NCBI GenBank assembly: GCA_026393975.1
Contig: JAPKZD010000003.1
Span: forward strand, 254,858 to 318,857
Direction: 5' to 3'
DNA from: Candidatus Aminicenantes bacterium
GTDB taxonomy: Bacteria > Acidobacteriota > Aminicenantia > Aminicenantales > Saccharicenantaceae
DNA: 64,000 nucleotides
The notes under the pieces were generated by a model. That model did not search any database and was not told the DNA's origin. It saw only the letters and a list, made by a program, of their open reading frames with translations. A program made the position numbers and the translations under genes. Below, piece by piece: positions 1 to 64,000 of the stretch; position 1 is the first letter of the stretch; every line of letters begins with the position of its first letter.

Positions 1-1
1 C

Positions 2-949
2 GATATCACGGTCGGAAACATTTCTGCCGGGGGGACGCCGGGTGGGGACCCGTTGAAAACCCTCTCGTTCATCGATGATATCCGGTGCCGGAAGATCAGG
101 GCTGGGACCCTCACGCTGACCGACCTCGAAATGAAGCTTGCGGGCGGAAAGGGTGTTTGCGATGTCAGCCAGGCCCGCATGAAGATTTTCGGCGGGACGG
201 GGAGCGGCACCCTTCACGCGGACTTCACAGGGACCGAGCCTCATTTCAGGATCATCTTTGCCGTGAGCAAGCTCAAGATCGAGGAACTGCTTCAAGAATC
301 CACGGCCCCGAAGAACATGGAAGGGCTGGCCGAACTTTCCGCGGACTTGACCGCGAGGGGGAAGACCGCCATCGAAGTGAAGCGATCCCTCAGCGGCCAG
401 GTTTCCCTGGATGGCGAGAATATCGCGCTCAATAGCATGGATATCGATGAATTGATCTCGTCGCTCCTACGGAGCCGGAGGTTCAGCCTCGTGGATGTCG
501 GGGCGTTCTTCCTCGCTGGCCCCTTTGGGCCGGCCCTCACAAGAGGCTACCGTTTCGCCGACCTATTCAAGGAATCCCGGGGAGGGAACGGAGTCATCGC
601 CAAACTCGTTTCGGTCTGGAAAATCGAAAACGGCGTCGCCGAGGCCGTCGACGTCGCCATGGCCACGAAAGTGCGCAGGATCGCCATGAAGGGCGGGCTG
701 AATTTCATCGACAACCGCTTTGAGGACGCTGTCGTGGCGGTCCTCGATCAACACGGCTGCGCGGTCGTCACCCAAAAAGTCCGTGGACCGTTCAGCCGTC
801 CGGAGATCGGCAACATCAACATCTTAAAGTCGCTCACGAGTCCTGTGACGAACTTGCTGAGGAGTGTCGTGAAACTGTTCGGTAGCAGGCCATGCGACGT
901 GTTCTACTCGGGTTCCGTCGCGCCGCCTGCGCCTCACAAGCTGCCGTAG
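2..949 (+). CDS. AsmA-family protein, C-terminal part (5' end lies outside the window)
   Basis: The frame is open from base 2 (DITVGNISAGG...) into the listed ORF. Repeated beta-strand pattern (GSLSGQVSL, G.AEAVDVAMAT, KVRGPFSRP) is typical of AsmA C-terminal regions. Confidence 0.7.
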   Translation, partial: DITVGNISAGGTPGGDPLKTLSFIDDIRCRKIRAGTLTLTDLEMKLAGGKGVCDVSQARMKIFGGTGSGTLHADFTGTEPHFRIIFAVSKLKIEELLQESTAPKNMEGLAELSADLTARGKTAIEVKRSLSGQVSLDGENIALNSMDIDELISSLLRSRRFSLVDVGAFFLAGPFGPALTRGYRFADLFKESRGGNGVIAKLVSVWKIENGVAEAVDVAMATKVRRIAMKGGLNFIDNRFEDAVVAVLDQHGCAVVTQKVRGPFSRPEIGNINILKSLTSPVTNLLRSVVKLFGSRPCDVFYSGSVAPPAPHKLP

Positions 950-1264
950 GCCACGCAGGTCGATAATCTCGATACTTCCGGAGATTCCCCTTTTCCGGGG
1001 CTTTTTTCCCTAGCCGGGCAGGACTCCGATCACAACTATTCCACCGGGCTTACCCTCAAACAGACAATCTTTGATAAGCGATGCCATTCTGTGCTTCGTT
1101 TCGGCTTCGGTGAGGCGCGTCTGGAGGATGAGGTTGAATAACCCGGCCGGATCGTCGAAGGTCAGAACCCTAACGTCATGTTCTCCATCTTCTCCAGGAC
1201 CGTCCCTTAAGCTTGAGGCCCCAACCTTCGATCCTGGCGCGATTCTTGACGAAGCGCAGACGGG

Positions 1265-1735
1265 CTAACGGCTGTAGCTCATCCAAAGCAGAGGCTGCCC
1301 TGAGGGCTGTTGGATTTGGCTCGAATCCTCGGCGGTGATGAACAGATCGAAGCTGTGAAGCGAGGTTTCGGTGACGATCTTGCCGTCGAGACTCTTGTCG
1401 ACTACCAGTGCTCCGATGTTCTGAGCGGCCGCGTCCTTGGTGGCGCGCGTCCAAACGACATAGTGACTGGCTGGAGGCGTGAGTCTTTCGGGCTTCGCGA
1501 GGTGCTTCACCGTCAGCGTGATGCTTGTATTGTCGTTTACGGTGACGCTAAATCTCGCATTGCCTTCTACCGACGGCAACATGGGGCTCGTTTCGAGGCG
1601 GCTGGTTCCTTTCGCGCCGATGCCCAACATGGCGCAACCCGACATCGCCAGGGTTACCGCCAGAACCGCCGTGCTCCAGGTGTTCCTCGCGAGGATCCTG
1701 CTGACCTTGTTTGAGGGGCCATTTTTGTTAGTCAT
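1265..1735 (-). CDS. Putative lipoprotein with a small beta-domain (anti-sigma-K factor C-terminal-like)
   Basis: Hydrophobic stretch ending in lipobox LAMSG-C. Mature part has YVVW...QNIGAL and FDLFITAE motifs. Confidence 0.6.
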   Translation of the reverse strand: MTNKNGPSNKVSRILARNTWSTAVLAVTLAMSGCAMLGIGAKGTSRLETSPMLPSVEGNARFSVTVNDNTSITLTVKHLAKPERLTPPASHYVVWTRATKDAAAQNIGALVVDKSLDGKIVTETSLHSFDLFITAEDSSQIQQPSGQPLLWMSYSR

Positions 1736-1741
1736 AAAAAT

Positions 1742-1770
1742 AGTATGCGCCCCGGCCCGCCGAGAGTCAA
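1742..1770 (-). promoter_or_regulatory. sigma70-type promoter, probably giving a leaderless mRNA
   Basis: Minus strand TTGACT-17 nt-CATACT. The ATG at 1735 lies 7 nt past the -10 box and has no SD. Confidence 0.55.
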
Positions 1771-1881
1771 GTCGGAATTATGCCGGGCCTGATCTTTTCA
1801 GCTAGAAAGATGTTGGCATGAAAACTGCATAAGCACAAGGGGGGCTTCTCCCAAGCCCAGCGTATTTTTAAAGGAGGTCGT

Positions 1882-2127
1882 ATGGATATTTTGTGGACGA
1901 TTGTGATCGGTTTTGCGGTCGGGGTCATCGCCAAGTTGCTAATGCCGGGAAGAGATCCGGGCGGATTTATCATTACGATTCTTCTCGGTATTGCCGGGTC
2001 CATTGTAGCGACCTACATCGGACAACACTTCGGCTGGTACAGAGAGGGCCAGCCCGCCGGGTTCATCGGAGCGATTCTTGGAGCCATCCTGATCCTCATC
2101 GTTTACCGATTGATTAGGAGGAGATAG
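1882..2127 (+). CDS. GlsB/YeaQ/YmgE family (transglycosylase-associated) membrane protein
   Basis: Signature G.IAK.LMPGRDPGGFI.TI.LGIAGS...GFIGAILGAILIL..YR. AAGGAGG SD at about 1871. Confidence 0.92.
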   Translation: MDILWTIVIGFAVGVIAKLLMPGRDPGGFIITILLGIAGSIVATYIGQHFGWYREGQPAGFIGAILGAILILIVYRLIRRR

Positions 2128-2220
2128 CACTTTCTAAAATCAATTTAGAAGGGCGTTGAGAACTTCCAGACGATCTTCAATTTCGTCAGGATGGACTCCA
2201 TCGCGGCGGTTATTGTCTTC

Positions 2221-2250
2221 TTGACACAAGTCTGCGACCGCGGATAACAT
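2221..2250 (+). promoter_or_regulatory. sigma70-type promoter upstream of the rnb-mgtA pair
   Basis: TTGACA-18 nt-TAACAT. Confidence 0.4.
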
Positions 2251-2327
2251 CGTTTTGGGCGGGGCATGCGAGCAGCGCGATAAAATGATCGAATGACGTT
2301 CTTCTCGGGCAAACTGGAGAAATTCCC

Positions 2328-3808
2328 ATGCCACAAACACCACACACTGATCAACAGCACCGGGCCATCTTGCAGAGCATTGCCCGGAGGGCGATGCTAG
2401 AGAGAGGCTTGCTCCCCGACTTTTCGGCCGCGGTGCTTGCCGAACTTGACAGGATTCAGGCGCCCGCAGAAGCCAACGGTGAGTCAGTTCGTGACCTGAC
2501 CGACCCATTGATAACGATGACTCCCGCGACCTGGATCAGCTCACGGTCGCCGAGGCCCTGCCCGGAGACAAAGTCAAGATTCGCGTGGCCGTCGCTGACG
2601 TGGACGCGCTGGTTAAGAACGGCTCAGCCATTGACGAACACGCGGGCCACAACACGACCTCGGTGTATACGGCGGCCAAGATCTTTCCGATGCTGCCCGA
2701 AAAGCTCTCCAACGATCTCACTTCCCTGAACTTAGATGAGGAGCGCCTGGCCGTTGTCGTGGAAATGGAGATCGGCGCGGACGGCTCCTTGCAGGGCTCG
2801 GATATCTACCGGGCGCGCGTCCGCAATCAGGCGAAGCTCGCTTATAACAGCCTGGCAGCCTGGCTGGAAGGGAACGGCGCTGTTCCCGAAAGGATCGCGG
2901 CCGTCAACGGACTGACGGAGAACCTGCGCGTGCAGGACCGGACCGCGCAGAGCCTGAAGCAGTTGCGGCACGTCCACGGGGCGCTGAGTTTGGAAACCAT
3001 CGAGGCGAAACCGATCTTTGACGGCGACCAGATCCGGGATCTCGAAGGTGAGCAGAAGAACCGCGCCAAGGAGATCATCGAGGATTTCATGATCGCAGCC
3101 AACGGCGTGACCGCCCGGTATCTCGCGGCGAAGAAATCCCCTTCAATCCGCCGGGTGGTGCGCACGCCCAAACGCTGGGACCGGATTGTCGAGCTTGCCC
3201 AGGAACGCAGATTCAGGCTGCCAGATAACCCAGATTCGGTGGCGCTCGATGCGTTTCTAGTCAAGGAGAAAGCCGCCGATCCGCTCCGCTTCCCCGATCT
3301 CTCCCTCGCGGTGATCAAGCTTCTAGGAGCTGGCGAATATATCGCAGAACGGCCCGGCGACACGGCACCGGGGCACTTTGGTCTCGCAGTCCAGGACTAT
3401 GCCCATTCCACCGCCCCGAATCGCCGCTACACCGATCTGATCACGCAACGCTTATTGAAGGCCGCCATGGCCGGCCGAACTGCGCCGTATAGCTATGACG
3501 AACTGGATGTGCTGGCCAAGCATTTCACCGCGGAAGAGGATGCCGCTAACAAGGTCGAACGGCAGGTCGGCAAATCCGCGGCGGCGCTCCTCCTTGAATC
3601 GAGGATCGGCGAACAGTTTGACGCCATTGTCACGGGGGCTTCCGATAAAGGCACCTGGGCGAGGCTGCTCACCGTCCCTGTTGAAGGAAGGGTGGTGCGC
3701 GGGTTCGAGGGCGTGGATGTCGGCGACCGGATCCACGTGCAACTCGTCGCCGTGGACGTCGAGCGGGGATATATTGATTTCGGGAACGTCGGTTCATCAA
3801 GACGTTGA
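2328..3808 (+). pseudogene. RNB-domain (RNase II/R-like) ribonuclease, frameshifted near 2505
   Basis: The N-terminus (MPQT...VRDLTD) is in one frame. IDNDDSRDLDQ and the rest of the RNB domain (IIEDFMIAAN, HSTAPNRRYTDL, C-terminal S1) are in another frame starting at 2507. Confidence 0.85.
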
Positions 3809-3818
3809 TGAGGTCGGC

Positions 3819-6452
3819 ATGGATTCTCCGAAACCAACTCCGACTCCGTCTCAGCGCCCACGGCATCCCGCCGGCGGGAAGGGAGCCACGATCTCCGTTC
3901 AATTGTTGGCCAAGGCGCGCGCCGATACCGCACCCCTCCTGCAGGAGCTTGCGTCGCGCTTGGAAGGCTTGAGCCAGGCGGAAGCCGATGCGCGTTTGAA
4001 GCAGGTCGGGCCGAACGAGATCGCCCGCGAAAAGCGCCAGTCCCCCCTGAGGCGCCTGCTGAATAACGTCAAGAACCCGTTGGTCATCCTGCTGATCGCG
4101 CTGGGCGTGCTGTCGTATCTGACCGGTGACCTGCGGGCGACGACGGTCATTTTCGTGATGGTCCTGCTGGGCGTGGTGTTGCGTTTCTTTCAGGAGCTGC
4201 GCGCCGATAACGCGGCCGAGAAGCTCAAAGCGATGGTCAGCAACACGGCGACGGTGTTGCGTGGCGGGGTGGAAGCGGAAATGCCGCTCAAGCTGTTGGT
4301 GCCGGGCGACATCATCCGCCTGGCCGCCGGCGATATGGTGCCGGCTGACGTTCGGCTGCTCGCCGCCAAGGACTTGTTCCTGAACCAGGCGGCGCTCACC
4401 GGCGAGGCCTTGCCCGTGGAACGCAAAGCCGACCCTGCGCCGGCGGATCGTGAGAACCCGCTCGATCTCCCCAACCTCTGCTTTCTTGGCTCCAACGTGG
4501 AAAGCGGCTCCGCGACTGCCGTGGTCATCCATACCGGAGCCCGCACTTACTTTGGCTCGCTGGCGGCCAGCATTGTCGGTGAGCGCCAGCTCACCAGCTT
4601 CGACAAAGGCGTCAACAAGTTCACCTGGCTGATGCTCCGCTTCATCGCCGTGATGGTGCCGGCGGTCTTCCTGATCAACGGGCTGAGCAAGCACAACTGG
4701 TTGGAAGCGTTTCTGTTCGCCTTGGCGGTGGCCGTCGGGCTGACCCCCGAGATGCTGCCCATGATCGTGACCGTCAACCTGTCGAAGGGCGCCCTGGCGA
4801 TGGCACGCAAGAAAGTGATCGTCAAACGCCTGAACGCCATCCAGAACTTCGGGGCGATGGATGTGCTCTGCACAGACAAGACCGGCACCATCACCCAGGG
4901 CAAGATCGTGCTCGAAAAGCACCTGGATGTACGCGGTGAGCGCAGCGAGAACGTGCTGTACTACGGCTATTTGAACAGCTATCACCATACCGGATTGAAG
5001 AATTTACTCGACGAGGCGATCCTCGCCCATAAGGAGCTGGAAGAACTCCTGAAGGCGAAAGAAAAATACCGCAAGATCGACGAAATCCCGTTCGACTTCG
5101 TGCGGCGCCGGATGTCGGTGGTGGTGGAAAATGAATCCGGGTTGAACACGCTGATCTGCAAAGGCGCGGTGGACGAAGTGATGAGCCTGTGCACCCGGGT
5201 GGTCATCAACGGGGAGGTTCTCGATGTCCTGCCCGAACACGACGCCCACCGCCGGCATTTGGTGGACGAGCTGAACGGTCAAGGCTTCCGGGTGATCGCC
5301 CTGGCCTACAAAGATATGCCGGGCTCGTCCGATGAGCCTGTTTACACGGTCAAGGATGAGTCCGATCTGATCCTGCTGGGTTTTCTCGCCTTTCTCGACC
5401 CGCCCAAGGAGACCGCCGCGGAGGCCTTGCGGCGGCTGCACGGCCTGAAAGTGGACGTCAAGATCCTGACCGGCGATAACGAGATCATCACCGCGTATAT
5501 TGGCAAGGAAGTGGGCCTTCCGGTCGAACAGATCTTGCTCGGCTCGCAGGTCGAGACACTGAGCGAGGCGGCGCTGGCCGAAGCCGCCGGCGCCACCGGC
5601 ATCTTTGCCAGACTAGCCCCGGCCCACAAGGAGCGCATCATCAAGGCGCTCCAGAGCAAAGGGCACGTGGTGGGCTTCATGGGCGACGGCATCAACGACG
5701 CGCCCGCCCTCTAGGCCGCCGATGTTGGCATTTCGGTGGACAGCGCGGTGGACATCGCCAAGGAGTCGTCCGACATCATCCTGCTCGAAAACAGCCTGCT
5801 GATCCTGGAGCAGGGCGTGCTGGAAGGCCGGCGCGTGTTCGGCAACATCATCAAGTATATCAAGATGGCGGCCAGCTCCAACTTCGGAAATATGTTCAGC
5901 GTCGTGGGAGCCAGCGCGTTCCTGCCTTTCCTGCCCATGCTGCCGATCCAGGTGCTCACCAACAACCTGCTCTACGACTTCTCGCAGACCACGATCCCCA
6001 CCGACGCGGTGGACGCTGACTGGCTGACCAAGCCGCGCAAATGGACGATCGGCGAAATCCAACGCTTCATTCTGTTTATCGGGCCGATCAGCTCGATCTT
6101 CGATTACCTGACGTTTTTCATCATGCTGACCGTGTTAAAGGCCGGGCACAACCCGGCCCTGTTCCATACGGGCTGGTTCGTGGAGTCGCTCTTCACCCAA
6201 ACGCTGATCATCCACGTGATTCGCACCCATAAGATCCCATTCATCCAAAGCCGGGCCAGTTGGCCGCTGATCGCCTCATCCCTGATCATCGTTGCGGTGG
6301 GCGCCTGGCTGACGGTTTCGCCCCTGGCCGGCGCGCTGGGGTTTGTTCCGCTGCCGCCGCTCTACTGGCTGCTGCTTGCGATCATGCTGCCGTTCTACGT
6401 GATCCTGACCCAGTTGGTGAAGACTTGGTTTTACCGGAGGTTTGGCGAATGA
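3819..6452 (+). pseudogene. mgtA: Mg2+-translocating P-type ATPase interrupted by an in-frame TAG at 5712-5714
   Basis: TGE(A), PEML, DKTGT and GDGINDAPAL*AADVGIS motifs. The reading frame continues unchanged to TGA at 6452. The start at ATG 3819 follows the RNB stop at 3808. Confidence 0.92.
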
Positions 6453-6478
6453 CGTCAACTATCGGAGAAGGCTTCGGG

Positions 6479-7081
6479 TCAGCGGTTCCTTTCCACTTCC
6501 AGCCCCAGGTCGGCCTCCAGGTCCTCCGGGTGGGCGCGGCAGTGATACTCGATCCTGCTGGCGGAGCGGTGGGCCTTGACATAAGGCCAGCCCAGGGTCA
6601 TCAGATGCCGTTCATGGAGCTCGTGGAGGAGGACGAACCTCAGTTCTCCAGGCCCGAGGTCGTCGTCGAGCCAGACCTCGTTCTTGGGTACGAAGTGATA
6701 GACCTGATCATGTCCGCCGAGCCGTTTGTGGATGTTTTCGACGACCCCGACCCGCGGCAACCGGGAGATCTCCCGGATGAGTTCGGTTTTGCGGCGTTCT
6801 TTCTTCTCGACGGCATCGGCTTTCTCCAAGGCCTTGTCGTAGGTCATGCCTCCGGTCATCAGCCGGCGCTCGACGAGCAGGTGGTCGATGAAGAACTGCA
6901 GTTCCCCTGGGCCGTGCTCCTGGTCGATCCAGAATTCATGCAAGGGGATGAAACGGAAGCGGAAGTGCTGTCCGAAATTCGTGAACTCCTCGTCGATGTT
7001 TTTCCGGACGTATTGGCCGTCCACGATCCAGACCGTTAAGGGGCCGATCTGGTCGACCTTTTTGATGTACGGTTTTTTCAT
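6479..7081 (-). CDS. Hypothetical protein with an internal duplication and an HELHE...H motif
   Basis: Two aligned halves: FIPLHEFWIDQEHGPGELQFFIDHLLVERRLM..G.TYDKA and FVPKNEVWLDDDLGPGELRFVLLHELHERHLM..G.PYVKA. Confidence 0.75.
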   Translation of the reverse strand: MKKPYIKKVDQIGPLTVWIVDGQYVRKNIDEEFTNFGQHFRFRFIPLHEFWIDQEHGPGELQFFIDHLLVERRLMTGGMTYDKALEKADAVEKKERRKTELIREISRLPRVGVVENIHKRLGGHDQVYHFVPKNEVWLDDDLGPGELRFVLLHELHERHLMTLGWPYVKAHRSASRIEYHCRAHPEDLEADLGLEVERNR

Positions 7082-7197
7082 GGCCGCCCTCTTTCGCCGG
7101 GAATCTCGTCCTTTTCCCCTATATAGCGAGGGAGGCGGGAAAAGTCAAACTTCAGGACCAATACTCCCCTTGGCTCCGGGGCTGGCAGGGTGGGGAT

Positions 7198-7222
7198 TAA
7201 TCCTATATAATATATAGGATTA
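7198..7222. promoter_or_regulatory. Perfect 12-1-12 inverted repeat, operator-like
   Basis: TAATCCTATATA-A-TATATAGGATTA, 31 nt upstream of the ATG at 7254. It is an AT-rich island in GC-rich DNA. Confidence 0.6.
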
Positions 7223-7253
7223 TCAGTATTCTCTGCCGGAGGGAGAATTCGCC

Positions 7254-7736
7254 ATGAGAAAAACGATTGCGGCCGTCATTACCCTGGCGGCATTTTCGGT
7301 CGTGCTGACAGTGCCAGCCGTTGCCCAACCGGCGGGGTCCTGCTGCAACTCGCCGGGTCTTACGCCGAGCGGCCCGCAGAGCCAGGAGCCCGTTTTCCAG
7401 GACCTGGCCAAGTCGGGCAAGAAGTGCTGGATCGGCGAGGTCAATTATTTCACTTGGGAATTCGACAAGACGCCGAAGATGGGGACCTCGATCCTCATCA
7501 TCAAGCTCTACGACCGCGACGGCAAGCGGGTCAAGGACCTCCAGATCGTCGGCCGTTCCGACATGCCCTCGATGCGCGGCGGCCACGATTCGGGAGAGGT
7601 CGCCTTCAAGAACAACAAGGCCGGCGACTACCTCCTGCCCGTCAACGTCGTCATGCCCGGCGACTGGGAGGTCCAGCTGACCTTCTCCCGTAGCGGCATC
7701 GTCATATTCCGGGGCCGCATCGCCTTCGAGGTCTGA
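7254..7736 (+). CDS. Secreted YtkA/FixH-like Ig-fold protein, putative metal binding
   Basis: Signal peptide, then GSCC near the mature N-terminus. Also SDMPSMRGGHD and Y.LPVNVVMPGDWEVQL, a YtkA-like pattern. Confidence 0.7.
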   Translation: MRKTIAAVITLAAFSVVLTVPAVAQPAGSCCNSPGLTPSGPQSQEPVFQDLAKSGKKCWIGEVNYFTWEFDKTPKMGTSILIIKLYDRDGKRVKDLQIVGRSDMPSMRGGHDSGEVAFKNNKAGDYLLPVNVVMPGDWEVQLTFSRSGIVIFRGRIAFEV

Positions 7737-7769
7737 CCGGACGGTCCCGAGCGGGCCGATAGGCGGCAC

Positions 7770-8750
7770 GTGCGAAAAAAGCTGATCATCCCGATCCTCC
7801 TGTTCGGGGCGTTGGCCTTCGGGCTCCACGCCCAGAGCTCGCTCTTTTTTATCGAGCTCCAGGCGGTCGGCACCTATTCCACGGCCTCCCGTTCCTTCGA
7901 GCTCTTCTCCCTGATGCCGAGCGACGTCATGCAGAAACCGAGCGTCGGCTTCGACTTCGTCCAACGCATCTCCGGGAAGAGCCGGGATTACGGCGTCCTG
8001 GCCGTCCAGGCCCGCCTGGCCTATGACCAGGAAGGCGAGCACCCCTTCCAACCCCAGCTCTACAACGCCTTTTTCCGCTACAAGGCCGGCTTCGCCGACA
8101 TCTGGGTCGGGCACAGCCGGCCCGCCCTCGGTCTTTCCTATGCCCTCGACAGCCACGCCCTCCTCCTTCCCGCGCCGGCCATGCTCGGCTACGGCTTCGA
8201 CCGGGATTGGGGATTGGGGTTGCACCGGGATCTCGCCTGGGGAGATGTTGCCGCTTCGTTGACTGCCGGCAGCGGCATGCCCCTCTACTTCAAGGGCAAC
8301 TTCCTCGCCGCGGCCAGGATCTCGAAGGGCGTCCTGGCCCGCGACAACACCAGTTTCGGGTTGTCCCTGGCCCACGGGAATATCCTGGAGACCATGGGTT
8401 ACACGCTCGTCGAACCGGAGCCTTTTTCCTGGAGCGCCGCGAGCCTCGACGCGACCTATCTGTGGCGGAACGTCGAGAACCGGGCCGAGATCTTGTTTGG
8501 CAGGCGTGACGGTGCCGGGATGTTCCTGCTCTTCTGGCGATCGGGCCTGGCTCTCCTTGACGAGGGCAGGCTCAAGCTCGAGGTCCAGCCGGTCCTCATG
8601 AACAGCGCGGGCGCTTGGGATTACTCGCTCGGTTCCGGGCTGACCTATCTTTTGAACGCCGACCTGGCCGGCCGGTTCATGGTTCTCTACGACCACGGCC
8701 GCCAGGACGCCAGATTCGTCGTTCAGCTTTATTATTACAAAAGCCTATGA
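7770..8750 (+). CDS. Putative outer-membrane beta-barrel protein
   Basis: Signal peptide, alternating amphipathic strands, porin-like LYNAF..YK...DIWVGH..P.LGL segment, and aromatic C-terminus (VVQLYYYKSL). Confidence 0.6.
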   Translation: MRKKLIIPILLFGALAFGLHAQSSLFFIELQAVGTYSTASRSFELFSLMPSDVMQKPSVGFDFVQRISGKSRDYGVLAVQARLAYDQEGEHPFQPQLYNAFFRYKAGFADIWVGHSRPALGLSYALDSHALLLPAPAMLGYGFDRDWGLGLHRDLAWGDVAASLTAGSGMPLYFKGNFLAAARISKGVLARDNTSFGLSLAHGNILETMGYTLVEPEPFSWSAASLDATYLWRNVENRAEILFGRRDGAGMFLLFWRSGLALLDEGRLKLEVQPVLMNSAGAWDYSLGSGLTYLLNADLAGRFMVLYDHGRQDARFVVQLYYYKSL

Positions 8751-8791
8751 GACTCATGGCAAACGGGGTGAGCGAACGCGGGAGGAACGGG

Positions 8792-9481
8792 ATGAACGCG
8801 ACAACGAACGTCAGACCTGGATCGGGGGCGGGCTCCAATACGTGGCGGATGTTTTTGCTGGCGACGGCGGGCCTCATTCTGGCCGCGGCTGCCCTCTACG
8901 CTGCGGTCGGCTGCGACCTCAACGACCCGGACCGGGACGTCAAGCGGCTCTTCCCGGAGTCCACCGGCTACAAGACCCTTTACGTCTCCATCACCAAGAG
9001 GGGCGGCGAAGAGCTCCTGCGCAAGATCGAAGCCCGGCTGGGAGACACGTTCAAGGGACTTTTCGAGACGGCCGACGTCCCCTACACGATGTACGAGATC
9101 TATAAAGGAGCCGACCTCGTCGGCTACATCCACGGCGTTAACCAGAAGGGGACCTACGGCGGGCTCCAGGTCTTCCTGGCCCTCGACCTCCGGGGGGTCA
9201 TCCGGGGTTTCTATTTCCAGAAGCTGACATCGCGCGCGGCCAAGGCCTTCCGCGACCCCGCCTTCGGGTCCCAGTTCCTCGGCCTGAGCCTCGAGGATTT
9301 CTACAGGTATGACGTCGTGACAGGGAAGGAAGACCCTGTCGGGCCCGTCAGCCGCATCAAGAACTCCGACCCCGCCTCCGAGCAGGACTTCCGGGCCGCC
9401 CTCCGCGCGACGAAAAAGAACCTCGTCCTTGTCGACGAGTTCCTCCTGGGAAACCCCCACCTCAAATTCTTCAAAGGGTAG
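8792..9481 (+). CDS. FMN-binding-domain-like (RnfG/NosR-type) exported protein, possible lipoprotein
   Basis: GGAGG SD at 8781. Hydrophobic leader ending AVG-C. G.YGGLQVFLALDL.G.I...YFQK...AF..QF.G pattern. Confidence 0.6.
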   Translation: MNATTNVRPGSGAGSNTWRMFLLATAGLILAAAALYAAVGCDLNDPDRDVKRLFPESTGYKTLYVSITKRGGEELLRKIEARLGDTFKGLFETADVPYTMYEIYKGADLVGYIHGVNQKGTYGGLQVFLALDLRGVIRGFYFQKLTSRAAKAFRDPAFGSQFLGLSLEDFYRYDVVTGKEDPVGPVSRIKNSDPASEQDFRAALRATKKNLVLVDEFLLGNPHLKFFKG

Positions 9482-9487
9482 GACAGC

Positions 9488-10687
9488 ATGAAAAAAATAT
9501 CCGTTTTCGAAGTCGCCTATAAAAACCTCCTGCGCAAGAAAACGCGGAGCCTTCTCACCGTCCTGGGCATCGCCATGGCGGCCTGGGTCCTGGTCAGCCT
9601 TTTCGGATTCAACAAGGGTTACGAGACGTCCCTCAACAAGGACATCGACAACCTCGGCTTCCAGATGCTCGTCGTGGCCAAGGGCTGTCCCTACGAAGCG
9701 GCGACGCTCATGCTCAAGGGCGGCACGGGCCTCAAGTACATGAAGGAAGAGATCGCCTCGGCCGTGGCCGCCGAGCCCGAGGTCGAGGGCGTGACGGCCA
9801 TGCTCATGCAGGTCGTCTTTGACCCGAACAAGGGCGAGAGCGGCGGCATCTCCGCCTTCCTCGGCGTCGACCCCGCCTCTTTCCCGAAGATGAAGAGCGC
9901 CCTGCCCTTCAAGTCCGGGGGATGGTTCAAGGAACTGGAAACGTTCGAGGCCGTCTTCGGCTACGAAGTGGCCGAGCTCGAACAGCGCGAGGTCGGCGAC
10001 CTCTACCTCATCCCGGAGAAGGAGGTCGAGGTCAAAGTCGTCGGCGTCCTCGAGCGGACGGGGACCCAGGACGACGGCACGATCTTTCTCCCCATCCGGA
10101 CGGTCCAGCGTGTCTTCGCCGTTCCGGGCGAGCTGACGGCCATCGGCATCAAGGTCAAGAAAGAGGCGGACATCAAGGCTTTCGAGGACAAGATGTACAA
10201 GCTCCCGGACGTCCAGGTCGTCAGCCTGACCCAGGTCAAGACGACGATCATGACCCTCGTCTCGACGGCCCGGGTCATGGTCTTCTCGATCGCCCTGATC
10301 GCCATCCTCATCGCCATGATGGGCGTCATCAACACGGTCCTGATGTCGGTCATGGAGAGGCGCCAGGAGATCGGCATCCTGAAGTCCATGGGCGCGATGG
10401 CGCTCGATGTTTTCAAGCTCGTCTGGCTCGAGACGATCATCCTCTGTGTCAGCGGCGGGCTCATCGGCACGGCCCTGGCCCTCCTGACGGCCCGTCTGAC
10501 CGACCTCCTCGTCCGGAACCTGCTGCCTTACTCACCGAGCGGCGGTCTGGTCGCGATCGACCTCCCGCTAGTCCTCATGACCCTGGGTGTCGTGACGGCC
10601 ATCGGTCTGGCCAGCGGGATATACCCGTCCTGGAAGGCGGCCCGGATGCGTCCCCTCGACACGATCCGCAGCGAGGGGGAATCATGA
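9488..10687 (+). CDS. ABC transporter permease, MacB/LolC/FtsX type
   Basis: N-terminal RKKTRSLLTVLGIA TM, large periplasmic domain, then NTVLMSVMERRQEIGILKSMGA and P.WKAARM.P.D.IR. Confidence 0.92.
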   Translation: MKKISVFEVAYKNLLRKKTRSLLTVLGIAMAAWVLVSLFGFNKGYETSLNKDIDNLGFQMLVVAKGCPYEAATLMLKGGTGLKYMKEEIASAVAAEPEVEGVTAMLMQVVFDPNKGESGGISAFLGVDPASFPKMKSALPFKSGGWFKELETFEAVFGYEVAELEQREVGDLYLIPEKEVEVKVVGVLERTGTQDDGTIFLPIRTVQRVFAVPGELTAIGIKVKKEADIKAFEDKMYKLPDVQVVSLTQVKTTIMTLVSTARVMVFSIALIAILIAMMGVINTVLMSVMERRQEIGILKSMGAMALDVFKLVWLETIILCVSGGLIGTALALLTARLTDLLVRNLLPYSPSGGLVAIDLPLVLMTLGVVTAIGLASGIYPSWKAARMRPLDTIRSEGES

Positions 10688-11379
10688 GTGCCCCGGCCCG
10701 GTATTCCATCGAGGCAGAAAATCTGAAACGGCTCTACCGCCGCGGTCCGGAGGAGATCTACGCCGTCGACGACGTCTCCCTGCAGGTCGAGAAAGGGACC
10801 TTCCTCTCCGTCGTCGGCCCTTCGGGCTCGGGAAAAACGACGCTCATCAACGTCCTCGGCTGTCTGGACAACCCGACCTCGGGGAAGCTTTCGCTCGAGG
10901 GCCGCGCCGTCTTCGAGAACTGCAAGGGCCTGTCGGAGGCCAGGCTGACGCGCATCCGGCGGGACGTCTTTGGTTACATTTTCCAGAGATTCTACCTCAT
11001 CTCCACTTTGACCGTCCTCGAGAACGTCATCCTGCCCTTCACCTTCTTCAAGAAGCCGGGCGCCGAGGAGGACGTCGGGCGCGTCCTCAAGCTCCTCGGC
11101 CTCGACAAGCGCGCCGACCACCTGCCCGGCCAGCTCTCGGGCGGGGAGATGCAGAGGGTGGCCATCGCCCGGGCCCTGGTCAACAAGCCCGATATCCTGC
11201 TCGCCGACGAGCCGACGGGCAACCTCGACACGGCCCGGAGCGAGGAGATCGGGGCGATCCTCAAGGATCTCAACGAGCGGGAGGGCCTGACCATCATCCT
11301 CGTCACGCACAACCCCCGGCTGGCCGGCCTGGCCCACCGGACGATCGAGCTCCGCGACGGAAAAATTTACCCGGCTTGA
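10684..11379 (+). CDS. ABC transporter ATP-binding protein (LolD/MacB-like)
   Basis: GPSGSGKTT, LSGGEMQRVAIARAL, LLADEPTGNLD and VTH motifs. ATGA overlap with the permease stop. Confidence 0.95.
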   Translation: MSAPARYSIEAENLKRLYRRGPEEIYAVDDVSLQVEKGTFLSVVGPSGSGKTTLINVLGCLDNPTSGKLSLEGRAVFENCKGLSEARLTRIRRDVFGYIFQRFYLISTLTVLENVILPFTFFKKPGAEEDVGRVLKLLGLDKRADHLPGQLSGGEMQRVAIARALVNKPDILLADEPTGNLDTARSEEIGAILKDLNEREGLTIILVTHNPRLAGLAHRTIELRDGKIYPA

Positions 11380-11404
11380 CACATCCCCCGGCAAAATCTA
11401 AAAT
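11376..11404 (+). promoter_or_regulatory. sigma70 promoter of the acyl-CoA ligase gene
   Basis: TTGACA-17 nt-TAAAAT, overlapping the upstream TGA stop. Confidence 0.7.
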
Positions 11405-11434
11405 CAGGCCACTTTCGGAAGAGGAGAGGGACAC

Positions 11435-13252
11435 ATGGTAACGACTCTCGCGGAGCTTATCGTCAATACGGTCAAGGCCTACCCCAAGCCGGACTTCATG
11501 CTGTTCAAGAAGGAAGGGGCCTACACGCCCATCTCAACCGGGGAATTCGGGGACGGCATCAAGCACTTATCGCTCGGGCTCAAGGCCCTGGGCTTCGAAG
11601 CGGGCCAGAAGCTCTGCCTTCTCTCCGAGAACAGGCCCGAGTGGACCATGACCGATCTGGCGACGCTCTGCGCCGGCGGCCTGACCGTGCCGATCTACAC
11701 GACGCTCGTCCGGGAGCAGATCCGCTACATCATCGACGACTCGGATGCCACGGTCGTCGTCGTCTCGAACGCCGATCATTGGAAGAAGATCGAACCCCTT
11801 CGTCCCTGGCTGACCAAGGTCAAGCACTACATCACTTTCGCCGACGAAGCTCCGGCCGGCGTCCTGACCCTGAAGGAGGTCATGGAAAAGGGGAGGGCCG
11901 CGGCGGAATCGAAGCCCGGCCTGTTCGACGAGCTCGTCGCCCGGGTCAAGCCCGGGAACGAGGCGACCCTGATCTATACGTCGGGGACGACGGGTGTCCC
12001 GAAAGGCGTCATCCTGACCCACGACAACCTCATCAGTAACATCAAGACGGCCGCGGCGATCATCGAGTTCACGGAGAAGGACACCGTCTTGTCCTTCCTG
12101 CCGCTGTCCCACATCCTGGAGCGGACGGTCATGTTCGCCTTCATCTTCAAGGGCTGCACGATCGCCTTCGCCGAGAGCGTCGAGGCCGTCGCCAAGAATC
12201 TCCTGCAAGTCCGCCCTCATATCATGGTCAGCGTCCCCAGGGTCTTCGAGAAGATTTACACCAAGGTCATGGACCAGGTCCTGGCCAGCCCCGCCGTGCG
12301 CCGGAAGATCTTCTTCTGGGCCCTCAAGGTTGGCAAGGCGTACGGTGCGGCCAAGCTCGCCGGGAAGCCCGTCTCCGGCGGGCTCCGCTTCCGCCGTTCG
12401 ATCGCCGCGAAGCTCGTCTTCTCCAAGATCATCGCCAAGACCGGCGGCCGGATCCGCTTCTTCGTCTCCGGCGGGGCCCCGCTCTCGAAGGACATCGCCG
12501 AATTCTTTTACGCCATGGGGCTGGTCATCCTGGAAGGCTATGGCCTGACCGAAACCTCGCCCATGCTCTCCATCAACACGTTCGAGAACATCCGGCTGGG
12601 GACGGTCGGCAAACCCGTCCCCGGCGTCGATATCAAGATCGCTTCCGACGGCGAGATCCTGGCCCGGGGGCCCAACATCATGAAGGGCTATTACAAGAAA
12701 GAGGCTGAGACCCGGGAAGTCTTCGAAGGCGGCTGGTTCAAGACGGGGGACATCGGACGCTTCGACCCGGACGGGTTCCTGGTTATTACCGACCGCAAAA
12801 AGGACCTCCTCGTCACCTCGGGCGGCAAGAACGTCGCGCCCCAGCCCATCGAAAACCTGCTCAAGACGAGCCCCTATATCACGAGCGGCGTGGTCATCGG
12901 CGACCGGAAGCGCTTCGTCGCGGCGCTCGTCGTGCCCAATTTTGAAAAGCTCCAGGAATACGCCCGGGCGCAGGGGATCGCTTTCTCCTCGCTCGACGAC
13001 CTCTGCCGGGACCGCCGTATCGTCGGTTTCCTCAAGGCCGAGGTCGACCGGGCGACGCCGCTCCTGGCGTCCTATGAGAAGATCAAGAAGATCGCCGTCC
13101 TGCCGCGCGATTTCGAGATCGAGAAGGGCGAGATCACGCCCTCGCTCAAGGTCCGGCGGGCGAACGTCACGGCGGAATACGAGGCCCTGATCGACGCCAT
13201 GTACAGGGAAGATGCGGAAAACGGACGCGACGACGGGGGAACGGTCGGCTGA
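11435..13252 (+). CDS. Long-chain fatty acid-CoA ligase (AMP-dependent synthetase)
   Basis: YTSGTTGVPKG, SFLPLSHI, GYGLTETSP, GWFKTGDIG and ITDRKKDL motifs. Confidence 0.93.
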   Translation: MVTTLAELIVNTVKAYPKPDFMLFKKEGAYTPISTGEFGDGIKHLSLGLKALGFEAGQKLCLLSENRPEWTMTDLATLCAGGLTVPIYTTLVREQIRYIIDDSDATVVVVSNADHWKKIEPLRPWLTKVKHYITFADEAPAGVLTLKEVMEKGRAAAESKPGLFDELVARVKPGNEATLIYTSGTTGVPKGVILTHDNLISNIKTAAAIIEFTEKDTVLSFLPLSHILERTVMFAFIFKGCTIAFAESVEAVAKNLLQVRPHIMVSVPRVFEKIYTKVMDQVLASPAVRRKIFFWALKVGKAYGAAKLAGKPVSGGLRFRRSIAAKLVFSKIIAKTGGRIRFFVSGGAPLSKDIAEFFYAMGLVILEGYGLTETSPMLSINTFENIRLGTVGKPVPGVDIKIASDGEILARGPNIMKGYYKKEAETREVFEGGWFKTGDIGRFDPDGFLVITDRKKDLLVTSGGKNVAPQPIENLLKTSPYITSGVVIGDRKRFVAALVVPNFEKLQEYARAQGIAFSSLDDLCRDRRIVGFLKAEVDRATPLLASYEKIKKIAVLPRDFEIEKGEITPSLKVRRANVTAEYEALIDAMYREDAENGRDDGGTVG

Positions 13253-13255
13253 GGC

Positions 13256-13999
13256 CTACTCGGCCGCCGGCGGCTCGGGCTTGACCGGCTCGGGTTTCGT
13301 CGTCCAATAGAGGATCCGGCCGCAGTTCTCGCAGAGGATGACCTTCACCTTGTCGCGGATCTCGTTGAGCATCTGCGGGCGGACGCGCATGTGGCACATG
13401 GCGCAGAAGTCGCCCGTGACGGGGGACAGTGCGGCGCCGGCCTTTTTCTGGCGGAGGGCCTCGTAGAGCATCAATTGCTCGCGGGGGATGCGGGGGAGGA
13501 GGGCCTCCCGTTCCTTGCTGAGCGCCGCGAACTTGGCCTCGGCCTCCTTCATCTTCTCGTCGAGGACGAGCTTCTCCTTCTTCAGACTTTCGTCGTCCTG
13601 TCCCTGTCTGTGGGTGGCGGCCTTGATCTCCTCCTCGACGTCGTCGGCGGCCAGCATCTCGGCGATAATGGCCTCTTCGAGCGTGTCGACCTTGTGCTGG
13701 GCTTCCTCGATCTCCTTGAGGAGTGACGTGTATTCCTTGTTCGTCTTGACTTCGTTCAGCTGGCGCTTGTATTTTGCGATCTGGGCCTTGATGTCCTTGA
13801 CTTCCGTCTCGAGGTCGCGGCGCTTCTTCTGGTTCTGGGACATCTTGCCCCTGGCGTCGGCGACGAGCTTCGAGTCGGTCTGGATCTTCTTGTCGATGTC
13901 CTGGATGAGACGGGGGATCCCTTCGAGGACGAGCGAGGCGTCGCGCATTTCGGTGTCCAGCCGCTGGAGCTCGATGATCAGGTCGAAGTCGATGTCCAC
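13256..13999 (-). CDS. C4-type zinc-ribbon coiled-coil protein (DUF164 / CT398-like)
   Basis: Long coiled coil followed by CAMCH...ILCENCGRIL. Confidence 0.9.
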   Translation of the reverse strand: MDIDFDLIIELQRLDTEMRDASLVLEGIPRLIQDIDKKIQTDSKLVADARGKMSQNQKKRRDLETEVKDIKAQIAKYKRQLNEVKTNKEYTSLLKEIEEAQHKVDTLEEAIIAEMLAADDVEEEIKAATHRQGQDDESLKKEKLVLDEKMKEAEAKFAALSKEREALLPRIPREQLMLYEALRQKKAGAALSPVTGDFCAMCHMRVRPQMLNEIRDKVKVILCENCGRILYWTTKPEPVKPEPPAAE

Positions 14000-14028
14000 T
14001 ATTCCTCAGTCCTCGGTCTCGCGGTCAA

Positions 14029-14100
14029 TGGGCCTACCAGGATTCGAACCTGGGACCTGCCGGTTATGAGCCGGTGGCTCTACCGCTGAGCTATAGGCCC
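14029..14100 (-). tRNA. tRNA with anticodon CAT, probably tRNA-Ile2 (lysidine type); elongator Met not excluded
   Basis: GGGCCTA acceptor stem, D-arm GCTCAGCGGTAGAGC, anticodon arm CCGG-CTCATAA-CCGG, T-loop TTCGAAT. It is not an initiator because G1:C72 is paired. A position downstream of rpoD is usual for Ile2. CCA is not encoded. Confidence 0.9.
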
Positions 14101-14110
14101 TCGGCCCCCT

Positions 14111-14139
14111 TTTATAACAAAATATTGATGTCCCGTCAA
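14111..14139 (-). promoter_or_regulatory. sigma70 promoter of the tRNA
   Basis: Minus strand TTGACG-17 nt-TATAAA. Confidence 0.7.
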
Positions 14140-14334
14140 TTAAACGCTCGAGCGGCACTGCAAAGATTCTAAACGGAAACGAGGCTGGAGGACGCTGTCC
14201 GGGCGGTGATGGGGATCGTGCAGAGACCCCGCAGCGGAGGGGGACCGGCGGGGAGCGGATTCTGAGAAGCGACCGATAGAATTGCGGCGGAGCGACTCGA
14301 AGCCGTAATTCTAGGAAATATCTAGATCAAGAGG

Positions 14335-14383
14335 GGGGACACGTACTAAAGGGCCTTTAACGGGCCCTTTAGTACGTGTCCCC
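14335..14383. repeat. Perfect 21-bp inverted repeat (REP-like hairpin or bidirectional terminator)
   Basis: GGGGACACGTACTAAAGGGCC-TTTAACG-GGCCCTTTAGTACGTGTCCCC, between the rpoD stop and the tRNA promoter. Confidence 0.8.
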
Positions 14384-14481
14384 GGATCCGGACCGGGAAG
14401 GCGTTAAGAATCACCGCAGCGAACGAAGACGATGCTCGAGGCCACTCAGCGGCCGACGGTGTGACTTCTTGAGACCACCGC

Positions 14482-16107
<1,626 letters not shown>

Positions 16108-16132
16108 CTCTTTTCATGTGGTTCTTCCGTCC

Positions 16133-17857
16133 TCACGGCATCGACAGGATCTGTTTCGTGATGTCCTGCTTCTGGTAGAGGAGGGCCAGGAGCTCCTCCT
16201 TCTCCCCCCGTTTCTCCGACCCGGCGATCTTCTGCTGGATGTCCTTCAGCCGGTTCTGAAGGTGAACCTTGCGCAGGGACTTCAGGCACTCCTGGGCTTC
16301 CTCGATCGAGGCACTAGACGATTTCTCGAAAAGGGCCTTGGCCAGCTGCGACAGGATGGCCGCAGGAACCTTGCCCTGCAGTTCGTGGAAATTCCATTCC
16401 TGGTCGTGCTTGAAGCAGTCCAGGATATATTGGAAGATCGGCTCGCTCTGAAGCCCCTGGAAGATCTCCTCGCCGCACTCGGCGAAGACGTAGGGGGCGA
16501 CCGACCGGTCTTCCATCAGGATCTGGAACAGGCGTTTTTCCGCCGGGCAGAAAAGCCTCGCCTCCTCCTGGCCCTTGCCCGGGGCCCTGTTCTCGACGAT
16601 GCTCCGGATGAGGTCTTCGCTGATGCCGAGCTCCTGGCTCGCCTGCCAAAGGTATTCGCTCCGGGCGACGGCGTCGGGGACCTTCTCGATCTCCCTGACC
16701 ACAGCCCGGACGATCCGGCCCTTCTCCTCGGGGATGGACATCGGAATGTCCTTGGCCAGGGAATCGATCAAGAACTTGAGCCCGGAGACCGCCTTTTTCT
16801 GGAGGGCCAGGTACTTGTCTCGGCCGTTCTTCTTGATGAACGCGTCGGGGTCCTTCTCTTCGGGCAGGACGAGGACCTCGACGTTCAGGCCCTTTTCGAA
16901 GCCGAGCGGGACGGCCCGCGCTGCGGCCGCCATCCCGGCGCTGTCCCCGTCGTAGTTGATGACCATCCTCGAGGCGAAGCGCATGGCCTGTCCGACCTGC
17001 CAGGCCGTCAGGGCCGTCCCCAGAGAAGCGACGACGTTGCGGATCCCGGCCTGGAAGAGCGCCGAGAAATCCGTGTACCCCTCGACTAGGATGACCGTCC
17101 CTGCGTCCCGGATGGCGTCCTTGGAGAAATTCAGGCCGTAGAGGAGCTTGCCCTTGGAGTAGAGGGGCGTGTCCGGAGAATTCAGGTATTTGGGCTCGGC
17201 GTCGATGACCGTCCGGCCGCCGAAGGCGACGGTCCTTCCCGTCAGGCTGAAGATGGGAAAGATGACCCGTCCACGGAACCGGTCGCGGTATTCCCCCGTC
17301 CTGGAGCCGGGGAGGACGAGGCCGCCCTTCTCGAGGAACGAGACGGGGACGTTCTTCGCCTGGAAAAAATCGAGCAGGGCGGTCCAAGAGTTCAGGGCGT
17401 AGCCGATTTTGAGAGTCTGGATGGTCTCTTCCGTCAGGCCCCGTTTTTTCAGGTACTCGAGGGCTCTGGCCCCCTCCGGCGTGTTGTACAGGTTTTTCTT
17501 GAAGAAGCCCAGGGCCAGGTCGTTGATCTTGAATAGCTTTTCTTCGAGCTTGAGGATCTCCGGACGGACCCCCCGCTGCTGGGGAAGGGGGACGTGGTAC
17601 TTTTCGGCCAGGTGCTTGAGGGCCTCGGGGAAGGTCAGGTTTTCCCTCTCCATGATCAGGGAATAGATGTCCCCGCCGGCGCCGCACCCGAAGCAGTGGT
17701 AGAGCTGTTTCTCGTCGTCGACGGTGAACGACGGCGTCTTTTCGGTGTGGAACGGGCAAAGTCCGACCCACTTCCGGCCCCTCCGCTTCAGGGTCGTGTA
17801 CTGGGAGGCGATCTCGACTATGGACGAGGCTTGCCTGACCTGGTCAATGATCTCCAT
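16133..17857 (-). CDS. dnaG: DNA primase
   Basis: CHC2 zinc finger (CPFH...CFGC), FRGRVIFPI, KYLNSPDT, TOPRIM VEGYTD and YDGDSAG. Confidence 0.97.
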   Translation of the reverse strand: MEIIDQVRQASSIVEIASQYTTLKRRGRKWVGLCPFHTEKTPSFTVDDEKQLYHCFGCGAGGDIYSLIMERENLTFPEALKHLAEKYHVPLPQQRGVRPEILKLEEKLFKINDLALGFFKKNLYNTPEGARALEYLKKRGLTEETIQTLKIGYALNSWTALLDFFQAKNVPVSFLEKGGLVLPGSRTGEYRDRFRGRVIFPIFSLTGRTVAFGGRTVIDAEPKYLNSPDTPLYSKGKLLYGLNFSKDAIRDAGTVILVEGYTDFSALFQAGIRNVVASLGTALTAWQVGQAMRFASRMVINYDGDSAGMAAAARAVPLGFEKGLNVEVLVLPEEKDPDAFIKKNGRDKYLALQKKAVSGLKFLIDSLAKDIPMSIPEEKGRIVRAVVREIEKVPDAVARSEYLWQASQELGISEDLIRSIVENRAPGKGQEEARLFCPAEKRLFQILMEDRSVAPYVFAECGEEIFQGLQSEPIFQYILDCFKHDQEWNFHELQGKVPAAILSQLAKALFEKSSSASIEEAQECLKSLRKVHLQNRLKDIQQKIAGSEKRGEKEELLALLYQKQDITKQILSMP

Positions 17858-17887
17858 GAACGTTATTTGGTCCGCGCGTTCTCATAG

Positions 17888-17916
17888 AATATAGGGACGG
17901 AAGTAGGCCTTGTCAA
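17888..17916 (-). promoter_or_regulatory. sigma70 promoter of dnaG-rpoD
   Basis: Minus strand TTGACA-17 nt-TATATT. Confidence 0.65.
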
Positions 17917-17965
17917 GCTGTTCCATTCATTATTCTTTCGGACGATTCCCGCCCGTTTTTCCGCG

Positions 17966-18709
17966 CTAGAGATGGTTGATCGAGCTGGCCAGGAAGGCGG
18001 CGCCGAAACCGTTGTCGATGTTGACCACGCCGACGCCGCCCGGGCAGGCGTTGAGCATGGCCAGCAGGGCGGCCAGCCCCTTGAAACTCGCTCCGTAGCC
18101 GACGCTCGTCGGCACGGCGATGACTGGGACCTTGACCAAGCCGGCGACGACGCTCGGGAGCGCCCCCTCCATGCCGGCCACGGTGACGATGACCCGGGCT
18201 TGACGGATCCTATCGAACTGGCCGAGGAGTCGGTGGAGGCCGGCGACACCGACGTCGTAGATCCGCTCGGTCTTGTTCCCCAAAGCCTCGGCGGTCACGG
18301 CCGCTTCCTCGGCCACCGGGATGTCGGACGTCCCGGCGGTCAGGACGACGATCGTCCCGCGGCCGGCCGGCGGCTTGGACTGTTCCAGACTCACCGTCCG
18401 GGCTGCCGCGTTGTAGACCGCGCCCGGGAGCTTGGACTTGACCTTGGCCCAGACCGCCGGTTCGACTCTCGTGACCAGGAGGTTCGAGCCCTTCTCGAGG
18501 ATCTCTTGGGAGATGCGGCCGATCTGGGCCGGGGTTTTACCCAGGCCGAAGACGATTTCGGGCACGCCCTTGAGGACCTCGCGGTGGTGGTCGACCTTGG
18601 CGAACTCGAGGTCGCAGTAAGGGTAGCCCTCGAGGAGCTCGAGGGCCTTGGCCGGCGTAATCTTCCCGGCGTGGACCTTCTCCAGGATCTCTTCCAACCG
18701 CTTTTTCAC
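17966..18709 (-). CDS. larB: Nickel-pincer cofactor biosynthesis protein LarB (PurE-like)
   Basis: FAKVDHHR...G.PE..FG.GKT, AGTSDIPVAEEA, DVGVAGLHRL, AGMEGALPS, PTSVGYG and VNIDNGFGAA. Confidence 0.9.
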   Translation of the reverse strand: MKKRLEEILEKVHAGKITPAKALELLEGYPYCDLEFAKVDHHREVLKGVPEIVFGLGKTPAQIGRISQEILEKGSNLLVTRVEPAVWAKVKSKLPGAVYNAAARTVSLEQSKPPAGRGTIVVLTAGTSDIPVAEEAAVTAEALGNKTERIYDVGVAGLHRLLGQFDRIRQARVIVTVAGMEGALPSVVAGLVKVPVIAVPTSVGYGASFKGLAALLAMLNACPGGVGVVNIDNGFGAAFLASSINHL

Positions 18710-18749
18710 TCCCCTATTTTACCACAGGCCCCAAGCGGGACCGCCCATA

Positions 18750-18778
18750 TTGTCAAACGCGGCGGTCTCGTGTAAAAT
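18750..18778 (+). promoter_or_regulatory. sigma70-type promoter of the TPR-glmU operon
   Basis: TTGTCA-17 nt-TAAAAT. Confidence 0.55.
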
Positions 18779-18814
18779 AGGTCAAACTCCGACTGCATTC
18801 TGAGAGGAAAAACC

Positions 18815-19321
18815 GTGCGCGAACAACGATCGAAAAAGGACGAGTACCAGAAAGCCCTGGTGGCCTACGGCCAGGCCGTCAAGGAATTCCACAAGGGCGA
18901 CTTCGAGAAGGCCGCCGAGCTCCTCAAGGGCTTCATCGAGAAATTCCCGGTGGACAAGGAGATCGTGGACCGGGCCAAATCGTACCTCTCCATCGCCCAG
19001 AAAAAGCCCAAGAAGGAGGGCGTGTCCCTGAAGGGCTTCGAGGACCACTACCGCTACGGGATCGTCAAGATCAACCAGGGCGATCACGCCGGGGCTGTCA
19101 AGATATTGGAGAAGGCCCTCGAGTTCAAAGAAAAGGAAGGGCTGGTCTATTTTCTCCTGGCCGACGTCCACAGCCTGATGGGCCAGACCGACACCGCCCT
19201 CGATTATTTGAAAAAGGCCATCCAGAAAGACAGGACGTTCTCCGTCGTCGCCCAGAACGAACCCGATTTCGAGGCGCTCTGGGAAGACAAGAAGTTCAAA
19301 CTCATCGTCAAGCTTGCATGA
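18815..19321 (+). CDS. TPR-repeat protein
   Basis: Helical repeats ([20 protein letters not shown]; [27 protein letters not shown]) and a C-terminal A..EPDFEAL. Confidence 0.8.
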
Positions 19322-20628
19322 AAAGGAAAGCCGTCGTTCTTCTTCTGGGGGCTGAGGAGGGCACGGGTTTCCTGCCGCTTCTCGGCCGGCCCCTGGGCGC
19401 CTTCGCGCTCGAAGCCGCCTGCGGGATCGACCCGGAGGCCGTCCTAGTCCTGGCCGGCGCGGGCGCCGCGATCCGGGACGGCTGGGAAAGCCTGATCAAA
19501 GGCGTCGAAACGAAAACGCCCGTCTTCCTGTTCGCCGGGGAAGGGCGGAAGGGGGGGCGGCGCGCGGGCGTCTTCCCGGCCCTCGTCATGGCCCGGGCCG
19601 TCCTCGAAAAATATCCCGACCGCGACATCCTGGCCGTCCCTGCCGGCCTGCCCCTTCTCCGTTCGCAAACGCTGAAGGCGCTCCTCCGCGTTCATGCCGC
19701 CAAGGGCTGCGCTCTGACTTTCCTGAGCGGAGGCGGCGAGGCCGGTCTCACGGGGATCCTGGCCCTCCATTCCGCCGACGCCTTCCCCTTGCTCCGGGGT
19801 ATCTCCCCGTCGCGAGGCGCGGCCGGGTTCGAAGCCCTGGCCCTGCGCCTGACCAAGGCCGGAAAAAAAGTCGGCTTTTACGAATGCTTGGATCCCGAGG
19901 ACGTCCTGCCGGTCGAGAACGGAGAAGATCTCGGCCGGGCGGCCGGCCTCCTGCGCCGGCGGAAAAACAGCTCTCTCGCCCGCAAAGGCGTGATCTTCCT
20001 CGATCCCGCTTCGGCCTGGGTCGATTGGGCCGCGGCGATCGGCCCGCGGACCGTTGTCTATCCCTCCGTCGTCATCGAAGGGCCGTCGCGCGTCGGCACC
20101 GACAGCCGCATCTATCCCCACGTCCATATCATGAATTCGCAGTTGGGCGCGAGAGTAAAAGTCCTGAGCTCCACGGTCATGGAGGACACCGTCCTCGAGG
20201 ATGACGTGCAGGTCGGGCCGTTCTCCCGGTTCCGACCCAAGACCCGGGTCTGCTCCGGGGCCAAAGTGGGCAATTTCGTCGAGATGAAAAATACCGTCTT
20301 CGGCCCGCGCTCCAAGGCCCAGCACCTGAGCTACCTCGGCGACAGCCAGGTCGAGGAGGACGTCAACATCGGGGCCGGGACGATCACCTGCAACTACGAC
20401 GGCGTTTCGAAAAACCCCACCCACATCGGCGCCGGGGTCTTCATCGGCTCGGGCACGGAGCTCGTCGCCCCGGTCAAGGTCGGGCGGGGCGCTTATGTCG
20501 CCGCGGGCTCGACCATCACCATGGACGTCGCCGCCGGCGCCCTGGCCATCGCCCGCGCCCGCCAGGTGGAAAAGCCCGGCTGGGTCCTGGAGAAGTTTCG
20601 GGAGCGGAAGAATACGAACAAGGGATGA
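19318..20628 (+). CDS. glmU: GlmU-like protein: intact left-handed beta-helix acetyltransferase, degenerate uridyltransferase domain
   Basis: The C-terminal half has [30 protein letters not shown] and FIGS...LVAPV. The N-terminal half lacks LAAGxGTRM, QxxxLGTGHA, GDxP and YLTD. Confidence 0.8.
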
Positions 20629-21029
20629 CGGCCATGAAACGGAGCGAGCTCAGGACTTATTTCAAGAACGGCCGGGCCTTGGTTTCGGCCCGGACCTACG
20701 CCACAGTCAAGACGAAGAGGGCCTGCGCCAACGCCTTCGCCGTCATCAAGGACGACCGGGAGACGACCTGCATCGTCGATGAGTCGAAGCTCGGCGCCCA
20801 GAAATTCCTGGGGTTCGAGGGCGATTGGAGGATGATCACCTTCGACATGCTCCTGCCGTTCAGCCTGGTCGGGTTCTTCGCCGGGGTTTCCGGGGCCCTG
20901 GCCGAGGCGGGGATCAGCATCTTTACCGTTTCGGCCTATTCCACGGACCATGTGTTCGTGAAAAGCCGGGACCTCGATAAAGCCGTCAAAACGCTCGAGA
21001 AACTGGGCATGTCCGTCCGCCGGCTCTAG
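20625..21029 (+). CDS. ACT-domain protein (CASTOR/DUF2241-like)
   Basis: ETTCIV...[44 protein letters not shown]. Confidence 0.85.
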
Positions 21030-21064
21030 GGCCGGGTCCAGTCTCCGGGCGAAGGAGGACCGGG

Positions 21065-22021
21065 ATGCCGGCCGTCGTTCCCCTCGCAGAGATCAAGAAA
21101 GTCCTGGCCGCGATCGACCCCCTACCGCTCGTCGAGGCAGGCTTCGCCGCGTATTCGCGCGGCGACGTGGTCGTTCCCCCGGTGGGCGAACTCGTCTTCG
21201 ACCATCCGCCGGGCGACGTCCACATCAAGTACGGCTACATCAAACGCGACGATTTCTACGTCATCAAGGTCGCCTCCGGTTTCTACGACAACCCGAAACT
21301 CGGCCTCCCCTCGGGCGACGGCCTGATGCTCATTTTCAGCCAGAAGACCGGCGTTCTCGAAGCCGTCCTTCTGGATGAAGGCTACCTGACAAACCTGCGG
21401 ACGGCCGTGGCCGGAGCGGTTGTCGCCAAGTACCTGGCCCCGCGCCAAGTGTCGGCCGTGGGCATCGTCGGCGCGGGCGTCCAGGGCCGGATGCAGCTCG
21501 ACTGGCTCCGGCGGGTGCGGAAGTTCGATGAGGCCGTCGTCTGGGGAGTCGATGAAGAGGAGCTGGCAGCTTACCGCCGGGACATGGAATCGCCCGGCTT
21601 GAAGATCCGGACGACGCTCCGGGCCGAGGAGGTCGCGGCCGCGGCCAATCTCATCGTCACCTGCACGCCCGCGACGACGCCCATCATCAAGGCCGCGTGG
21701 GTCCGGCCGGGAACGCATATCACGGCCGTTGGCTCCGACACGGCCTCGAAGCAGGAGCTCGAGGCGGCCATCTTGGCCCGGGCGGACCGGGTCGTCGTCG
21801 ACAGCCTCAGCCAATCGGAGCTGCGGGGGGAAGTCTACAAAGCCGTGAGCGCCGGCGCGATCGGAAGAGACCGCCTGATCGAGCTCGGGCGGGTCATCTC
21901 GGACGAGAAGCTACGGCGGGCGTCGGATAGTGAAATCACCGTGGCCGACCTGACCGGTGTTGCCGTCCAGGACATCCAGATCAGCAAGGCCGTCTGGCTG
22001 GCCATCCGTTCGGCCCTATAA
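21065..22021 (+). CDS. Ornithine cyclodeaminase / mu-crystallin family protein
   Basis: LTNLRTAVAG, GIVGAGVQG, HITAVGSD, K.ELE and DLTGVAVQD. Confidence 0.9.
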   Translation: MPAVVPLAEIKKVLAAIDPLPLVEAGFAAYSRGDVVVPPVGELVFDHPPGDVHIKYGYIKRDDFYVIKVASGFYDNPKLGLPSGDGLMLIFSQKTGVLEAVLLDEGYLTNLRTAVAGAVVAKYLAPRQVSAVGIVGAGVQGRMQLDWLRRVRKFDEAVVWGVDEEELAAYRRDMESPGLKIRTTLRAEEVAAAANLIVTCTPATTPIIKAAWVRPGTHITAVGSDTASKQELEAAILARADRVVVDSLSQSELRGEVYKAVSAGAIGRDRLIELGRVISDEKLRRASDSEITVADLTGVAVQDIQISKAVWLAIRSAL

Positions 22022-22024
22022 AAA

Positions 22025-23134
22025 TCAAAGGTATTTCTTGACGACGGCGTCCATGGCGCCCATCTGACTTTCCATCTCGGCGACCATCTTGAACTGAGTC
22101 CGGGCGCGGTCGAGGTTGTGGCCCTCGCGGTGGATCTTGAAGTAGACGTCGCCCTTGAGGTGGTCGGTGAGAAAACGGATGCCGCACTCGAGCGTCAGCA
22201 GTTTAGCCGAGAAGGCGAGGAGGTCGGTCTCCGTGGGGACGAGGAAATCCCGGGCCGCGTCGAGGTAGCCGGCGGCCAGCCGGTCGAAGAGCCCGAGGTC
22301 GAAGCCGACCTTGGCCAGGTCGCGCTCGTCCTCGGCGGCCGTCGCCGCGCCCAGCCGGACCGAGTCGCCGAAGTCGTAGAGGATCGAGCCCGGCATGACC
22401 GTGTCGAGGTCGATGACGCAGACCCCTTCTCCGGTCCGGTCGTCGATCATAACGTTGTTGAGCTTGGTGTCGTTGTGGGTGACCCGCTCGGGGATCCGGC
22501 CGGCGGCCAGCCCGTCCACGACCTCACCGGCGTCCTTCTCCCGGGCGACGACGAAATCGACCTCGGGCTTGACTGCGGCGGCCCGGTTGACGGGGTCGTG
22601 TTCGAGCGCCGCGAGGAAGGCCTCGTAGCGTTTCCGGGTGTGGTGGAAGTCGGGGATGGTCTCGTGGAGGCGTTCGCCGGGCATCCGGGCCAGCATCTTT
22701 TGGAAGTTGCCGAAGGCCTTCGAGGCCGAATAGACGTGGCGGAGATCCTCGACCTGGTCATAGGTTCGGGCCCCGTCGATATAGCGGAACATCCTCCAGT
22801 ACGTGCCCTCGGGGGTCCGATAGTAGGACCGGCCGTCGCGGGCGGGGACGATGTTGAGAGTTTCCCTGTCCGGGTCGCCGTTGGCGGCGAGGATCTGTTC
22901 CCGGGCGAAGCGCGTCACCCGCTCGATATTCTCCATGAGCTTTTCCGGCTCGCGGAAAACGAGGTGGTTGATCCTCTGATTGACGTATTTCACCCGCCGC
23001 CCCACGTCCTCGAACTCGGAGCAGTAAGTGTCATTGATGTGGCCGGAAGGGATGGGGAAGGACGAAACCCAGCGGCCTTCGACGTCGAAGGCGGCGCAGA
23101 TCCTGTCCAGCTCGGGCGACGGTTTTTTTTCCAT
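22025..23134 (-). CDS. APH/choline-kinase fold phosphotransferase, N-acetylhexosamine-1-kinase (NahK/MdsC)-like
   Basis: GHINDTY, QRINH.VF, ETIPDFHHT..R, RVTHNDTKLNN, VIDLDTVMPG, YDFGDSVR, RFLTDHL.GD.YFK and NLDRAR.Q. The start is placed at ATG 23134. Confidence 0.85.
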   Translation of the reverse strand: MEKKPSPELDRICAAFDVEGRWVSSFPIPSGHINDTYCSEFEDVGRRVKYVNQRINHLVFREPEKLMENIERVTRFAREQILAANGDPDRETLNIVPARDGRSYYRTPEGTYWRMFRYIDGARTYDQVEDLRHVYSASKAFGNFQKMLARMPGERLHETIPDFHHTRKRYEAFLAALEHDPVNRAAAVKPEVDFVVAREKDAGEVVDGLAAGRIPERVTHNDTKLNNVMIDDRTGEGVCVIDLDTVMPGSILYDFGDSVRLGAATAAEDERDLAKVGFDLGLFDRLAAGYLDAARDFLVPTETDLLAFSAKLLTLECGIRFLTDHLKGDVYFKIHREGHNLDRARTQFKMVAEMESQMGAMDAVVKKYL

Positions 23135-23180
23135 GGATAACCTCGGCACTCGAGATCCCGGCCCCCCGGGTCAGGCGCCC

Positions 23181-23210
23181 ATTCTAACCAAGCCCCTCCT
23201 GGCCTGTCAA
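23181..23210 (-). promoter_or_regulatory. sigma70 promoter of the kinase gene, with the -35 overlapping the repeat-element end
   Basis: Minus strand TTGACA-18 nt-TAGAAT. Confidence 0.6.
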
Positions 23211-23397
23211 CCCCTGGAATCCCCGGCATAAATGCCGGGGCAGGGCTTCCCAGTCCTGGTCCTTGCAAGACCGGGGCTTGTTCGGGGTTAACCCTGAGCA
23301 GGGCTTACCAGTCCCGGTCCTGGCTGGACCGGGGTCTCGCTTCGCGCTTCGCGTCCCCGCCTTGAAAGGCAGGGCTTAGCGTCGGCGAACGGGTCAA
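23206..23397 (+). repeat. Composite palindromic element (IS200/IS605-end-like, REP/PATE-like), copy 1
   Basis: Starts GTCAA-CCCCTGGAAT-CCCCGGCATAAATGCCGGGG. Contains two related internal hairpins (23241-23279 and 23299-23337), GGGGTTAACCCTGAGC and CCCCGCCTTGAAAGGCAGGG. Ends GCGAACGGGTCAA. Shares motifs with 41300-41346 and 63443-63556. Confidence 0.7.
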
Positions 23398-24686
23398 TGC
23401 GTCCGGCTTCCGCTCCCCGTCCGCTCCCGGCTCCCGCCCGGGCGCCGTCCGGCCCCGCCGCCACGCCTTCCCGAGGAGCTTCCGCCCCGATCCGAGGGCC
23501 GCCGTCTCTCCAGGCGCTGGCCGGCCAGCTTCTCCAGGCTCAGGTCCCTGGCGAAGAGGTCGTCGGTCACGGGAAACTCCGGGACCTTCATGCCGATGAA
23601 CTTCTCGATGGCCTCGAGGTGGTCGGACGTGGCCTCGCTGGCCAGCGTGATGGCCAGGCCCGTAGCCCCGGCCCGGGCCGTCCGGCCGATCCTGTGGACG
23701 TAGTTTTCACAGTCCTGGGGGATGTCGTAGTTGATGACCATCTCCAGGTCGTCGATGTGGAGCCCCCGGGAGGCGACGTCTGTGGCCACAAGGAGAGGGA
23801 AGCGTCCGGCCATGAAATCTTCGATGGTCTGCAGCCGCTCGCTCTGGCGAAGGTCGCCGCTGAGGAACTTGGCCTGGAGGCCGTTGGCCTGGAGCTGTTT
23901 CGCCAGGAGGAACGCGGTGTGCTTCATATTGGTGAAAATCAGGACGTTCTTGGGGTTGCGCCGCTTGAGCAGGCCGAGGAGGAAGTTGAGCTTGATGTGG
24001 CTCTTGACCCGGTAGAGCTCCTGGGAGATGGTGTCTACGGTCAGCTGTTCGGGCGTGACCTCGATGAAGGCCGCCTCGTTGAGGTAGGCCTGGGCCACCC
24101 TTCGCGAGAGCTTGTTCAGCGTCGCGCTGAAGAGCATGCTCTGGCGGTCGGCGCGGTCGGGCATCTGGCGGACGATGTCGCGGAGGTCGGGCAGGAAGCC
24201 CATGTCGAAGAGGCGGTCGGCCTCGTCGATAACCAGGAAGCCGCATTCGCGGAAGTTGAGGCGCTTTTTCTCGGCGAGGTCGAGGAGGCGGCCCGGTGTC
24301 CCGATGATGATGTCCGGGCCGGCCTTGATCTGGGCCAACTGGGCGACGTAGCCGACGCCGCCGTAAAAGCAGCCGATCTGAAGCCCCAGGGGTCCGTTGA
24401 GGATTCGGGCCTCGCCCTCGATCTGGACGGCCAGCTCCCGCGTCGGGACGATGATCAGGGCCTTCTTTTTCGACCCGTGGGTCTGCTTGAGCAGATGCGA
24501 GAAGAGGGTGATCAGGAAGGCCGCCGTTTTTCCCGTCCCGGTCTGGGACTGGACGGCCACGTCCTGGCCTCTCAAGGATTTATCCAGGGTCAGCTCCTGG
24601 ACGGAAGTCAATTCCGTGTAGCCTCTCTCCGCGATGGCCTGCTGCAGCCTGGGATCGAGGTTGAGTTCCGTAAAACGCATGTTCAT
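23394..24686 (-). CDS. DEAD-box RNA helicase (RhlB/RhlE-like)
   Basis: QTGTGKT, PTRELA, TPGRLLD, DEAD, SAT, HIDD and YVHRIGRTARAG motifs, with an RGG-rich tail. Confidence 0.95.
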   Translation of the reverse strand: MNMRFTELNLDPRLQQAIAERGYTELTSVQELTLDKSLRGQDVAVQSQTGTGKTAAFLITLFSHLLKQTHGSKKKALIIVPTRELAVQIEGEARILNGPLGLQIGCFYGGVGYVAQLAQIKAGPDIIIGTPGRLLDLAEKKRLNFRECGFLVIDEADRLFDMGFLPDLRDIVRQMPDRADRQSMLFSATLNKLSRRVAQAYLNEAAFIEVTPEQLTVDTISQELYRVKSHIKLNFLLGLLKRRNPKNVLIFTNMKHTAFLLAKQLQANGLQAKFLSGDLRQSERLQTIEDFMAGRFPLLVATDVASRGLHIDDLEMVINYDIPQDCENYVHRIGRTARAGATGLAITLASEATSDHLEAIEKFIGMKVPEFPVTDDLFARDLSLEKLAGQRLERRRPSDRGGSSSGRRGGGAGRRPGGSRERTGSGSRTH

Positions 24687-24895
24687 TCCTTTTCGGACTG
24701 GGGGTCAACCCTGGGGGGGATAATCGCCGCAGGGAGTGATCTCACGGGCGGGGGGGTTCTTTCCGCTTCGTTTCTGTCCAATGATCTATTCAGACCGTAA
24801 TATTACCATAAAACCGGGGGCCGGCTCAAGCCGGGATATTCCGCCCGGCCGCCCTCCCCCCGGAGGGGCTCCCCTCGGGGGACAGGAATAATGCC

Positions 24896-24924
24896 TTGAC
24901 AAGACCGCTCCCATGCCTTATTTT
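24896..24924 (+). promoter_or_regulatory. sigma70-type promoter
   Basis: TTGACA-17 nt-TATTTT upstream of the metallopeptidase gene. Confidence 0.5.
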
Positions 24925-25041
24925 CTCTGTCTCCGCGGGCCATGCATTTCCGGCAGGCGCCGATTCCCCGTCATATGGGAAGGCGCGCTGCCTGGCGGCT
25001 CGCCCCCCAGGGGCGGTCCAGGGGGACATTCCGAGGGCGTG

Positions 25042-26079
25042 ATGAGCGGTAAAACCATTCAATCTCTCGTCCAGAGCTGGGAGACGGTCAGGTTCGAGCT
25101 CCTGAATACCCGCATTTCGAGCCTCAACCTGAGCGTCGAGGGCTCTCCTGTGGACAGGTTCGTCTGCCGCCTGCGCCGGGAGATGGAAGCTAGGAGATTC
25201 CGGCTCAAACCCGAGATTTACCTGACGGACGGCTGGGGCTGCCCCGACCGCACCCCCGTCATCGGGATCCCGTTCTACCTGGCCGATCCGCGCTTGGTCC
25301 GCCTCGAAGAGGAGCAGAACGATGAGATCGAGAACCCGCGAACGATCATGATGCTCCTGCGCCACGAAGCCGGCCACGCTGTGAACTACGCCTACCGGCT
25401 CTGGAGGCGGTCGAGTTGGAGCGAGATTTTCGGGCCGTTCACCAAGCCCTACCGCGATTCCTTCCGGCCGAACAGGATGAGCCGGCACTACGTCCGTCAC
25501 ATCGCCGCCTATCCTTACGGCCGGACCTACGCCCAGAAGCACCCGGACGAGGATTTCGCGGAAACCTTCGCTGTCTGGCTCGCGCCCCGCTCCGGGTGGC
25601 GGCGGCGTTACCGGAACTGGCCGGTCATCCGCAAGCTCCTCTACGTCGACCGGCTCATGAAGGAGATCCGGCGAGACGCGCCCGAGAACTATCACGGCCG
25701 TCATCTCCGTCCCGCCGACCGGATGAACCTGACCCTGGCCGAATACTACGGGAAAAAGGCCGAGCGGTTCCGCCGGGCCGCCCGCGGCTACGTCGACGAC
25801 AGTCTCCAGGAGGCCTTCCCGGCCTCCCGGGGACAGGTTCTCCGGCCGGCCTCGGCCCTGTTCAAACGGTACCGGGACCGCCTCGTCGAACGGGTGATCC
25901 ATTGGTCCGTGCTGACTCCCCCGGAGGCGGCCACCCTCGTTCGCAAGCTCGAAGCCAGGTCCGCCGCCCTCGGGCTGAGCTACAGGCCGGGCGCGGAAGG
26001 GGAGAGGCTGATGGACGTCGTTTCCCTGGTGATAGCGCTGGCCCTCGATTTCGCGTACACGGGCCGCTTGACGGGCTGA
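25042..26079 (+). CDS. Putative zinc-binding metallopeptidase (zincin)
   Basis: LLRHEAGHAVNYAY and YAQKHPDEDFAETFAVWL. The start is placed at ATG 25042 because the upstream in-frame text lacks coding character. Confidence 0.85.
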   Translation: MSGKTIQSLVQSWETVRFELLNTRISSLNLSVEGSPVDRFVCRLRREMEARRFRLKPEIYLTDGWGCPDRTPVIGIPFYLADPRLVRLEEEQNDEIENPRTIMMLLRHEAGHAVNYAYRLWRRSSWSEIFGPFTKPYRDSFRPNRMSRHYVRHIAAYPYGRTYAQKHPDEDFAETFAVWLAPRSGWRRRYRNWPVIRKLLYVDRLMKEIRRDAPENYHGRHLRPADRMNLTLAEYYGKKAERFRRAARGYVDDSLQEAFPASRGQVLRPASALFKRYRDRLVERVIHWSVLTPPEAATLVRKLEARSAALGLSYRPGAEGERLMDVVSLVIALALDFAYTGRLTG

Positions 26080-26082
26080 AGC

Positions 26083-27153
26083 CTAACGCCCGACTCTTCT
26101 CGCCCCGCTCTTCATGTTGAAAATCGGCAGCTGCATGTCGAAGGGGGGGCCTTCGAAAGCCGCCTTGAGGATGGTCTGGAGAAGATGGGGATAGTCGATC
26201 CCGGCCTGCTCCGCCGAACGCGCCAGGCCCATGCCGCTGTCGAGGCAGGGGTTGCAGTTGACCTCGAGGACCAGGGGCTGACCGTTTTCGTCGAGCCGGA
26301 TGTCGACGCGGCCGTAGCCCCATCCGCCCACGGCCCGGAAGGCCTTGACCGCCGTCTTGCCGATGAGAGCGGTCAGCCCGGCGTCGACCTTGGCCGGGCA
26401 GATAACGCGCGTCCGCTTGTATTCGACGGACGTCTCGACCCACTTCGCCGCGTAGGACATGATGGGCGGGATGGCCGGGGGAAGCCGCGAATAGTCCACC
26501 TCGGCCAATGGCATGACCTGGATCTTCCGGCCTCCGAGGAGGCCGACGTTGAACTCGCGGCCGGGCAGGAAATGCTGGATGAGCGCGGGCTGCTTGTAGG
26601 TGGCCAGAACGTCCCTCGCTTTCTCCTTGAGGGCCTTTTTCGTGTGGACGACGGAGCCCCGGTCGAGGCCGATGCCGGCGTGCTCCTGGGCGGCGTGGAC
26701 GATGAGGGGGAAGACCCACTTGTGCCCGTTGATATCCGAAACTCGCTCGACGATCACCGTCGAGGGCGGGATGGGGATGCCCGCGCCCTTGAGCAGGCTC
26801 AGGGCCATGTACTTGTAGCGGTTCAAGCCGAGGCCGAGCGCGGGAGAGCCGGTCATCCGGTAACCGAGCATACGAATGAACGCGGCGATGCGCATTTCGT
26901 AGAGAGCCCCGTGGACGACGTCGTCGTACTGGTTGAAGACGATGTCGGGCCGGAGGCGGATGAGCTTGCGCTGGAGGCGGGAGAGGTCGCCGGCGATGGG
27001 AATGACGACGACTTCGTGGCCGGAGCGCCGGAGGCCGCGGGCGATCCCCCGGATCATTTGGCGGAGATGCCAGAGGCTTCCCTCGTCGGCTTTTTCGGCG
27101 GGCTGCGAGTCTTCGTAGGAGTTGTAGATGAGCGCGATACGGAGTTTCTTCAT
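26083..27153 (-). CDS. D-Ala-D-Ala-ligase-like ATP-grasp enzyme
   Basis: PDIVFN, Y.MTGS, GIG...SVV, QHFLPGREFNVGLLG, YGRVDIRL and VLEVNCNP. It lacks the Ddl N-terminal GGxSxEH. Confidence 0.85.
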   Translation of the reverse strand: MKKLRIALIYNSYEDSQPAEKADEGSLWHLRQMIRGIARGLRRSGHEVVVIPIAGDLSRLQRKLIRLRPDIVFNQYDDVVHGALYEMRIAAFIRMLGYRMTGSPALGLGLNRYKYMALSLLKGAGIPIPPSTVIVERVSDINGHKWVFPLIVHAAQEHAGIGLDRGSVVHTKKALKEKARDVLATYKQPALIQHFLPGREFNVGLLGGRKIQVMPLAEVDYSRLPPAIPPIMSYAAKWVETSVEYKRTRVICPAKVDAGLTALIGKTAVKAFRAVGGWGYGRVDIRLDENGQPLVLEVNCNPCLDSGMGLARSAEQAGIDYPHLLQTILKAAFEGPPFDMQLPIFNMKSGARRVGR

Positions 27154-27271
27154 GCGCCTTCCGATCACCCTTCGGCCTTATTTTAAAATAAGCTAGGGGT
27201 CTTCTACAAGCGCAAAGACGCGTTATCTCAATAAAACGGCCGAGAGACGAAAGATCGAGCCGGGCCGTTTC

Positions 27272-27346
27272 CTAGATCCAGTGCAGGATTTGGAACTGGC
27301 TTCCGTCGCGCAGGATGGCCAGGGCTTGGGACGCGGATTCGGTCAT
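27272..27346 (-). other. 24-aa micro-ORF (MTESASQALAILRDGSQFQILHWI), probable internal-deletion remnant of a membrane-protein gene
   Basis: Strong SD AAAGGAGG at 27351-27358 and its own promoter (next feature). Not in the supplied ORF track because it is too short. Confidence 0.55.
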
Positions 27347-27392
27347 GGGACCTCCTTTGTCGAAACGGATTCGATGTTTGCCGTCGAAGGGG

Positions 27393-27422
27393 ATTGTAGG
27401 GGCGATCCCGGACGGATGTCAA
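27393..27422 (-). promoter_or_regulatory. sigma70 promoter of the micro-ORF
   Basis: Minus strand TTGACA-18 nt-TACAAT. Confidence 0.65.
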
Positions 27423-27439
27423 TCGGCGGGAAAAGCAGA

Positions 27440-27472
27440 GGACGGCGGCCGCCTTCGAGGCGGCCGCCGTCC
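27440..27472 (-). terminator. Probable intrinsic terminator of the M28 gene
   Basis: GGACGGCGGCCGCCT/AGGCGGCCGCCGTCC hairpin about 20 nt after the stop, followed on the minus strand by TCTGCTTTT. Confidence 0.6.
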
Positions 27473-27492
27473 GGATGGTTCTTACGAAAAGC

Positions 27493-29328
27493 TTATCTGT
27501 CGGCGAAGGCGAAGACCGTCAGGAAGCCGTGCTGGCTGATCTTGGCGATGAGCTCGCCGCTGACTTTCTCCACGCTGTCGCTCGTCTGGTGGTAATCTGC
27601 CGTCATGGCCGCCATGTAATAAACGTAGGGGACCTTGACGGAGGCGAACGAGGAGTGGTCGGAGCCGCCGCCGCCGACGCCGAGCGCGTTGAAGCGGAAG
27701 GCCAGGTCGAGCCCGACGTATTGGTTCATCTCGCGGGCGATGTCGGCGAAAGGCGTGCCCTCGGTCAGGTTGACCGAGACGAACCACGGAGCGCGGACCT
27801 TCTTGACGAGCTCCTCGGCGCCGGGGACACCGTAGGCCCGCATCGAACGGGCGAGCATCTCAGCGTCGTAGGGCCGGCTGATCATGTCGTAGTTCAAGTA
27901 GCCCACCGTCTTTTCGATCGGGTAAGTGGGATTCTGGGCGTAGTAATGCGATCCGAGGAGACCTTCTTCCTCTCCCGTCCACAGGGCGAAGACGATGGAG
28001 CGTTTCGGCTTGACCGGGCTCGCGGCCAGGGCCTTGGCGATGTTGAGGACGCCGACCGAGCCGGAGCCGTTGTCGTCCGCGCCGTTATAGATATAGTCCT
28101 CCCACATCCCCAGATGGTCGTAGTGGGCGCCGACGACGAAGATCTCGTCCTTGAGCTTGGGGTCGGAGCCTTCGATGATGCCGATGACGTTGGTGCCGCG
28201 GATGAGGGCCGTCTTGGACGTCGTGGCGATGGTCATCTTTGCGCCCGGGACATCCATCGAAGCGGGCTTATTGGTCGTTTCAATCTTTTTCTTCAGGTCG
28301 TCGATCGTCTGGCCCGTCCCCTCGAGGAGGAGGTTGGCCATCTCGCGGGTGATCATGGTCGCCGATCCGCCGCCCCTGCCCATGGGCGTGCCCGAGTCGC
28401 CCGCGACCGAGAGCCGCCTGCGGGGCTTGTTGACGATGGGACGTTCGTCGCTGGGTTTGCGGACCATGGATAGGGCCTTGAAGACGTCGCTGTCCTTGCC
28501 CGTGTTCTGGACCTGGACGATGGCCGCCGGCCCGAGCTTGGCGATCTCGGTGATCTTGCTGAACCGGTCCGGGCCGCCGCGCATCATCATGGCCATCCTG
28601 TCGCCCTGGGGAGCGGCCGGGAAGTACTTGTCCTTGAGTTCCTTCTTCGTCTGGAGGGGCGACTGGGGATTGTCGCGGCCGGGCGCGTCGGAGAGCAGGA
28701 GGACGATCTTGCCCTTGAGGTTCAGGCCCTTGAGCTCGTCGAAACCGACCGACGGCTCGCTGATCCCGTAGCCGACGAAGACGACGGGAGCGGTAAGGGT
28801 GCCCTCGGCGCTGCCCATGCCGCCCTGGAAATCGATGCCGCCATGGAACGTGCGGCTCTTGAGCGAGCCGCTTTTATTGACCTCGATCGTGACCGAGGTC
28901 TGGGAGTCCGTGATTTCCTTCATGGCGAATTCCTGGAAATAGGTCCGTTCCGGGGGCGCGCTCGGAGCCTCGCTCCGGCCTCCGCCCATGCGGAATCCGC
29001 CCCTCATGGGAACGTCGCCGGCGGGCTTCACGCCCCACAGCTTGAGCAGGGATGCGGCGTACTCGGCGGCCAGTGCGTAGCCGCGGGTCGCTGTCTCCCG
29101 GCCCTCCATGAGGTCGGACGAAATGTAGGTCAGCATCGCCAGGGAATCCTTGGCGGTGATGGCCTCGAGGCCCGCCTTGTACTTGTCGGGGGCGGGCTGG
29201 GGCTTGTCGACCAGGCTCAATGCTTTCTGGACGTCCTCGAGCTTCATCTGCGGCTGCTGCGGGGCCTGGGCCCGCAGGCTGATGAGTGCGGCGAAGACGA
29301 GGATTACGGCCAATACGTTCTTTCTCAT
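27493..29328 (-). CDS. Secreted M28 family aminopeptidase with PA domain
   Basis: Signal peptide, GRET.TRG, APVVFVGYGI, GAHYDH, GADDNGSG, GEEEGLLGS, SDH and DYHQTSD. Confidence 0.92.
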   Translation of the reverse strand: MRKNVLAVILVFAALISLRAQAPQQPQMKLEDVQKALSLVDKPQPAPDKYKAGLEAITAKDSLAMLTYISSDLMEGRETATRGYALAAEYAASLLKLWGVKPAGDVPMRGGFRMGGGRSEAPSAPPERTYFQEFAMKEITDSQTSVTIEVNKSGSLKSRTFHGGIDFQGGMGSAEGTLTAPVVFVGYGISEPSVGFDELKGLNLKGKIVLLLSDAPGRDNPQSPLQTKKELKDKYFPAAPQGDRMAMMMRGGPDRFSKITEIAKLGPAAIVQVQNTGKDSDVFKALSMVRKPSDERPIVNKPRRRLSVAGDSGTPMGRGGGSATMITREMANLLLEGTGQTIDDLKKKIETTNKPASMDVPGAKMTIATTSKTALIRGTNVIGIIEGSDPKLKDEIFVVGAHYDHLGMWEDYIYNGADDNGSGSVGVLNIAKALAASPVKPKRSIVFALWTGEEEGLLGSHYYAQNPTYPIEKTVGYLNYDMISRPYDAEMLARSMRAYGVPGAEELVKKVRAPWFVSVNLTEGTPFADIAREMNQYVGLDLAFRFNALGVGGGGSDHSSFASVKVPYVYYMAAMTADYHQTSDSVEKVSGELIAKISQHGFLTVFAFADR

Positions 29329-29526
29329 TTAGACCTCCACCTGAAATTCATAGCCGACCTTTTGACGCGGGGCGGCCGATTTTCTTCCATCGGGCCATCG
29401 AACCTATCACCCAGCTGGGCGGAGGGGCAAGATGGACAGGAAGAAATGGACTCGGGACGGGTATTTGGTTATCATAAGCTCGAGGCGTCGGATGCGCCGG
29501 GAAAATCCCTTGAGAGGTCGATTCAC

Positions 29527-31581
29527 ATGAACATCAAGAGCTCGGTCCTGCTTGCCCTTTGCTTCGGGCTGGCCCTTCTGACCGCCGGATGCAAGAAAAC
29601 GGAACCCGCGCCGGCCGCGGCCGCTCTGGAGTTCGGCTGGCAGATCGACCAGTTCGCCGACCTGAGGATCCTGCGCTACCAGGTCCCCGGGTTCGAGGCG
29701 CTCACGCCATCCCAGAAAGAGCTGGTCTATGACCTGAGCGAGGCCGCCCTCTGCGGCCGCGACATTATCTTCGACCAGAATTACAAGCACAACATCAAGA
29801 TCCTCCGGACCCTCGACGCGATCGTCGAGGGCTACAAGGGCGACAAGAACGATCCCCGCTGGACCAAGTTCATGACCTTCGTCAAGAGGGTCTGGTTCTC
29901 CAACGGCATCCACCACCACTATTCCACGGACAAGATCAAGCCGGGGTTCGACGCCGACTATTTCGCGGCCCTGGTCAAGGGGTCGGAGGGCGTGACTTTT
30001 CCTCTCGCCCAAGGGCAGTCGGTCGACGATTTCCTGGCCTTCCTGCGGCCCATCCTCTTCGACCCGGCCGTCGACGCCAAGAAGGTCTCCCAGGATTCAT
30101 CGAAGGACCTTGTCGTGAATTCGGCCGTCAATTTCTATGAGGGCGTCACCCAGGCCGAAGTCGAGGCCTACTACAAGGGCATCGTCGACGAGAAAGACGC
30201 GACGCCGATCTCCTACGGCCTGAACACCCGGATCGTCAAGAAGGACGGCAAGGTCGTCGAGCAGGTCGCCTCCCTCGACGGCCTCTACGGGCCGGCCATC
30301 GCCAAGATCGTCTATTGGCTTGAAAAAGCGGCCGGCGTGGCCGAGAACGACCGGCAGAAGAAGGTCATCGAAGCCCTGATCGCCTACTACAAAACGGGCG
30401 ACCTGGAGAAGTTCGACGAGTACAACATCCTCTGGGTCGAGGACACCGTTTCGCTCGTCGATTTCGTCAACGGTTTCATCGAAGTCTACAACGACCCGCT
30501 GGGGACGAAGGCCAACTGGGAGTCGCTCGTCAACTTCAAGGACCTGGCTGCCACGAAGCGGGCCGATGCGCTTTCAGCCAACGCCCAATGGTTCGAGGAC
30601 AACTCGCCCATCGACCCGCGCTATAAGAAAAAGGAAGTCAAGGGCGTTTCGGCCAAGGTCATCACGGCGGCCATTCTCGGCGGCGACTGCTATCCTTCGA
30701 CGCCCATCGGCATCAACCTGCCCAACGCCAACTGGATCCGCAAGGAATACGGCTCGAAGTCGGTGACCATCGAGAACATCACCTACGCCTACGACCAGTC
30801 CTCGCTCAAGTCGGGGTTCGGCAAGGAATTCTCCTGGTCGGACGAGGTCCTCGAGAGGGCCAAGAAGTACGGGCCCCTGGCCGGGAACATCCACACCGAT
30901 ATGCACGAGGTCCTCGGGCACGGATCGGGCCAGCTCATGCCCGGCGTCGGGCCGGAGTCGCTGAAGAACTACCACTCGCCGATCGAGGAGTCGCGGGCCG
31001 ACCTCTTTGCCCTCTACTACATCATGGACGAGAAGATGGTCGAACTCGGCCTTTTGCCCCACATGGACGCGGCCAAGGCGGAATACGACGCCGACATCCG
31101 CAACGGGCTGATGACCCAGCTCACCCGGATCGAGCCGGGCAAGACGATCGACCAGGCCCACATGCGCGGCCGGGCCATGGTCTCCCACTGGGTCTACGAG
31201 AAAGGCAAGGCCGAGAACGTCATCTCGCGAGAAACGAAAGACGGAAAGACGTTCTTCGTCGTCAACGACTACCAGAAACTGCGCCGGCTCTACGGCCGGC
31301 TCCTGGCCGAGGTTCAGCGGATCACGAGCGAAGGGGACTATGAGGGAGCGCGGAACCTCATCGAGACCTACGGCGTCCAGGTCGACCAGGAACTGCACAA
31401 GGAAGTGCTCGGTCGGTACGCCAAGCTGAACCTGGCGCCCTACAGCGGCTTCGTCAACCCGGTCTACACGCCGGTCATCGAGAACGGCAGGATCGTCGAC
31501 GTCACGGTCTCCTACACCGAGGGCTACGTCGAACAGATGCTGAGGTACGGAAAGGCCTATGCGTTCTTACCGGCGATATAG
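29527..31581 (+). CDS. Dipeptidyl-peptidase III (M49), lipoprotein
   Basis: Lipobox LTAG-C, GINLPNA.WIR, HEVLGHGSG (HExxGH), IEESRADL and QAHM. The start is placed at ATG 29527. Confidence 0.92.
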   Translation: MNIKSSVLLALCFGLALLTAGCKKTEPAPAAAALEFGWQIDQFADLRILRYQVPGFEALTPSQKELVYDLSEAALCGRDIIFDQNYKHNIKILRTLDAIVEGYKGDKNDPRWTKFMTFVKRVWFSNGIHHHYSTDKIKPGFDADYFAALVKGSEGVTFPLAQGQSVDDFLAFLRPILFDPAVDAKKVSQDSSKDLVVNSAVNFYEGVTQAEVEAYYKGIVDEKDATPISYGLNTRIVKKDGKVVEQVASLDGLYGPAIAKIVYWLEKAAGVAENDRQKKVIEALIAYYKTGDLEKFDEYNILWVEDTVSLVDFVNGFIEVYNDPLGTKANWESLVNFKDLAATKRADALSANAQWFEDNSPIDPRYKKKEVKGVSAKVITAAILGGDCYPSTPIGINLPNANWIRKEYGSKSVTIENITYAYDQSSLKSGFGKEFSWSDEVLERAKKYGPLAGNIHTDMHEVLGHGSGQLMPGVGPESLKNYHSPIEESRADLFALYYIMDEKMVELGLLPHMDAAKAEYDADIRNGLMTQLTRIEPGKTIDQAHMRGRAMVSHWVYEKGKAENVISRETKDGKTFFVVNDYQKLRRLYGRLLAEVQRITSEGDYEGARNLIETYGVQVDQELHKEVLGRYAKLNLAPYSGFVNPVYTPVIENGRIVDVTVSYTEGYVEQMLRYGKAYAFLPAI

Positions 31582-31662
31582 GCCTCCTAAGCCGAAAGGC
31601 GGCCGAGAAAGACCTTGCGAATCGTCCGGCTTCCTAATAATTTGATGACATAATCAGGAGGG

Positions 31663-31926
31663 ATGATGGAAGAAGAGATCGGACACATCACGCATTACTT
31701 CCCCAAGGTCGGCGTCGCTTTGATCGAGATTACGGCCGGAAGCCTGAAGATCGGGGAGACCATCCGCGTCAAAGGACACACCAGCGATTTCACGCAGACG
31801 GTGGAGTCGTTGCGGCAGGAGAATCTGCCGGTCCCGGAGGTCAAGCAGGGCGTCTCGGCCGGCATGAAGGTGAAGGAGCACGTCCGGGAAGGCGACCGGG
31901 TTTATAAGATCAAGGAAGGCACCTGA
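31663..31926 (+). CDS. Small beta-barrel protein (translation-elongation-factor-domain-II-like / U32 C-terminal-like)
   Basis: IGHITHYFPKVGVA...L.IG.TI..KG.T.DF.Q.VES...G.KV.E.VREGD.VYK. AGGAGG SD. Confidence 0.8.
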   Translation: MMEEEIGHITHYFPKVGVALIEITAGSLKIGETIRVKGHTSDFTQTVESLRQENLPVPEVKQGVSAGMKVKEHVREGDRVYKIKEGT

Positions 31927-32055
31927 GCCCGCGCCTATTTGCTCGCGGCGCTCCGGCGCCGACGGCGTGCTGGGATCCGGTGATGGAGCGGGCCCTGCTC
32001 TTCTTGGAAAAGAAATAAGAACTGCGTTCCCCTGTTCGCGGGACAGAAAAAAAAA

Positions 32056-32139
32056 TGCCCAGGGCGGGACTTGAACCCGCATGGCCTTACAGCCGCGACA
32101 TTTTAAGTGTCGTGCGTATGCCTATTCCGCCACCTGGGC
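32056..32139 (-). tRNA. tRNA-Leu (TAA)
   Basis: GCCCAGG stem, anticodon arm CGACA-CTTAAAA-TGTCG, long variable arm, T-loop TTCAAGT, 84 nt. Confidence 0.95.
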
Positions 32140-32263
32140 TCGTTTTCACCCACGATGAGCCGGCCGCAAGCTAGGGTTTTCAATCCGTATCGAATAGCCC
32201 ATTTGATTATATGATAGGGGCGACCCAAAGACAACGGAAGTCCTCGGAAAGAGGAAGAGAGGA

Positions 32264-32292
32264 TTGACAAGACCCCCCGGCGGGGATATCTT
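32264..32292 (+). promoter_or_regulatory. sigma70 promoter of the methyltransferase-MTHFR pair
   Basis: TTGACA-17 nt-TATCTT, followed by an AAGGAG SD. Confidence 0.6.
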
Positions 32293-32317
32293 CGTCCCGA
32301 AAAGGAGCGATTCCGCC

Positions 32318-33193
32318 ATGGCCATTCCCGGGTTGACGATCATTGGTGAGTCGATCAACGACTCCGTGCCCTCGACGAAGAAGCTGTTCGACGAGAACGA
32401 CGTTCCCGGCCTGCTCGAGCTGGCCCGGAACCAGGATGAGAAGGGCGCCGCCTACATCGACGTGAACGTGGGGGCGCGGTCGCCCGAGTTCATGGCCGAC
32501 CTGGTCCGCCGGATCCAAACGATCACGGCCAAGCCCCTGTCCATCGACACGCCGGACCCGGCCATCGCCGAGGCCGGTCTCCGGGCCTACGACCCCGAAA
32601 GGGCCGGCGGGCGGAAGCCGATCCTGAACTCGATCTCGGCGCTTCGCCTCCAGATGTTCGACCTCTGGGCGGTCCGGCCGTTCATGCCCATTCTCATGGC
32701 CTCGGAGCGGTTCGAGAGCGGCGCGAGCTGCGCCAACGCCAACCGGACCGCGGAGGAGACCCGGCGAACGGCCCGGGCCCTGCTCGAGGAGGCCCAGCGG
32801 CGGACCCCCGGCTTCATGAACGGCCAGGCCGTCATCGACCCGGGGATCGCCCCGATCGGGAGCGACTGCGAGGGTCAGCTCAGGCGCGTCCTGGAGTCCC
32901 TCGCCCTCATCCACGCCGACCCCTTCTTCACCGGCGTCCACATGTCGGTGGGGCTGAGCAACTTCACGGTCATGCTCCCCTCAAAGCGGGCGGATGGGTC
33001 GCCGGTGAAAGGACCCCTGGAGAGCGCCTTCCTGACCCTGGCCATGCCCCGCGGCCTCGATACGATCATCGGCTCGACGGTCCGCAAGTACGAGATCTTG
33101 CCGGCGGGCCATCCGGCCCTGGCCTGCCTCGAGGACATCCTGAAGCTCGAGGGCTTCGACACGCTCATGCGGCTCAAGGAATTCTATGCCTGA
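32318..33193 (+). CDS. Pterin-binding (DHPS-fold) methyltransferase, AcsE / MetH-folate-domain-like
   Basis: IIGESIN, GAAYIDVNVG, PLSIDT, ILNSIS, IDPG and GLSNF. The start is ATG 32318. Confidence 0.85.
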   Translation: MAIPGLTIIGESINDSVPSTKKLFDENDVPGLLELARNQDEKGAAYIDVNVGARSPEFMADLVRRIQTITAKPLSIDTPDPAIAEAGLRAYDPERAGGRKPILNSISALRLQMFDLWAVRPFMPILMASERFESGASCANANRTAEETRRTARALLEEAQRRTPGFMNGQAVIDPGIAPIGSDCEGQLRRVLESLALIHADPFFTGVHMSVGLSNFTVMLPSKRADGSPVKGPLESAFLTLAMPRGLDTIIGSTVRKYEILPAGHPALACLEDILKLEGFDTLMRLKEFYA

Positions 33194-33989
33194 GTCGGCC
33201 GTGCGGCGTCACATCGAGAACAAGATCTTTCACGTCGAGCTCCAGACTCCCAAGCGGAACTCCGAGGACATCGAAAAAGACCTCCGGACCTTCGAGGAGA
33301 AATACCGGAAGGTCGTGGAGGCGGGCTGGATCGTCTGCATCACGGACAACCCCATGGGCCTGCTGAGCTACGGGGCCGCCGAGACCGTCGAGCTCTTGGG
33401 ACTGCCCGTCCATCCGGAACAGCTGATGGTCCACCTCAACACGTTCCACCCCAAGAAGGAGCTCGACGAGATCCTCGCCGCGTTCATGGCGACCGGCGGC
33501 AAGGACCTGCTGGTCGTCTCCGGCGACGGCAGCCAGCGGCTCCACCGGCTCGAGCCGGCCGAGATCGGCGTCGAAGCGGTGACCGTGACGTCGGTCGAGC
33601 TCCTCCGCTACATCGACCGGGAGTACCCCGGCAAATTCACGTGCGGCGTCGCCTTTAATCCCTACGAGCCGCAGGACTCGGAGCTCGAGAAGATGGGGCG
33701 GAAGGTGGACGCCGGAGCGGCCTTCATCATCACCCAGCCGATTATCGGCCGCGACGAGAGGCTGACGGGGCTCGAGCCGTTCCCTCTGCCGGTCATCCTC
33801 GACGCTTGGATGTCGAAGAAGCTCCACCTCCTCTCCGAATGCGTCGGCCACGAGATCCCCGAAGGGACGCCCTACGACCCCATGGAGAACCTGAAGGAGC
33901 TGCGGAGGAACTACCCGGACTACGGGCTCTACCTGGCCATCCTGGGCTTCAAGACCCAGTACCCCCTCCTCCAGGAGATCTGGAAGTGA
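33186..33989 (+). CDS. Methylenetetrahydrofolate reductase (MetF)-like FAD protein
   Basis: ITDNPMG, HLNT, LLVVSGD, GVAFNPY and KVDAGAAFIITQP. Overlaps the upstream gene by 8 nt. Confidence 0.8.
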   Translation: MPESAVRRHIENKIFHVELQTPKRNSEDIEKDLRTFEEKYRKVVEAGWIVCITDNPMGLLSYGAAETVELLGLPVHPEQLMVHLNTFHPKKELDEILAAFMATGGKDLLVVSGDGSQRLHRLEPAEIGVEAVTVTSVELLRYIDREYPGKFTCGVAFNPYEPQDSELEKMGRKVDAGAAFIITQPIIGRDERLTGLEPFPLPVILDAWMSKKLHLLSECVGHEIPEGTPYDPMENLKELRRNYPDYGLYLAILGFKTQYPLLQEIWK

Positions 33990-34063
33990 GTTCGGGGAAA
34001 CCGATGTCTGCCCTCTATTACGACGTCGACCTCGAGGTCGCCCGCGACGTCCGGAGGTGATAA

Positions 34064-35176
34064 ATGGCCGCTCAACCCGCTGTCCTGCCTTCCGTCAAAG
34101 AGCGTTTCCTCTCCCTCGACTTCTTCCGGGGCCTGACGATGTTCCTCCTGATCGGGGAGAGCACCCTTCTTTACGAGCACTTCCGGGACCCGGGGCTGGC
34201 CGGGACACTCCTCCACGCGATCGGGACGCAGCTCGACCATCATCCCTGGGCCGGATTGCGTTTCTGGGACCTTGTCCAGCCGTTTTTCATGTTCATCGTC
34301 GGCGTCGCCCTGGCCTTTTCCGTGGCCAAGCGCGAAGAGCGCGGTGAAAGCCGGGCCGAGACTACCCGGCATGCCGTCGTCCGGGCGTTCGTCCTGCTTT
34401 TTCTCGGATGGGCGCTCTACTGCATCGGGCCGGGCCGCATCACCTTCCGTTTCCAAAACGTCCTGGCCCAGCTCGGCGTGACCTATGCCATCGCCTATTT
34501 CCTGATGAGACGGCGGCCGCGGACGCAGATCGCCTGGAGCTTCGCCTTCATCATCCTCACCGAGGTCATCTACCGCGTCTTCTGGGTCCCGGGGTACAAC
34601 CAGCCCTTCGTCCCGGATCACAACTTTGGATCGTGGGTGGACATGCTCATCTCGGGCGAGCTCTCATCGGGCCACTGGGTAGCGTTCAACGCCATCCCGA
34701 CGGCGGCCCACACGATCTGGGGCGTGCTCGCCGGTCAATGGCTTATGAGCGGCCGGACGCCTCGAAAGAAGATCGCGTTGTTGGCGGGCCTCGGCGCGGC
34801 CGGCGTCGCCGCCGGCTTCGCCCTGACCGCTGTCTCACCGATGATCAAGCGCATCTGCACGAGCTCGTTCGTCGTCGCCAGCGGCGGTTTTTGCCTCTTG
34901 GCGCTCGCCTTCTCCTACTGGCTCATCGATGTCCGCAAGTTCAGGAAGTGGGCCGTCTTCCTCAACATCGTCGGCATGAACTCCCTGTTCATCTACTTGT
35001 TCACGGAGAGCGGGGGAACGTCGTGGGTCACGAGACTCGTCCAGCCGTTCACGATGGGACTCCTCGGCTGGACGGGTGCCCTCTCCGGGGCGATCGTCAC
35101 CAGCCTGGCTGCCTGGGCGGTCCTCTGGTCGATGTGCTTCTGGCTCTATCGGAGGAAGATCCTCATAAGGATCTAG
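34064..35176 (+). CDS. Heparan-alpha-glucosaminide N-acetyltransferase-like (DUF5009/DUF1624) membrane protein
   Basis: R.LSLD.FRGLTM, QL.HH.W.G..FWDLVQPFFMFIVG and MIKRICTSSF, with multiple TM helices. Confidence 0.88.
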   Translation: MAAQPAVLPSVKERFLSLDFFRGLTMFLLIGESTLLYEHFRDPGLAGTLLHAIGTQLDHHPWAGLRFWDLVQPFFMFIVGVALAFSVAKREERGESRAETTRHAVVRAFVLLFLGWALYCIGPGRITFRFQNVLAQLGVTYAIAYFLMRRRPRTQIAWSFAFIILTEVIYRVFWVPGYNQPFVPDHNFGSWVDMLISGELSSGHWVAFNAIPTAAHTIWGVLAGQWLMSGRTPRKKIALLAGLGAAGVAAGFALTAVSPMIKRICTSSFVVASGGFCLLALAFSYWLIDVRKFRKWAVFLNIVGMNSLFIYLFTESGGTSWVTRLVQPFTMGLLGWTGALSGAIVTSLAAWAVLWSMCFWLYRRKILIRI

Positions 35177-37253
35177 GAAGGCTCGGGACCGGCGGTGCGG
35201 CGAGGTCGGGCCTGGCGTCGCCGAAAATGTAGTGGTTGAACCAGGCCAGATTGTGCTCCATCACGGCCCGCATCGACTTCGGCTTGGTGATGCCGTGCCC
35301 GTAGCCCTTGTAGACGACCATTTCGACGGGGACGCCGCGGTCCTCGAGTCCCTGGCGCAGTTCGTAGGCATTGGGAATGGGGACGCGCCTGTCGAACTCG
35401 CCGTGCTGGATGAGGGTCGGCGTCGCCGCCTTCTTGATGTAGGTCATGGGCGAAGTCTTGGCGTAGATCGCCGGGTCGTCGGCCGGGTCGTCGCCGAGAT
35501 AATTGATGGTGAAAGGTGTGATGTCGGTGTTGTAGTAGTAGGTTGCCCAGTTCGAGATCCCTGCCCCGACAGAGATGGCCCTGAACGCCCGCGTCGAGGT
35601 CGTCAGGAAGGCGGAGATGTAGCCGCCTTGGCTCCAGCCCATGCAGCCGACGCGACTCGCGTCCACCCAGCCCTTCTTGACCAGGTGGTCGACGCCCGAG
35701 AGGACGTCCCAAGCGTCACCGACGCCGAGGTTGCGGTAGTTGAGCGTCCGGAACTTCACCCCGTAGCCGACGCTGCCCCGGTAGTTGACCTTGAGGATGA
35801 GGGCGCCGCGGGCGGCCCAAATGTCCGAGGGGTAGTAGCGCGAATCGCCGCTGAGGAGCGCCGGCCGGTCGACGCTCGTCGGGCCGCCGTGGATGACGCA
35901 GAGCAAGGCGTACTTCTTCGCCGGGTCGAAATCGGCCGGCTTGATGAGGACGCCCTCGATCACCGTTCCGTCCTTGCTCTTCCAGGAAATGACCTCCCGC
36001 GTCCCCAGGACGAACGCCTCAACCTGTTCGGTCATCCGGGTCAGGGCGCGCGCCTTGAAGGGGAACTCCGAGACGCAGATTTCGGAAAGCGTTGTGGGCG
36101 AGGCGGCCGTGAAGGCCAGGCGTTTCCCGTCCCGGGAGAAACTGAAGCCCGAGACGATCGCGTCGTCGGGCGCGCTGAGCCGGGCGATCTGGAGCGACTC
36201 CAAGTCGAGCCGGTAGAGATGCGCGGCGGTCTTTTGCATGCCTGAGAAGTAGATGCCGTCAGCGTTCCAGGCGACGGCGCTGGGGTTCTCGTCGAAGGCG
36301 CCGGTCAGCGGCCGGATGGGGCCGCCGTCGGCGGGGACGAGGGCCAGGCCGATGTTCCGGGCGAAGTAATCGAGCCGGCCGCCGGCGCTCGAGAAGAGGA
36401 TCGATCGGCCATCGGGCGACCAGAGAGGGGAGGAGTCGGGGCCGGGCTGGGCGACGATCTTCCTAACGGTGTCTCCGGCCAGGTCGAGGACGTAGATGTC
36501 CGACGTCCCGCCGTTGATGAGGTCGGGGTTGAGCGCGGCGCTAAAGGCGATCCTCTTCCCATCGGGCGACCAGTCGAATCCGCCGACGGTGAAGGCTTTC
36601 CCGCTCGTCCGGCGCCGGCCGGCCCCGGGCGCGCTCAGGGCTTCGGCCACGTCGACGGTCCAGAGGTGCGTGTGCGTGTATTCGCGGCGAACGACCTCGT
36701 AGTCGCCGTAATAGTCCTTCCGGTCTTTGGATTCCTTGGTACCAGGGTCGGCCGCGGTGAAGGCGATCGTCTTGCCGTCGGGGGACCAGTCGAATCCTCC
36801 GACCCCGGTCTCGGACTTGGTCAGCTGGACCGCTTCGCCGCCGTCGGGGCTGATGACGAAGAGCTGGGATTTGTCGTCGACGCGGCTCGAGGTGAAGGCC
36901 AGCGAACGGCCGTCGGGCGACCAAGCCGGTCCGGAGGAGGACTTCTTGCCGCGGGTGAGCTGGACCGTCTTCCCGGAGGCGACGTCGACCAGCCAGATCT
37001 GGGTGACGTAGGCGTCCTGTTCCATGTCGGTCTCCGTGACGGTGTAGGCGACCCGCGTCCCGTCGGGCGAGATGCGCGCGCCGCCCACAGACTTCAGGGC
37101 CATCAGGTCTTCAATCGTCGGGACGCGCTTTGAGGTCTCTCTGCCCGATGCGGCGGCCGTCGTTTGGGCGGCCGGGACCGCTGCCGTCATAAGAGTGCCG
37201 GATATTACGGCGATGATGAACCCGCCGAGCAGAATCCGTGTTTTTCGCCGCAT
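35163..37253 (-). CDS. Secreted S9 prolyl oligopeptidase / acylaminoacyl peptidase
   Basis: PD40-like WSPDG repeats, IHGGP, GWSQGG (Ser), HGEFD (Asp) and GHG (His). The start is ATG 37253 with a GAGGAGG SD. Confidence 0.93.
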   Translation of the reverse strand: MRRKTRILLGGFIIAVISGTLMTAAVPAAQTTAAASGRETSKRVPTIEDLMALKSVGGARISPDGTRVAYTVTETDMEQDAYVTQIWLVDVASGKTVQLTRGKKSSSGPAWSPDGRSLAFTSSRVDDKSQLFVISPDGGEAVQLTKSETGVGGFDWSPDGKTIAFTAADPGTKESKDRKDYYGDYEVVRREYTHTHLWTVDVAEALSAPGAGRRRTSGKAFTVGGFDWSPDGKRIAFSAALNPDLINGGTSDIYVLDLAGDTVRKIVAQPGPDSSPLWSPDGRSILFSSAGGRLDYFARNIGLALVPADGGPIRPLTGAFDENPSAVAWNADGIYFSGMQKTAAHLYRLDLESLQIARLSAPDDAIVSGFSFSRDGKRLAFTAASPTTLSEICVSEFPFKARALTRMTEQVEAFVLGTREVISWKSKDGTVIEGVLIKPADFDPAKKYALLCVIHGGPTSVDRPALLSGDSRYYPSDIWAARGALILKVNYRGSVGYGVKFRTLNYRNLGVGDAWDVLSGVDHLVKKGWVDASRVGCMGWSQGGYISAFLTTSTRAFRAISVGAGISNWATYYYNTDITPFTINYLGDDPADDPAIYAKTSPMTYIKKAATPTLIQHGEFDRRVPIPNAYELRQGLEDRGVPVEMVVYKGYGHGITKPKSMRAVMEHNLAWFNHYIFGDARPDLAAPPVPSLPRSL

Positions 37254-37366
37254 GAAGGACCTCCTCGAATGAAAACGGTTCATGTTCCTGACCCGAGCCT
37301 TTATCCTACGACAGGACATCCGATAGGACAAGGCCCGGGGTCATCGTACTTGAGGAAGGGGAGGTC

Positions 37367-37680
37367 TTACTCCGGAAATCTGAAGAAGAGCTTGATGTAC
37401 TCCATGTTCAGCGCCAGAAGTCTTTTGCAGTCTTCCGTCGCCCCGGCCGTCCCAACCCTTCCGCTTGCCGGGTGTATTCGAGGTAATTCTGGAGGGCTTC
37501 GACGTATTTTCCGTCCCGGTCGTACCTCTCCGCGTTCTCCTTGGCCGCCAGCCATTTGTCATAGGATATGGCTTGACGGTCAGCTGCCGTCTGCGTCGGT
37601 TCCTGGCGTGGGGAGGCGAGGATCGTTCCCATGGCCGCGGCCATGAACACAGGTAATACCCAAGACACGGCTTTGCTCAT
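37367..37680 (-). pseudogene. Small secreted helical protein, frameshifted or internally deleted
   Basis: MSKAVSWVLPVFMAAAMGTILA signal and YDKWLAAKENAERY...YLEYTRQAEGLGRP in one frame. A coding-like tail ATEDCKRLLALNMEYIKLFFRFPE* lies in another frame. Confidence 0.45.
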
Positions 37681-37824
37681 TTTAAGAATACGATTCTCAT
37701 CAAATTTGTCGGAATGGGGCGGCGGATATTGAATCTTCCGGGGAACCGGCCGCGGTCCCGGATTGACAGCCGGTGTGGAAAAATGAAAAAATCCTTCTCT
37801 TAATCCATAAAGGAGAGGTGGCGC

Positions 37825-40563
37825 TTGAGAACAAAGAATCCTGGAAGGACCGGATTCGCGGTTTTGGTGTGCTTGCTCGTTTCGTTCGGCGGCGCCTTCG
37901 CCGCGGCTCAGGAGGCCGCGAAGGCCGGGCCGGCCAAGGCTTCCTGGACGGCCGAGGACATCCTCCTCGCCGAATCGGCCTCCGACTGGGAAATCTCCTC
38001 GGACGGAAAATGGGCGGTCTGGACGAAGACGCGGATGGACAAGGAGAAGAACGGCCGAGTGTCGAACCTCTTCCTGACCAACCTCGACACAAAGAAAGAG
38101 GTCCAACTGACGCGCGGCACGGAGTCGAACGGCCAACCCAAGTGGTCGCCGAACGGCGAATGGATCCTCTTCCTGAGCACGAAGCCCCTGCCCAAACCGA
38201 ACCCCGACCTCTCCCGTTCCCAGCTCTGGCGCATGAGCCCCTTCGGCGGCGAGCCCTGGCCGCTGACCGAGTTCGCCCGCGGCATCCAGGGCTACGAGTG
38301 GGTCGACGACGACACGGTCATCTTCAGCGCCCAGGAAGACGCCGCTTTCTACGAGCAGGAGCTCAAGCGGAAGAAGGACTCGACCCGGGTCGTCGACGAC
38401 GTCGGCCACGAGCCGCCGGTGCGGCTGTTCAAGCTGACGATCAAGGATAAGAAAGTCGCGCGCCTCACCGACAACACGGACTTCATCCAGTCTTGGGCTG
38501 TTACCCCCGACGGGAAGAGGGCCATGACCGTCGACGGCCAGTACCTGAGTTTCGAATGGGACCATAAGATCCTGCCCAAGGTCTTTCTCTGCGATCTGGA
38601 GAAGGGGACGAGCAAGGAGATCCTCGCCGGCAAGCGCCTTGTCCCGCTCGGGATCCGCGCCGCCCCGGACGGCAGCGGCTTCTATTTCGCCGCGCCGTAT
38701 TCTTCCGACCCCCGCTTTTTCACGGCCTCGGTGACCCTGCTCTATTTTTATGACCTCGCCGCCGGGAAAGAGGTCAAGGTCGACATCGGCTGGGAAAACG
38801 GCCTCGGCGGCGGCCTGGAGACGACGCCCGACGGGTTCGTCACCCTGCTCGCGGCCGGAGCGCGCTTCATTCCCGCCCGCTACGTCAAGTCAGGGCCGGC
38901 CTGGAAACGGACCGACCTCGAGGGCGAGCACGTCAAGAACCTCTTCGGGTTCGCCGTCAGCCACGACGCCAAGGTCATGGTCTACGATCATTCGACGCCG
39001 AGCACGCCGACGCAGTGGTACCGGGCCGCGCTCGCTGGCGACAAGCTGACCAGCCCGGTCCGGCTCACCGACCTCAATCCCGAATTCAAGGACAAGGCCA
39101 TCGCTCGGACCGAGATCGTCCGCTGGAAGGGAGCGCTGGGCGAGGAGATCGACGGTCTCCTCTACTACCCGCGCGACTACGCGGCCGGGAAAAAATATCC
39201 CCTGCTCACGGCGCCCCACGGCGGGCCTGCCGGCGTCGACCTCGACGCCTGGGACGAGAGCTGGGCCTACGCCCACCAGCTCCTCAGCCAGCGCGGCGCG
39301 TTCATCCTCAAGCCGAACTACCACGGCAGTTCCAACTACGGCCTCAAGTTCGTCGAGTCCATCTGCTGCGGCAAGTATTACGAGTATCCGGTCGCGGACA
39401 TCGAGACGGGCGTCGACTTCCTCGTTGGCAAGGGCCTCGTCGACCCGGACCGCGTCGGCACCTTCGGCTGGTCGAACGGCTCGATTTTATCGATCGCCGT
39501 GTCCATCGCCAACCCCGACCGCTACAAGGTCGTCTGCGCGGGCGCCGGCGACGTCGAGTTCATCAGCGACTGGGCCAACGTGGACTTCGGCCAGTCGTTC
39601 GACGCGTATTACCTCGGCAAGTCGCCGCTCGAGGACCCGGAGCTCTACCTGCGGATCTCGCCGCTCTTCCAGATGGATAAGGTCAAGGCACCGACCATCA
39701 TTTTCTTCGGCACCGAGGACCGCAATGTCCCGACGAGCCAGGGCTGGACGCACTACAGGGCGCTCTACCACCTGGGAAAAGTTCCCGTGAAATTCCTGCT
39801 TTTCCCCGGCGAACCGCACACACTTCAGGAATACGCTCATCAGCTCCGCAAGCTCGAGGAGGAGATGGCCTGGTTCGATCGCTGGTTCTTCAAGGCCGAG
39901 AAAGCGGAGAACGAGGCCTTCAAGAAGGATTCACCGTTCGGCCAGGCGATCAGGAGAAAGGGCATCGCCAAGGCCGGCCTCCTCTACGGTATCCAAAGCG
40001 GGGCGGGAAAGACGCTCGTCCCCGAAGTCGTCAAGAGAGGAGACCTCGAGGTCGGCCGCTTCGAAGTGACCCGGGCCCAGTACGCCGCGTTCGACCCGAA
40101 GTACAAGACGGCTCCGGGAACGGAGAACTACCCGGCGACCGGCATCTCCTTCGACCAGGCCAAGGCCTATACCGCCTGGCTGTCGAAGATCACGGGACAG
40201 GCGTGGCGCGTCCCGAACGAGGATGAGGCGGCCAAGCTCTACGAAGGGCTGACCGGGGAGAACACGCTCGATTACTGGGCCGGATACGCCCTCAACCCCG
40301 ACGACGCTCGCCGCCTCGAGGCCAAGATCAAGGAACTCGGCGGCGCGGCGGCGCTCCTCAAAGAAGCGGGGAGTTTTGCCGGTGTCGGGAAGGACGACGA
40401 GGAGCTCGTCTTCGACCTCGGCGGGAACGCCGCCGAGTGGGTGACGGCTAAGGACGGCAGCGGAAAAACGGCCGGCGGGAGCGCCGACCGACCGGCCGAC
40501 CCGAAGGCCCGGGCCAGGGCGGCGTCGGCCGCATGCACGGGGTTCCGCGTCGTCCAAAAATAA
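37825..40563 (+). CDS. Secreted S9 peptidase with a C-terminal formylglycine-generating-enzyme (FGE/SUMF1)-like domain
   Basis: PHGGP, GWSNG, GTEDRNV and EPH triad motifs. The last ~200 aa carry EVTRAQY..F, YPATGIS...AKAY..WL, R.P.EDE, DL.GNAAEWV and TGFRVV. Confidence 0.88.
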   Translation: MRTKNPGRTGFAVLVCLLVSFGGAFAAAQEAAKAGPAKASWTAEDILLAESASDWEISSDGKWAVWTKTRMDKEKNGRVSNLFLTNLDTKKEVQLTRGTESNGQPKWSPNGEWILFLSTKPLPKPNPDLSRSQLWRMSPFGGEPWPLTEFARGIQGYEWVDDDTVIFSAQEDAAFYEQELKRKKDSTRVVDDVGHEPPVRLFKLTIKDKKVARLTDNTDFIQSWAVTPDGKRAMTVDGQYLSFEWDHKILPKVFLCDLEKGTSKEILAGKRLVPLGIRAAPDGSGFYFAAPYSSDPRFFTASVTLLYFYDLAAGKEVKVDIGWENGLGGGLETTPDGFVTLLAAGARFIPARYVKSGPAWKRTDLEGEHVKNLFGFAVSHDAKVMVYDHSTPSTPTQWYRAALAGDKLTSPVRLTDLNPEFKDKAIARTEIVRWKGALGEEIDGLLYYPRDYAAGKKYPLLTAPHGGPAGVDLDAWDESWAYAHQLLSQRGAFILKPNYHGSSNYGLKFVESICCGKYYEYPVADIETGVDFLVGKGLVDPDRVGTFGWSNGSILSIAVSIANPDRYKVVCAGAGDVEFISDWANVDFGQSFDAYYLGKSPLEDPELYLRISPLFQMDKVKAPTIIFFGTEDRNVPTSQGWTHYRALYHLGKVPVKFLLFPGEPHTLQEYAHQLRKLEEEMAWFDRWFFKAEKAENEAFKKDSPFGQAIRRKGIAKAGLLYGIQSGAGKTLVPEVVKRGDLEVGRFEVTRAQYAAFDPKYKTAPGTENYPATGISFDQAKAYTAWLSKITGQAWRVPNEDEAAKLYEGLTGENTLDYWAGYALNPDDARRLEAKIKELGGAAALLKEAGSFAGVGKDDEELVFDLGGNAAEWVTAKDGSGKTAGGSADRPADPKARARAASAACTGFRVVQK

Positions 40564-40613
40564 TCGGCTGAGATATTGAATATATCAGGCGCCCGGCCGA
40601 TAATGGCCTCGGG

Positions 40614-41291
40614 ATGAAGTTTAAGGCGCCGATTTGGGTTCGCAGCATCCTGGGGATTGCCGTCATGGCCGGCCTCATCTTCGTCTCCTCGGGGCGTCTC
40701 GACTACTGGCAGGGTTGGGTGTATTTCGCCGTCAACCTGGCCATCGTCGGCCTGACGACGTGGTTCCTGCGGAACGACCCCGCGCTCGTCGCCGAGCGGC
40801 TCAATCCCGGCGAGGGGACGAAGATATGGGACAAGGGCTATTTCCTGCTCTCGACGCCCCTCTATTTCGCGGCCGTCATCCTGGCGGGAATCGACGCCGG
40901 GCGCCGGCATTGGAGTCCCCACCCTGCAGCGGTGTTTTATATTATGTTCCTGGCCGTTTACATCGCCGGTCAGGGGCTATTCCTGTGGGCCAAGAAGGTC
41001 AATCCGTTCTTTTCGAGCGTCGCTCGCATCCAGACCGAGCGCGGCCAAACGGTCTGCCGCGAGGGCCCTTATCGTTTCTGCCGTCACCCCGGGTATCTCG
41101 GCGGGCTCCTTTTCGGCTTGGCTACGCCTCTCGTTCTCGGCTCCTACTGGGCGCTCATCCCGCAGGCGCTGGCCACGGTCTTCCTCGTCGCCCGCACCTG
41201 CCTCGAGGACCGCATGCTCAAAAAGGAATTGCTCTGGTACATGGAATACACGAAGGCGGTGCGGTTCAGGCTCGTCCCGGGCGTCTGGTGA
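40614..41291 (+). CDS. Isoprenylcysteine carboxyl methyltransferase / PEMT family membrane protein
   Basis: N.FFS...RIQ.ERGQ.V...GPY..CRHPGY and RT..ED.ML..EL..Y.EY. Confidence 0.9.
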   Translation: MKFKAPIWVRSILGIAVMAGLIFVSSGRLDYWQGWVYFAVNLAIVGLTTWFLRNDPALVAERLNPGEGTKIWDKGYFLLSTPLYFAAVILAGIDAGRRHWSPHPAAVFYIMFLAVYIAGQGLFLWAKKVNPFFSSVARIQTERGQTVCREGPYRFCRHPGYLGGLLFGLATPLVLGSYWALIPQALATVFLVARTCLEDRMLKKELLWYMEYTKAVRFRLVPGVW

Positions 41292-41299
41292 CGCGTCGT

Positions 41300-41346
41300 G
41301 CCCCGAACAAACCCCGGCATTCATGCCGGGGAGTGTAGGGTTTGAC
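41300..41346 (-). repeat. Palindromic element, copy 2 (short form)
   Basis: Minus strand GTCAAACCCTACACT-CCCCGGCATGAATGCCGGGG-TTTGTTCGGGG. The hairpin is nearly identical to 23221-23240. Confidence 0.7.
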
Positions 41347-41404
41347 AGCCTCGTTTGTGCTCTGATATATAGTTTTATTTGAAACTCCCCAGGAGGGCCA
41401 GAAC

Positions 41405-44263
41405 GTGAACATTGAACCCCGTCTTCATTTCTTTTCAAGACTCGGTTTGACCGCGCTTCTCCTCGTCGTCGCGGCCGCCGCCGCGGCCGGCCCTCAGGCG
41501 GCGACGGCCAGGGTCACGAGCCCGAAAGAACAGTTCGGATTCTCGATCGGCGACGACTACCAGATCGTCAACTACAAACAGCTCGTCGCCTACTGGAAAA
41601 AACTCGACGCCGAATCCGACCGCATGAAGCTCGTCGACATCGGCAAGACGGCCGAGGGCCGGACGATGATCATGGCCATCGTCACCTCGCCGGCGAACCA
41701 CGCGCGCCTGGCCCGCTACAAAGACATCGCGACGCGCTTGGCTTTGGCCAAAGGCGTAAGCGATGCCGACGCGCGCCGGCTCGCCGCCGAGGGCCGGGCC
41801 GTCGTCTGGATCGATGGCGGGCTCCACGCCACCGAGATCCTCGGCTCCCAACAGCTCGTCGAGCTCGTCTGGCGGATGGCGAGCGCGAACGACGCCGAGA
41901 CGCTCCGCATCCTCGACGACGTCATCCTGCTCGCCGTGCCGGCCAACCCCGACGGGCTCGACCTCGTCGCCGACTGGTACATGCGGGAAAAGGAGCCGGC
42001 GAAGCGCTCGATGAGCGGGATCCCGGTCCTTTACCAGAAATACATCGGCCACGACAACAACCGCGATTTCTACATGAACACCCAGCCCGAGACGAAGGCG
42101 ATGAGCCGCCAGCTCTACATCGAGTGGCATCCCCAGATCCTCTATAACCACCACCAGACCGGGCCGGCCGGGACGGTGCTCTTCGCGCCGCCTTTCCGCG
42201 ACCCCTTCAACTACGTCTTCGACCCGCTCATCCCGGTCGGGCTCGACCTCGTTTCGGCGGCCATGCACAGTCGGTTCGTCACCGAAGGCAAGCCCGGGGC
42301 GACGATGCGCTCCGGCGCTGGCTACTCGACCTGGTGGAACGGCGGCCTGCGGAGCACCGGCTACTTCCACAACATCATCGGCATCCTGACCGAGGCGATC
42401 GGCAGCCCGACGCCCGTCGACATCCCCTTCATCCCCGAGCGCTTGCTCCCCAAGCAGGACTATCCCTATCCCATCGCTCCCCAGAAGTGGCACTTTCGCC
42501 AATCGATCGAGTATTCCATAACGGCCGATATGGCCATCCTCGACGTGGCTTCCAAGCATAGGGAGGATTTCCTCTACAGGCGCTATCTCATGGGCAAGCA
42601 TGCCATCGAGCTCGGGAGCAAAGACTCGTGGACCATCGTGCCCGGGACCATCGCCGAGGTCCAGGCCGCGATTGACAAGGACAGGGGAGTGGCCGCGGCC
42701 GGGGCTCAGGACCAGGGTCAGGCTTCCGCCGGCCGGGGCGGTTTTGGCTGGGGAGGAGGCGTCCCGATCAAGTATTACGAGGGCATTTTCGACAAGACCA
42801 AGCGCGACCCGCGCGGATACATCATCCCGGCCGACCAGGCCGATTTTCTGACTGCGACCAAGTTTGTCAACGCCCTGATCGAGAGTGGGATTACCGTTCA
42901 TCGGACGACGGCCGACTTCGCGGTGGCCGGGAAGACATACCCCAAAGGCTCGTACGTGGTCATGACGGCCCAGGCCTTCCGGCCCCACGTGATGACCATG
43001 TTCGAACCCCAAGACCACCCGAACGACATCCCTTACCCGGGCGGGGCGCCGAGGCCTCCCTATGACGCGGCCGGATGGACGCTGGCCTACCAGATGGGCA
43101 TCGTCTTCGACAGGATCCTCGACGGCTTCAGCGGGCCGTTCCAGGCGGTCCCGGGCGTGATCAAGCCGCCGGCGGGTGTCTTTGAGAACGCGGCCGGCGC
43201 GGCCGGGTTCCTTCTCGACCACCGGGTCAATGACACGTTCATCGCCGTCAACAGGCTGCTCAAGGCGGGGGAGGAGGTCTATTGGCTCAAGTCGGGTTTC
43301 GAGGAGGGCGGGAAAATCTACCCGGCCGGGACGATCTACGTGCCGACGAGGCCCACAGCCGCGGGTCTGCTCCGGAAAACGGCGGCTGAGCTCGGCCTGA
43401 ACGTCGGGAGCGCGGCGGTCGTGCCGAAGGGCGAGGCCTTCAAGCTGCGACCGCCCCGCATCGGGCTATGGGACAGCTACGGCGGTTCGATGGCCTCGGG
43501 CTGGGTCCGCTGGCTGCTCGAGCAGTTCGAGTTTCCCTATGAGCTCGTCTTCGCCCCGGCCCTGGACGCGGAAGATCTCAACGCCCGGTTCGACGTCCTG
43601 ATCTTCGTCGGCGGTTCGATCCCGCGCGTTCCGGCCTCGGGCCAGGGGGGGGCGGGCTTCGGTCGGGACTTCCAACCATCCGCACCGGCGAACGTCCCCG
43701 ATGAGTATAAGAACAGGATCGGGCGGATCACCGTGGAGAAGACGATCCCCAACCTGCGGCAGTTCGTCGAGGCGGGAGGGACGATCCTGGCCCTCGATTC
43801 GGCCACGGTCATCGCTGAGCACTTCAATCTGCCGCTGGCCAACGCCCTGGTCGAGAAAGCCCCCGACGGGACGGACACGCCGCTGCGGTCCGAGAAGTTC
43901 TATATCCCCGGGTCGGTGCTGAAGGCCCGGCTGGACATTACGCATCCTCTGGCCCACGGCATGCCCGATACGGTCGACATCTTCTTCGACAACACGCCCG
44001 CGTTCACGCTCCTCCCGGACGCGGCCCTCAAGGGCGTAAAGCCCGTCGCCTGGTTCGACGACGGCAAGCTCCTGCGGAGCGGCTGGGCCTGGGGCGAGTC
44101 GTACTTGCACAGGAGTGTCCAGGTCGCCGAAGCGGCGGTGGGAAGGGGAAAGGTCTTTCTCTACGGGCCCGAGATCGCCTTCAGGGGCCAGCCCCACGGC
44201 ACCTTCAAGCTCCTGTTCAACGGCATCTTCTACGGCCCCGCCGTGACCGTCATTTTAAAATAG
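41405..44263 (+). CDS. Secreted M14 zinc carboxypeptidase-family protein with a C-terminal GATase-like domain
   Basis: Signal peptide, IDGGLHATE (HxxE), NPDG, GHDNNRD, HHQ, and C-terminal FV..GGT.LA and FRGQPHGTFKLLFN. Confidence 0.9.
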   Translation: MNIEPRLHFFSRLGLTALLLVVAAAAAAGPQAATARVTSPKEQFGFSIGDDYQIVNYKQLVAYWKKLDAESDRMKLVDIGKTAEGRTMIMAIVTSPANHARLARYKDIATRLALAKGVSDADARRLAAEGRAVVWIDGGLHATEILGSQQLVELVWRMASANDAETLRILDDVILLAVPANPDGLDLVADWYMREKEPAKRSMSGIPVLYQKYIGHDNNRDFYMNTQPETKAMSRQLYIEWHPQILYNHHQTGPAGTVLFAPPFRDPFNYVFDPLIPVGLDLVSAAMHSRFVTEGKPGATMRSGAGYSTWWNGGLRSTGYFHNIIGILTEAIGSPTPVDIPFIPERLLPKQDYPYPIAPQKWHFRQSIEYSITADMAILDVASKHREDFLYRRYLMGKHAIELGSKDSWTIVPGTIAEVQAAIDKDRGVAAAGAQDQGQASAGRGGFGWGGGVPIKYYEGIFDKTKRDPRGYIIPADQADFLTATKFVNALIESGITVHRTTADFAVAGKTYPKGSYVVMTAQAFRPHVMTMFEPQDHPNDIPYPGGAPRPPYDAAGWTLAYQMGIVFDRILDGFSGPFQAVPGVIKPPAGVFENAAGAAGFLLDHRVNDTFIAVNRLLKAGEEVYWLKSGFEEGGKIYPAGTIYVPTRPTAAGLLRKTAAELGLNVGSAAVVPKGEAFKLRPPRIGLWDSYGGSMASGWVRWLLEQFEFPYELVFAPALDAEDLNARFDVLIFVGGSIPRVPASGQGGAGFGRDFQPSAPANVPDEYKNRIGRITVEKTIPNLRQFVEAGGTILALDSATVIAEHFNLPLANALVEKAPDGTDTPLRSEKFYIPGSVLKARLDITHPLAHGMPDTVDIFFDNTPAFTLLPDAALKGVKPVAWFDDGKLLRSGWAWGESYLHRSVQVAEAAVGRGKVFLYGPEIAFRGQPHGTFKLLFNGIFYGPAVTVILK

Positions 44264-44284
44264 AAGGATGTTCACGCTGTTTCC

Positions 44285-45004
44285 TTACAAGAGGGTGCGG
44301 ACGAGGAGGACGGCGCCCATCGCGGTGAGGAAGCCATAGACGAGCTTGGCGAATAGGTCGTGTGTCAGCTTCCTGTTGACGAGCCCCCCGAGGACAACCC
44401 CGATGACGATGGCCGGCAGGGAATAGAGATAAAACCGAAAAACCTCGCCCGTCCACATCCCGGCGATGCCGTGCCCGGCGAGGATCATCAGGCCGGTCGG
44501 CAGAAAGTACCCCTGAAGCGTTGCCCGGAAGCGTTCAGGCGGCCAGCCTCGGAGCATGCCGTAGGCGACGACGGGCGGTCCGTTGGTGTTGGTGGCGCCC
44601 CCGAGCACCCCCGCCGTCCAGCCGACGAGCCAGGGCAACCAGGCTTTCTCGTTCCTGATCCTGGCCCCAGGCCGGGCCAGGCCGAAAACGCCGTAGAGCA
44701 GGATGAGGATGCCGAGCGCGATCTTAAGCGGTTCCTCGGGCAGGCGGGCCAGGCCATAGATTCCGAGTGGGATGCCCAGCAAGGACGCGACGATGAGTTT
44801 CGCGGCCGACTTCATGTCGCCGCCCCGCCAACTCCTCGCGAGTATTATAAGGGAGATCGTCGGCCCCATGAAGGCGACGAGCGGCGTCGCCGTCTTGAGC
44901 CCGATGACCATCGCCAGCAGGGGCATGGCGATGACCGCGTCGCCGAAGCCCAGGGCCGAACGGACGAAAGCCGCGACGAAGATGATGCCGGCGACGGCGG
45001 GCAC
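44285..45004 (-). CDS. Sulfite exporter TauE/SafE family permease
   Basis: GFG.A.IAMPLL, G.LGG....NGPPVV.Y and FRATLQ.YF, with about 8 TM helices. Confidence 0.88.
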   Translation of the reverse strand: MPAVAGIIFVAAFVRSALGFGDAVIAMPLLAMVIGLKTATPLVAFMGPTISLIILARSWRGGDMKSAAKLIVASLLGIPLGIYGLARLPEEPLKIALGILILLYGVFGLARPGARIRNEKAWLPWLVGWTAGVLGGATNTNGPPVVAYGMLRGWPPERFRATLQGYFLPTGLMILAGHGIAGMWTGEVFRFYLYSLPAIVIGVVLGGLVNRKLTHDLFAKLVYGFLTAMGAVLLVRTLL

Positions 45005-45006
45005 GT

Positions 45007-45306
45007 CTAGCCTTTCTTCTTTTTCCTACCCAGGATGCCGCCGCTCAGAAAGAGGCCCGCGCCGAGGACGAACCCGAAATTGTACCAGGCTCCGGTGTTG
45101 TGGACCTCGTAGAACCGGACGTTACGGCTGAAGATGGAGATGACGAACGTCACGGGCGAGATGAAGCCGTGCCAGAGGCCGAGCAAGAACCCAGCCGTCC
45201 GGCCCTCGGCGTCGGCCGTTTTCTCGAGGTCGTTCCGGCCGGGCGCGCAGCCGGCCAGGAGCAGTGCCGCGATGATGATCCCGGTCAGGATGATTGAACG
45301 TCTCAT
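45007..45306 (-). CDS. Small conserved membrane lipoprotein
   Basis: Lipobox LLAG-C and GF..GLWHGFISP..F.IS.F...V..YEV.N.G.WY.FGF. Confidence 0.8.
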   Translation of the reverse strand: MRRSIILTGIIIAALLLAGCAPGRNDLEKTADAEGRTAGFLLGLWHGFISPVTFVISIFSRNVRFYEVHNTGAWYNFGFVLGAGLFLSGGILGRKKKKG

Positions 45307-45399
45307 GATGCCCTCCTTGGGAGAAGGGCGTATTGTAGCCGAAAACCGGTCGCCCCTCCAATATCAACTCCTTCGACGGTGGCCAGGACCCGGCGGAGC

Positions 45400-45428
45400 T
45401 TGCATTTACCGGTCGATCGGCATAAAAT
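45400..45428 (+). promoter_or_regulatory. sigma70 promoter of bfr
   Basis: TTGCAT-17 nt-TAAAAT, followed by an AGGAGG SD. Confidence 0.6.
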
Positions 45429-45478
45429 TGGTTTTTCGATAATAACCCATCCAAAAATCCCGACCGCAGGAGGACATC

Positions 45479-45946
45479 ATGAAAGGGGACCCTAAACTCA
45501 TCAAGGCGCTCAATGCCCTGCTCGCCGACGAGCTCACGGCCATCAACCAGTACATGGTCCACTCGGAGATGTGCGACAACTGGGGCTATGGCAAGCTCCA
45601 CAAGACCATCGAGAAACGGGCCATCGACGAGATGAAGCATGCCGAGAAACTCATCGGGCGCATCGTGTTCCTCGAGGGTCTGCCCATCGTCAGCGATCTC
45701 AAGAAGCTCACCATCGGCGCCGACGTCCCGAAGATGTTCGCGAACGACCACTTTTCCGAGACCGGGGCCATCAAGTCCTACAACGAGGCCATCGTTCTGG
45801 CCGGGACCGTTAAGGACTTCGCCACCCGGGAGATCCTCGAATCCATCCTCCAGGACGAGGACGCCCACATCGACGGCATCGAAGAGGTCCAGGACCAGAT
45901 CGGCCAGATGGGCCTCCAGATGTTCCTGACGACCCAGGTCGGCTGA
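45479..45946 (+). CDS. bfr: Bacterioferritin
   Basis: DELTAINQY.VH, IDEMKHAEKLI.RI.FLEG.P (ferroxidase ligands plus heme Met) and DEDAH. Confidence 0.95.
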   Translation: MKGDPKLIKALNALLADELTAINQYMVHSEMCDNWGYGKLHKTIEKRAIDEMKHAEKLIGRIVFLEGLPIVSDLKKLTIGADVPKMFANDHFSETGAIKSYNEAIVLAGTVKDFATREILESILQDEDAHIDGIEEVQDQIGQMGLQMFLTTQVG

Positions 45947-45960
45947 TCCCCGCGCTCTCG

Positions 45961-46353
45961 ATGCTGGCTGCGGCCCTTGTCTGGGGGGCGGTCTGGGGCT
46001 TGGGAGAGGCGACCCTCGGACACCTGCTCCACCTGACGCGCATTCCCGGATTGCCGGGCCTGGTCATGTTCCCCTTCGGCGTCCTGATCATGGGCCGGGC
46101 GCTGGCCCGGTCCGGCAGCTCTACGGCCGTTTTTTTGACCGGTGCCGTCGCCGCCGGCTTCAAGTTCCTCGACCTGCTCCTGCCGGGGACCGGCATCCTG
46201 GCCGTGATCAACCCCGCCCAGGCCATTCTCTTCGAGGCGCTGGCCGGGGCGGTCTGGGTCGGGCTGTCGAAAAAGGGCGCGGCCCCGCTTTTTCTTTTTT
46301 CGTCCTGGACGGGGCTTCGGGAAGATACGGGCGTTCCCCCGCTCGAAAGGTGA
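45961..46353 (+). CDS. Hypothetical membrane protein, possibly truncated
   Basis: Four hydrophobic segments (WGA.WGLGEATLG..LH, INP..AI..E). No clear SD. Confidence 0.5.
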   Translation: MLAAALVWGAVWGLGEATLGHLLHLTRIPGLPGLVMFPFGVLIMGRALARSGSSTAVFLTGAVAAGFKFLDLLLPGTGILAVINPAQAILFEALAGAVWVGLSKKGAAPLFLFSSWTGLREDTGVPPLER

Positions 46354-46359
46354 TCGGCC

Positions 46360-48780
46360 ATGAAGGCCCCGCCGCTCAAGAAGAAGATCGAGACCTCGGC
46401 CATGAGCCGGCGGAGCTTCCTCCGTTGGAGCGCTCTCGTCGGTTCGACGGCCGCCGCCTCGAAAGGGCTCGCCGCCGGGTTCCGCCGGCGCGACCCCCGT
46501 CATGCCCTGGTCGAACGGGCGCCGTCCGAGGAACGCATGATCCGGACGGGCTGCCCCTCCCATAACTGCGGCGGCCGCTGTCTGCTCAAGGTTTTCGTCC
46601 GCGACGGCGTGATCGTCCGCATCGAAACGGACGACCGCCCCGGCGACACTATCGCCGACCCCCAGCTCCGGGCCTGCGTCCGCGGCCGGGCCTACCGCAA
46701 GCGGCAGTATCATCCCGACCGCCTCAAATACCCCATGAAGCGGGCGGGGAAGAGGGGTGAAGGCAAGTTCGAGCGCGTCAGCTGGGAGGAAGCCCTCGAC
46801 CGGATCGCCTCGGAGTTCAAGCGGATCAAGGCGGCCTACGGCAACCAGGCTTTTTACGTTCCCTACGGCACGGGCAGCTACAACCAGATTAACGGCCGGC
46901 AGACGGCCCAACGGCTGATGAACCTCTACGACGGCTCCCTGGGCTTCTACAACAGCTACTCGTGGGCCGCGATTTCCGCGGCGACTCCCACGGTCTATGG
47001 TACCAGCGTTACCGGAAACCAGCGCCAAGACTGGCTCAACTCCAAGTACATCCTGATGTGGAGCTGGAACCCGGCCGAGATGCGCGACGGGACGAACAGC
47101 GAGTACTTCGTCCAGAAGGCCCGGGAGAAAGGCGCCCGGGTCGTCTGCGTCGACCCGCGGATGACCCTGAGCGCCGTCTCGCTCGCCGACGAGTGGGTCC
47201 CCATCCGGCCCGGGACGGACGCGGCCATGATGTCGGCCATGGCCCACGTCATGATCCGGGAAAATCTCTACGACGCGGAGTTCGTGCGGACCCACTGTGT
47301 CGGGTTCGACGAGACCCAAATGCCGGAAGGCGCCGCCGGCGCCGAGACTTACAAGGATTACATCCTCGGCACCCGCGACGGCCGGCCCAAGTCGCCGGAA
47401 TGGGCCGAGGCCATCACCGCGGTCCCGCGCGAGACGATCGCCCGCCTCGCCCGCGAATACGCCACGTCGAAACCCGCCGTCCTCTACCAGGGTTACGGCA
47501 TGCAGAGACGGGCCTACGGCGAGCAGGCGGTGAGGGCCGGCTGCGTCCTCGCGGCCATCACCGGGAACGTCGGCGTCCCCGGCGGCTGGGCCAGCGGCAT
47601 CGCCCTCCAGGCGCCGGACGGCGGTCCGTTCTGGCTCGTCTTCCCGACGGGCGAGAATCCGGTCAAGGCCATGATCCCGAGCTTCCTCTGGACCGAAGCG
47701 GTCCTCCGGGGAAAGACAATGGGAGAGGCCGACGGCGTCCGCGGCGCGGACGCGCTAGACACGAACATCAAGTGCATCTGGGCTGTCGCCTGCAACGCCC
47801 TGATCAATCAGCACGCCAACGTCAACCGGACGGCCCGCATCCTGGCCGACGAGAAGCGCGTCGAGTTCCTCCTCGTCCAGGACAACTTCCTGACGCCGAC
47901 CGCGCGCTTCGCCGACATCCTGCTCCCGGTCTGCACCCAGTTCGAAACCTGGGGCCTCGAGGACGGCTGGAAGTACGGCGACGAGGTCATCCTCATGCCC
48001 AAGGTCGTCGAGCCGCCCTTCGAGACGAAAAGCGATTACCGCATTTGCGCCGAGATCGCCGCCCGGCTCGGGCTCGAAGAGGCCTACACCGAGGGCCGGA
48101 CCGAGCGAGACTGGATCGCCTGGTCGCTCGACCGCTACCGCCAGTCGCGCTTTCCCGGCCTGCCGACCCTGGACGAGTTCGAGGCGTCCAACGCCGGCGT
48201 CTATTCCCTCCCGGTCGAGCGGCCGGCGGTGGCCTTTACCGATTTCCGGCGCGATCCCCTCAAGTATCCCCTGCCGACGCCTTCGGGGAAGATCGAAATA
48301 TTCTCGAAGCGCCTCCACGACATGAACAACCCGGCCGAGATCCCCGCCGTCCCGAAGTACATCCAGGAGTGGGAGAGCCCCTTCGGCCCCGAGCCCAAAA
48401 AATACCCGCTCTCGGTCATCGGGCATCATTATCTCTCCCGCGTCCATTCGACCCTCGAGGGCGTCGACTGGCTCGAGGAGGCCTTCCCCCAGCGCCTGTT
48501 CATCAACCCGCTCGACGCCGGGCCGAGGAAAGTCAAGAACGGCGACCTGGTCCGGGTCTTCAACGACCGGGGCGCCGTCATCGTCCCGTGACGGCTGACC
48601 CAACGGAGCATGCCCGGGGTCGTCGCCCTGCCGCAGGGCGCCTGGTGGACGCCGGACAAGAACGGCGTCGACCGGCGCGGCTCGGTCAACGTCCTCTCCT
48701 CGGAGCGCTGGACGCCCATGGCCTTCGGCAACGCTCAGCACACGATCATGGTCCAGGTGGAAAAGGCGGAGGCGGCCTGA
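46360..48780 (+). pseudogene. dmsA: Tat-exported DMSO-reductase-family molybdoenzyme (DmsA/YnfE-like) with an in-frame TGA at 48589-48591
   Basis: SRRSFL Tat motif, CPSHNCGGRC, YS Ser-ligand region and TPSGKIEI. After the TGA the frame continues RLTQRSMPGVVALPQGAWW...GNAQHT.MVQVEK to a stop at 48780, with dmsB starting at 48782. Confidence 0.88.
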
Positions 48781-48781
48781 C

Positions 48782-49399
48782 ATGGTCACCCAGTACGCCT
48801 TTTTCTTCAACGCCGCCGCCTGCAGCGGCTGCAAGGCCTGTCAGATGGCCTGCAAGGACCGGAACAACCTGGAGCCCGGCCTCCTCTGGCGCCGCGTCTA
48901 CGAGGTGGCCGGCGGGGGGTGGGAGAAAAAAGGCGAAGTCTGGGTCCCATCCGTCGTCGCCTACAACATCTCCATGGCCTGCAACCACTGCGAAAAGCCC
49001 GTCTGCGGCCTGTCCTGCCCGGTCAAGGCGATCTGGAAACGCGAGGACGGGATCGTCTTCGTCGACACGGACCGCTGCATCGGCTGCCGCTACTGCGAAT
49101 GGGCCTGCCCGTACACGGCTCTCCGCTTCAACGCCACGACGAACACCGTCTCCAAGTGCGATTTCTGCTTTGAGGCCGTGGATGCGGGCGGGCCGCCGGC
49201 CTGCGTCGCCGCCTGCCCTCAGCGGGCCCTCGACTTTGGCGACCTGGCCGAGCTCCGGAAGAAGTACGGCGAAACGCGGCAGATCTTCCCCCTTCCCGAC
49301 CCTTCCCTAACCGACCCGGCCCTCGTCATCAAGCCGCACCGGGACGCCGCCCGGGCCGCGGAGCGGGCGGCCGAGGTGGCCAACTGGGAAGAAGTCTAG
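48782..49399 (+). CDS. dmsB: DmsB-like 4x[4Fe-4S] subunit
   Basis: CSGCKACQMAC, CNHCEKPVC...C, CIGCRYCEWACP and KCDFC...PACVAACP. Confidence 0.93.
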   Translation: MVTQYAFFFNAAACSGCKACQMACKDRNNLEPGLLWRRVYEVAGGGWEKKGEVWVPSVVAYNISMACNHCEKPVCGLSCPVKAIWKREDGIVFVDTDRCIGCRYCEWACPYTALRFNATTNTVSKCDFCFEAVDAGGPPACVAACPQRALDFGDLAELRKKYGETRQIFPLPDPSLTDPALVIKPHRDAARAAERAAEVANWEEV

Positions 49400-49405
49400 C
49401 CGGCC

Positions 49406-50302
49406 ATGCTTAAGGAGTGGCCTCTCGTCGCCTTCACGATCGTCGGCCAGATGGCCGTGGGGGTTTACCTCACGGCCTTTTTCCCCTGGGCGTTGTTGGC
49501 CGTCGTATTCCCCGCGTCCGCTGGCCCTCCTCCTGACGGCGCGACCCAAGGATTGAGGATTGCCCTCCTAGCCCTTGTCTTTGCCCTTTTGGCGGCAGCC
49601 GCTCTCGTCTCGTTCTTCCACCTCCATCATCCCTTTCGGGCCCGGTACGTGTTGAGCAACCTGCGATCGTCCTGGCTCAGCCGCGAGATCCTGTTCGAGC
49701 TCGGCTTCATGGCCTTCGTCGCCCTGGGCGTGTTCCTGACCTGGAGGCAGCCGACGGGCGTCGGCCTATTGAACGCCGTACTGGCCTTGGCGGGTTTGAT
49801 GGGAATCATGTTCCTTGTGAGCATGTCGAAGCTCTATATGCTCCCAGCCGCCCCGGCTTGGAACCATGCTTACACGCCACTCTCTTTTATCATGACCGCC
49901 CTAGCCCTAGGGGCCATGGCTACGGCGCTCCTCATCGATATCCTGGCGGGTGGGCGGCAAATTTTCGGATATTTGCTGCTTCTTTCTTTCCCACTCGTCG
50001 GCGCCAAGATCATCTTTTCGCTTTTCCTCACTCCCGGACATGGAATATACGGTTCTCGGTCCGGGCCGTCGCTCCGGCCGCCGGCCGAGACGCCCCGGTT
50101 GCTGCATTTGGGACGACTGACGCTATTGACGGCGGGCCTCGTTCTCATCGGAGCGGCGATAATAGCGAGGGACGTGGAGTTCCGGGCAGCAACCGGATCG
50201 GGAGTCAGCGGGCTCCTTGCCGTGGCGTTCGTACTGGTCCTCGCAAGTGAGGTCGCCGGACGATTCCTTTTCTACGGACTCCTCACGCGGCCCGGCCGCT
50301 GA
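49406..50302 (+). CDS. dmsC: DmsC-like membrane anchor
   Basis: EWPLV.FT...Q.AVG, S.FHL.HP, NL.SSWLSREI and EV.GR.LFY. Confidence 0.9.
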   Translation: MLKEWPLVAFTIVGQMAVGVYLTAFFPWALLAVVFPASAGPPPDGATQGLRIALLALVFALLAAAALVSFFHLHHPFRARYVLSNLRSSWLSREILFELGFMAFVALGVFLTWRQPTGVGLLNAVLALAGLMGIMFLVSMSKLYMLPAAPAWNHAYTPLSFIMTALALGAMATALLIDILAGGRQIFGYLLLLSFPLVGAKIIFSLFLTPGHGIYGSRSGPSLRPPAETPRLLHLGRLTLLTAGLVLIGAAIIARDVEFRAATGSGVSGLLAVAFVLVLASEVAGRFLFYGLLTRPGR

Positions 50303-50306
50303 GCGC

Positions 50307-51020
50307 CTATTTTTTCTTGGAGAGCGCGGAGTCCGTCCTCTTCTTCCGACTTATCCGGCCTATCACTCGCGGCCCTTTTTCGGCCCGGCCGGGTTGTCTA
50401 AACGTGAGAGAACGAAGGTACGATCGATAATCTTCGCGGGTGTTGAGATTGCGGAGCCAGGCGGTGTCATCGAGACGGAGAACCGCCGTCCGGCAGCGGC
50501 CGAAGAGGGGAATGATACTCCGCTCGCCGGACCGAAGGAGGGCTTCGGTCTTGGGAACCACGGATTTCCTGTAGACGGCGAAGAGCGGCTCGAAATGTCC
50601 GGTCGGGCCGACGGGGACGGCGATCTCGGCGTCGCCCGCCGCCCGCGCGAGTGACCGGAGAAGCGGGATGTCGATGTCCGGGATGTCGCAGGCGACGACG
50701 GCGCAGGCTTCGTTCGCCGCCGCCTTGAGCCCGCTCAGTATCCCGCCGAGGGGTCCGAGGCCGGGGGTCTCATCCTCGACGACTCTCGGCTTTAGACTTC
50801 GGCGGATTGCCGTGCGTTTACCCCGAACTCTGGTTCCAGCCTCATATCCGGCCTCAAGGCCGATCGTTTGTCCCGGGGAAACGCTGACCAGGATCTCCTC
50901 GAAGTATGGCTCGAGCTGACTGAGAACGTGTTCGAGGAGCGTTCGGCCGCCCACCGCGAGCCCGGCCTTGTCAGCCCTCATCCGCCGGCCGCGGCCCCCA
51001 GCCAGGACGATCGCCGTCAT
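50307..51020 (-). CDS. mobA: Molybdenum cofactor guanylyltransferase
   Basis: LAGG...RM..DKA, D...GLGPLGGI, ACD.P, EPLFA.Y and NLNT.EDY. The start is ATG 51020. Confidence 0.9.
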   Translation of the reverse strand: MTAIVLAGGRGRRMRADKAGLAVGGRTLLEHVLSQLEPYFEEILVSVSPGQTIGLEAGYEAGTRVRGKRTAIRRSLKPRVVEDETPGLGPLGGILSGLKAAANEACAVVACDIPDIDIPLLRSLARAAGDAEIAVPVGPTGHFEPLFAVYRKSVVPKTEALLRSGERSIIPLFGRCRTAVLRLDDTAWLRNLNTREDYRSYLRSLTFRQPGRAEKGPRVIGRISRKKRTDSALSKKK

Positions 51021-51207
51021 CGCCTTCCCGCCGCACCGGATCTTTCTTTTCACGCTGCCCATCATAGTGCGTCCGGCCGGCCCATTTCAACCAATGAGAA
51101 CCAGGGCCGAGGGGATAACCGGGAGGAATCCCCGTTCTGTATGGGCGAATCCCGAGGAGGCCGCCGGATAAAGGGGCTGAGGGTGTCGGACGATGCCCGA
51201 GGCCCTC

Positions 51208-51236
51208 TTGACTTCCACCCGGGCCGCTCGGATAAT
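51208..51236 (+). promoter_or_regulatory. sigma70 promoter of the HD-domain gene
   Basis: TTGACT-17 nt-GATAAT. This implies a start at ATG 51253 rather than 51193. Confidence 0.6.
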
Positions 51237-51252
51237 GGGCGGGCACAATCCC

Positions 51253-52146
51253 ATGCTCCTCAAACAGCAAGAATTCTACCGCTCCCTGACCACGCTTTCT
51301 CCCGGGCTCGTCGAGCGCATCCGCCGGACGATCGAGGACGCCGAGAAAAAGTTCTCGGGAAAGAAGGAAGACCGGGGCGGCTTCCTCTGGGAGCACTCCG
51401 TCTTCGTCGCCGCGCAGTCGTTCCGCCTGGCCAAGACGGAAAAGGAGAGCGCGGACCTGGCCGCCCTGACCGCACTTTTCCATGACTCGGGAAAGTTCGC
51501 CGGCGGGCGCTACCATGCCGACGACAAGCCGGAAGAGGAAGAGGCGGCCCGCCTGGCCCGGGAGCTCCTCGAAGAGGCTGGCCTGAAAATGGCCGGCATC
51601 GGCAATGTCGTCCGGGCCCTCCGCTCGCTCTACAATCCCGGCGCGCGCCGCAACCGCCTCGCCGACATCGTCCATGACGCCGACTTTTTGTCCAAGTTCG
51701 GCTACCTCGGCGTGGCCAATTTCTTCGTCAAGTCGACGCTCAGGGGGCGGAACCTCGAGTCCGCCGTAATGGATTACCTGAGCAAGGAACTGACCTACGC
51801 GGCCGTCCTGCCGGCGAACATGCGCACCGCCGCGGCCCGCCGGCTCGCCGCCAAGAAGTCGGCCGACACCCTGCGCTTCTACCGGGCTTTCCTCGACGAG
51901 CTCAAGGACGCGCATGGCATGGACTTCCGCGTCCGGACGGTCGACGTCCGGCGTTCGGGCGAGCGTTCCAAGAGGGCCAGAGTATCGCTCGCCCTGCCGG
52001 CCGCCTGCGGCGCCTGCGGCGGCAAGTGGGAGGCCGATCTCCGGACGGAAAAAGGACTCAAGTGCGAGAGGCTTGAGGCATCGCTCCGCTGCGGCGCCTG
52101 CGGCGACAAGCGCACGATCTCCTTCTGCCTCCCGGAGATGGGCTAA
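51253..52146 (+). CDS. HD-domain hydrolase with a C-terminal Cys-rich zinc ribbon
   Basis: EHS...ALFHDSGK...EE...VHDADFLSK, then CGAC...C...CGAC...C. Confidence 0.75.
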   Translation: MLLKQQEFYRSLTTLSPGLVERIRRTIEDAEKKFSGKKEDRGGFLWEHSVFVAAQSFRLAKTEKESADLAALTALFHDSGKFAGGRYHADDKPEEEEAARLARELLEEAGLKMAGIGNVVRALRSLYNPGARRNRLADIVHDADFLSKFGYLGVANFFVKSTLRGRNLESAVMDYLSKELTYAAVLPANMRTAAARRLAAKKSADTLRFYRAFLDELKDAHGMDFRVRTVDVRRSGERSKRARVSLALPAACGACGGKWEADLRTEKGLKCERLEASLRCGACGDKRTISFCLPEMG

Positions 52147-52196
52147 GCGCTCATGAACGCGCCTTTCCGCATGATATCCCATCATGAGGAGCTATT

Positions 52197-53093
52197 ATGA
52201 AAATCAGACACAGGCATCTCTCTTTCTGGGTGCTTCTGGCCGCGGCCGTCGTTCTCGCCGGAGCTTTCTGCGTCCGGCCGGTCTCCGCTCTGCGGGCGGA
52301 GCGCCCGCATGTCGTCTTCGCCGGCGTCCGGTCGTCGATCTATGGCATCAAACCGTTCCCGGAACCCGCCGAATGGGAAAAGGCGATCCTGACGATGTCC
52401 AGCTACTATAAAGGCTCGACGCCCACCGCGGTTTGGATCGTCGGCAAGATCGTCAACCACACGGATTGCCGTCTTGAATTTCCCGGCGACGCGACCGGCC
52501 TGGCCAAAATTCAATTCTCAGACGCCGACCGCCACGAATCCTATCTCAGCCAATTCGACCGGGCGGGGATCAAGGTCTTCCTCCAGGTCGAACCCGCCAA
52601 CGCGGACATGAAGACGCTCATCGACCTCGTGCTCGGCCGTTACGGCAAGCATCCCTGCGTCATCGGTTTCGGCGTCGACGTCGAGTGGCACCGGGAAGCC
52701 GACCGGCCCAAGCGGGGAGTCCCGGTCGATGACGAGACGGGACGCCGGTGGGAGGCCTGGGTCAAGGCCCACAATCCCGCCTACCGCCTGTTCATCAAAC
52801 ACTGGGACCAGAGCTGGCTGTGTCCTACCTACCGCGGCGATATCATTTTCGTCGACGACAGCCAGATCCTGCCGAATATGGAGGCGATGGTGGCCGAGTT
52901 CGACGCCTGGGGGGAGTTCTTCAAGCCGAACACCGTCCTCTTCCAAATCGGCTATAACTCCGACAAGCCTTGGTGGAGTCAGCTCCCCCAGCCGGCCAGG
53001 ACGCTCGGCCAGGCGATCGCCGCGAAGATCGAACAGGACTGCGGCATCATCTGGGTCGACTTCAGCCTGAAAGACGTCCTGCCCCTCAAATGA
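52197..53093 (+). CDS. Secreted hypothetical protein, putative glycoside-hydrolase-type TIM barrel
   Basis: Signal peptide, G.KVFLQVEP, HPCVIGFGVDVEW and FQ.GY..DK.WW. Confidence 0.65.
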   Translation: MKIRHRHLSFWVLLAAAVVLAGAFCVRPVSALRAERPHVVFAGVRSSIYGIKPFPEPAEWEKAILTMSSYYKGSTPTAVWIVGKIVNHTDCRLEFPGDATGLAKIQFSDADRHESYLSQFDRAGIKVFLQVEPANADMKTLIDLVLGRYGKHPCVIGFGVDVEWHREADRPKRGVPVDDETGRRWEAWVKAHNPAYRLFIKHWDQSWLCPTYRGDIIFVDDSQILPNMEAMVAEFDAWGEFFKPNTVLFQIGYNSDKPWWSQLPQPARTLGQAIAAKIEQDCGIIWVDFSLKDVLPLK

Positions 53094-54211
53094 ACGCGCA
53101 TCGACGGGCCCTCATTTTGGCCGCCGCCGGCCTCATCCTCATGTTTTATGCCTGCCGCTCCGGGAAGACGGGTGCGCCCGCATCCGTCCGGCCCGTCATC
53201 GGGGTCAAGATCTACGAGGCGGCCGCTCCTTTCGATCCTCTCTTCCGGCAATGGCACGACCTCGGCATCAACACCCTTTTCGTGAGCGAAGCGCTGCTCA
53301 AGAACGCCGATTTCAGGGGGCTGGCCCGGACGAACGGGATGACGCTTTTCCTCATCTTCCCCGTCTTCCAGAACCCCGAGGCCTTGAAAGAAGACCCGGG
53401 GCTGGCGGCGGTGACCGCCGCCGGCGCTCCGGCCCGCGAGGAGTGGGTGGAATTCGTCTGCCCGGCGCGAGAGGACTACCTGAGCCGGCGGGCCGGCCAC
53501 CTGAGGGACCTCGTCGCCGAATTCGGCCCGGACGTGGTCAGCCTCGATTTCATCCGCTACTTCGTCTTCTGGGAAAAGGTCGCACCTGACCGGGCGCCGG
53601 AGTCCCTGCCCCAGACGTGCTTCTGCCCGGTCTGCCTGGCCGGTTTCGAGAAGGAGATGGGCGTCCACATTCCCTTCGAGCTCGCCGCCACGGCCGAAAA
53701 AGCGAAGTGGATCCTCGAGACCCGGGCGGCCGAATGGACCGAGTGGAAATGCCGGGTCATCGCCCGGGCGGTGGAACGCCTGGCCGGGGCCGCCCGTCAG
53801 GCCAAGCCCGGAGTCAAGGTCAACATCCATGCCGTCCCTTGGAGGAAGGACGATTTCGGCGGGGCCGTCCGGTCGATCGCCGGCCAGGACCTGACACGGC
53901 TCGCTCCCTACGCCGATTTCATCTCGCCGATGTGCTATCACCACATGGTCCACCGGACTCCGGCCTGGATCCACGAAGTCGTGGCGGACCTTTCCGCCCA
54001 AACCCGCGTGGCCATCCTGGCCAGCACCCAGGTTTCGGAGGCCTACGTCGAGAAAACGCTCGCCCCCGATGAATTCCGGGCCGCTCTCGAAGAGGCGCTG
54101 AAGCCGCCGTCGATCGGCGTCGTCCTCTGGTCCTGGGACGCCCTGTCCAAGTCCCCGGAAAAAAAGGAGATCCTGAAGTCCTCCGCCGGATTGAAAAAAA
54201 AACCCCGATAG
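53090..54211 (+). CDS. Lipoprotein, putative glycoside hydrolase (GHL10/DUF4015-like barrel)
   Basis: ATGA overlap with the upstream gene, MFYA-C lipobox, FVCP, V.LDFIRY, CFC..C and DFISPM.YH. Confidence 0.65.
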   Translation: MNAHRRALILAAAGLILMFYACRSGKTGAPASVRPVIGVKIYEAAAPFDPLFRQWHDLGINTLFVSEALLKNADFRGLARTNGMTLFLIFPVFQNPEALKEDPGLAAVTAAGAPAREEWVEFVCPAREDYLSRRAGHLRDLVAEFGPDVVSLDFIRYFVFWEKVAPDRAPESLPQTCFCPVCLAGFEKEMGVHIPFELAATAEKAKWILETRAAEWTEWKCRVIARAVERLAGAARQAKPGVKVNIHAVPWRKDDFGGAVRSIAGQDLTRLAPYADFISPMCYHHMVHRTPAWIHEVVADLSAQTRVAILASTQVSEAYVEKTLAPDEFRAALEEALKPPSIGVVLWSWDALSKSPEKKEILKSSAGLKKKPR

Positions 54212-54233
54212 GATAAAAATAGGCGTCTGGAGA

Positions 54234-55331
54234 GTGACCATGGATAACGGCAGGCGCCAGGCGTCCTTCCTCGTCCCTATCTTCATGGGGTTCGTCCTCG
54301 CCGCCTGCGAGGTGTCCTACGTTCCGCCCAACCCGGCGAGACCGAACAAGGTCGTCCTGGGGTATTACCCGTCCTGGAAAAAGGCCGAGTTCGACCACAC
54401 GAAGATCGCTTTCAAGAATCTCACCCATATCGCCCACGCCTTCGCTTGGCCGGACTCCTCCGGGAACCTCGTTGTACCCGCCGACTATCTCTATCCTGCG
54501 CTCAACACCGCCGCCCACGCGAGCGGCGTCAAGATGATCCTCAGCCTCGGCGGCTGGGGCAACTGCGCGGGTTTTCCGGGCATGAGCTCGACCGCGGCCA
54601 ACCGGGCTCGGTTCATCGGACAGCTCGTCGATTTCTGCAAGACGAACGCCTACGACGGCGTCGATATCGACTGGGAGTTCGTCTCCAACGTCGAGGAGGA
54701 AGCGAACTTCGTCCTGTTTGTCGAAGCGCTCGGGGCGGCCCTCAAGGCCCAGACGCCGGCCCTGCTCCTGACCCTGGCCGCGACCTCCGGAAATTACTAC
54801 GGGCGCTGGATCGACTATGAGCGCCTGGCCGACGATTTCGACTTCATCGGCTTCATGACTTACGATTATCACGGCGACTGGTCCGACCACTCCGGCCACA
54901 ACGCCCCGCTCTATGCCTGGGGCGGGGACACCTGCGGCTCGCTCGACGAGACCTTCGCTTATGGCCGCAGCCGTCAGGTCCCTCTCAATAAGCTCCTCGT
55001 CGGCCTGCCGTTTTTCGGCCGGTCCTTCGACTGCGCCGGCCTGGGCCAGCCGTTCACGACGAGCGAAGAGTGGTCCTACAAGGACGTCGCGGACCTCCCC
55101 GTGACCGAGTGGACGCTCGTCTGGGACGGCACCGCCCAGGTCCCTTACATGCGCCGTCCCGACGGGACGAAGATCATCTCCTTCGACAACATGAGCTCGA
55201 TCTCGCTCAAGTGCCAGTACGTCAAGGACAAGTCGTCGGCGGGCGTCATCATCTGGGAGCTGAGCGAGGATTACCACGCGGGGACCTCCGAGCTCCTCGA
55301 AGTCGTCGGGAAATCGTTCGGCGTCCGCTGA
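54234..55331 (+). CDS. GH18 chitinase-family lipoprotein
   Basis: SLGGW, intact DGVDIDWE (DxDxE), MTYDYHG.W, GLPFFGRSF and IWELS. Confidence 0.93.
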   Translation: MTMDNGRRQASFLVPIFMGFVLAACEVSYVPPNPARPNKVVLGYYPSWKKAEFDHTKIAFKNLTHIAHAFAWPDSSGNLVVPADYLYPALNTAAHASGVKMILSLGGWGNCAGFPGMSSTAANRARFIGQLVDFCKTNAYDGVDIDWEFVSNVEEEANFVLFVEALGAALKAQTPALLLTLAATSGNYYGRWIDYERLADDFDFIGFMTYDYHGDWSDHSGHNAPLYAWGGDTCGSLDETFAYGRSRQVPLNKLLVGLPFFGRSFDCAGLGQPFTTSEEWSYKDVADLPVTEWTLVWDGTAQVPYMRRPDGTKIISFDNMSSISLKCQYVKDKSSAGVIIWELSEDYHAGTSELLEVVGKSFGVR

Positions 55332-55359
55332 CGGTCCGATTTCGAGATTATTCTTAGAG

Positions 55360-57690
55360 GTGATCGAGATGCACAGAACCAGCAGCTCAGCGAGAGCCGT
55401 CATACTGGCCTTCGCCTTGACCCTGGGTTTTCTTCGGGTCCCCCTGTCGCAGAGCGCCCCACCGGACAAGACCAAGGGCTTCTTTCCCGTTTCCGTATGG
55501 TACCCCGGCGGCAAGGCCCGCGCCCCGATGCTCGAGACCGTGACGCCGCAGTCCCGCGAGACCTGGAAGAAAGACATCGACCAGATCAAGCGCCTCGGCT
55601 TCAACACCGTCCGGACGTGGATCGAGTGGACCGCTTGCGAGAGGACCGAGGGAAAATACGATTTCTCGGCGCTCGAGCTCCTGACCGACCTGGCCGGCGA
55701 GGCGGGCCTGCGGGTTATCATCCAGGTCTACATCGACTCGGCGCCGGACTGGGTCGAGGCCCGTCACCCGGACTCCAAATTCGTCTCTTCGAACGGTGTC
55801 GCCGTGGAATCGCAGGCCGCGCCCGGCTTCTGCTTCGACCACGCCGGCGTCCAGGACAAGATCCTCCGCTTCTTCAAGGCGGCGGCCCGGGCCGTTAAGG
55901 GGAAACCCGCTTTCTACGGCTGGGACCTCTGGAGCGAGCCGCACATCATCAACTGGGCCGAGGTCACCTACGTCGGCGACCTCTCGAGCGTCCAGTTTTG
56001 CTACTGTCATTCGACCCAGGCTCGATTCCGGGAATGGCTCAAGAAAAAATACGTGACGATCGACGCCCTGAACAAGGCCTGGTACCGAACGCTCCGGGCC
56101 TGGGATGAGGTCGAGCCGCCGCGCTTCGGGACCATCCTGACCTTCACGGACTACATCGACTGGAAGGAGTTCATTTCCGACAAGCTGGCCGAGGACCTGG
56201 CCCTCAAGGCCGCGGCCGTCAAGTCGGTCCTGCCGGACACGGTCGTCACCAGCCACTCGGCCGGGCCGGGTATCTTCACCCGGCCGGACTGGTCGGGCAC
56301 ACCCGACGACCGGAAGATGTCGGACAGCGTCGATTTCTACGGGGCCTCGATCTACCCCAAGCACGCCTGGACGATCAAGCCCTGGTCGCCCACGTACCGG
56401 TCCTCGGGCCTCGACTTCGTCCGGTCCATGGGCATCGGCAACGGCGGCTTCTATATTGGCGAGCTCCAGGCCGGCTATGGCGTCTTCGGCATGAAGATGA
56501 GCATGCCCGTGGTCGGCACCGACATCCGAGACTGGATGTGGAGCGCGGTCGCCTACGGCGCGCGGGCCGTCAACATCTACGCCTATTATCCCATGAGCAC
56601 GGGCTACGAAGCCGGCGGCTACGGACTGGTCGAGCTCGACGGCAAGGTCACCGAGCGGGCCGAGGCCGGCGGCCGGGTCGCCCGGGTCATCACGGCCAAC
56701 AAGGACCTCTTCCTCAAGGCCCAGCCGGCGCGGGCGGAGATCGCCATCCTCTATAATCCCCTGTCGCACATGGTCGGCGGCCAGCAGTCGTTCACCGGCG
56801 AAGGCCAGACCGTCGGCGTCAACAACCTAAGCGAATCGCTGCAGGGCGTCCACCGGGCTTTCTTCGAACGGAACATCCCGGTCGATTTCCTCCACGTCAG
56901 GGACCTGGGGACGGCGCGGGCGGCCGGCTACAAGCTCATCATCGCGCCCTATCCGGTGATGATGTCCCAGCCCCACGTCAAGGCCCTGGCCGACTATGTC
57001 CGCGACGGCGGGACGCTCCTGACGGAGGCCCGCTGCGGCTGGGTCGATGAGAAGGGGTTCTCCAGCCCGGTCATCCCCGGCGGCGGGCTCCATGAGGTCC
57101 TCGGCTGCCGGGAGATCGAGCTCACGCCGCTCGCCAAAACGGGCGTCATCGAGGTCAAGGTGGCCGACGAAGTTATCCCCCTACTCAAGCCTGGGGACAA
57201 GCTCGACAGCCTCTTCTTCGAGGAAAGCTTCGACGTCTTCGGTCCGGCGAGCCGGGTCTTGGCGACATTCCCGGACGGGCGGCCGGCCATCGTCGCCGCG
57301 CCCTTCGGGAAGGGCCGGGCCGTCATCGCCGGATCCTTCCTCGGCTCGGCCTATCATCATTTCAAGAATCCAAATAACGGAAAATTCTTCGCCGGTCTGG
57401 CCGAATGCCTGAAGATCGCGCCGCCGGTCCGCGTGACCGCGTCCGCGCCCGACGCCGTGGTCGAGGGGCGGCTTCTCCAAGGCGACGGATATGCCCTTCT
57501 CTTCGGGTTCAACCGGGGCGAAAAGCCGGTCACGGCGAAATTCGCCGTCAAGACGGACGGCGTCCGCGCGGCCGCCGCCAACTTGGAAACGGGCGAAGCC
57601 GTGACGGTCGCCAGGGACGGGGACCGGGCGGTCGTCGAGAAGGCCCTCAAACCCGGCGAGGTCTGGGTCGTCCGCATCGATGGGCGTTGA
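55360..57690 (+). CDS. GH42-like (beta-galactosidase / exo-beta-hexosaminidase clan A) glycosidase with trimerisation domain
   Basis: Signal peptide, GFNTVR.W.EW...E..EG.YDF, CFD, WDLWSEPH, CYC...Q..FR.WL and IGELQAG. Confidence 0.85.
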   Translation: MIEMHRTSSSARAVILAFALTLGFLRVPLSQSAPPDKTKGFFPVSVWYPGGKARAPMLETVTPQSRETWKKDIDQIKRLGFNTVRTWIEWTACERTEGKYDFSALELLTDLAGEAGLRVIIQVYIDSAPDWVEARHPDSKFVSSNGVAVESQAAPGFCFDHAGVQDKILRFFKAAARAVKGKPAFYGWDLWSEPHIINWAEVTYVGDLSSVQFCYCHSTQARFREWLKKKYVTIDALNKAWYRTLRAWDEVEPPRFGTILTFTDYIDWKEFISDKLAEDLALKAAAVKSVLPDTVVTSHSAGPGIFTRPDWSGTPDDRKMSDSVDFYGASIYPKHAWTIKPWSPTYRSSGLDFVRSMGIGNGGFYIGELQAGYGVFGMKMSMPVVGTDIRDWMWSAVAYGARAVNIYAYYPMSTGYEAGGYGLVELDGKVTERAEAGGRVARVITANKDLFLKAQPARAEIAILYNPLSHMVGGQQSFTGEGQTVGVNNLSESLQGVHRAFFERNIPVDFLHVRDLGTARAAGYKLIIAPYPVMMSQPHVKALADYVRDGGTLLTEARCGWVDEKGFSSPVIPGGGLHEVLGCREIELTPLAKTGVIEVKVADEVIPLLKPGDKLDSLFFEESFDVFGPASRVLATFPDGRPAIVAAPFGKGRAVIAGSFLGSAYHHFKNPNNGKFFAGLAECLKIAPPVRVTASAPDAVVEGRLLQGDGYALLFGFNRGEKPVTAKFAVKTDGVRAAAANLETGEAVTVARDGDRAVVEKALKPGEVWVVRIDGR

Positions 57691-58674
57691 GTGCCTACGG
57701 CCATGAAGGCAATGGAATTCTGCGGCGCGATCGACGTCGGCGGGACGAAGATCGCTTCGGCCTTGTTCACCCGGGAGGGGGAGATCTCGGCCAAGGACAA
57801 GATCTCCATCGACAAATCCGGAGGCGAAGCCGCGGCCGGACAGGTCGGCGACAAGATCGAGGCGCTGGCGAAGGCCGTCCGAGCGGTCGGCGGCCGTCTC
57901 GCCGCCGTCGGGATCTCGGTCCCCGGCATCGCCACCTCCGCGAGCGGCAAGGTCTGGGCGCCCAACATTCCCGGCTGGGACCAGTATCCGCTATTGGATA
58001 AGCTCAAGGAAAGACAAGAATGCGCTATTGTTCTCGAAAGCGACCGGAGCGCCTATGTCGCCGGCGAGTCCTGGCGCGGGGCCGCGGCCGGCGCGCGTGA
58101 CGCGGTCTTCCTGGCCGTCGGGACGGGGATCGGCGCTGGGATCATCTCCGGCGGCCGCATCCTCCATGGGCATGAGGACATCGCCGGGGCCGTCGGCTGG
58201 TTCGGCCTCAACCCCGCCTTCAAGCCGGAGTACGCCTCCATGGGCTCGTTCGAAGCCGAAGCCTCGGGGAATTCCGTGGCCCGGAAAGCGCGCGAGCTCC
58301 TGGAGCGGGGAATGGCGTCGTCGATACTCGACCTGGCCGGGGGCCGGGTCGAAGCCGTGACAGCCGAAGTTGTGGCCGAGGCGGCTCGGAAAAAGGACCC
58401 CCTGGCCCTGGAGATCGTCGCCGAGACCGTGACCTACCTGGCCATGGGCATCGCCAACATCGTCAGCATCCTCAATCCCGAAGTCGTCGTCGTCGGGGGA
58501 GGCCTCTTCCAGGCCGCGGATGTCTTTCTCGACCCGGTCCGCCGGGAATTCAAGCGCTGGGCCCAGCCGCTCGCCGCCCGAACGGTCCGGATCGAGCTTT
58601 CCGCTCTTGGCGAAGACGCCGGTCTCTATGGCTGCGCCAAGCTCGCCTGGGACCGGCGGGAAGCGGATTCTTAG
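57691..58674 (+). CDS. ROK family sugar kinase
   Basis: IDVGGTKI, GISVPG, ESD...GE.W.GA, GTGIGAG, G.G.FE..ASG and V.GGG. The start may instead be ATG 57703. Confidence 0.92.
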   Translation: MPTAMKAMEFCGAIDVGGTKIASALFTREGEISAKDKISIDKSGGEAAAGQVGDKIEALAKAVRAVGGRLAAVGISVPGIATSASGKVWAPNIPGWDQYPLLDKLKERQECAIVLESDRSAYVAGESWRGAAAGARDAVFLAVGTGIGAGIISGGRILHGHEDIAGAVGWFGLNPAFKPEYASMGSFEAEASGNSVARKARELLERGMASSILDLAGGRVEAVTAEVVAEAARKKDPLALEIVAETVTYLAMGIANIVSILNPEVVVVGGGLFQAADVFLDPVRREFKRWAQPLAARTVRIELSALGEDAGLYGCAKLAWDRREADS

Positions 58675-58714
58675 GAACATAAATATCTTAAACGAGTCTT
58701 GGAGGATAGACAAC

Positions 58715-59488
58715 ATGTCAGCTCAAGCCTATCTCGACAGGATCCGGGAGATCCTGGACGAGGTCCAAACGAAGGAGATGAAGAATATCCGGGCCGCGGC
58801 CAAGATCATGGCTGCCGCGATCAGGAAGAAAGGCCGCGTCTACATGTTCGGCAGCGGTCACTCGGTCATCCCCGTCCTGGACATTTTCCCGCGCTACGGC
58901 AGTTACGTCGGATTTTTCCCGCTCTACGACCCACGGCTGATGTGGTCGAACGTCATCGGGCCGGGCGGGGCTCGGGAGCTCCTCTGGCTCGAAAGGCAGG
59001 AGGGCTACGCCCGCGTTTTCCTCCAAAGCTACCCGCTCGAAAAGCGCGACGTGATGCTCGTCTTTTCCCACGGCGGGCTGAACGCCGCGCCGATCGAGAT
59101 GGCCCTTGAGGCCAGGTCCCGCGGCCTCAAGGTCGTCACCGTCTCCTCGCACGCGAACGCGAAAATCGGCAAGCGGTCTCATTCGTCGGGCCAGATCCTG
59201 TCCGAGGCGGCCGACGTGGCCATCGACAACCACGTCCCGCCCGAGGACGCCCTGGTCGACGTCGGGCAGATCGAGCGAGTGGCCGCGGGCTCGACCGTCG
59301 CGGCCGTTTCGATCGCCATGTCCCTCGTCGCGGAGACCGCGGCCGTGCTGGCTAAGACCGGCAAGGTCCCGCCGACCTTCGTCTCGCCCAACGTCCACGG
59401 CGTTCCTCCAGGCCACATGGCCGGCGTCTACCAGGCTTTCACCGAGTTCTATTACGCCCGGCCGTTTAAGGCCAAGCGCAAACCCTGA
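58715..59488 (+). CDS. SIS-domain sugar-phosphate isomerase-like protein (UPF0309-type)
   Basis: GGAGG SD at 58701, FGSGHS, ER.EGYA, FSHGG.N..PIEMA, AIDNH.P..DA and F.SPN. Confidence 0.85.
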   Translation: MSAQAYLDRIREILDEVQTKEMKNIRAAAKIMAAAIRKKGRVYMFGSGHSVIPVLDIFPRYGSYVGFFPLYDPRLMWSNVIGPGGARELLWLERQEGYARVFLQSYPLEKRDVMLVFSHGGLNAAPIEMALEARSRGLKVVTVSSHANAKIGKRSHSSGQILSEAADVAIDNHVPPEDALVDVGQIERVAAGSTVAAVSIAMSLVAETAAVLAKTGKVPPTFVSPNVHGVPPGHMAGVYQAFTEFYYARPFKAKRKP

Positions 59489-59505
59489 GGCAAGGAGAGT
59501 CGTCC

Positions 59506-62500
59506 ATGAGCGCATCCGATCGGGCCGGCGCCGCCGGCGTTTCGAGGCTCCAGTCCTCGGCCTGGGCCGGGATCTTTGTCTTCGGCATCGTCATGGCTAT
59601 CCTGGGGGCCATCCTGCCTTCGCTCTTCGACAGGATCGGGTTCGGCGCGGCGGCGGCCGGCAACCTCTTCCTGACCATGAATTTCGCCATGCTCGTCACG
59701 ACCCTCTTTTTCGGCCCCCTCGTCGACCGCTTCGGCTTCAAGACGCTCCTGGCCGTTTCGGCCTTCCTTGTCGCCGCCGCCTTCCTGCTGCTGTCCTTCG
59801 CCTCGACCTACGGACTCGTCCTCGGTGCGGCCGTCGTCCTCGGCCTCGGGGGCGGTGGGCTCAACGGTGGGACGAACGCTCTGACGAGCGACCTCCACGA
59901 GGGCGAGAAGCGCGGCTCCGCCCTCAACGTCCTAGGCATCTTTTTCGGTTTCGGCGCCCTGTCCATCCCCTTCCTTATCGGCACCCTGCGCGATCTGCTG
60001 GGCCTGCGGAACATCCTTTTCCTGGCCACGGGACTCGGCCTCATTCCCTTCCTCCTCTATCTCGCCCTCCGCTTTCCCAAGGCCAAGCAAGCCCAGGGAT
60101 TCCCGATTAAGGAAGCGGCCGGCATCGTCCGCAGCCCGCTCCTCTGGCTCTGCGCCTTCATCCTCTTCTTCCAGTCGGGGAACGAATTCACTGTCGGAGG
60201 CTGGATCTCGACCTACCTCCAGAAGACCTTCGGGCTCGGCGGAAGCATCTCCGCTCTGATCCTCGCCGCCTACTGGGGGGCCATCATGTCGGGCCGCCTT
60301 TTCTCGAGCCGCCTCGTCCGGGTGGTCCGCAGCGAAACGCTCATCCTGGGGAGCGCGGCGCTGGCCCTTTGCGCCGCGGCGCTCATGGCCCTCGCTCCTT
60401 CCGGGATGGCGGCGGCGGCGGGCGCCGTCGCCATCGGCCTCGGCTTCGCCGCTATCTATCCGACGACCCTGGCCATCGTCGGCGAAAAGTTCGCCGCGTT
60501 CACCGGGACGGCCTTCAGCATCGTCATCGCCGTGGGGCTCGTCGGCGGCATGCTCGCGCCCTGGCTGGCCGGAAAGATCGCCGAGGCCTCGAGCCTGAGG
60601 CAGGGGCTTCTCATCCCCGTCTTCAACTGCGCCATGATCGTCGTCCTGTCGGTACTCGTGGGGAGAGTGGTCAAAAAGAAAAAGGCCGTTTCTTTTTGTC
60701 TTCTTATCGGCCTGACGTTCTCCGGTCTGCTCGCAGGGAATCCTTCCGTCGCGGCTCCCGGCGATGCGGCGTCCGCCGCCGTCCGGATCGAGCTCGTCCG
60801 CCGCTTCCCCGCGCTTCTTGCCGAGAAAGGGATCACGGACGACGCCGGCCGTGAGATCGACGGCCGCCTCGACAAGCTCATCGCCGCGGCCCGCTCGGGC
60901 GGAGCCGCGACGGAAAAACAGATCCTCCGCACCTCGCTCGACGCCCTGAATTATTCCGCCTCTAACCTGGCCGGTTTCCCCCAGGCGGCCTTCGATCGGC
61001 CCATCGGGACGATCCTCGAGAAGTTCGGCCGGACGATCGCCCCGGGCGATATCGAAGCCAGGGCCGAAGGGAGCGCCTGTCCGGTCGGCGGCATCGGCGC
61101 CGGCGGGTACGAGCGCCTCATGAACGGAAATTTCTCGACCTGGTTCCTCAAGCTCGGCTGGATGGTCGAGGACACGGTCTGGGCCGACCAGTTCCATGTC
61201 TTCATGAAATCCGGCGGTCGGACGGTCGCCCGGACGCTCGTGACAACGGCGCCGCCGGCTGGGGAAGGCCTTGGCGGCTGGGCCTGGAACTACCCGGTGG
61301 GAAAAGGCGATTATTTCGCCCTCTACCCCAAATCCGGCTTTTCGTACGAAGAGAACCCGGACCTGCCGGTCAAGATGGCGGTCGTCCAGTTCTCGCCCGT
61401 CATCGCCGGGAACTACAAGGAGACGAGCTATCCCGTCGCCGTTTACAGGTGGGTGGCCGTCAACCCGACCCGGCAGCCTGTCGAAGTCAGCATCCTCCTG
61501 ACCTGGGAGAACATGGTCGGCTGGGAGGCCGTCCGGCCTAACCCCGCCCCAGGCGGGGCTCCCCAGGCGTCTTTCGTCTGGGACCGAAAGAGCGCCGGCA
61601 GCTTCAATGAATTCGTCGAGGAGGGGTCCCGCAAAGGCATCCTCTTCCAGCGAAAAGGTCAGGATGTGAAAACCGGGAACGCTCTCGCCGGCACCATGGC
61701 CATCGCCGCCCTCGAAAGCCCGGGCAAGACCCGCGTCCATTTTCAAGCCGCTTTCGACCCTCGCGGCGACGGCACCGACATTTGGAAGAGGTTCGCCACG
61801 GACGGCACGCTCGACGGCGTCCGCGTCTCCGCTCCGCTCGGGCCGCGGCAGGAAACGGGGGCTGCTCTCGCTGTCACGTTCACGCTCAAGCCGGGCGAAC
61901 GGCTCGAAGTCCCCTTCGCCATCGCTTGGGATTTTCCCTACTACGAGTTCGAGGCCGGGGCCAAGCACAAAAAGAAATACACGGCCTTCGCCGGCGCGGA
62001 AGGCACGAACGCCTTCCGCCTGGCCTCCGAAGCGCTGGGTCGGGCGGGGGAGTGGGAGCGGGCCGTCGACGATTGGCAGAAGCCCGTCCTGACGAACCCG
62101 CGGCTTCCCGACTGGTTCAAGCAGGCCCTGCTCAACGAGCTCTACGTCCTGACCGAGACGAGCATCTGGGACGCCGCGACGAACCTCCACGCTTATCTCG
62201 AAAGCGCCGACTACCTCATGTACGGGACGACCGATGTCGATTCCTATTGCTGGCACGTGCTCAAGCTCTGGCCCGAGCTCGAGACGACCCATATGAGCTA
62301 TCTCGCCGGGACCATCCCGCTCGAAGACACTTCTTACCGCGCCTTCCAATACGCGGTCGTCTTTCCCAAGGAGGTTCCGCCGGACAAGATGGACTATTAC
62401 TGGAATACGATCAAGACCGCGGGGATGGTCCCTCACGACGTCGGCTCGCCGCGCAAGAGGCCCTGGACCATCCTGAACGCCTTCGACTGGCAGAACGCCA

Positions 62501-63426
62501 ACTTCTGGAAGGACATCAACCCCAAGTTCCCGCTCCGGGCCTACCGGGATTTCCTGTCGACGGGGGCCCGGGATATCGGTTTTCTCATGAAGATGTTCGA
62601 GGCCTCGGTCGTCGCCCTGGATACGCTCGAAGCTCGCTTCGGCGATAAGGTGACCCACGTCCCGCTCAACGAGGCCATCCCCGACCAGACTTACGACACC
62701 TGGCGGATGAAAGGGGAGAGCGCCTATGTCGGGCTCCTCTGGCTGGCCGGCCTCCGGGCAACGGTCCGGATGGGAGAGACCCTCTACGGCCGCGGCCTGG
62801 TCCGGGCCGGCGATGCCGATATCCTCGAGATCATCGGAAAATACCGGAGGTGGTTCGAGTCGGGCCGGACCTCTCTGCGAAAGCTCTGGGACGAGCGGGG
62901 CGGCTATTTCCACATCGACGCGCACACGGACGACATCATGACCGACCAGCTCTTCGGCGTCTGGTACGCCGGCATGCTCGGCCTCGACGCCGACGGCCGG
63001 GACCCGATCGTCCCGCCCGCCGAGGTCAAGCGGACCCTGCGGACGATCTACGAAAAGAACGTCCTCGGCTTCGGCGGAGGCCTGATGGGCGCGGTGAACG
63101 GCCGTAAAGCCGACGGACGCCAGCTCCTGAGCCAGCAGGGTGATGAGGTCTGGGTCGGCACGGCCTACGCGTTCGCGGCGAACTGCGTCCTCAACGGCCT
63201 CCGCGACGAAGGGATGCACACGGCCTACGGGCTCTACCACGTCGTCTACAGCCCCTTCGGCCAGGGCTATTTCTTCAAGACACCCGAGGCCTACCTCAAC
63301 CCGGACGAGGTCCAGTGGAACAATGCCGAAGCGAAATACGGAGAGAAGCTTTTCCGGGCGATGAAGTATATGCGGCCCGGCGCCGTCTGGGCGCTTTATG
63401 AAGCGTTCTTGAAAAAAACGCCGTAA
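59506..63426 (+). CDS. MFS sugar transporter fused to a GH116 glycosidase
   Basis: aa 1-~388 form a 12-TM FucP/GlcP-like MFS (G.L.DR.G, GGTNAL.SD, FFG.GA, G.EF..GGW). Then KKKK and a hydrophobic segment. Then GH116 (P.GGIGAG, YPKS, SP.I..NY.ETSYPV, YLES.DY.MY.T.DV, IPDQTYDTW, QG.EVW.G, F.TPEA, YMRP.A.W). Confidence 0.9.
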   Translation: MSASDRAGAAGVSRLQSSAWAGIFVFGIVMAILGAILPSLFDRIGFGAAAAGNLFLTMNFAMLVTTLFFGPLVDRFGFKTLLAVSAFLVAAAFLLLSFASTYGLVLGAAVVLGLGGGGLNGGTNALTSDLHEGEKRGSALNVLGIFFGFGALSIPFLIGTLRDLLGLRNILFLATGLGLIPFLLYLALRFPKAKQAQGFPIKEAAGIVRSPLLWLCAFILFFQSGNEFTVGGWISTYLQKTFGLGGSISALILAAYWGAIMSGRLFSSRLVRVVRSETLILGSAALALCAAALMALAPSGMAAAAGAVAIGLGFAAIYPTTLAIVGEKFAAFTGTAFSIVIAVGLVGGMLAPWLAGKIAEASSLRQGLLIPVFNCAMIVVLSVLVGRVVKKKKAVSFCLLIGLTFSGLLAGNPSVAAPGDAASAAVRIELVRRFPALLAEKGITDDAGREIDGRLDKLIAAARSGGAATEKQILRTSLDALNYSASNLAGFPQAAFDRPIGTILEKFGRTIAPGDIEARAEGSACPVGGIGAGGYERLMNGNFSTWFLKLGWMVEDTVWADQFHVFMKSGGRTVARTLVTTAPPAGEGLGGWAWNYPVGKGDYFALYPKSGFSYEENPDLPVKMAVVQFSPVIAGNYKETSYPVAVYRWVAVNPTRQPVEVSILLTWENMVGWEAVRPNPAPGGAPQASFVWDRKSAGSFNEFVEEGSRKGILFQRKGQDVKTGNALAGTMAIAALESPGKTRVHFQAAFDPRGDGTDIWKRFATDGTLDGVRVSAPLGPRQETGAALAVTFTLKPGERLEVPFAIAWDFPYYEFEAGAKHKKKYTAFAGAEGTNAFRLASEALGRAGEWERAVDDWQKPVLTNPRLPDWFKQALLNELYVLTETSIWDAATNLHAYLESADYLMYGTTDVDSYCWHVLKLWPELETTHMSYLAGTIPLEDTSYRAFQYAVVFPKEVPPDKMDYYWNTIKTAGMVPHDVGSPRKRPWTILNAFDWQNANFWKDINPKFPLRAYRDFLSTGARDIGFLMKMFEASVVALDTLEARFGDKVTHVPLNEAIPDQTYDTWRMKGESAYVGLLWLAGLRATVRMGETLYGRGLVRAGDADILEIIGKYRRWFESGRTSLRKLWDERGGYFHIDAHTDDIMTDQLFGVWYAGMLGLDADGRDPIVPPAEVKRTLRTIYEKNVLGFGGGLMGAVNGRKADGRQLLSQQGDEVWVGTAYAFAANCVLNGLRDEGMHTAYGLYHVVYSPFGQGYFFKTPEAYLNPDEVQWNNAEAKYGEKLFRAMKYMRPGAVWALYEAFLKKTP

Positions 63427-63442
63427 ACGGCTATCTTTTATA

Positions 63443-63556
63443 CGTTCGCAGCGCCAACCCCGATTTGCAAATCTTTGCAAATCGGGGTAAAAGCGCCGCT
63501 CAGTATTAACCCTGAGCTTACCCCGGGCTTCAGACCGGGGAGTTGCATGGGTTGAT
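63443..63556 (-). repeat. Palindromic element, copy 3
   Basis: Minus strand ATCAACCCATGCAACT-CCCCGGTCTGAAGCCCGGGG-TAAGCTCAGGGTTAATACTGAGC-GGCGCTTTT, then a 15-bp perfect IR (63457-63488), then GGCGCTGCGAACG. Confidence 0.7.
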
Positions 63557-63564
63557 TGTTCGCG

Positions 63565-64000
63565 ATGAAAAAAAAGAGAACGTCTCTGCTATTGCCCCTC
63601 ACGGCCGCGGCGATCGTTGTCGCCGCGGTCCTGGTCTGGATCTTTCTCGGACGCCCGGGAGCCGCCGCCGGAACGATAAGCCGCCTTTGGGCGCGCCAGG
63701 GGGTCAAGAAGCCCAACGTCATCCTGGTGACCATGGACACGACCCGGGCCGACCACCTGCCGGCCTACGGATATTCGGGGGTGAAAACGCCGGCGCTCGA
63801 CGCCCTGGCCCGACAGGGCGTCGTTTTCGAGCAGGCGGCCACGGCGGTTCCTCTGACGCTCCCCGCCCACAGCACGATCATGACCGGGATGTATCCGACC
63901 TACCACGGCGTCAGGGTCAACGGCAACACGGCCCTGAGCGACGAGCAGACGACTCTGGCCGAAGTCCTGTCGGCCCAGGGCTACCGGACGGGGGCCTTCA
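63565..64000 (+). CDS. Sulfatase-like / alkaline-phosphatase-superfamily hydrolase (3' end outside the window)
   Basis: Read manually: MKKKRTSLLLP...KPNVILVTMDTTRADHL..YG...TP.LD.LA..GV.F..A....PLTLPAHSTIMTG.YP..HGVR.NG...GYRTGAF. Confidence 0.85.
   Translation, partial: MKKKRTSLLLPLTAAAIVVAAVLVWIFLGRPGAAAGTISRLWARQGVKKPNVILVTMDTTRADHLPAYGYSGVKTPALDALARQGVVFEQAATAVPLTLPAHSTIMTGMYPTYHGVRVNGNTALSDEQTTLAEVLSAQGYRTGAF

What the first reader, a model, noticed from the sequence alone, without database searches (positions are those of the whole stretch)
59506..63426. Single-polypeptide MFS importer-GH116 glycosidase fusion with a topology-switching 13th helix
Seen: one uninterrupted 1306-codon ORF. 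A complete 12-TM MFS ends at about aa 388 (nt ~60669). It is followed by KKKK, an ~18-residue hydrophobic stretch (AVSFCLLIGLTFSGLLAG), an AxA-like site (SVAA-PG), and a full GH116. Established: MFS C-termini are cytoplasmic, and the GH116 nucleophile and acid/base motifs (here YLESADY and IPDQTYD) are intact. Inference: the basic cluster plus extra helix would place the glycosidase outside the inner membrane, tethered to (or signal-peptidase-released from) the transporter, coupling glycoside cleavage to uptake. I do not know of a characterised MFS-GH116 fusion. The alternative is an accidental fusion by deletion of a stop/intergenic region; the junction has an AAAAAG-AAAAAG repeat and this window contains other deletions.
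Basis: partly seen in the sequence, partly recalled or inferred. Interest (0 to 1): 0.78.

Follow-up and report, generated by a model that had tools for sequence, protein, structure and literature searches.

The report
Sugar importer fused to exported glycosidase
A 38-base deletion joined a sugar-importer gene to the neighbouring exported glycosidase gene in an uncultured Aminicenantes bacterium, turning the enzyme's export signal into a 13th membrane segment; similar joins arose independently at least three times and stay under selection, so this is a real but modest natural experiment, not a new kind of machine.

Summary
The 1306-codon ORF (59506-63426, +) is real: MFS_1, then a hydrophobic segment, then a complete GH116 with its catalytic Glu/Asp and all sugar-binding residues intact.

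Origin is shown. Sister Aminicenantes genomes carry two genes, MFS (399 aa) and signal-peptide-bearing GH116 (~920 aa), overlapping in ATGA. The window lacks exactly 38 nt between 60684|60685. Those 38 nt held the MFS tail and stop, the Shine-Dalgarno site, the GH116 ATG and the first signal-peptide codons. The "13th helix" is therefore the former GH116 signal peptide, so a periplasmic enzyme is inherited, not new.

- **Not an artefact:** contigs from two studies reproduce the junction with 0 differences.
- **Not decaying:** a second MAG (L013) shares the junction. Junction-proximal codons 301-500 show dS 0.20 and dN/dS 0.19, with no stops.
- **Recurrent:** L076 (35-nt deletion) and L003/P0015 are independent MFS-GH116 fusions. 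The same MFS family is fused to a GH42-like enzyme in P0122/P0130 (57% identical).
- **Rare:** 2 of 27 adjacent pairs in species-representative genomes are fused.

Whether the enzyme stays tethered or is released by signal peptidase is untested. Verdict: genuine, functional, lineage-specific fusion; a new variant of a known kind; moderate interest.

The parts
59506..63426 (+). Fused MFS-GH116 ORF, 1306 aa, including the stop codon
59492..59499 (+). Shine-Dalgarno-like AAGGAGAG, 6 nt upstream of the ATG of the fused ORF; the only SD left for both halves
   Evidence: read from the sequence
59506..60672 (+). MFS transporter part (aa 1-389), 12 helices, TsgA-like; 86% identical without gaps to the standalone 399-aa MFS of L001
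60673..60684 (+). KKKK (aa 390-393, AAAAAGAAAAAG): remnant of the MFS cytoplasmic tail (KKEKKERSEA* in relatives); now supplies the positive n-region for the following hydrophobic segment
60684..60685 (+). Deletion scar. Relatives have 38 nt here (for example AAGGAAAGGAGCCCGGTATGAGGGAACTCAAGACCCGC) holding the MFS stop, SD, GH116 ATG and the first signal-peptide codons
60685..60738 (+). Former signal-peptide h-region AVSFCLLIGLTFSGLLAG (aa 394-411), now an internal 13th hydrophobic segment
60739..60756 (+). Former signal-peptide c-region NPSVAA (aa 412-417). SVA|A fits the -3/-1 rule; VAA|P has Pro at +1
   Evidence: sequence; same motif in unfused P0002
60757..61074 (+). Conserved ~105-aa N-terminal extension of this GH116 clade (aa 418-523), not covered by TxGH116
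61075..62055 (+). GH116 N-terminal beta-sandwich domain (aa 524-850)
62191..63396 (+). GH116 catalytic (alpha/alpha)6 domain (aa 896-1297). Nucleophile E899 is codon 62200-62202; acid/base D1064 is codon 62695-62697
55360..57690 (+). Upstream operon gene: exported GH42/GH35-like glycosidase (776 aa)
57691..58674 (+). ROK-family sugar kinase (327 aa)
58715..59488 (+). SIS-domain sugar isomerase-like protein (257 aa, NF002805 at 240 bits)

Best explanation
This is a genuine, expressed-as-one-ORF fusion of two adjacent operon genes in an uncultured Aminicenantia (Acidobacteriota) bacterium.

Shown: the ancestral state is MFS importer (399 aa) and Sec-exported GH116 glycosidase (~920 aa), translationally coupled through an ATGA overlap. 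A 38-nt deletion removed the last MFS codons and stop, the SD, the GH116 ATG and the signal-peptide n-region. Because 38 mod 3 = 2, the loss cancels the frame offset of the overlap. The lysine-rich cytoplasmic tail of the MFS now stands in for the lost n-region. The intact h- and c-regions of the signal peptide follow the cytoplasmic C-terminus of helix 12.

Inferred: the segment inserts N-in/C-out and carries the GH116 domain to the periplasm, where the standalone enzyme already works. The two halves are now made from one start in 1:1 ratio at one translocon. The fused gene works as importer plus periplasmic exo-glycosidase in a glycan-utilisation operon (GH18, GH42-like, ROK kinase, SIS isomerase, MFS-GH116, sulfatase, TonB-dependent receptor in relatives).

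I lean about 55:45 that signal peptidase I still cuts at SVA|A and releases the enzyme, because the Gly-Asn-Pro helix breaker and the small -3/-1 residues are kept. The alternative is a permanent tether.
For: ORF and domains.

Two-gene ancestral state:
- L001/L002 (GH116 92% identical) and L004 have MFS 399 aa and GH116 920-923 aa overlapping by 4 nt.
- The DNA alignment shows a 38-nt gap in the window.
- Related strains in runs X8 and X12 have exactly 38 extra letters between 60684 and 60685, containing AAGGAAAGGAG, TGA and ATG.

Not an artefact: Logan contigs of X1 (study P1) and X2, X3 (study P2) cover 60300-61100 with 0 differences and 0 gaps.

Shared and selected:
- L013, from another MAG, has the same junction KKKK|AVSFCLLIGLTFSGLLAG.
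- Window versus L013 over 685 codons: no stop, dS 0.31, dN/dS 0.19.
- Junction-proximal codons 301-500: 26 synonymous and 14 nonsynonymous codon changes, dN/dS 0.19.

Recurrence:
- The tree forces at least 2 origins; window is sister to unfused P0002 (100/100) and L003 is sister to unfused P0273 (100/98).
- L076 is fused by a different, 35-nt deletion.
- The MFS-GH42-like fusions P0122 and P0130 are 57% identical over full length, and P0130 is on at least 20 contigs.

Export of the standalone enzyme: 40 of 40 relatives have an N-terminal hydrophobic segment plus an AxA-like motif.

Catalytic competence: E441, D593, D452, H507, T591, E777, R786 and R792 of TxGH116 are all conserved.
Against: - No protein, activity or transcript evidence. 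Metatranscriptome contigs from the same lake gave only spurious ~20-nt matches.
- The fusion is rare: 2 of 27 adjacent MFS-GH116 pairs among species representatives, and one representative among 1.84 billion proteins. That fits tolerated better than favoured.
- The dN/dS test is partly confounded. Identity is mosaic: the window is closest to L013 only across ORF nt 901-1500, while its flanks are closest to unfused genomes. Some divergence was therefore imported by recombination from split loci.
- Topology and cleavage rest on sequence features and general Sec/MFS knowledge. No SignalP or TMHMM-type predictor was available.
- I could not check whether the same genome also keeps a split copy, because the genome search was shut.
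Confidence: 0.82

Rival explanations
1. Selected substrate-channelling device. The ex-signal peptide is not cleaved, and GH116 stays tethered over the periplasmic mouth of the MFS. The released monosaccharide passes directly to the importer, and this advantage drove the repeated fusions.
For: At least three independent MFS-GH116 fusions plus a deeply diverged MFS-GH42-like fused lineage in the same cassette type. Purifying selection on the fused ORF. The fused junction allele sits in different flanking backgrounds, consistent with spread by recombination. The h-region is 18 residues, long enough to span a membrane.
Against: Fusions are sporadic tips: 25 of 27 adjacent pairs stay split, and P0015 is a singleton among unfused relatives. 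The c-region keeps a classical cleavage motif identical to that of unfused relatives. In P0122 the hydrophobic linker (GVAGLLLVALAA, 12 residues by my count) is signal-peptide-sized, too short for a stable membrane helix. A ~105-aa flexible extension separates the helix from the catalytic domains.
Confidence: 0.3
2. Neutral or mildly harmful accident in which one half is no longer functional. For example, the MFS misfolds with the added segment, or GH116 is trapped in the cytoplasm, and the gene is on its way to loss.
For: It arose by a simple deletion. It is rare among relatives. The artificial LplT-Aas C-terminal fusion disrupted LplT expression in E. coli (PMC11416262).
Against: dN/dS is about 0.17-0.19 in both halves, with no stops over 685 codons, between two genomes that share the junction. 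All catalytic and sugar-binding residues are intact. The allele is present at 100% identity in at least five runs from two studies.
Confidence: 0.07
3. Two products are still made. Internal initiation at the in-frame GTG 60667 (V388) would give MVKKKKAVSF..., a normal signal-peptide precursor, so the fusion is only apparent at the ORF level.
For: An in-frame GTG sits just before KKKK and is preceded by the purine-rich GGGGAGAG. L013 has TTG at the neighbouring codon.
Against: The real SD (AAGGAAAGGAG, about 7 nt from the ATG in relatives) was deleted. The purine run abuts the GTG with 0-1 nt spacing. There is no stop codon for the MFS, so ribosomes read through regardless.
Confidence: 0.05
4. 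Assembly or sequencing artefact: a collapse or indel at the A-rich junction.
For: A-rich sequence at the junction. In low-depth run X6, contigs break at 60659-60670.
Against: The difference is a clean 38-nt deletion, not a homopolymer slip. Three independent Logan assemblies from two studies match with 0 differences. A separately assembled MAG has the same junction.
Confidence: 0.01

Closest known systems
Two-gene MFS + GH116 operons of sister Aminicenantes (L001/L002, L004, L012, L014; P0002-P0006)
   Same: Same gene order (GH18, GH42-like, ROK, SIS, MFS, GH116, sulfatase). MFS 86-93% and GH116 81-95% identical. Same signal-peptide h- and c-regions.
   Different: The relatives have an MFS stop, SD and GH116 ATG in an ATGA overlap. 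The window lacks those 38 nt and encodes one polypeptide.
TxGH116 beta-glucosidase of Thermoanaerobacterium xylanolyticum (PDB 5BVU; PMC10167657)
   Same: Both GH116 domains align (E 1e-156). Nucleophile E441, acid/base D593 and sugar-binding D452, H507, T591, E777, R786, R792 are all conserved.
   Different: The window enzyme has a ~105-aa N-terminal extension and an export signal, and is fused to a transporter. Its substrate is unknown.
Uncharacterised MFS-GH42/35-like fusions P0122 and P0130 (ROK-SIS-MFS~GH42 loci)
   Same: Same MFS family (41-44% identical), same ROK-SIS cassette, and the same design: 12-helix MFS, then basic residues, a hydrophobic signal-like segment, an AxA-like motif and an exported glycosidase.
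   Different: The partner is GH42-like rather than GH116. This fused lineage is old (57% identity between members) and widespread (at least 20 contigs), whereas the GH116 fusions are young tips.
ABC importers with the substrate-binding domain fused to the membrane domain (OpuA, GlnPQ, OpuF; PMC7673798)
   Same: An extracytoplasmic soluble partner of a transporter is covalently joined to it through an anchoring membrane helix.
   Different: Those are ABC transporters fused to a binding domain, a conserved and characterised design. Here a secondary MFS transporter is fused to a hydrolase through a former cleavable signal peptide.
LplT-Aas (MFS lysophospholipid flippase and acyltransferase), fused into one ORF in some bacteria (PMC11416262)
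   Same: An MFS transporter and the enzyme of the adjacent operon gene are joined into one ORF in some lineages and split in others.
   Different: Aas acts on the cytoplasmic face, so no extra membrane segment is needed. Here the enzyme is periplasmic.

Membership tests
Major facilitator superfamily (Pfam MFS_1) | Profile match above the gathering threshold | tested here: met
   PF07690, 119.4 bits against a cutoff of 33.4, aa 20-352
Major facilitator superfamily (Pfam MFS_1) | Twelve transmembrane helices in two six-helix halves, with motif A (GxxxDRxGxK) between helices 2 and 3 | tested here: met
   Hydropathy peaks fit 12 helices (helices 4 and 8 fall below the 1.6 threshold or merge with neighbours). 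GPLVDRFGFK is at aa 70-79. Gap-free alignment to standalone 399-aa MFS proteins.
TsgA (NCBIfam NF002982 equivalog) | Score above the equivalog cutoff | tested here: not met
   88.4 bits against a cutoff of 221. TsgA-like in length and register only, not a TsgA orthologue.
Glycoside hydrolase family 116 | Both the N-terminal beta-sandwich and the catalytic (alpha/alpha)6 domain are present | tested here: met
   PF12215 at 272.9 bits and PF04685 at 285.9 bits. TxGH116 E 1e-156 over aa 135-908 of the GH116 part.
Glycoside hydrolase family 116 | Catalytic nucleophile Glu and acid/base Asp (TxGH116 E441, D593) and the -1 subsite residues | tested here: met
   E899 and D1064 align to E441 and D593. 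D452, H507, T591, E777, R786 and R792 are also conserved (alignment, with residue roles from PMC10167657).
Glycoside hydrolase family 116 | Retaining beta-glycosidase activity (glucoside, xyloside or GlcNAc) | not testable with these tools
   Needs an enzyme assay.
Sec type I signal peptide (the state of the junction segment in relatives) | Positive n-region, hydrophobic h-region, c-region with small residues at -3 and -1 | tested here: met
   40 of 40 standalone relatives have a hydrophobic N-terminal segment and an AxA-like motif, and 38 of 40 have K/R before it. A stricter filter passes 21 of 40. This is a heuristic, not SignalP.
Sec type I signal peptide (the state of the junction segment in relatives) | Cleavage by signal peptidase I, in the standalone or the fused form | not testable with these tools
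   Needs N-terminal sequencing, a western blot or metaproteomics.
Conserved multi-domain architecture (MFS_1 + GH116) | The architecture is inherited across a clade rather than sporadic | tested here: not met
   Only the window with L013, L076 and L003/P0015 are fused. Each is nested among split relatives.

The most novel reading that the evidence does not exclude
In sediment and freshwater Acidobacteriota, the ROK-SIS-MFS sugar-salvage cassette repeatedly captures whichever exported glycosidase lies downstream (GH116 at least three times, GH42-like at least once). It does so by converting the enzyme's signal peptide into an uncleaved 13th helix. The result is a tethered hydrolase-on-importer machine that hands the freshly cut monosaccharide straight to the transporter, and that is favoured and spread by recombination under nutrient scarcity.
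Probability: 0.2. Interest if true: 0.7.

Novelty: new variant of a known kind. Interest (0 to 1): 0.4.

Why it matters
Both domains are ordinary, and fusion of adjacent operon genes is a known process. What stands out is how fully this case is resolved:

- The ancestral two-gene state, the exact 38-nt deletion, a second genome sharing it, and independent repeats are all visible.
- It shows that a 12-helix transporter ending in the cytoplasm and a downstream Sec-exported enzyme are topologically pre-adapted for in-frame fusion. The signal peptide simply becomes helix 13.
- It offers a ready natural test system, with fused and split alleles at about 90% identity, for two questions. Does signal peptidase cut an internal signal after 12 helices? 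Does tethering a periplasmic glycosidase to its importer improve uptake?
- For annotation, long MFS-glycosidase ORFs in MAGs should not be split automatically or dismissed as frameshift errors.

Tried and rejected
I could not look for a second, split copy in the window's own genome or use the relatives panel. I replaced it with the look-up of encoding contigs and a genome-contig scan.
The reverse experiment, laying relatives' contigs on the window at 82% likeness, gave the 38-nt insert instead.
- Metatranscriptome runs X21-X23 gave no real coverage, so there is no expression evidence.
- Literature searches for GH116 + MFS + fusion, and for MFS fused to a glycoside hydrolase, returned nothing relevant.
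- Assembly collapse at the A-rich junction was considered and rejected.
- A single origin for all MFS-GH116 fusions was considered and rejected: 0% of bootstrap trees support it, and the junctions differ.
- Inferring GlcNAc-ase specificity from the nagA/ROK context in relatives was considered. I do not adopt it, because every glucose-binding residue of TxGH116 is conserved.
- Structure prediction was not run. The fused protein exceeds the 1200-aa limit, and no deep alignment spans the junction.
Full report
**Observation.** The ORF 59506..63426 (+) is uninterrupted and encodes 1306 aa.
- Pfam places MFS_1 at aa 20-352, the GH116 N-terminal domain at 524-850 and the GH116 catalytic domain at 896-1297, all far above threshold.
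- The TsgA model aligns aa 24-394 to positions 18-389 of 395. The transporter is therefore complete, although the score (88 against a cutoff of 221 bits) shows it is not a TsgA orthologue.
- A hydropathy scan shows the MFS helices and one extra peak at 394-412.

**Catalytic integrity.**
- The GH116 part aligns to TxGH116 (5BVU) at E 1e-156.
- PMC10167657 names E441 as nucleophile and D593 as acid/base. It lists D452, H507, T591, E777, R786 and R792 as the sugar-binding residues.
- Counting along the alignment, the chain index is offset by 15 from the residue numbers, and every one of these residues is conserved here.
- The nucleophile is E899. The acid/base is D1064, the second Asp of IPDQTYD.

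**Origin of the fusion.**
- The closest homologues (75-92% identical) are standalone GH116 proteins of about 920 aa. They begin with M-x-G-H-K-x-R followed by the same hydrophobic segment.
- In L001/L002 (GH116 92%, MFS 86% identical) and L004, the locus reads ROK, SIS, MFS (399 aa), GH116 (920-923 aa). The last two genes overlap by 4 nt.
- The DNA alignment shows that the window lacks 38 nt present in L001/L002.
- Contigs of related strains in two sediment metagenomes (X8, X12) were laid on the window. They carry exactly 38 extra letters between 60684 and 60685: AAGGAAAGGAGCCCGGTATGAGGGAACTCAAGACCCGC.
- That insert contains the end of the MFS (K E R S P V stop), the Shine-Dalgarno AAGGAAAGGAG, and the GH116 start in an ATGA overlap followed by M R E L K T R.
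- Because 38 mod 3 = 2, the loss cancels the frame offset of the overlap.
- The "13th helix" is therefore the former signal peptide of GH116, and the MFS lysine tail replaces its lost n-region.

**Is it real?** Logan assemblies of X1 (study P1) and of X2 and X3 (study P2) each give a contig covering 60300-61100 with 0 differences and 0 gaps. One of these may be the source sample, but two studies are represented. In the low-depth run X6 the contigs break at 60659-60670, which I could not interpret.

**Is it kept?**
- A scan of species-representative genomes with an alignment of this MFS family returned 80 loci, nearly all Aminicenantes or Acidobacteriota MAGs.
- L013 (JBGOYY010000076.1, Candidatus Aminicenantia OBJ_0618_130150_31) has the same junction, KKKK|AVSFCLLIGLTFSGLLAG. 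Its DNA is identical to the window for 42 nt after the join.
- Window versus L013 over 685 codons: no stop, 89% nt identity, dS 0.31, dN/dS 0.19, with similar values in the MFS and GH116 halves.
- Identity is mosaic. The window is closest to L013 only across ORF nt 901-1500 (90-93%). Its outer flanks are closest to unfused L012, L014 and L001 (93-97%), which indicates homologous recombination.
- Restricting the test to junction-proximal codons 301-500 still gives 26 synonymous against 14 nonsynonymous codon changes, dS 0.20 and dN/dS 0.19.
- The fused allele has therefore persisted under purifying selection and sits in more than one background.

**Recurrence.**
- P0015 (L003, GCA_041890195.1; 57% identical) is another MFS-GH116 fusion in the same gene order.
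- P0015 is a singleton. Its nearest relatives are split, with a 30-nt spacer in L007/L008 and a nagA gene inserted between the two genes in L006.
- A maximum-likelihood tree of 42 GH116 sequences places the window sister to unfused P0002 (100/100) and L003 sister to unfused P0273 (100/98). No bootstrap tree allows a single origin.
- L076 is fused at a different point (...ARRTRK|GHRTVPAVLILF...), retaining residues of the signal-peptide n-region.
- Against its 88%-identical split relative L025, L076 shows a 35-nt deletion that removes TAG, AAGGAG, ATG and the first signal-peptide codons.
- The fused ORFs of L076 and L003 keep the catalytic motifs.
- There are thus at least three independent MFS-GH116 fusions.
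- The same MFS family is also fused to a GH42/35-like glycosidase in P0122 and P0130. These two are 57% identical over their full length, sit in ROK-SIS loci, and have a basic, hydrophobic, AxA-like linker. P0130 is found on at least 20 contigs.

**Frequency.**
- Of the 80 loci, 27 have GH116 directly after the MFS: 25 split and 2 fused.
- In 24 others, GH116 lies 1-2.8 kb downstream.
- Among 1.84 billion representative proteins, only P0015 spans the junction. Nearly all of the 150 best hits are standalone MFS proteins or fragments.

**Mechanism.**
- Shown: the deletion, the single start and SD, intact domains and selection.
- Established knowledge: 12-helix MFS proteins have both termini in the cytoplasm, and Sec signal peptides insert N-in/C-out.
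- All 40 standalone relatives carry an N-terminal hydrophobic segment with an AxA-like motif. The enzyme is therefore exported in the ancestral state, and the fusion keeps that topology.
- Inferred: the product inserts as 13 segments with GH116 in the periplasm.
- Whether signal peptidase I still cuts is open. VAA|P has Pro at +1, which disfavours cleavage there. SVA|A, with the Gly-Asn-Pro breaker at -6 to -4, looks classical and is identical in unfused P0002. I lean slightly toward release.
- The operon context (exported GH42-like enzyme, ROK kinase, SIS protein, sulfatase; GH18, nagA and a TonB-dependent receptor in relatives) points to glycan salvage. The sugar is unknown. The conserved TxGH116 subsite favours a glucoside-type substrate.

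**Comparison and verdict.**
- The closest relatives are the split operons.
- The closest functional analogues are ABC importers with a binding domain fused through an anchoring helix (PMC7673798) and LplT-Aas fused ORFs (PMC11416262).
- I found no described MFS-GH116 fusion.
- An earlier scan note reports an analogous NupG-type MFS fused through a lipoprotein signal peptide to a periplasmic enzyme. This is an unchecked lead, not evidence.
- The finding is real and well explained: a lineage-specific, selected but rare fusion by deletion. It is a new variant of a known kind, of moderate interest.

Noticed in passing
L013 and L014 (both from MAG OBJ_0618_130150_31): The same MAG holds a fused locus (contig coverage 54.9) and a split locus (coverage 42.9) on separate contigs. 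Either two strains were binned together or the genome has two paralogous loci.
   Followed up: partly
window 60757-61074 (aa 418-523): This GH116 clade has a conserved ~105-aa N-terminal extension with several invariant residues. It is absent from TxGH116 and unmatched by any Pfam domain; its function is unknown.
   Followed up: no
window ORF nt 1-2055 compared with L001, L012, L013, L014: Nucleotide identity across the operon is mosaic, and the nearest relative changes every few hundred bases. This indicates frequent homologous recombination among these Aminicenantes populations.
   Followed up: partly
P0129 (568 aa): A member of the same MFS family carries an N-terminal TIR_2 domain (TIR-MFS fusion, Pfam E 5e-28). 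This is an unusual pairing.
   Followed up: no
P0010 (1025 aa): This GH116 homologue has an arginine/proline-rich nonsense tail from about residue 730. It looks like a frameshift, either an assembly error or a pseudogene.
   Followed up: no
L006 4765-5928: In the closest split relative of P0015, a nagA gene (GlcNAc-6-P deacetylase, 335 bits) sits between the MFS and GH116. This hints that the cassette handles amino sugars in some lineages.
   Followed up: partly
window 60659-60670 in run X6: Logan contigs of low-depth run X6 break exactly at the start of the junction. This could be low coverage or a branch caused by co-occurring fused and split alleles.
   Followed up: no
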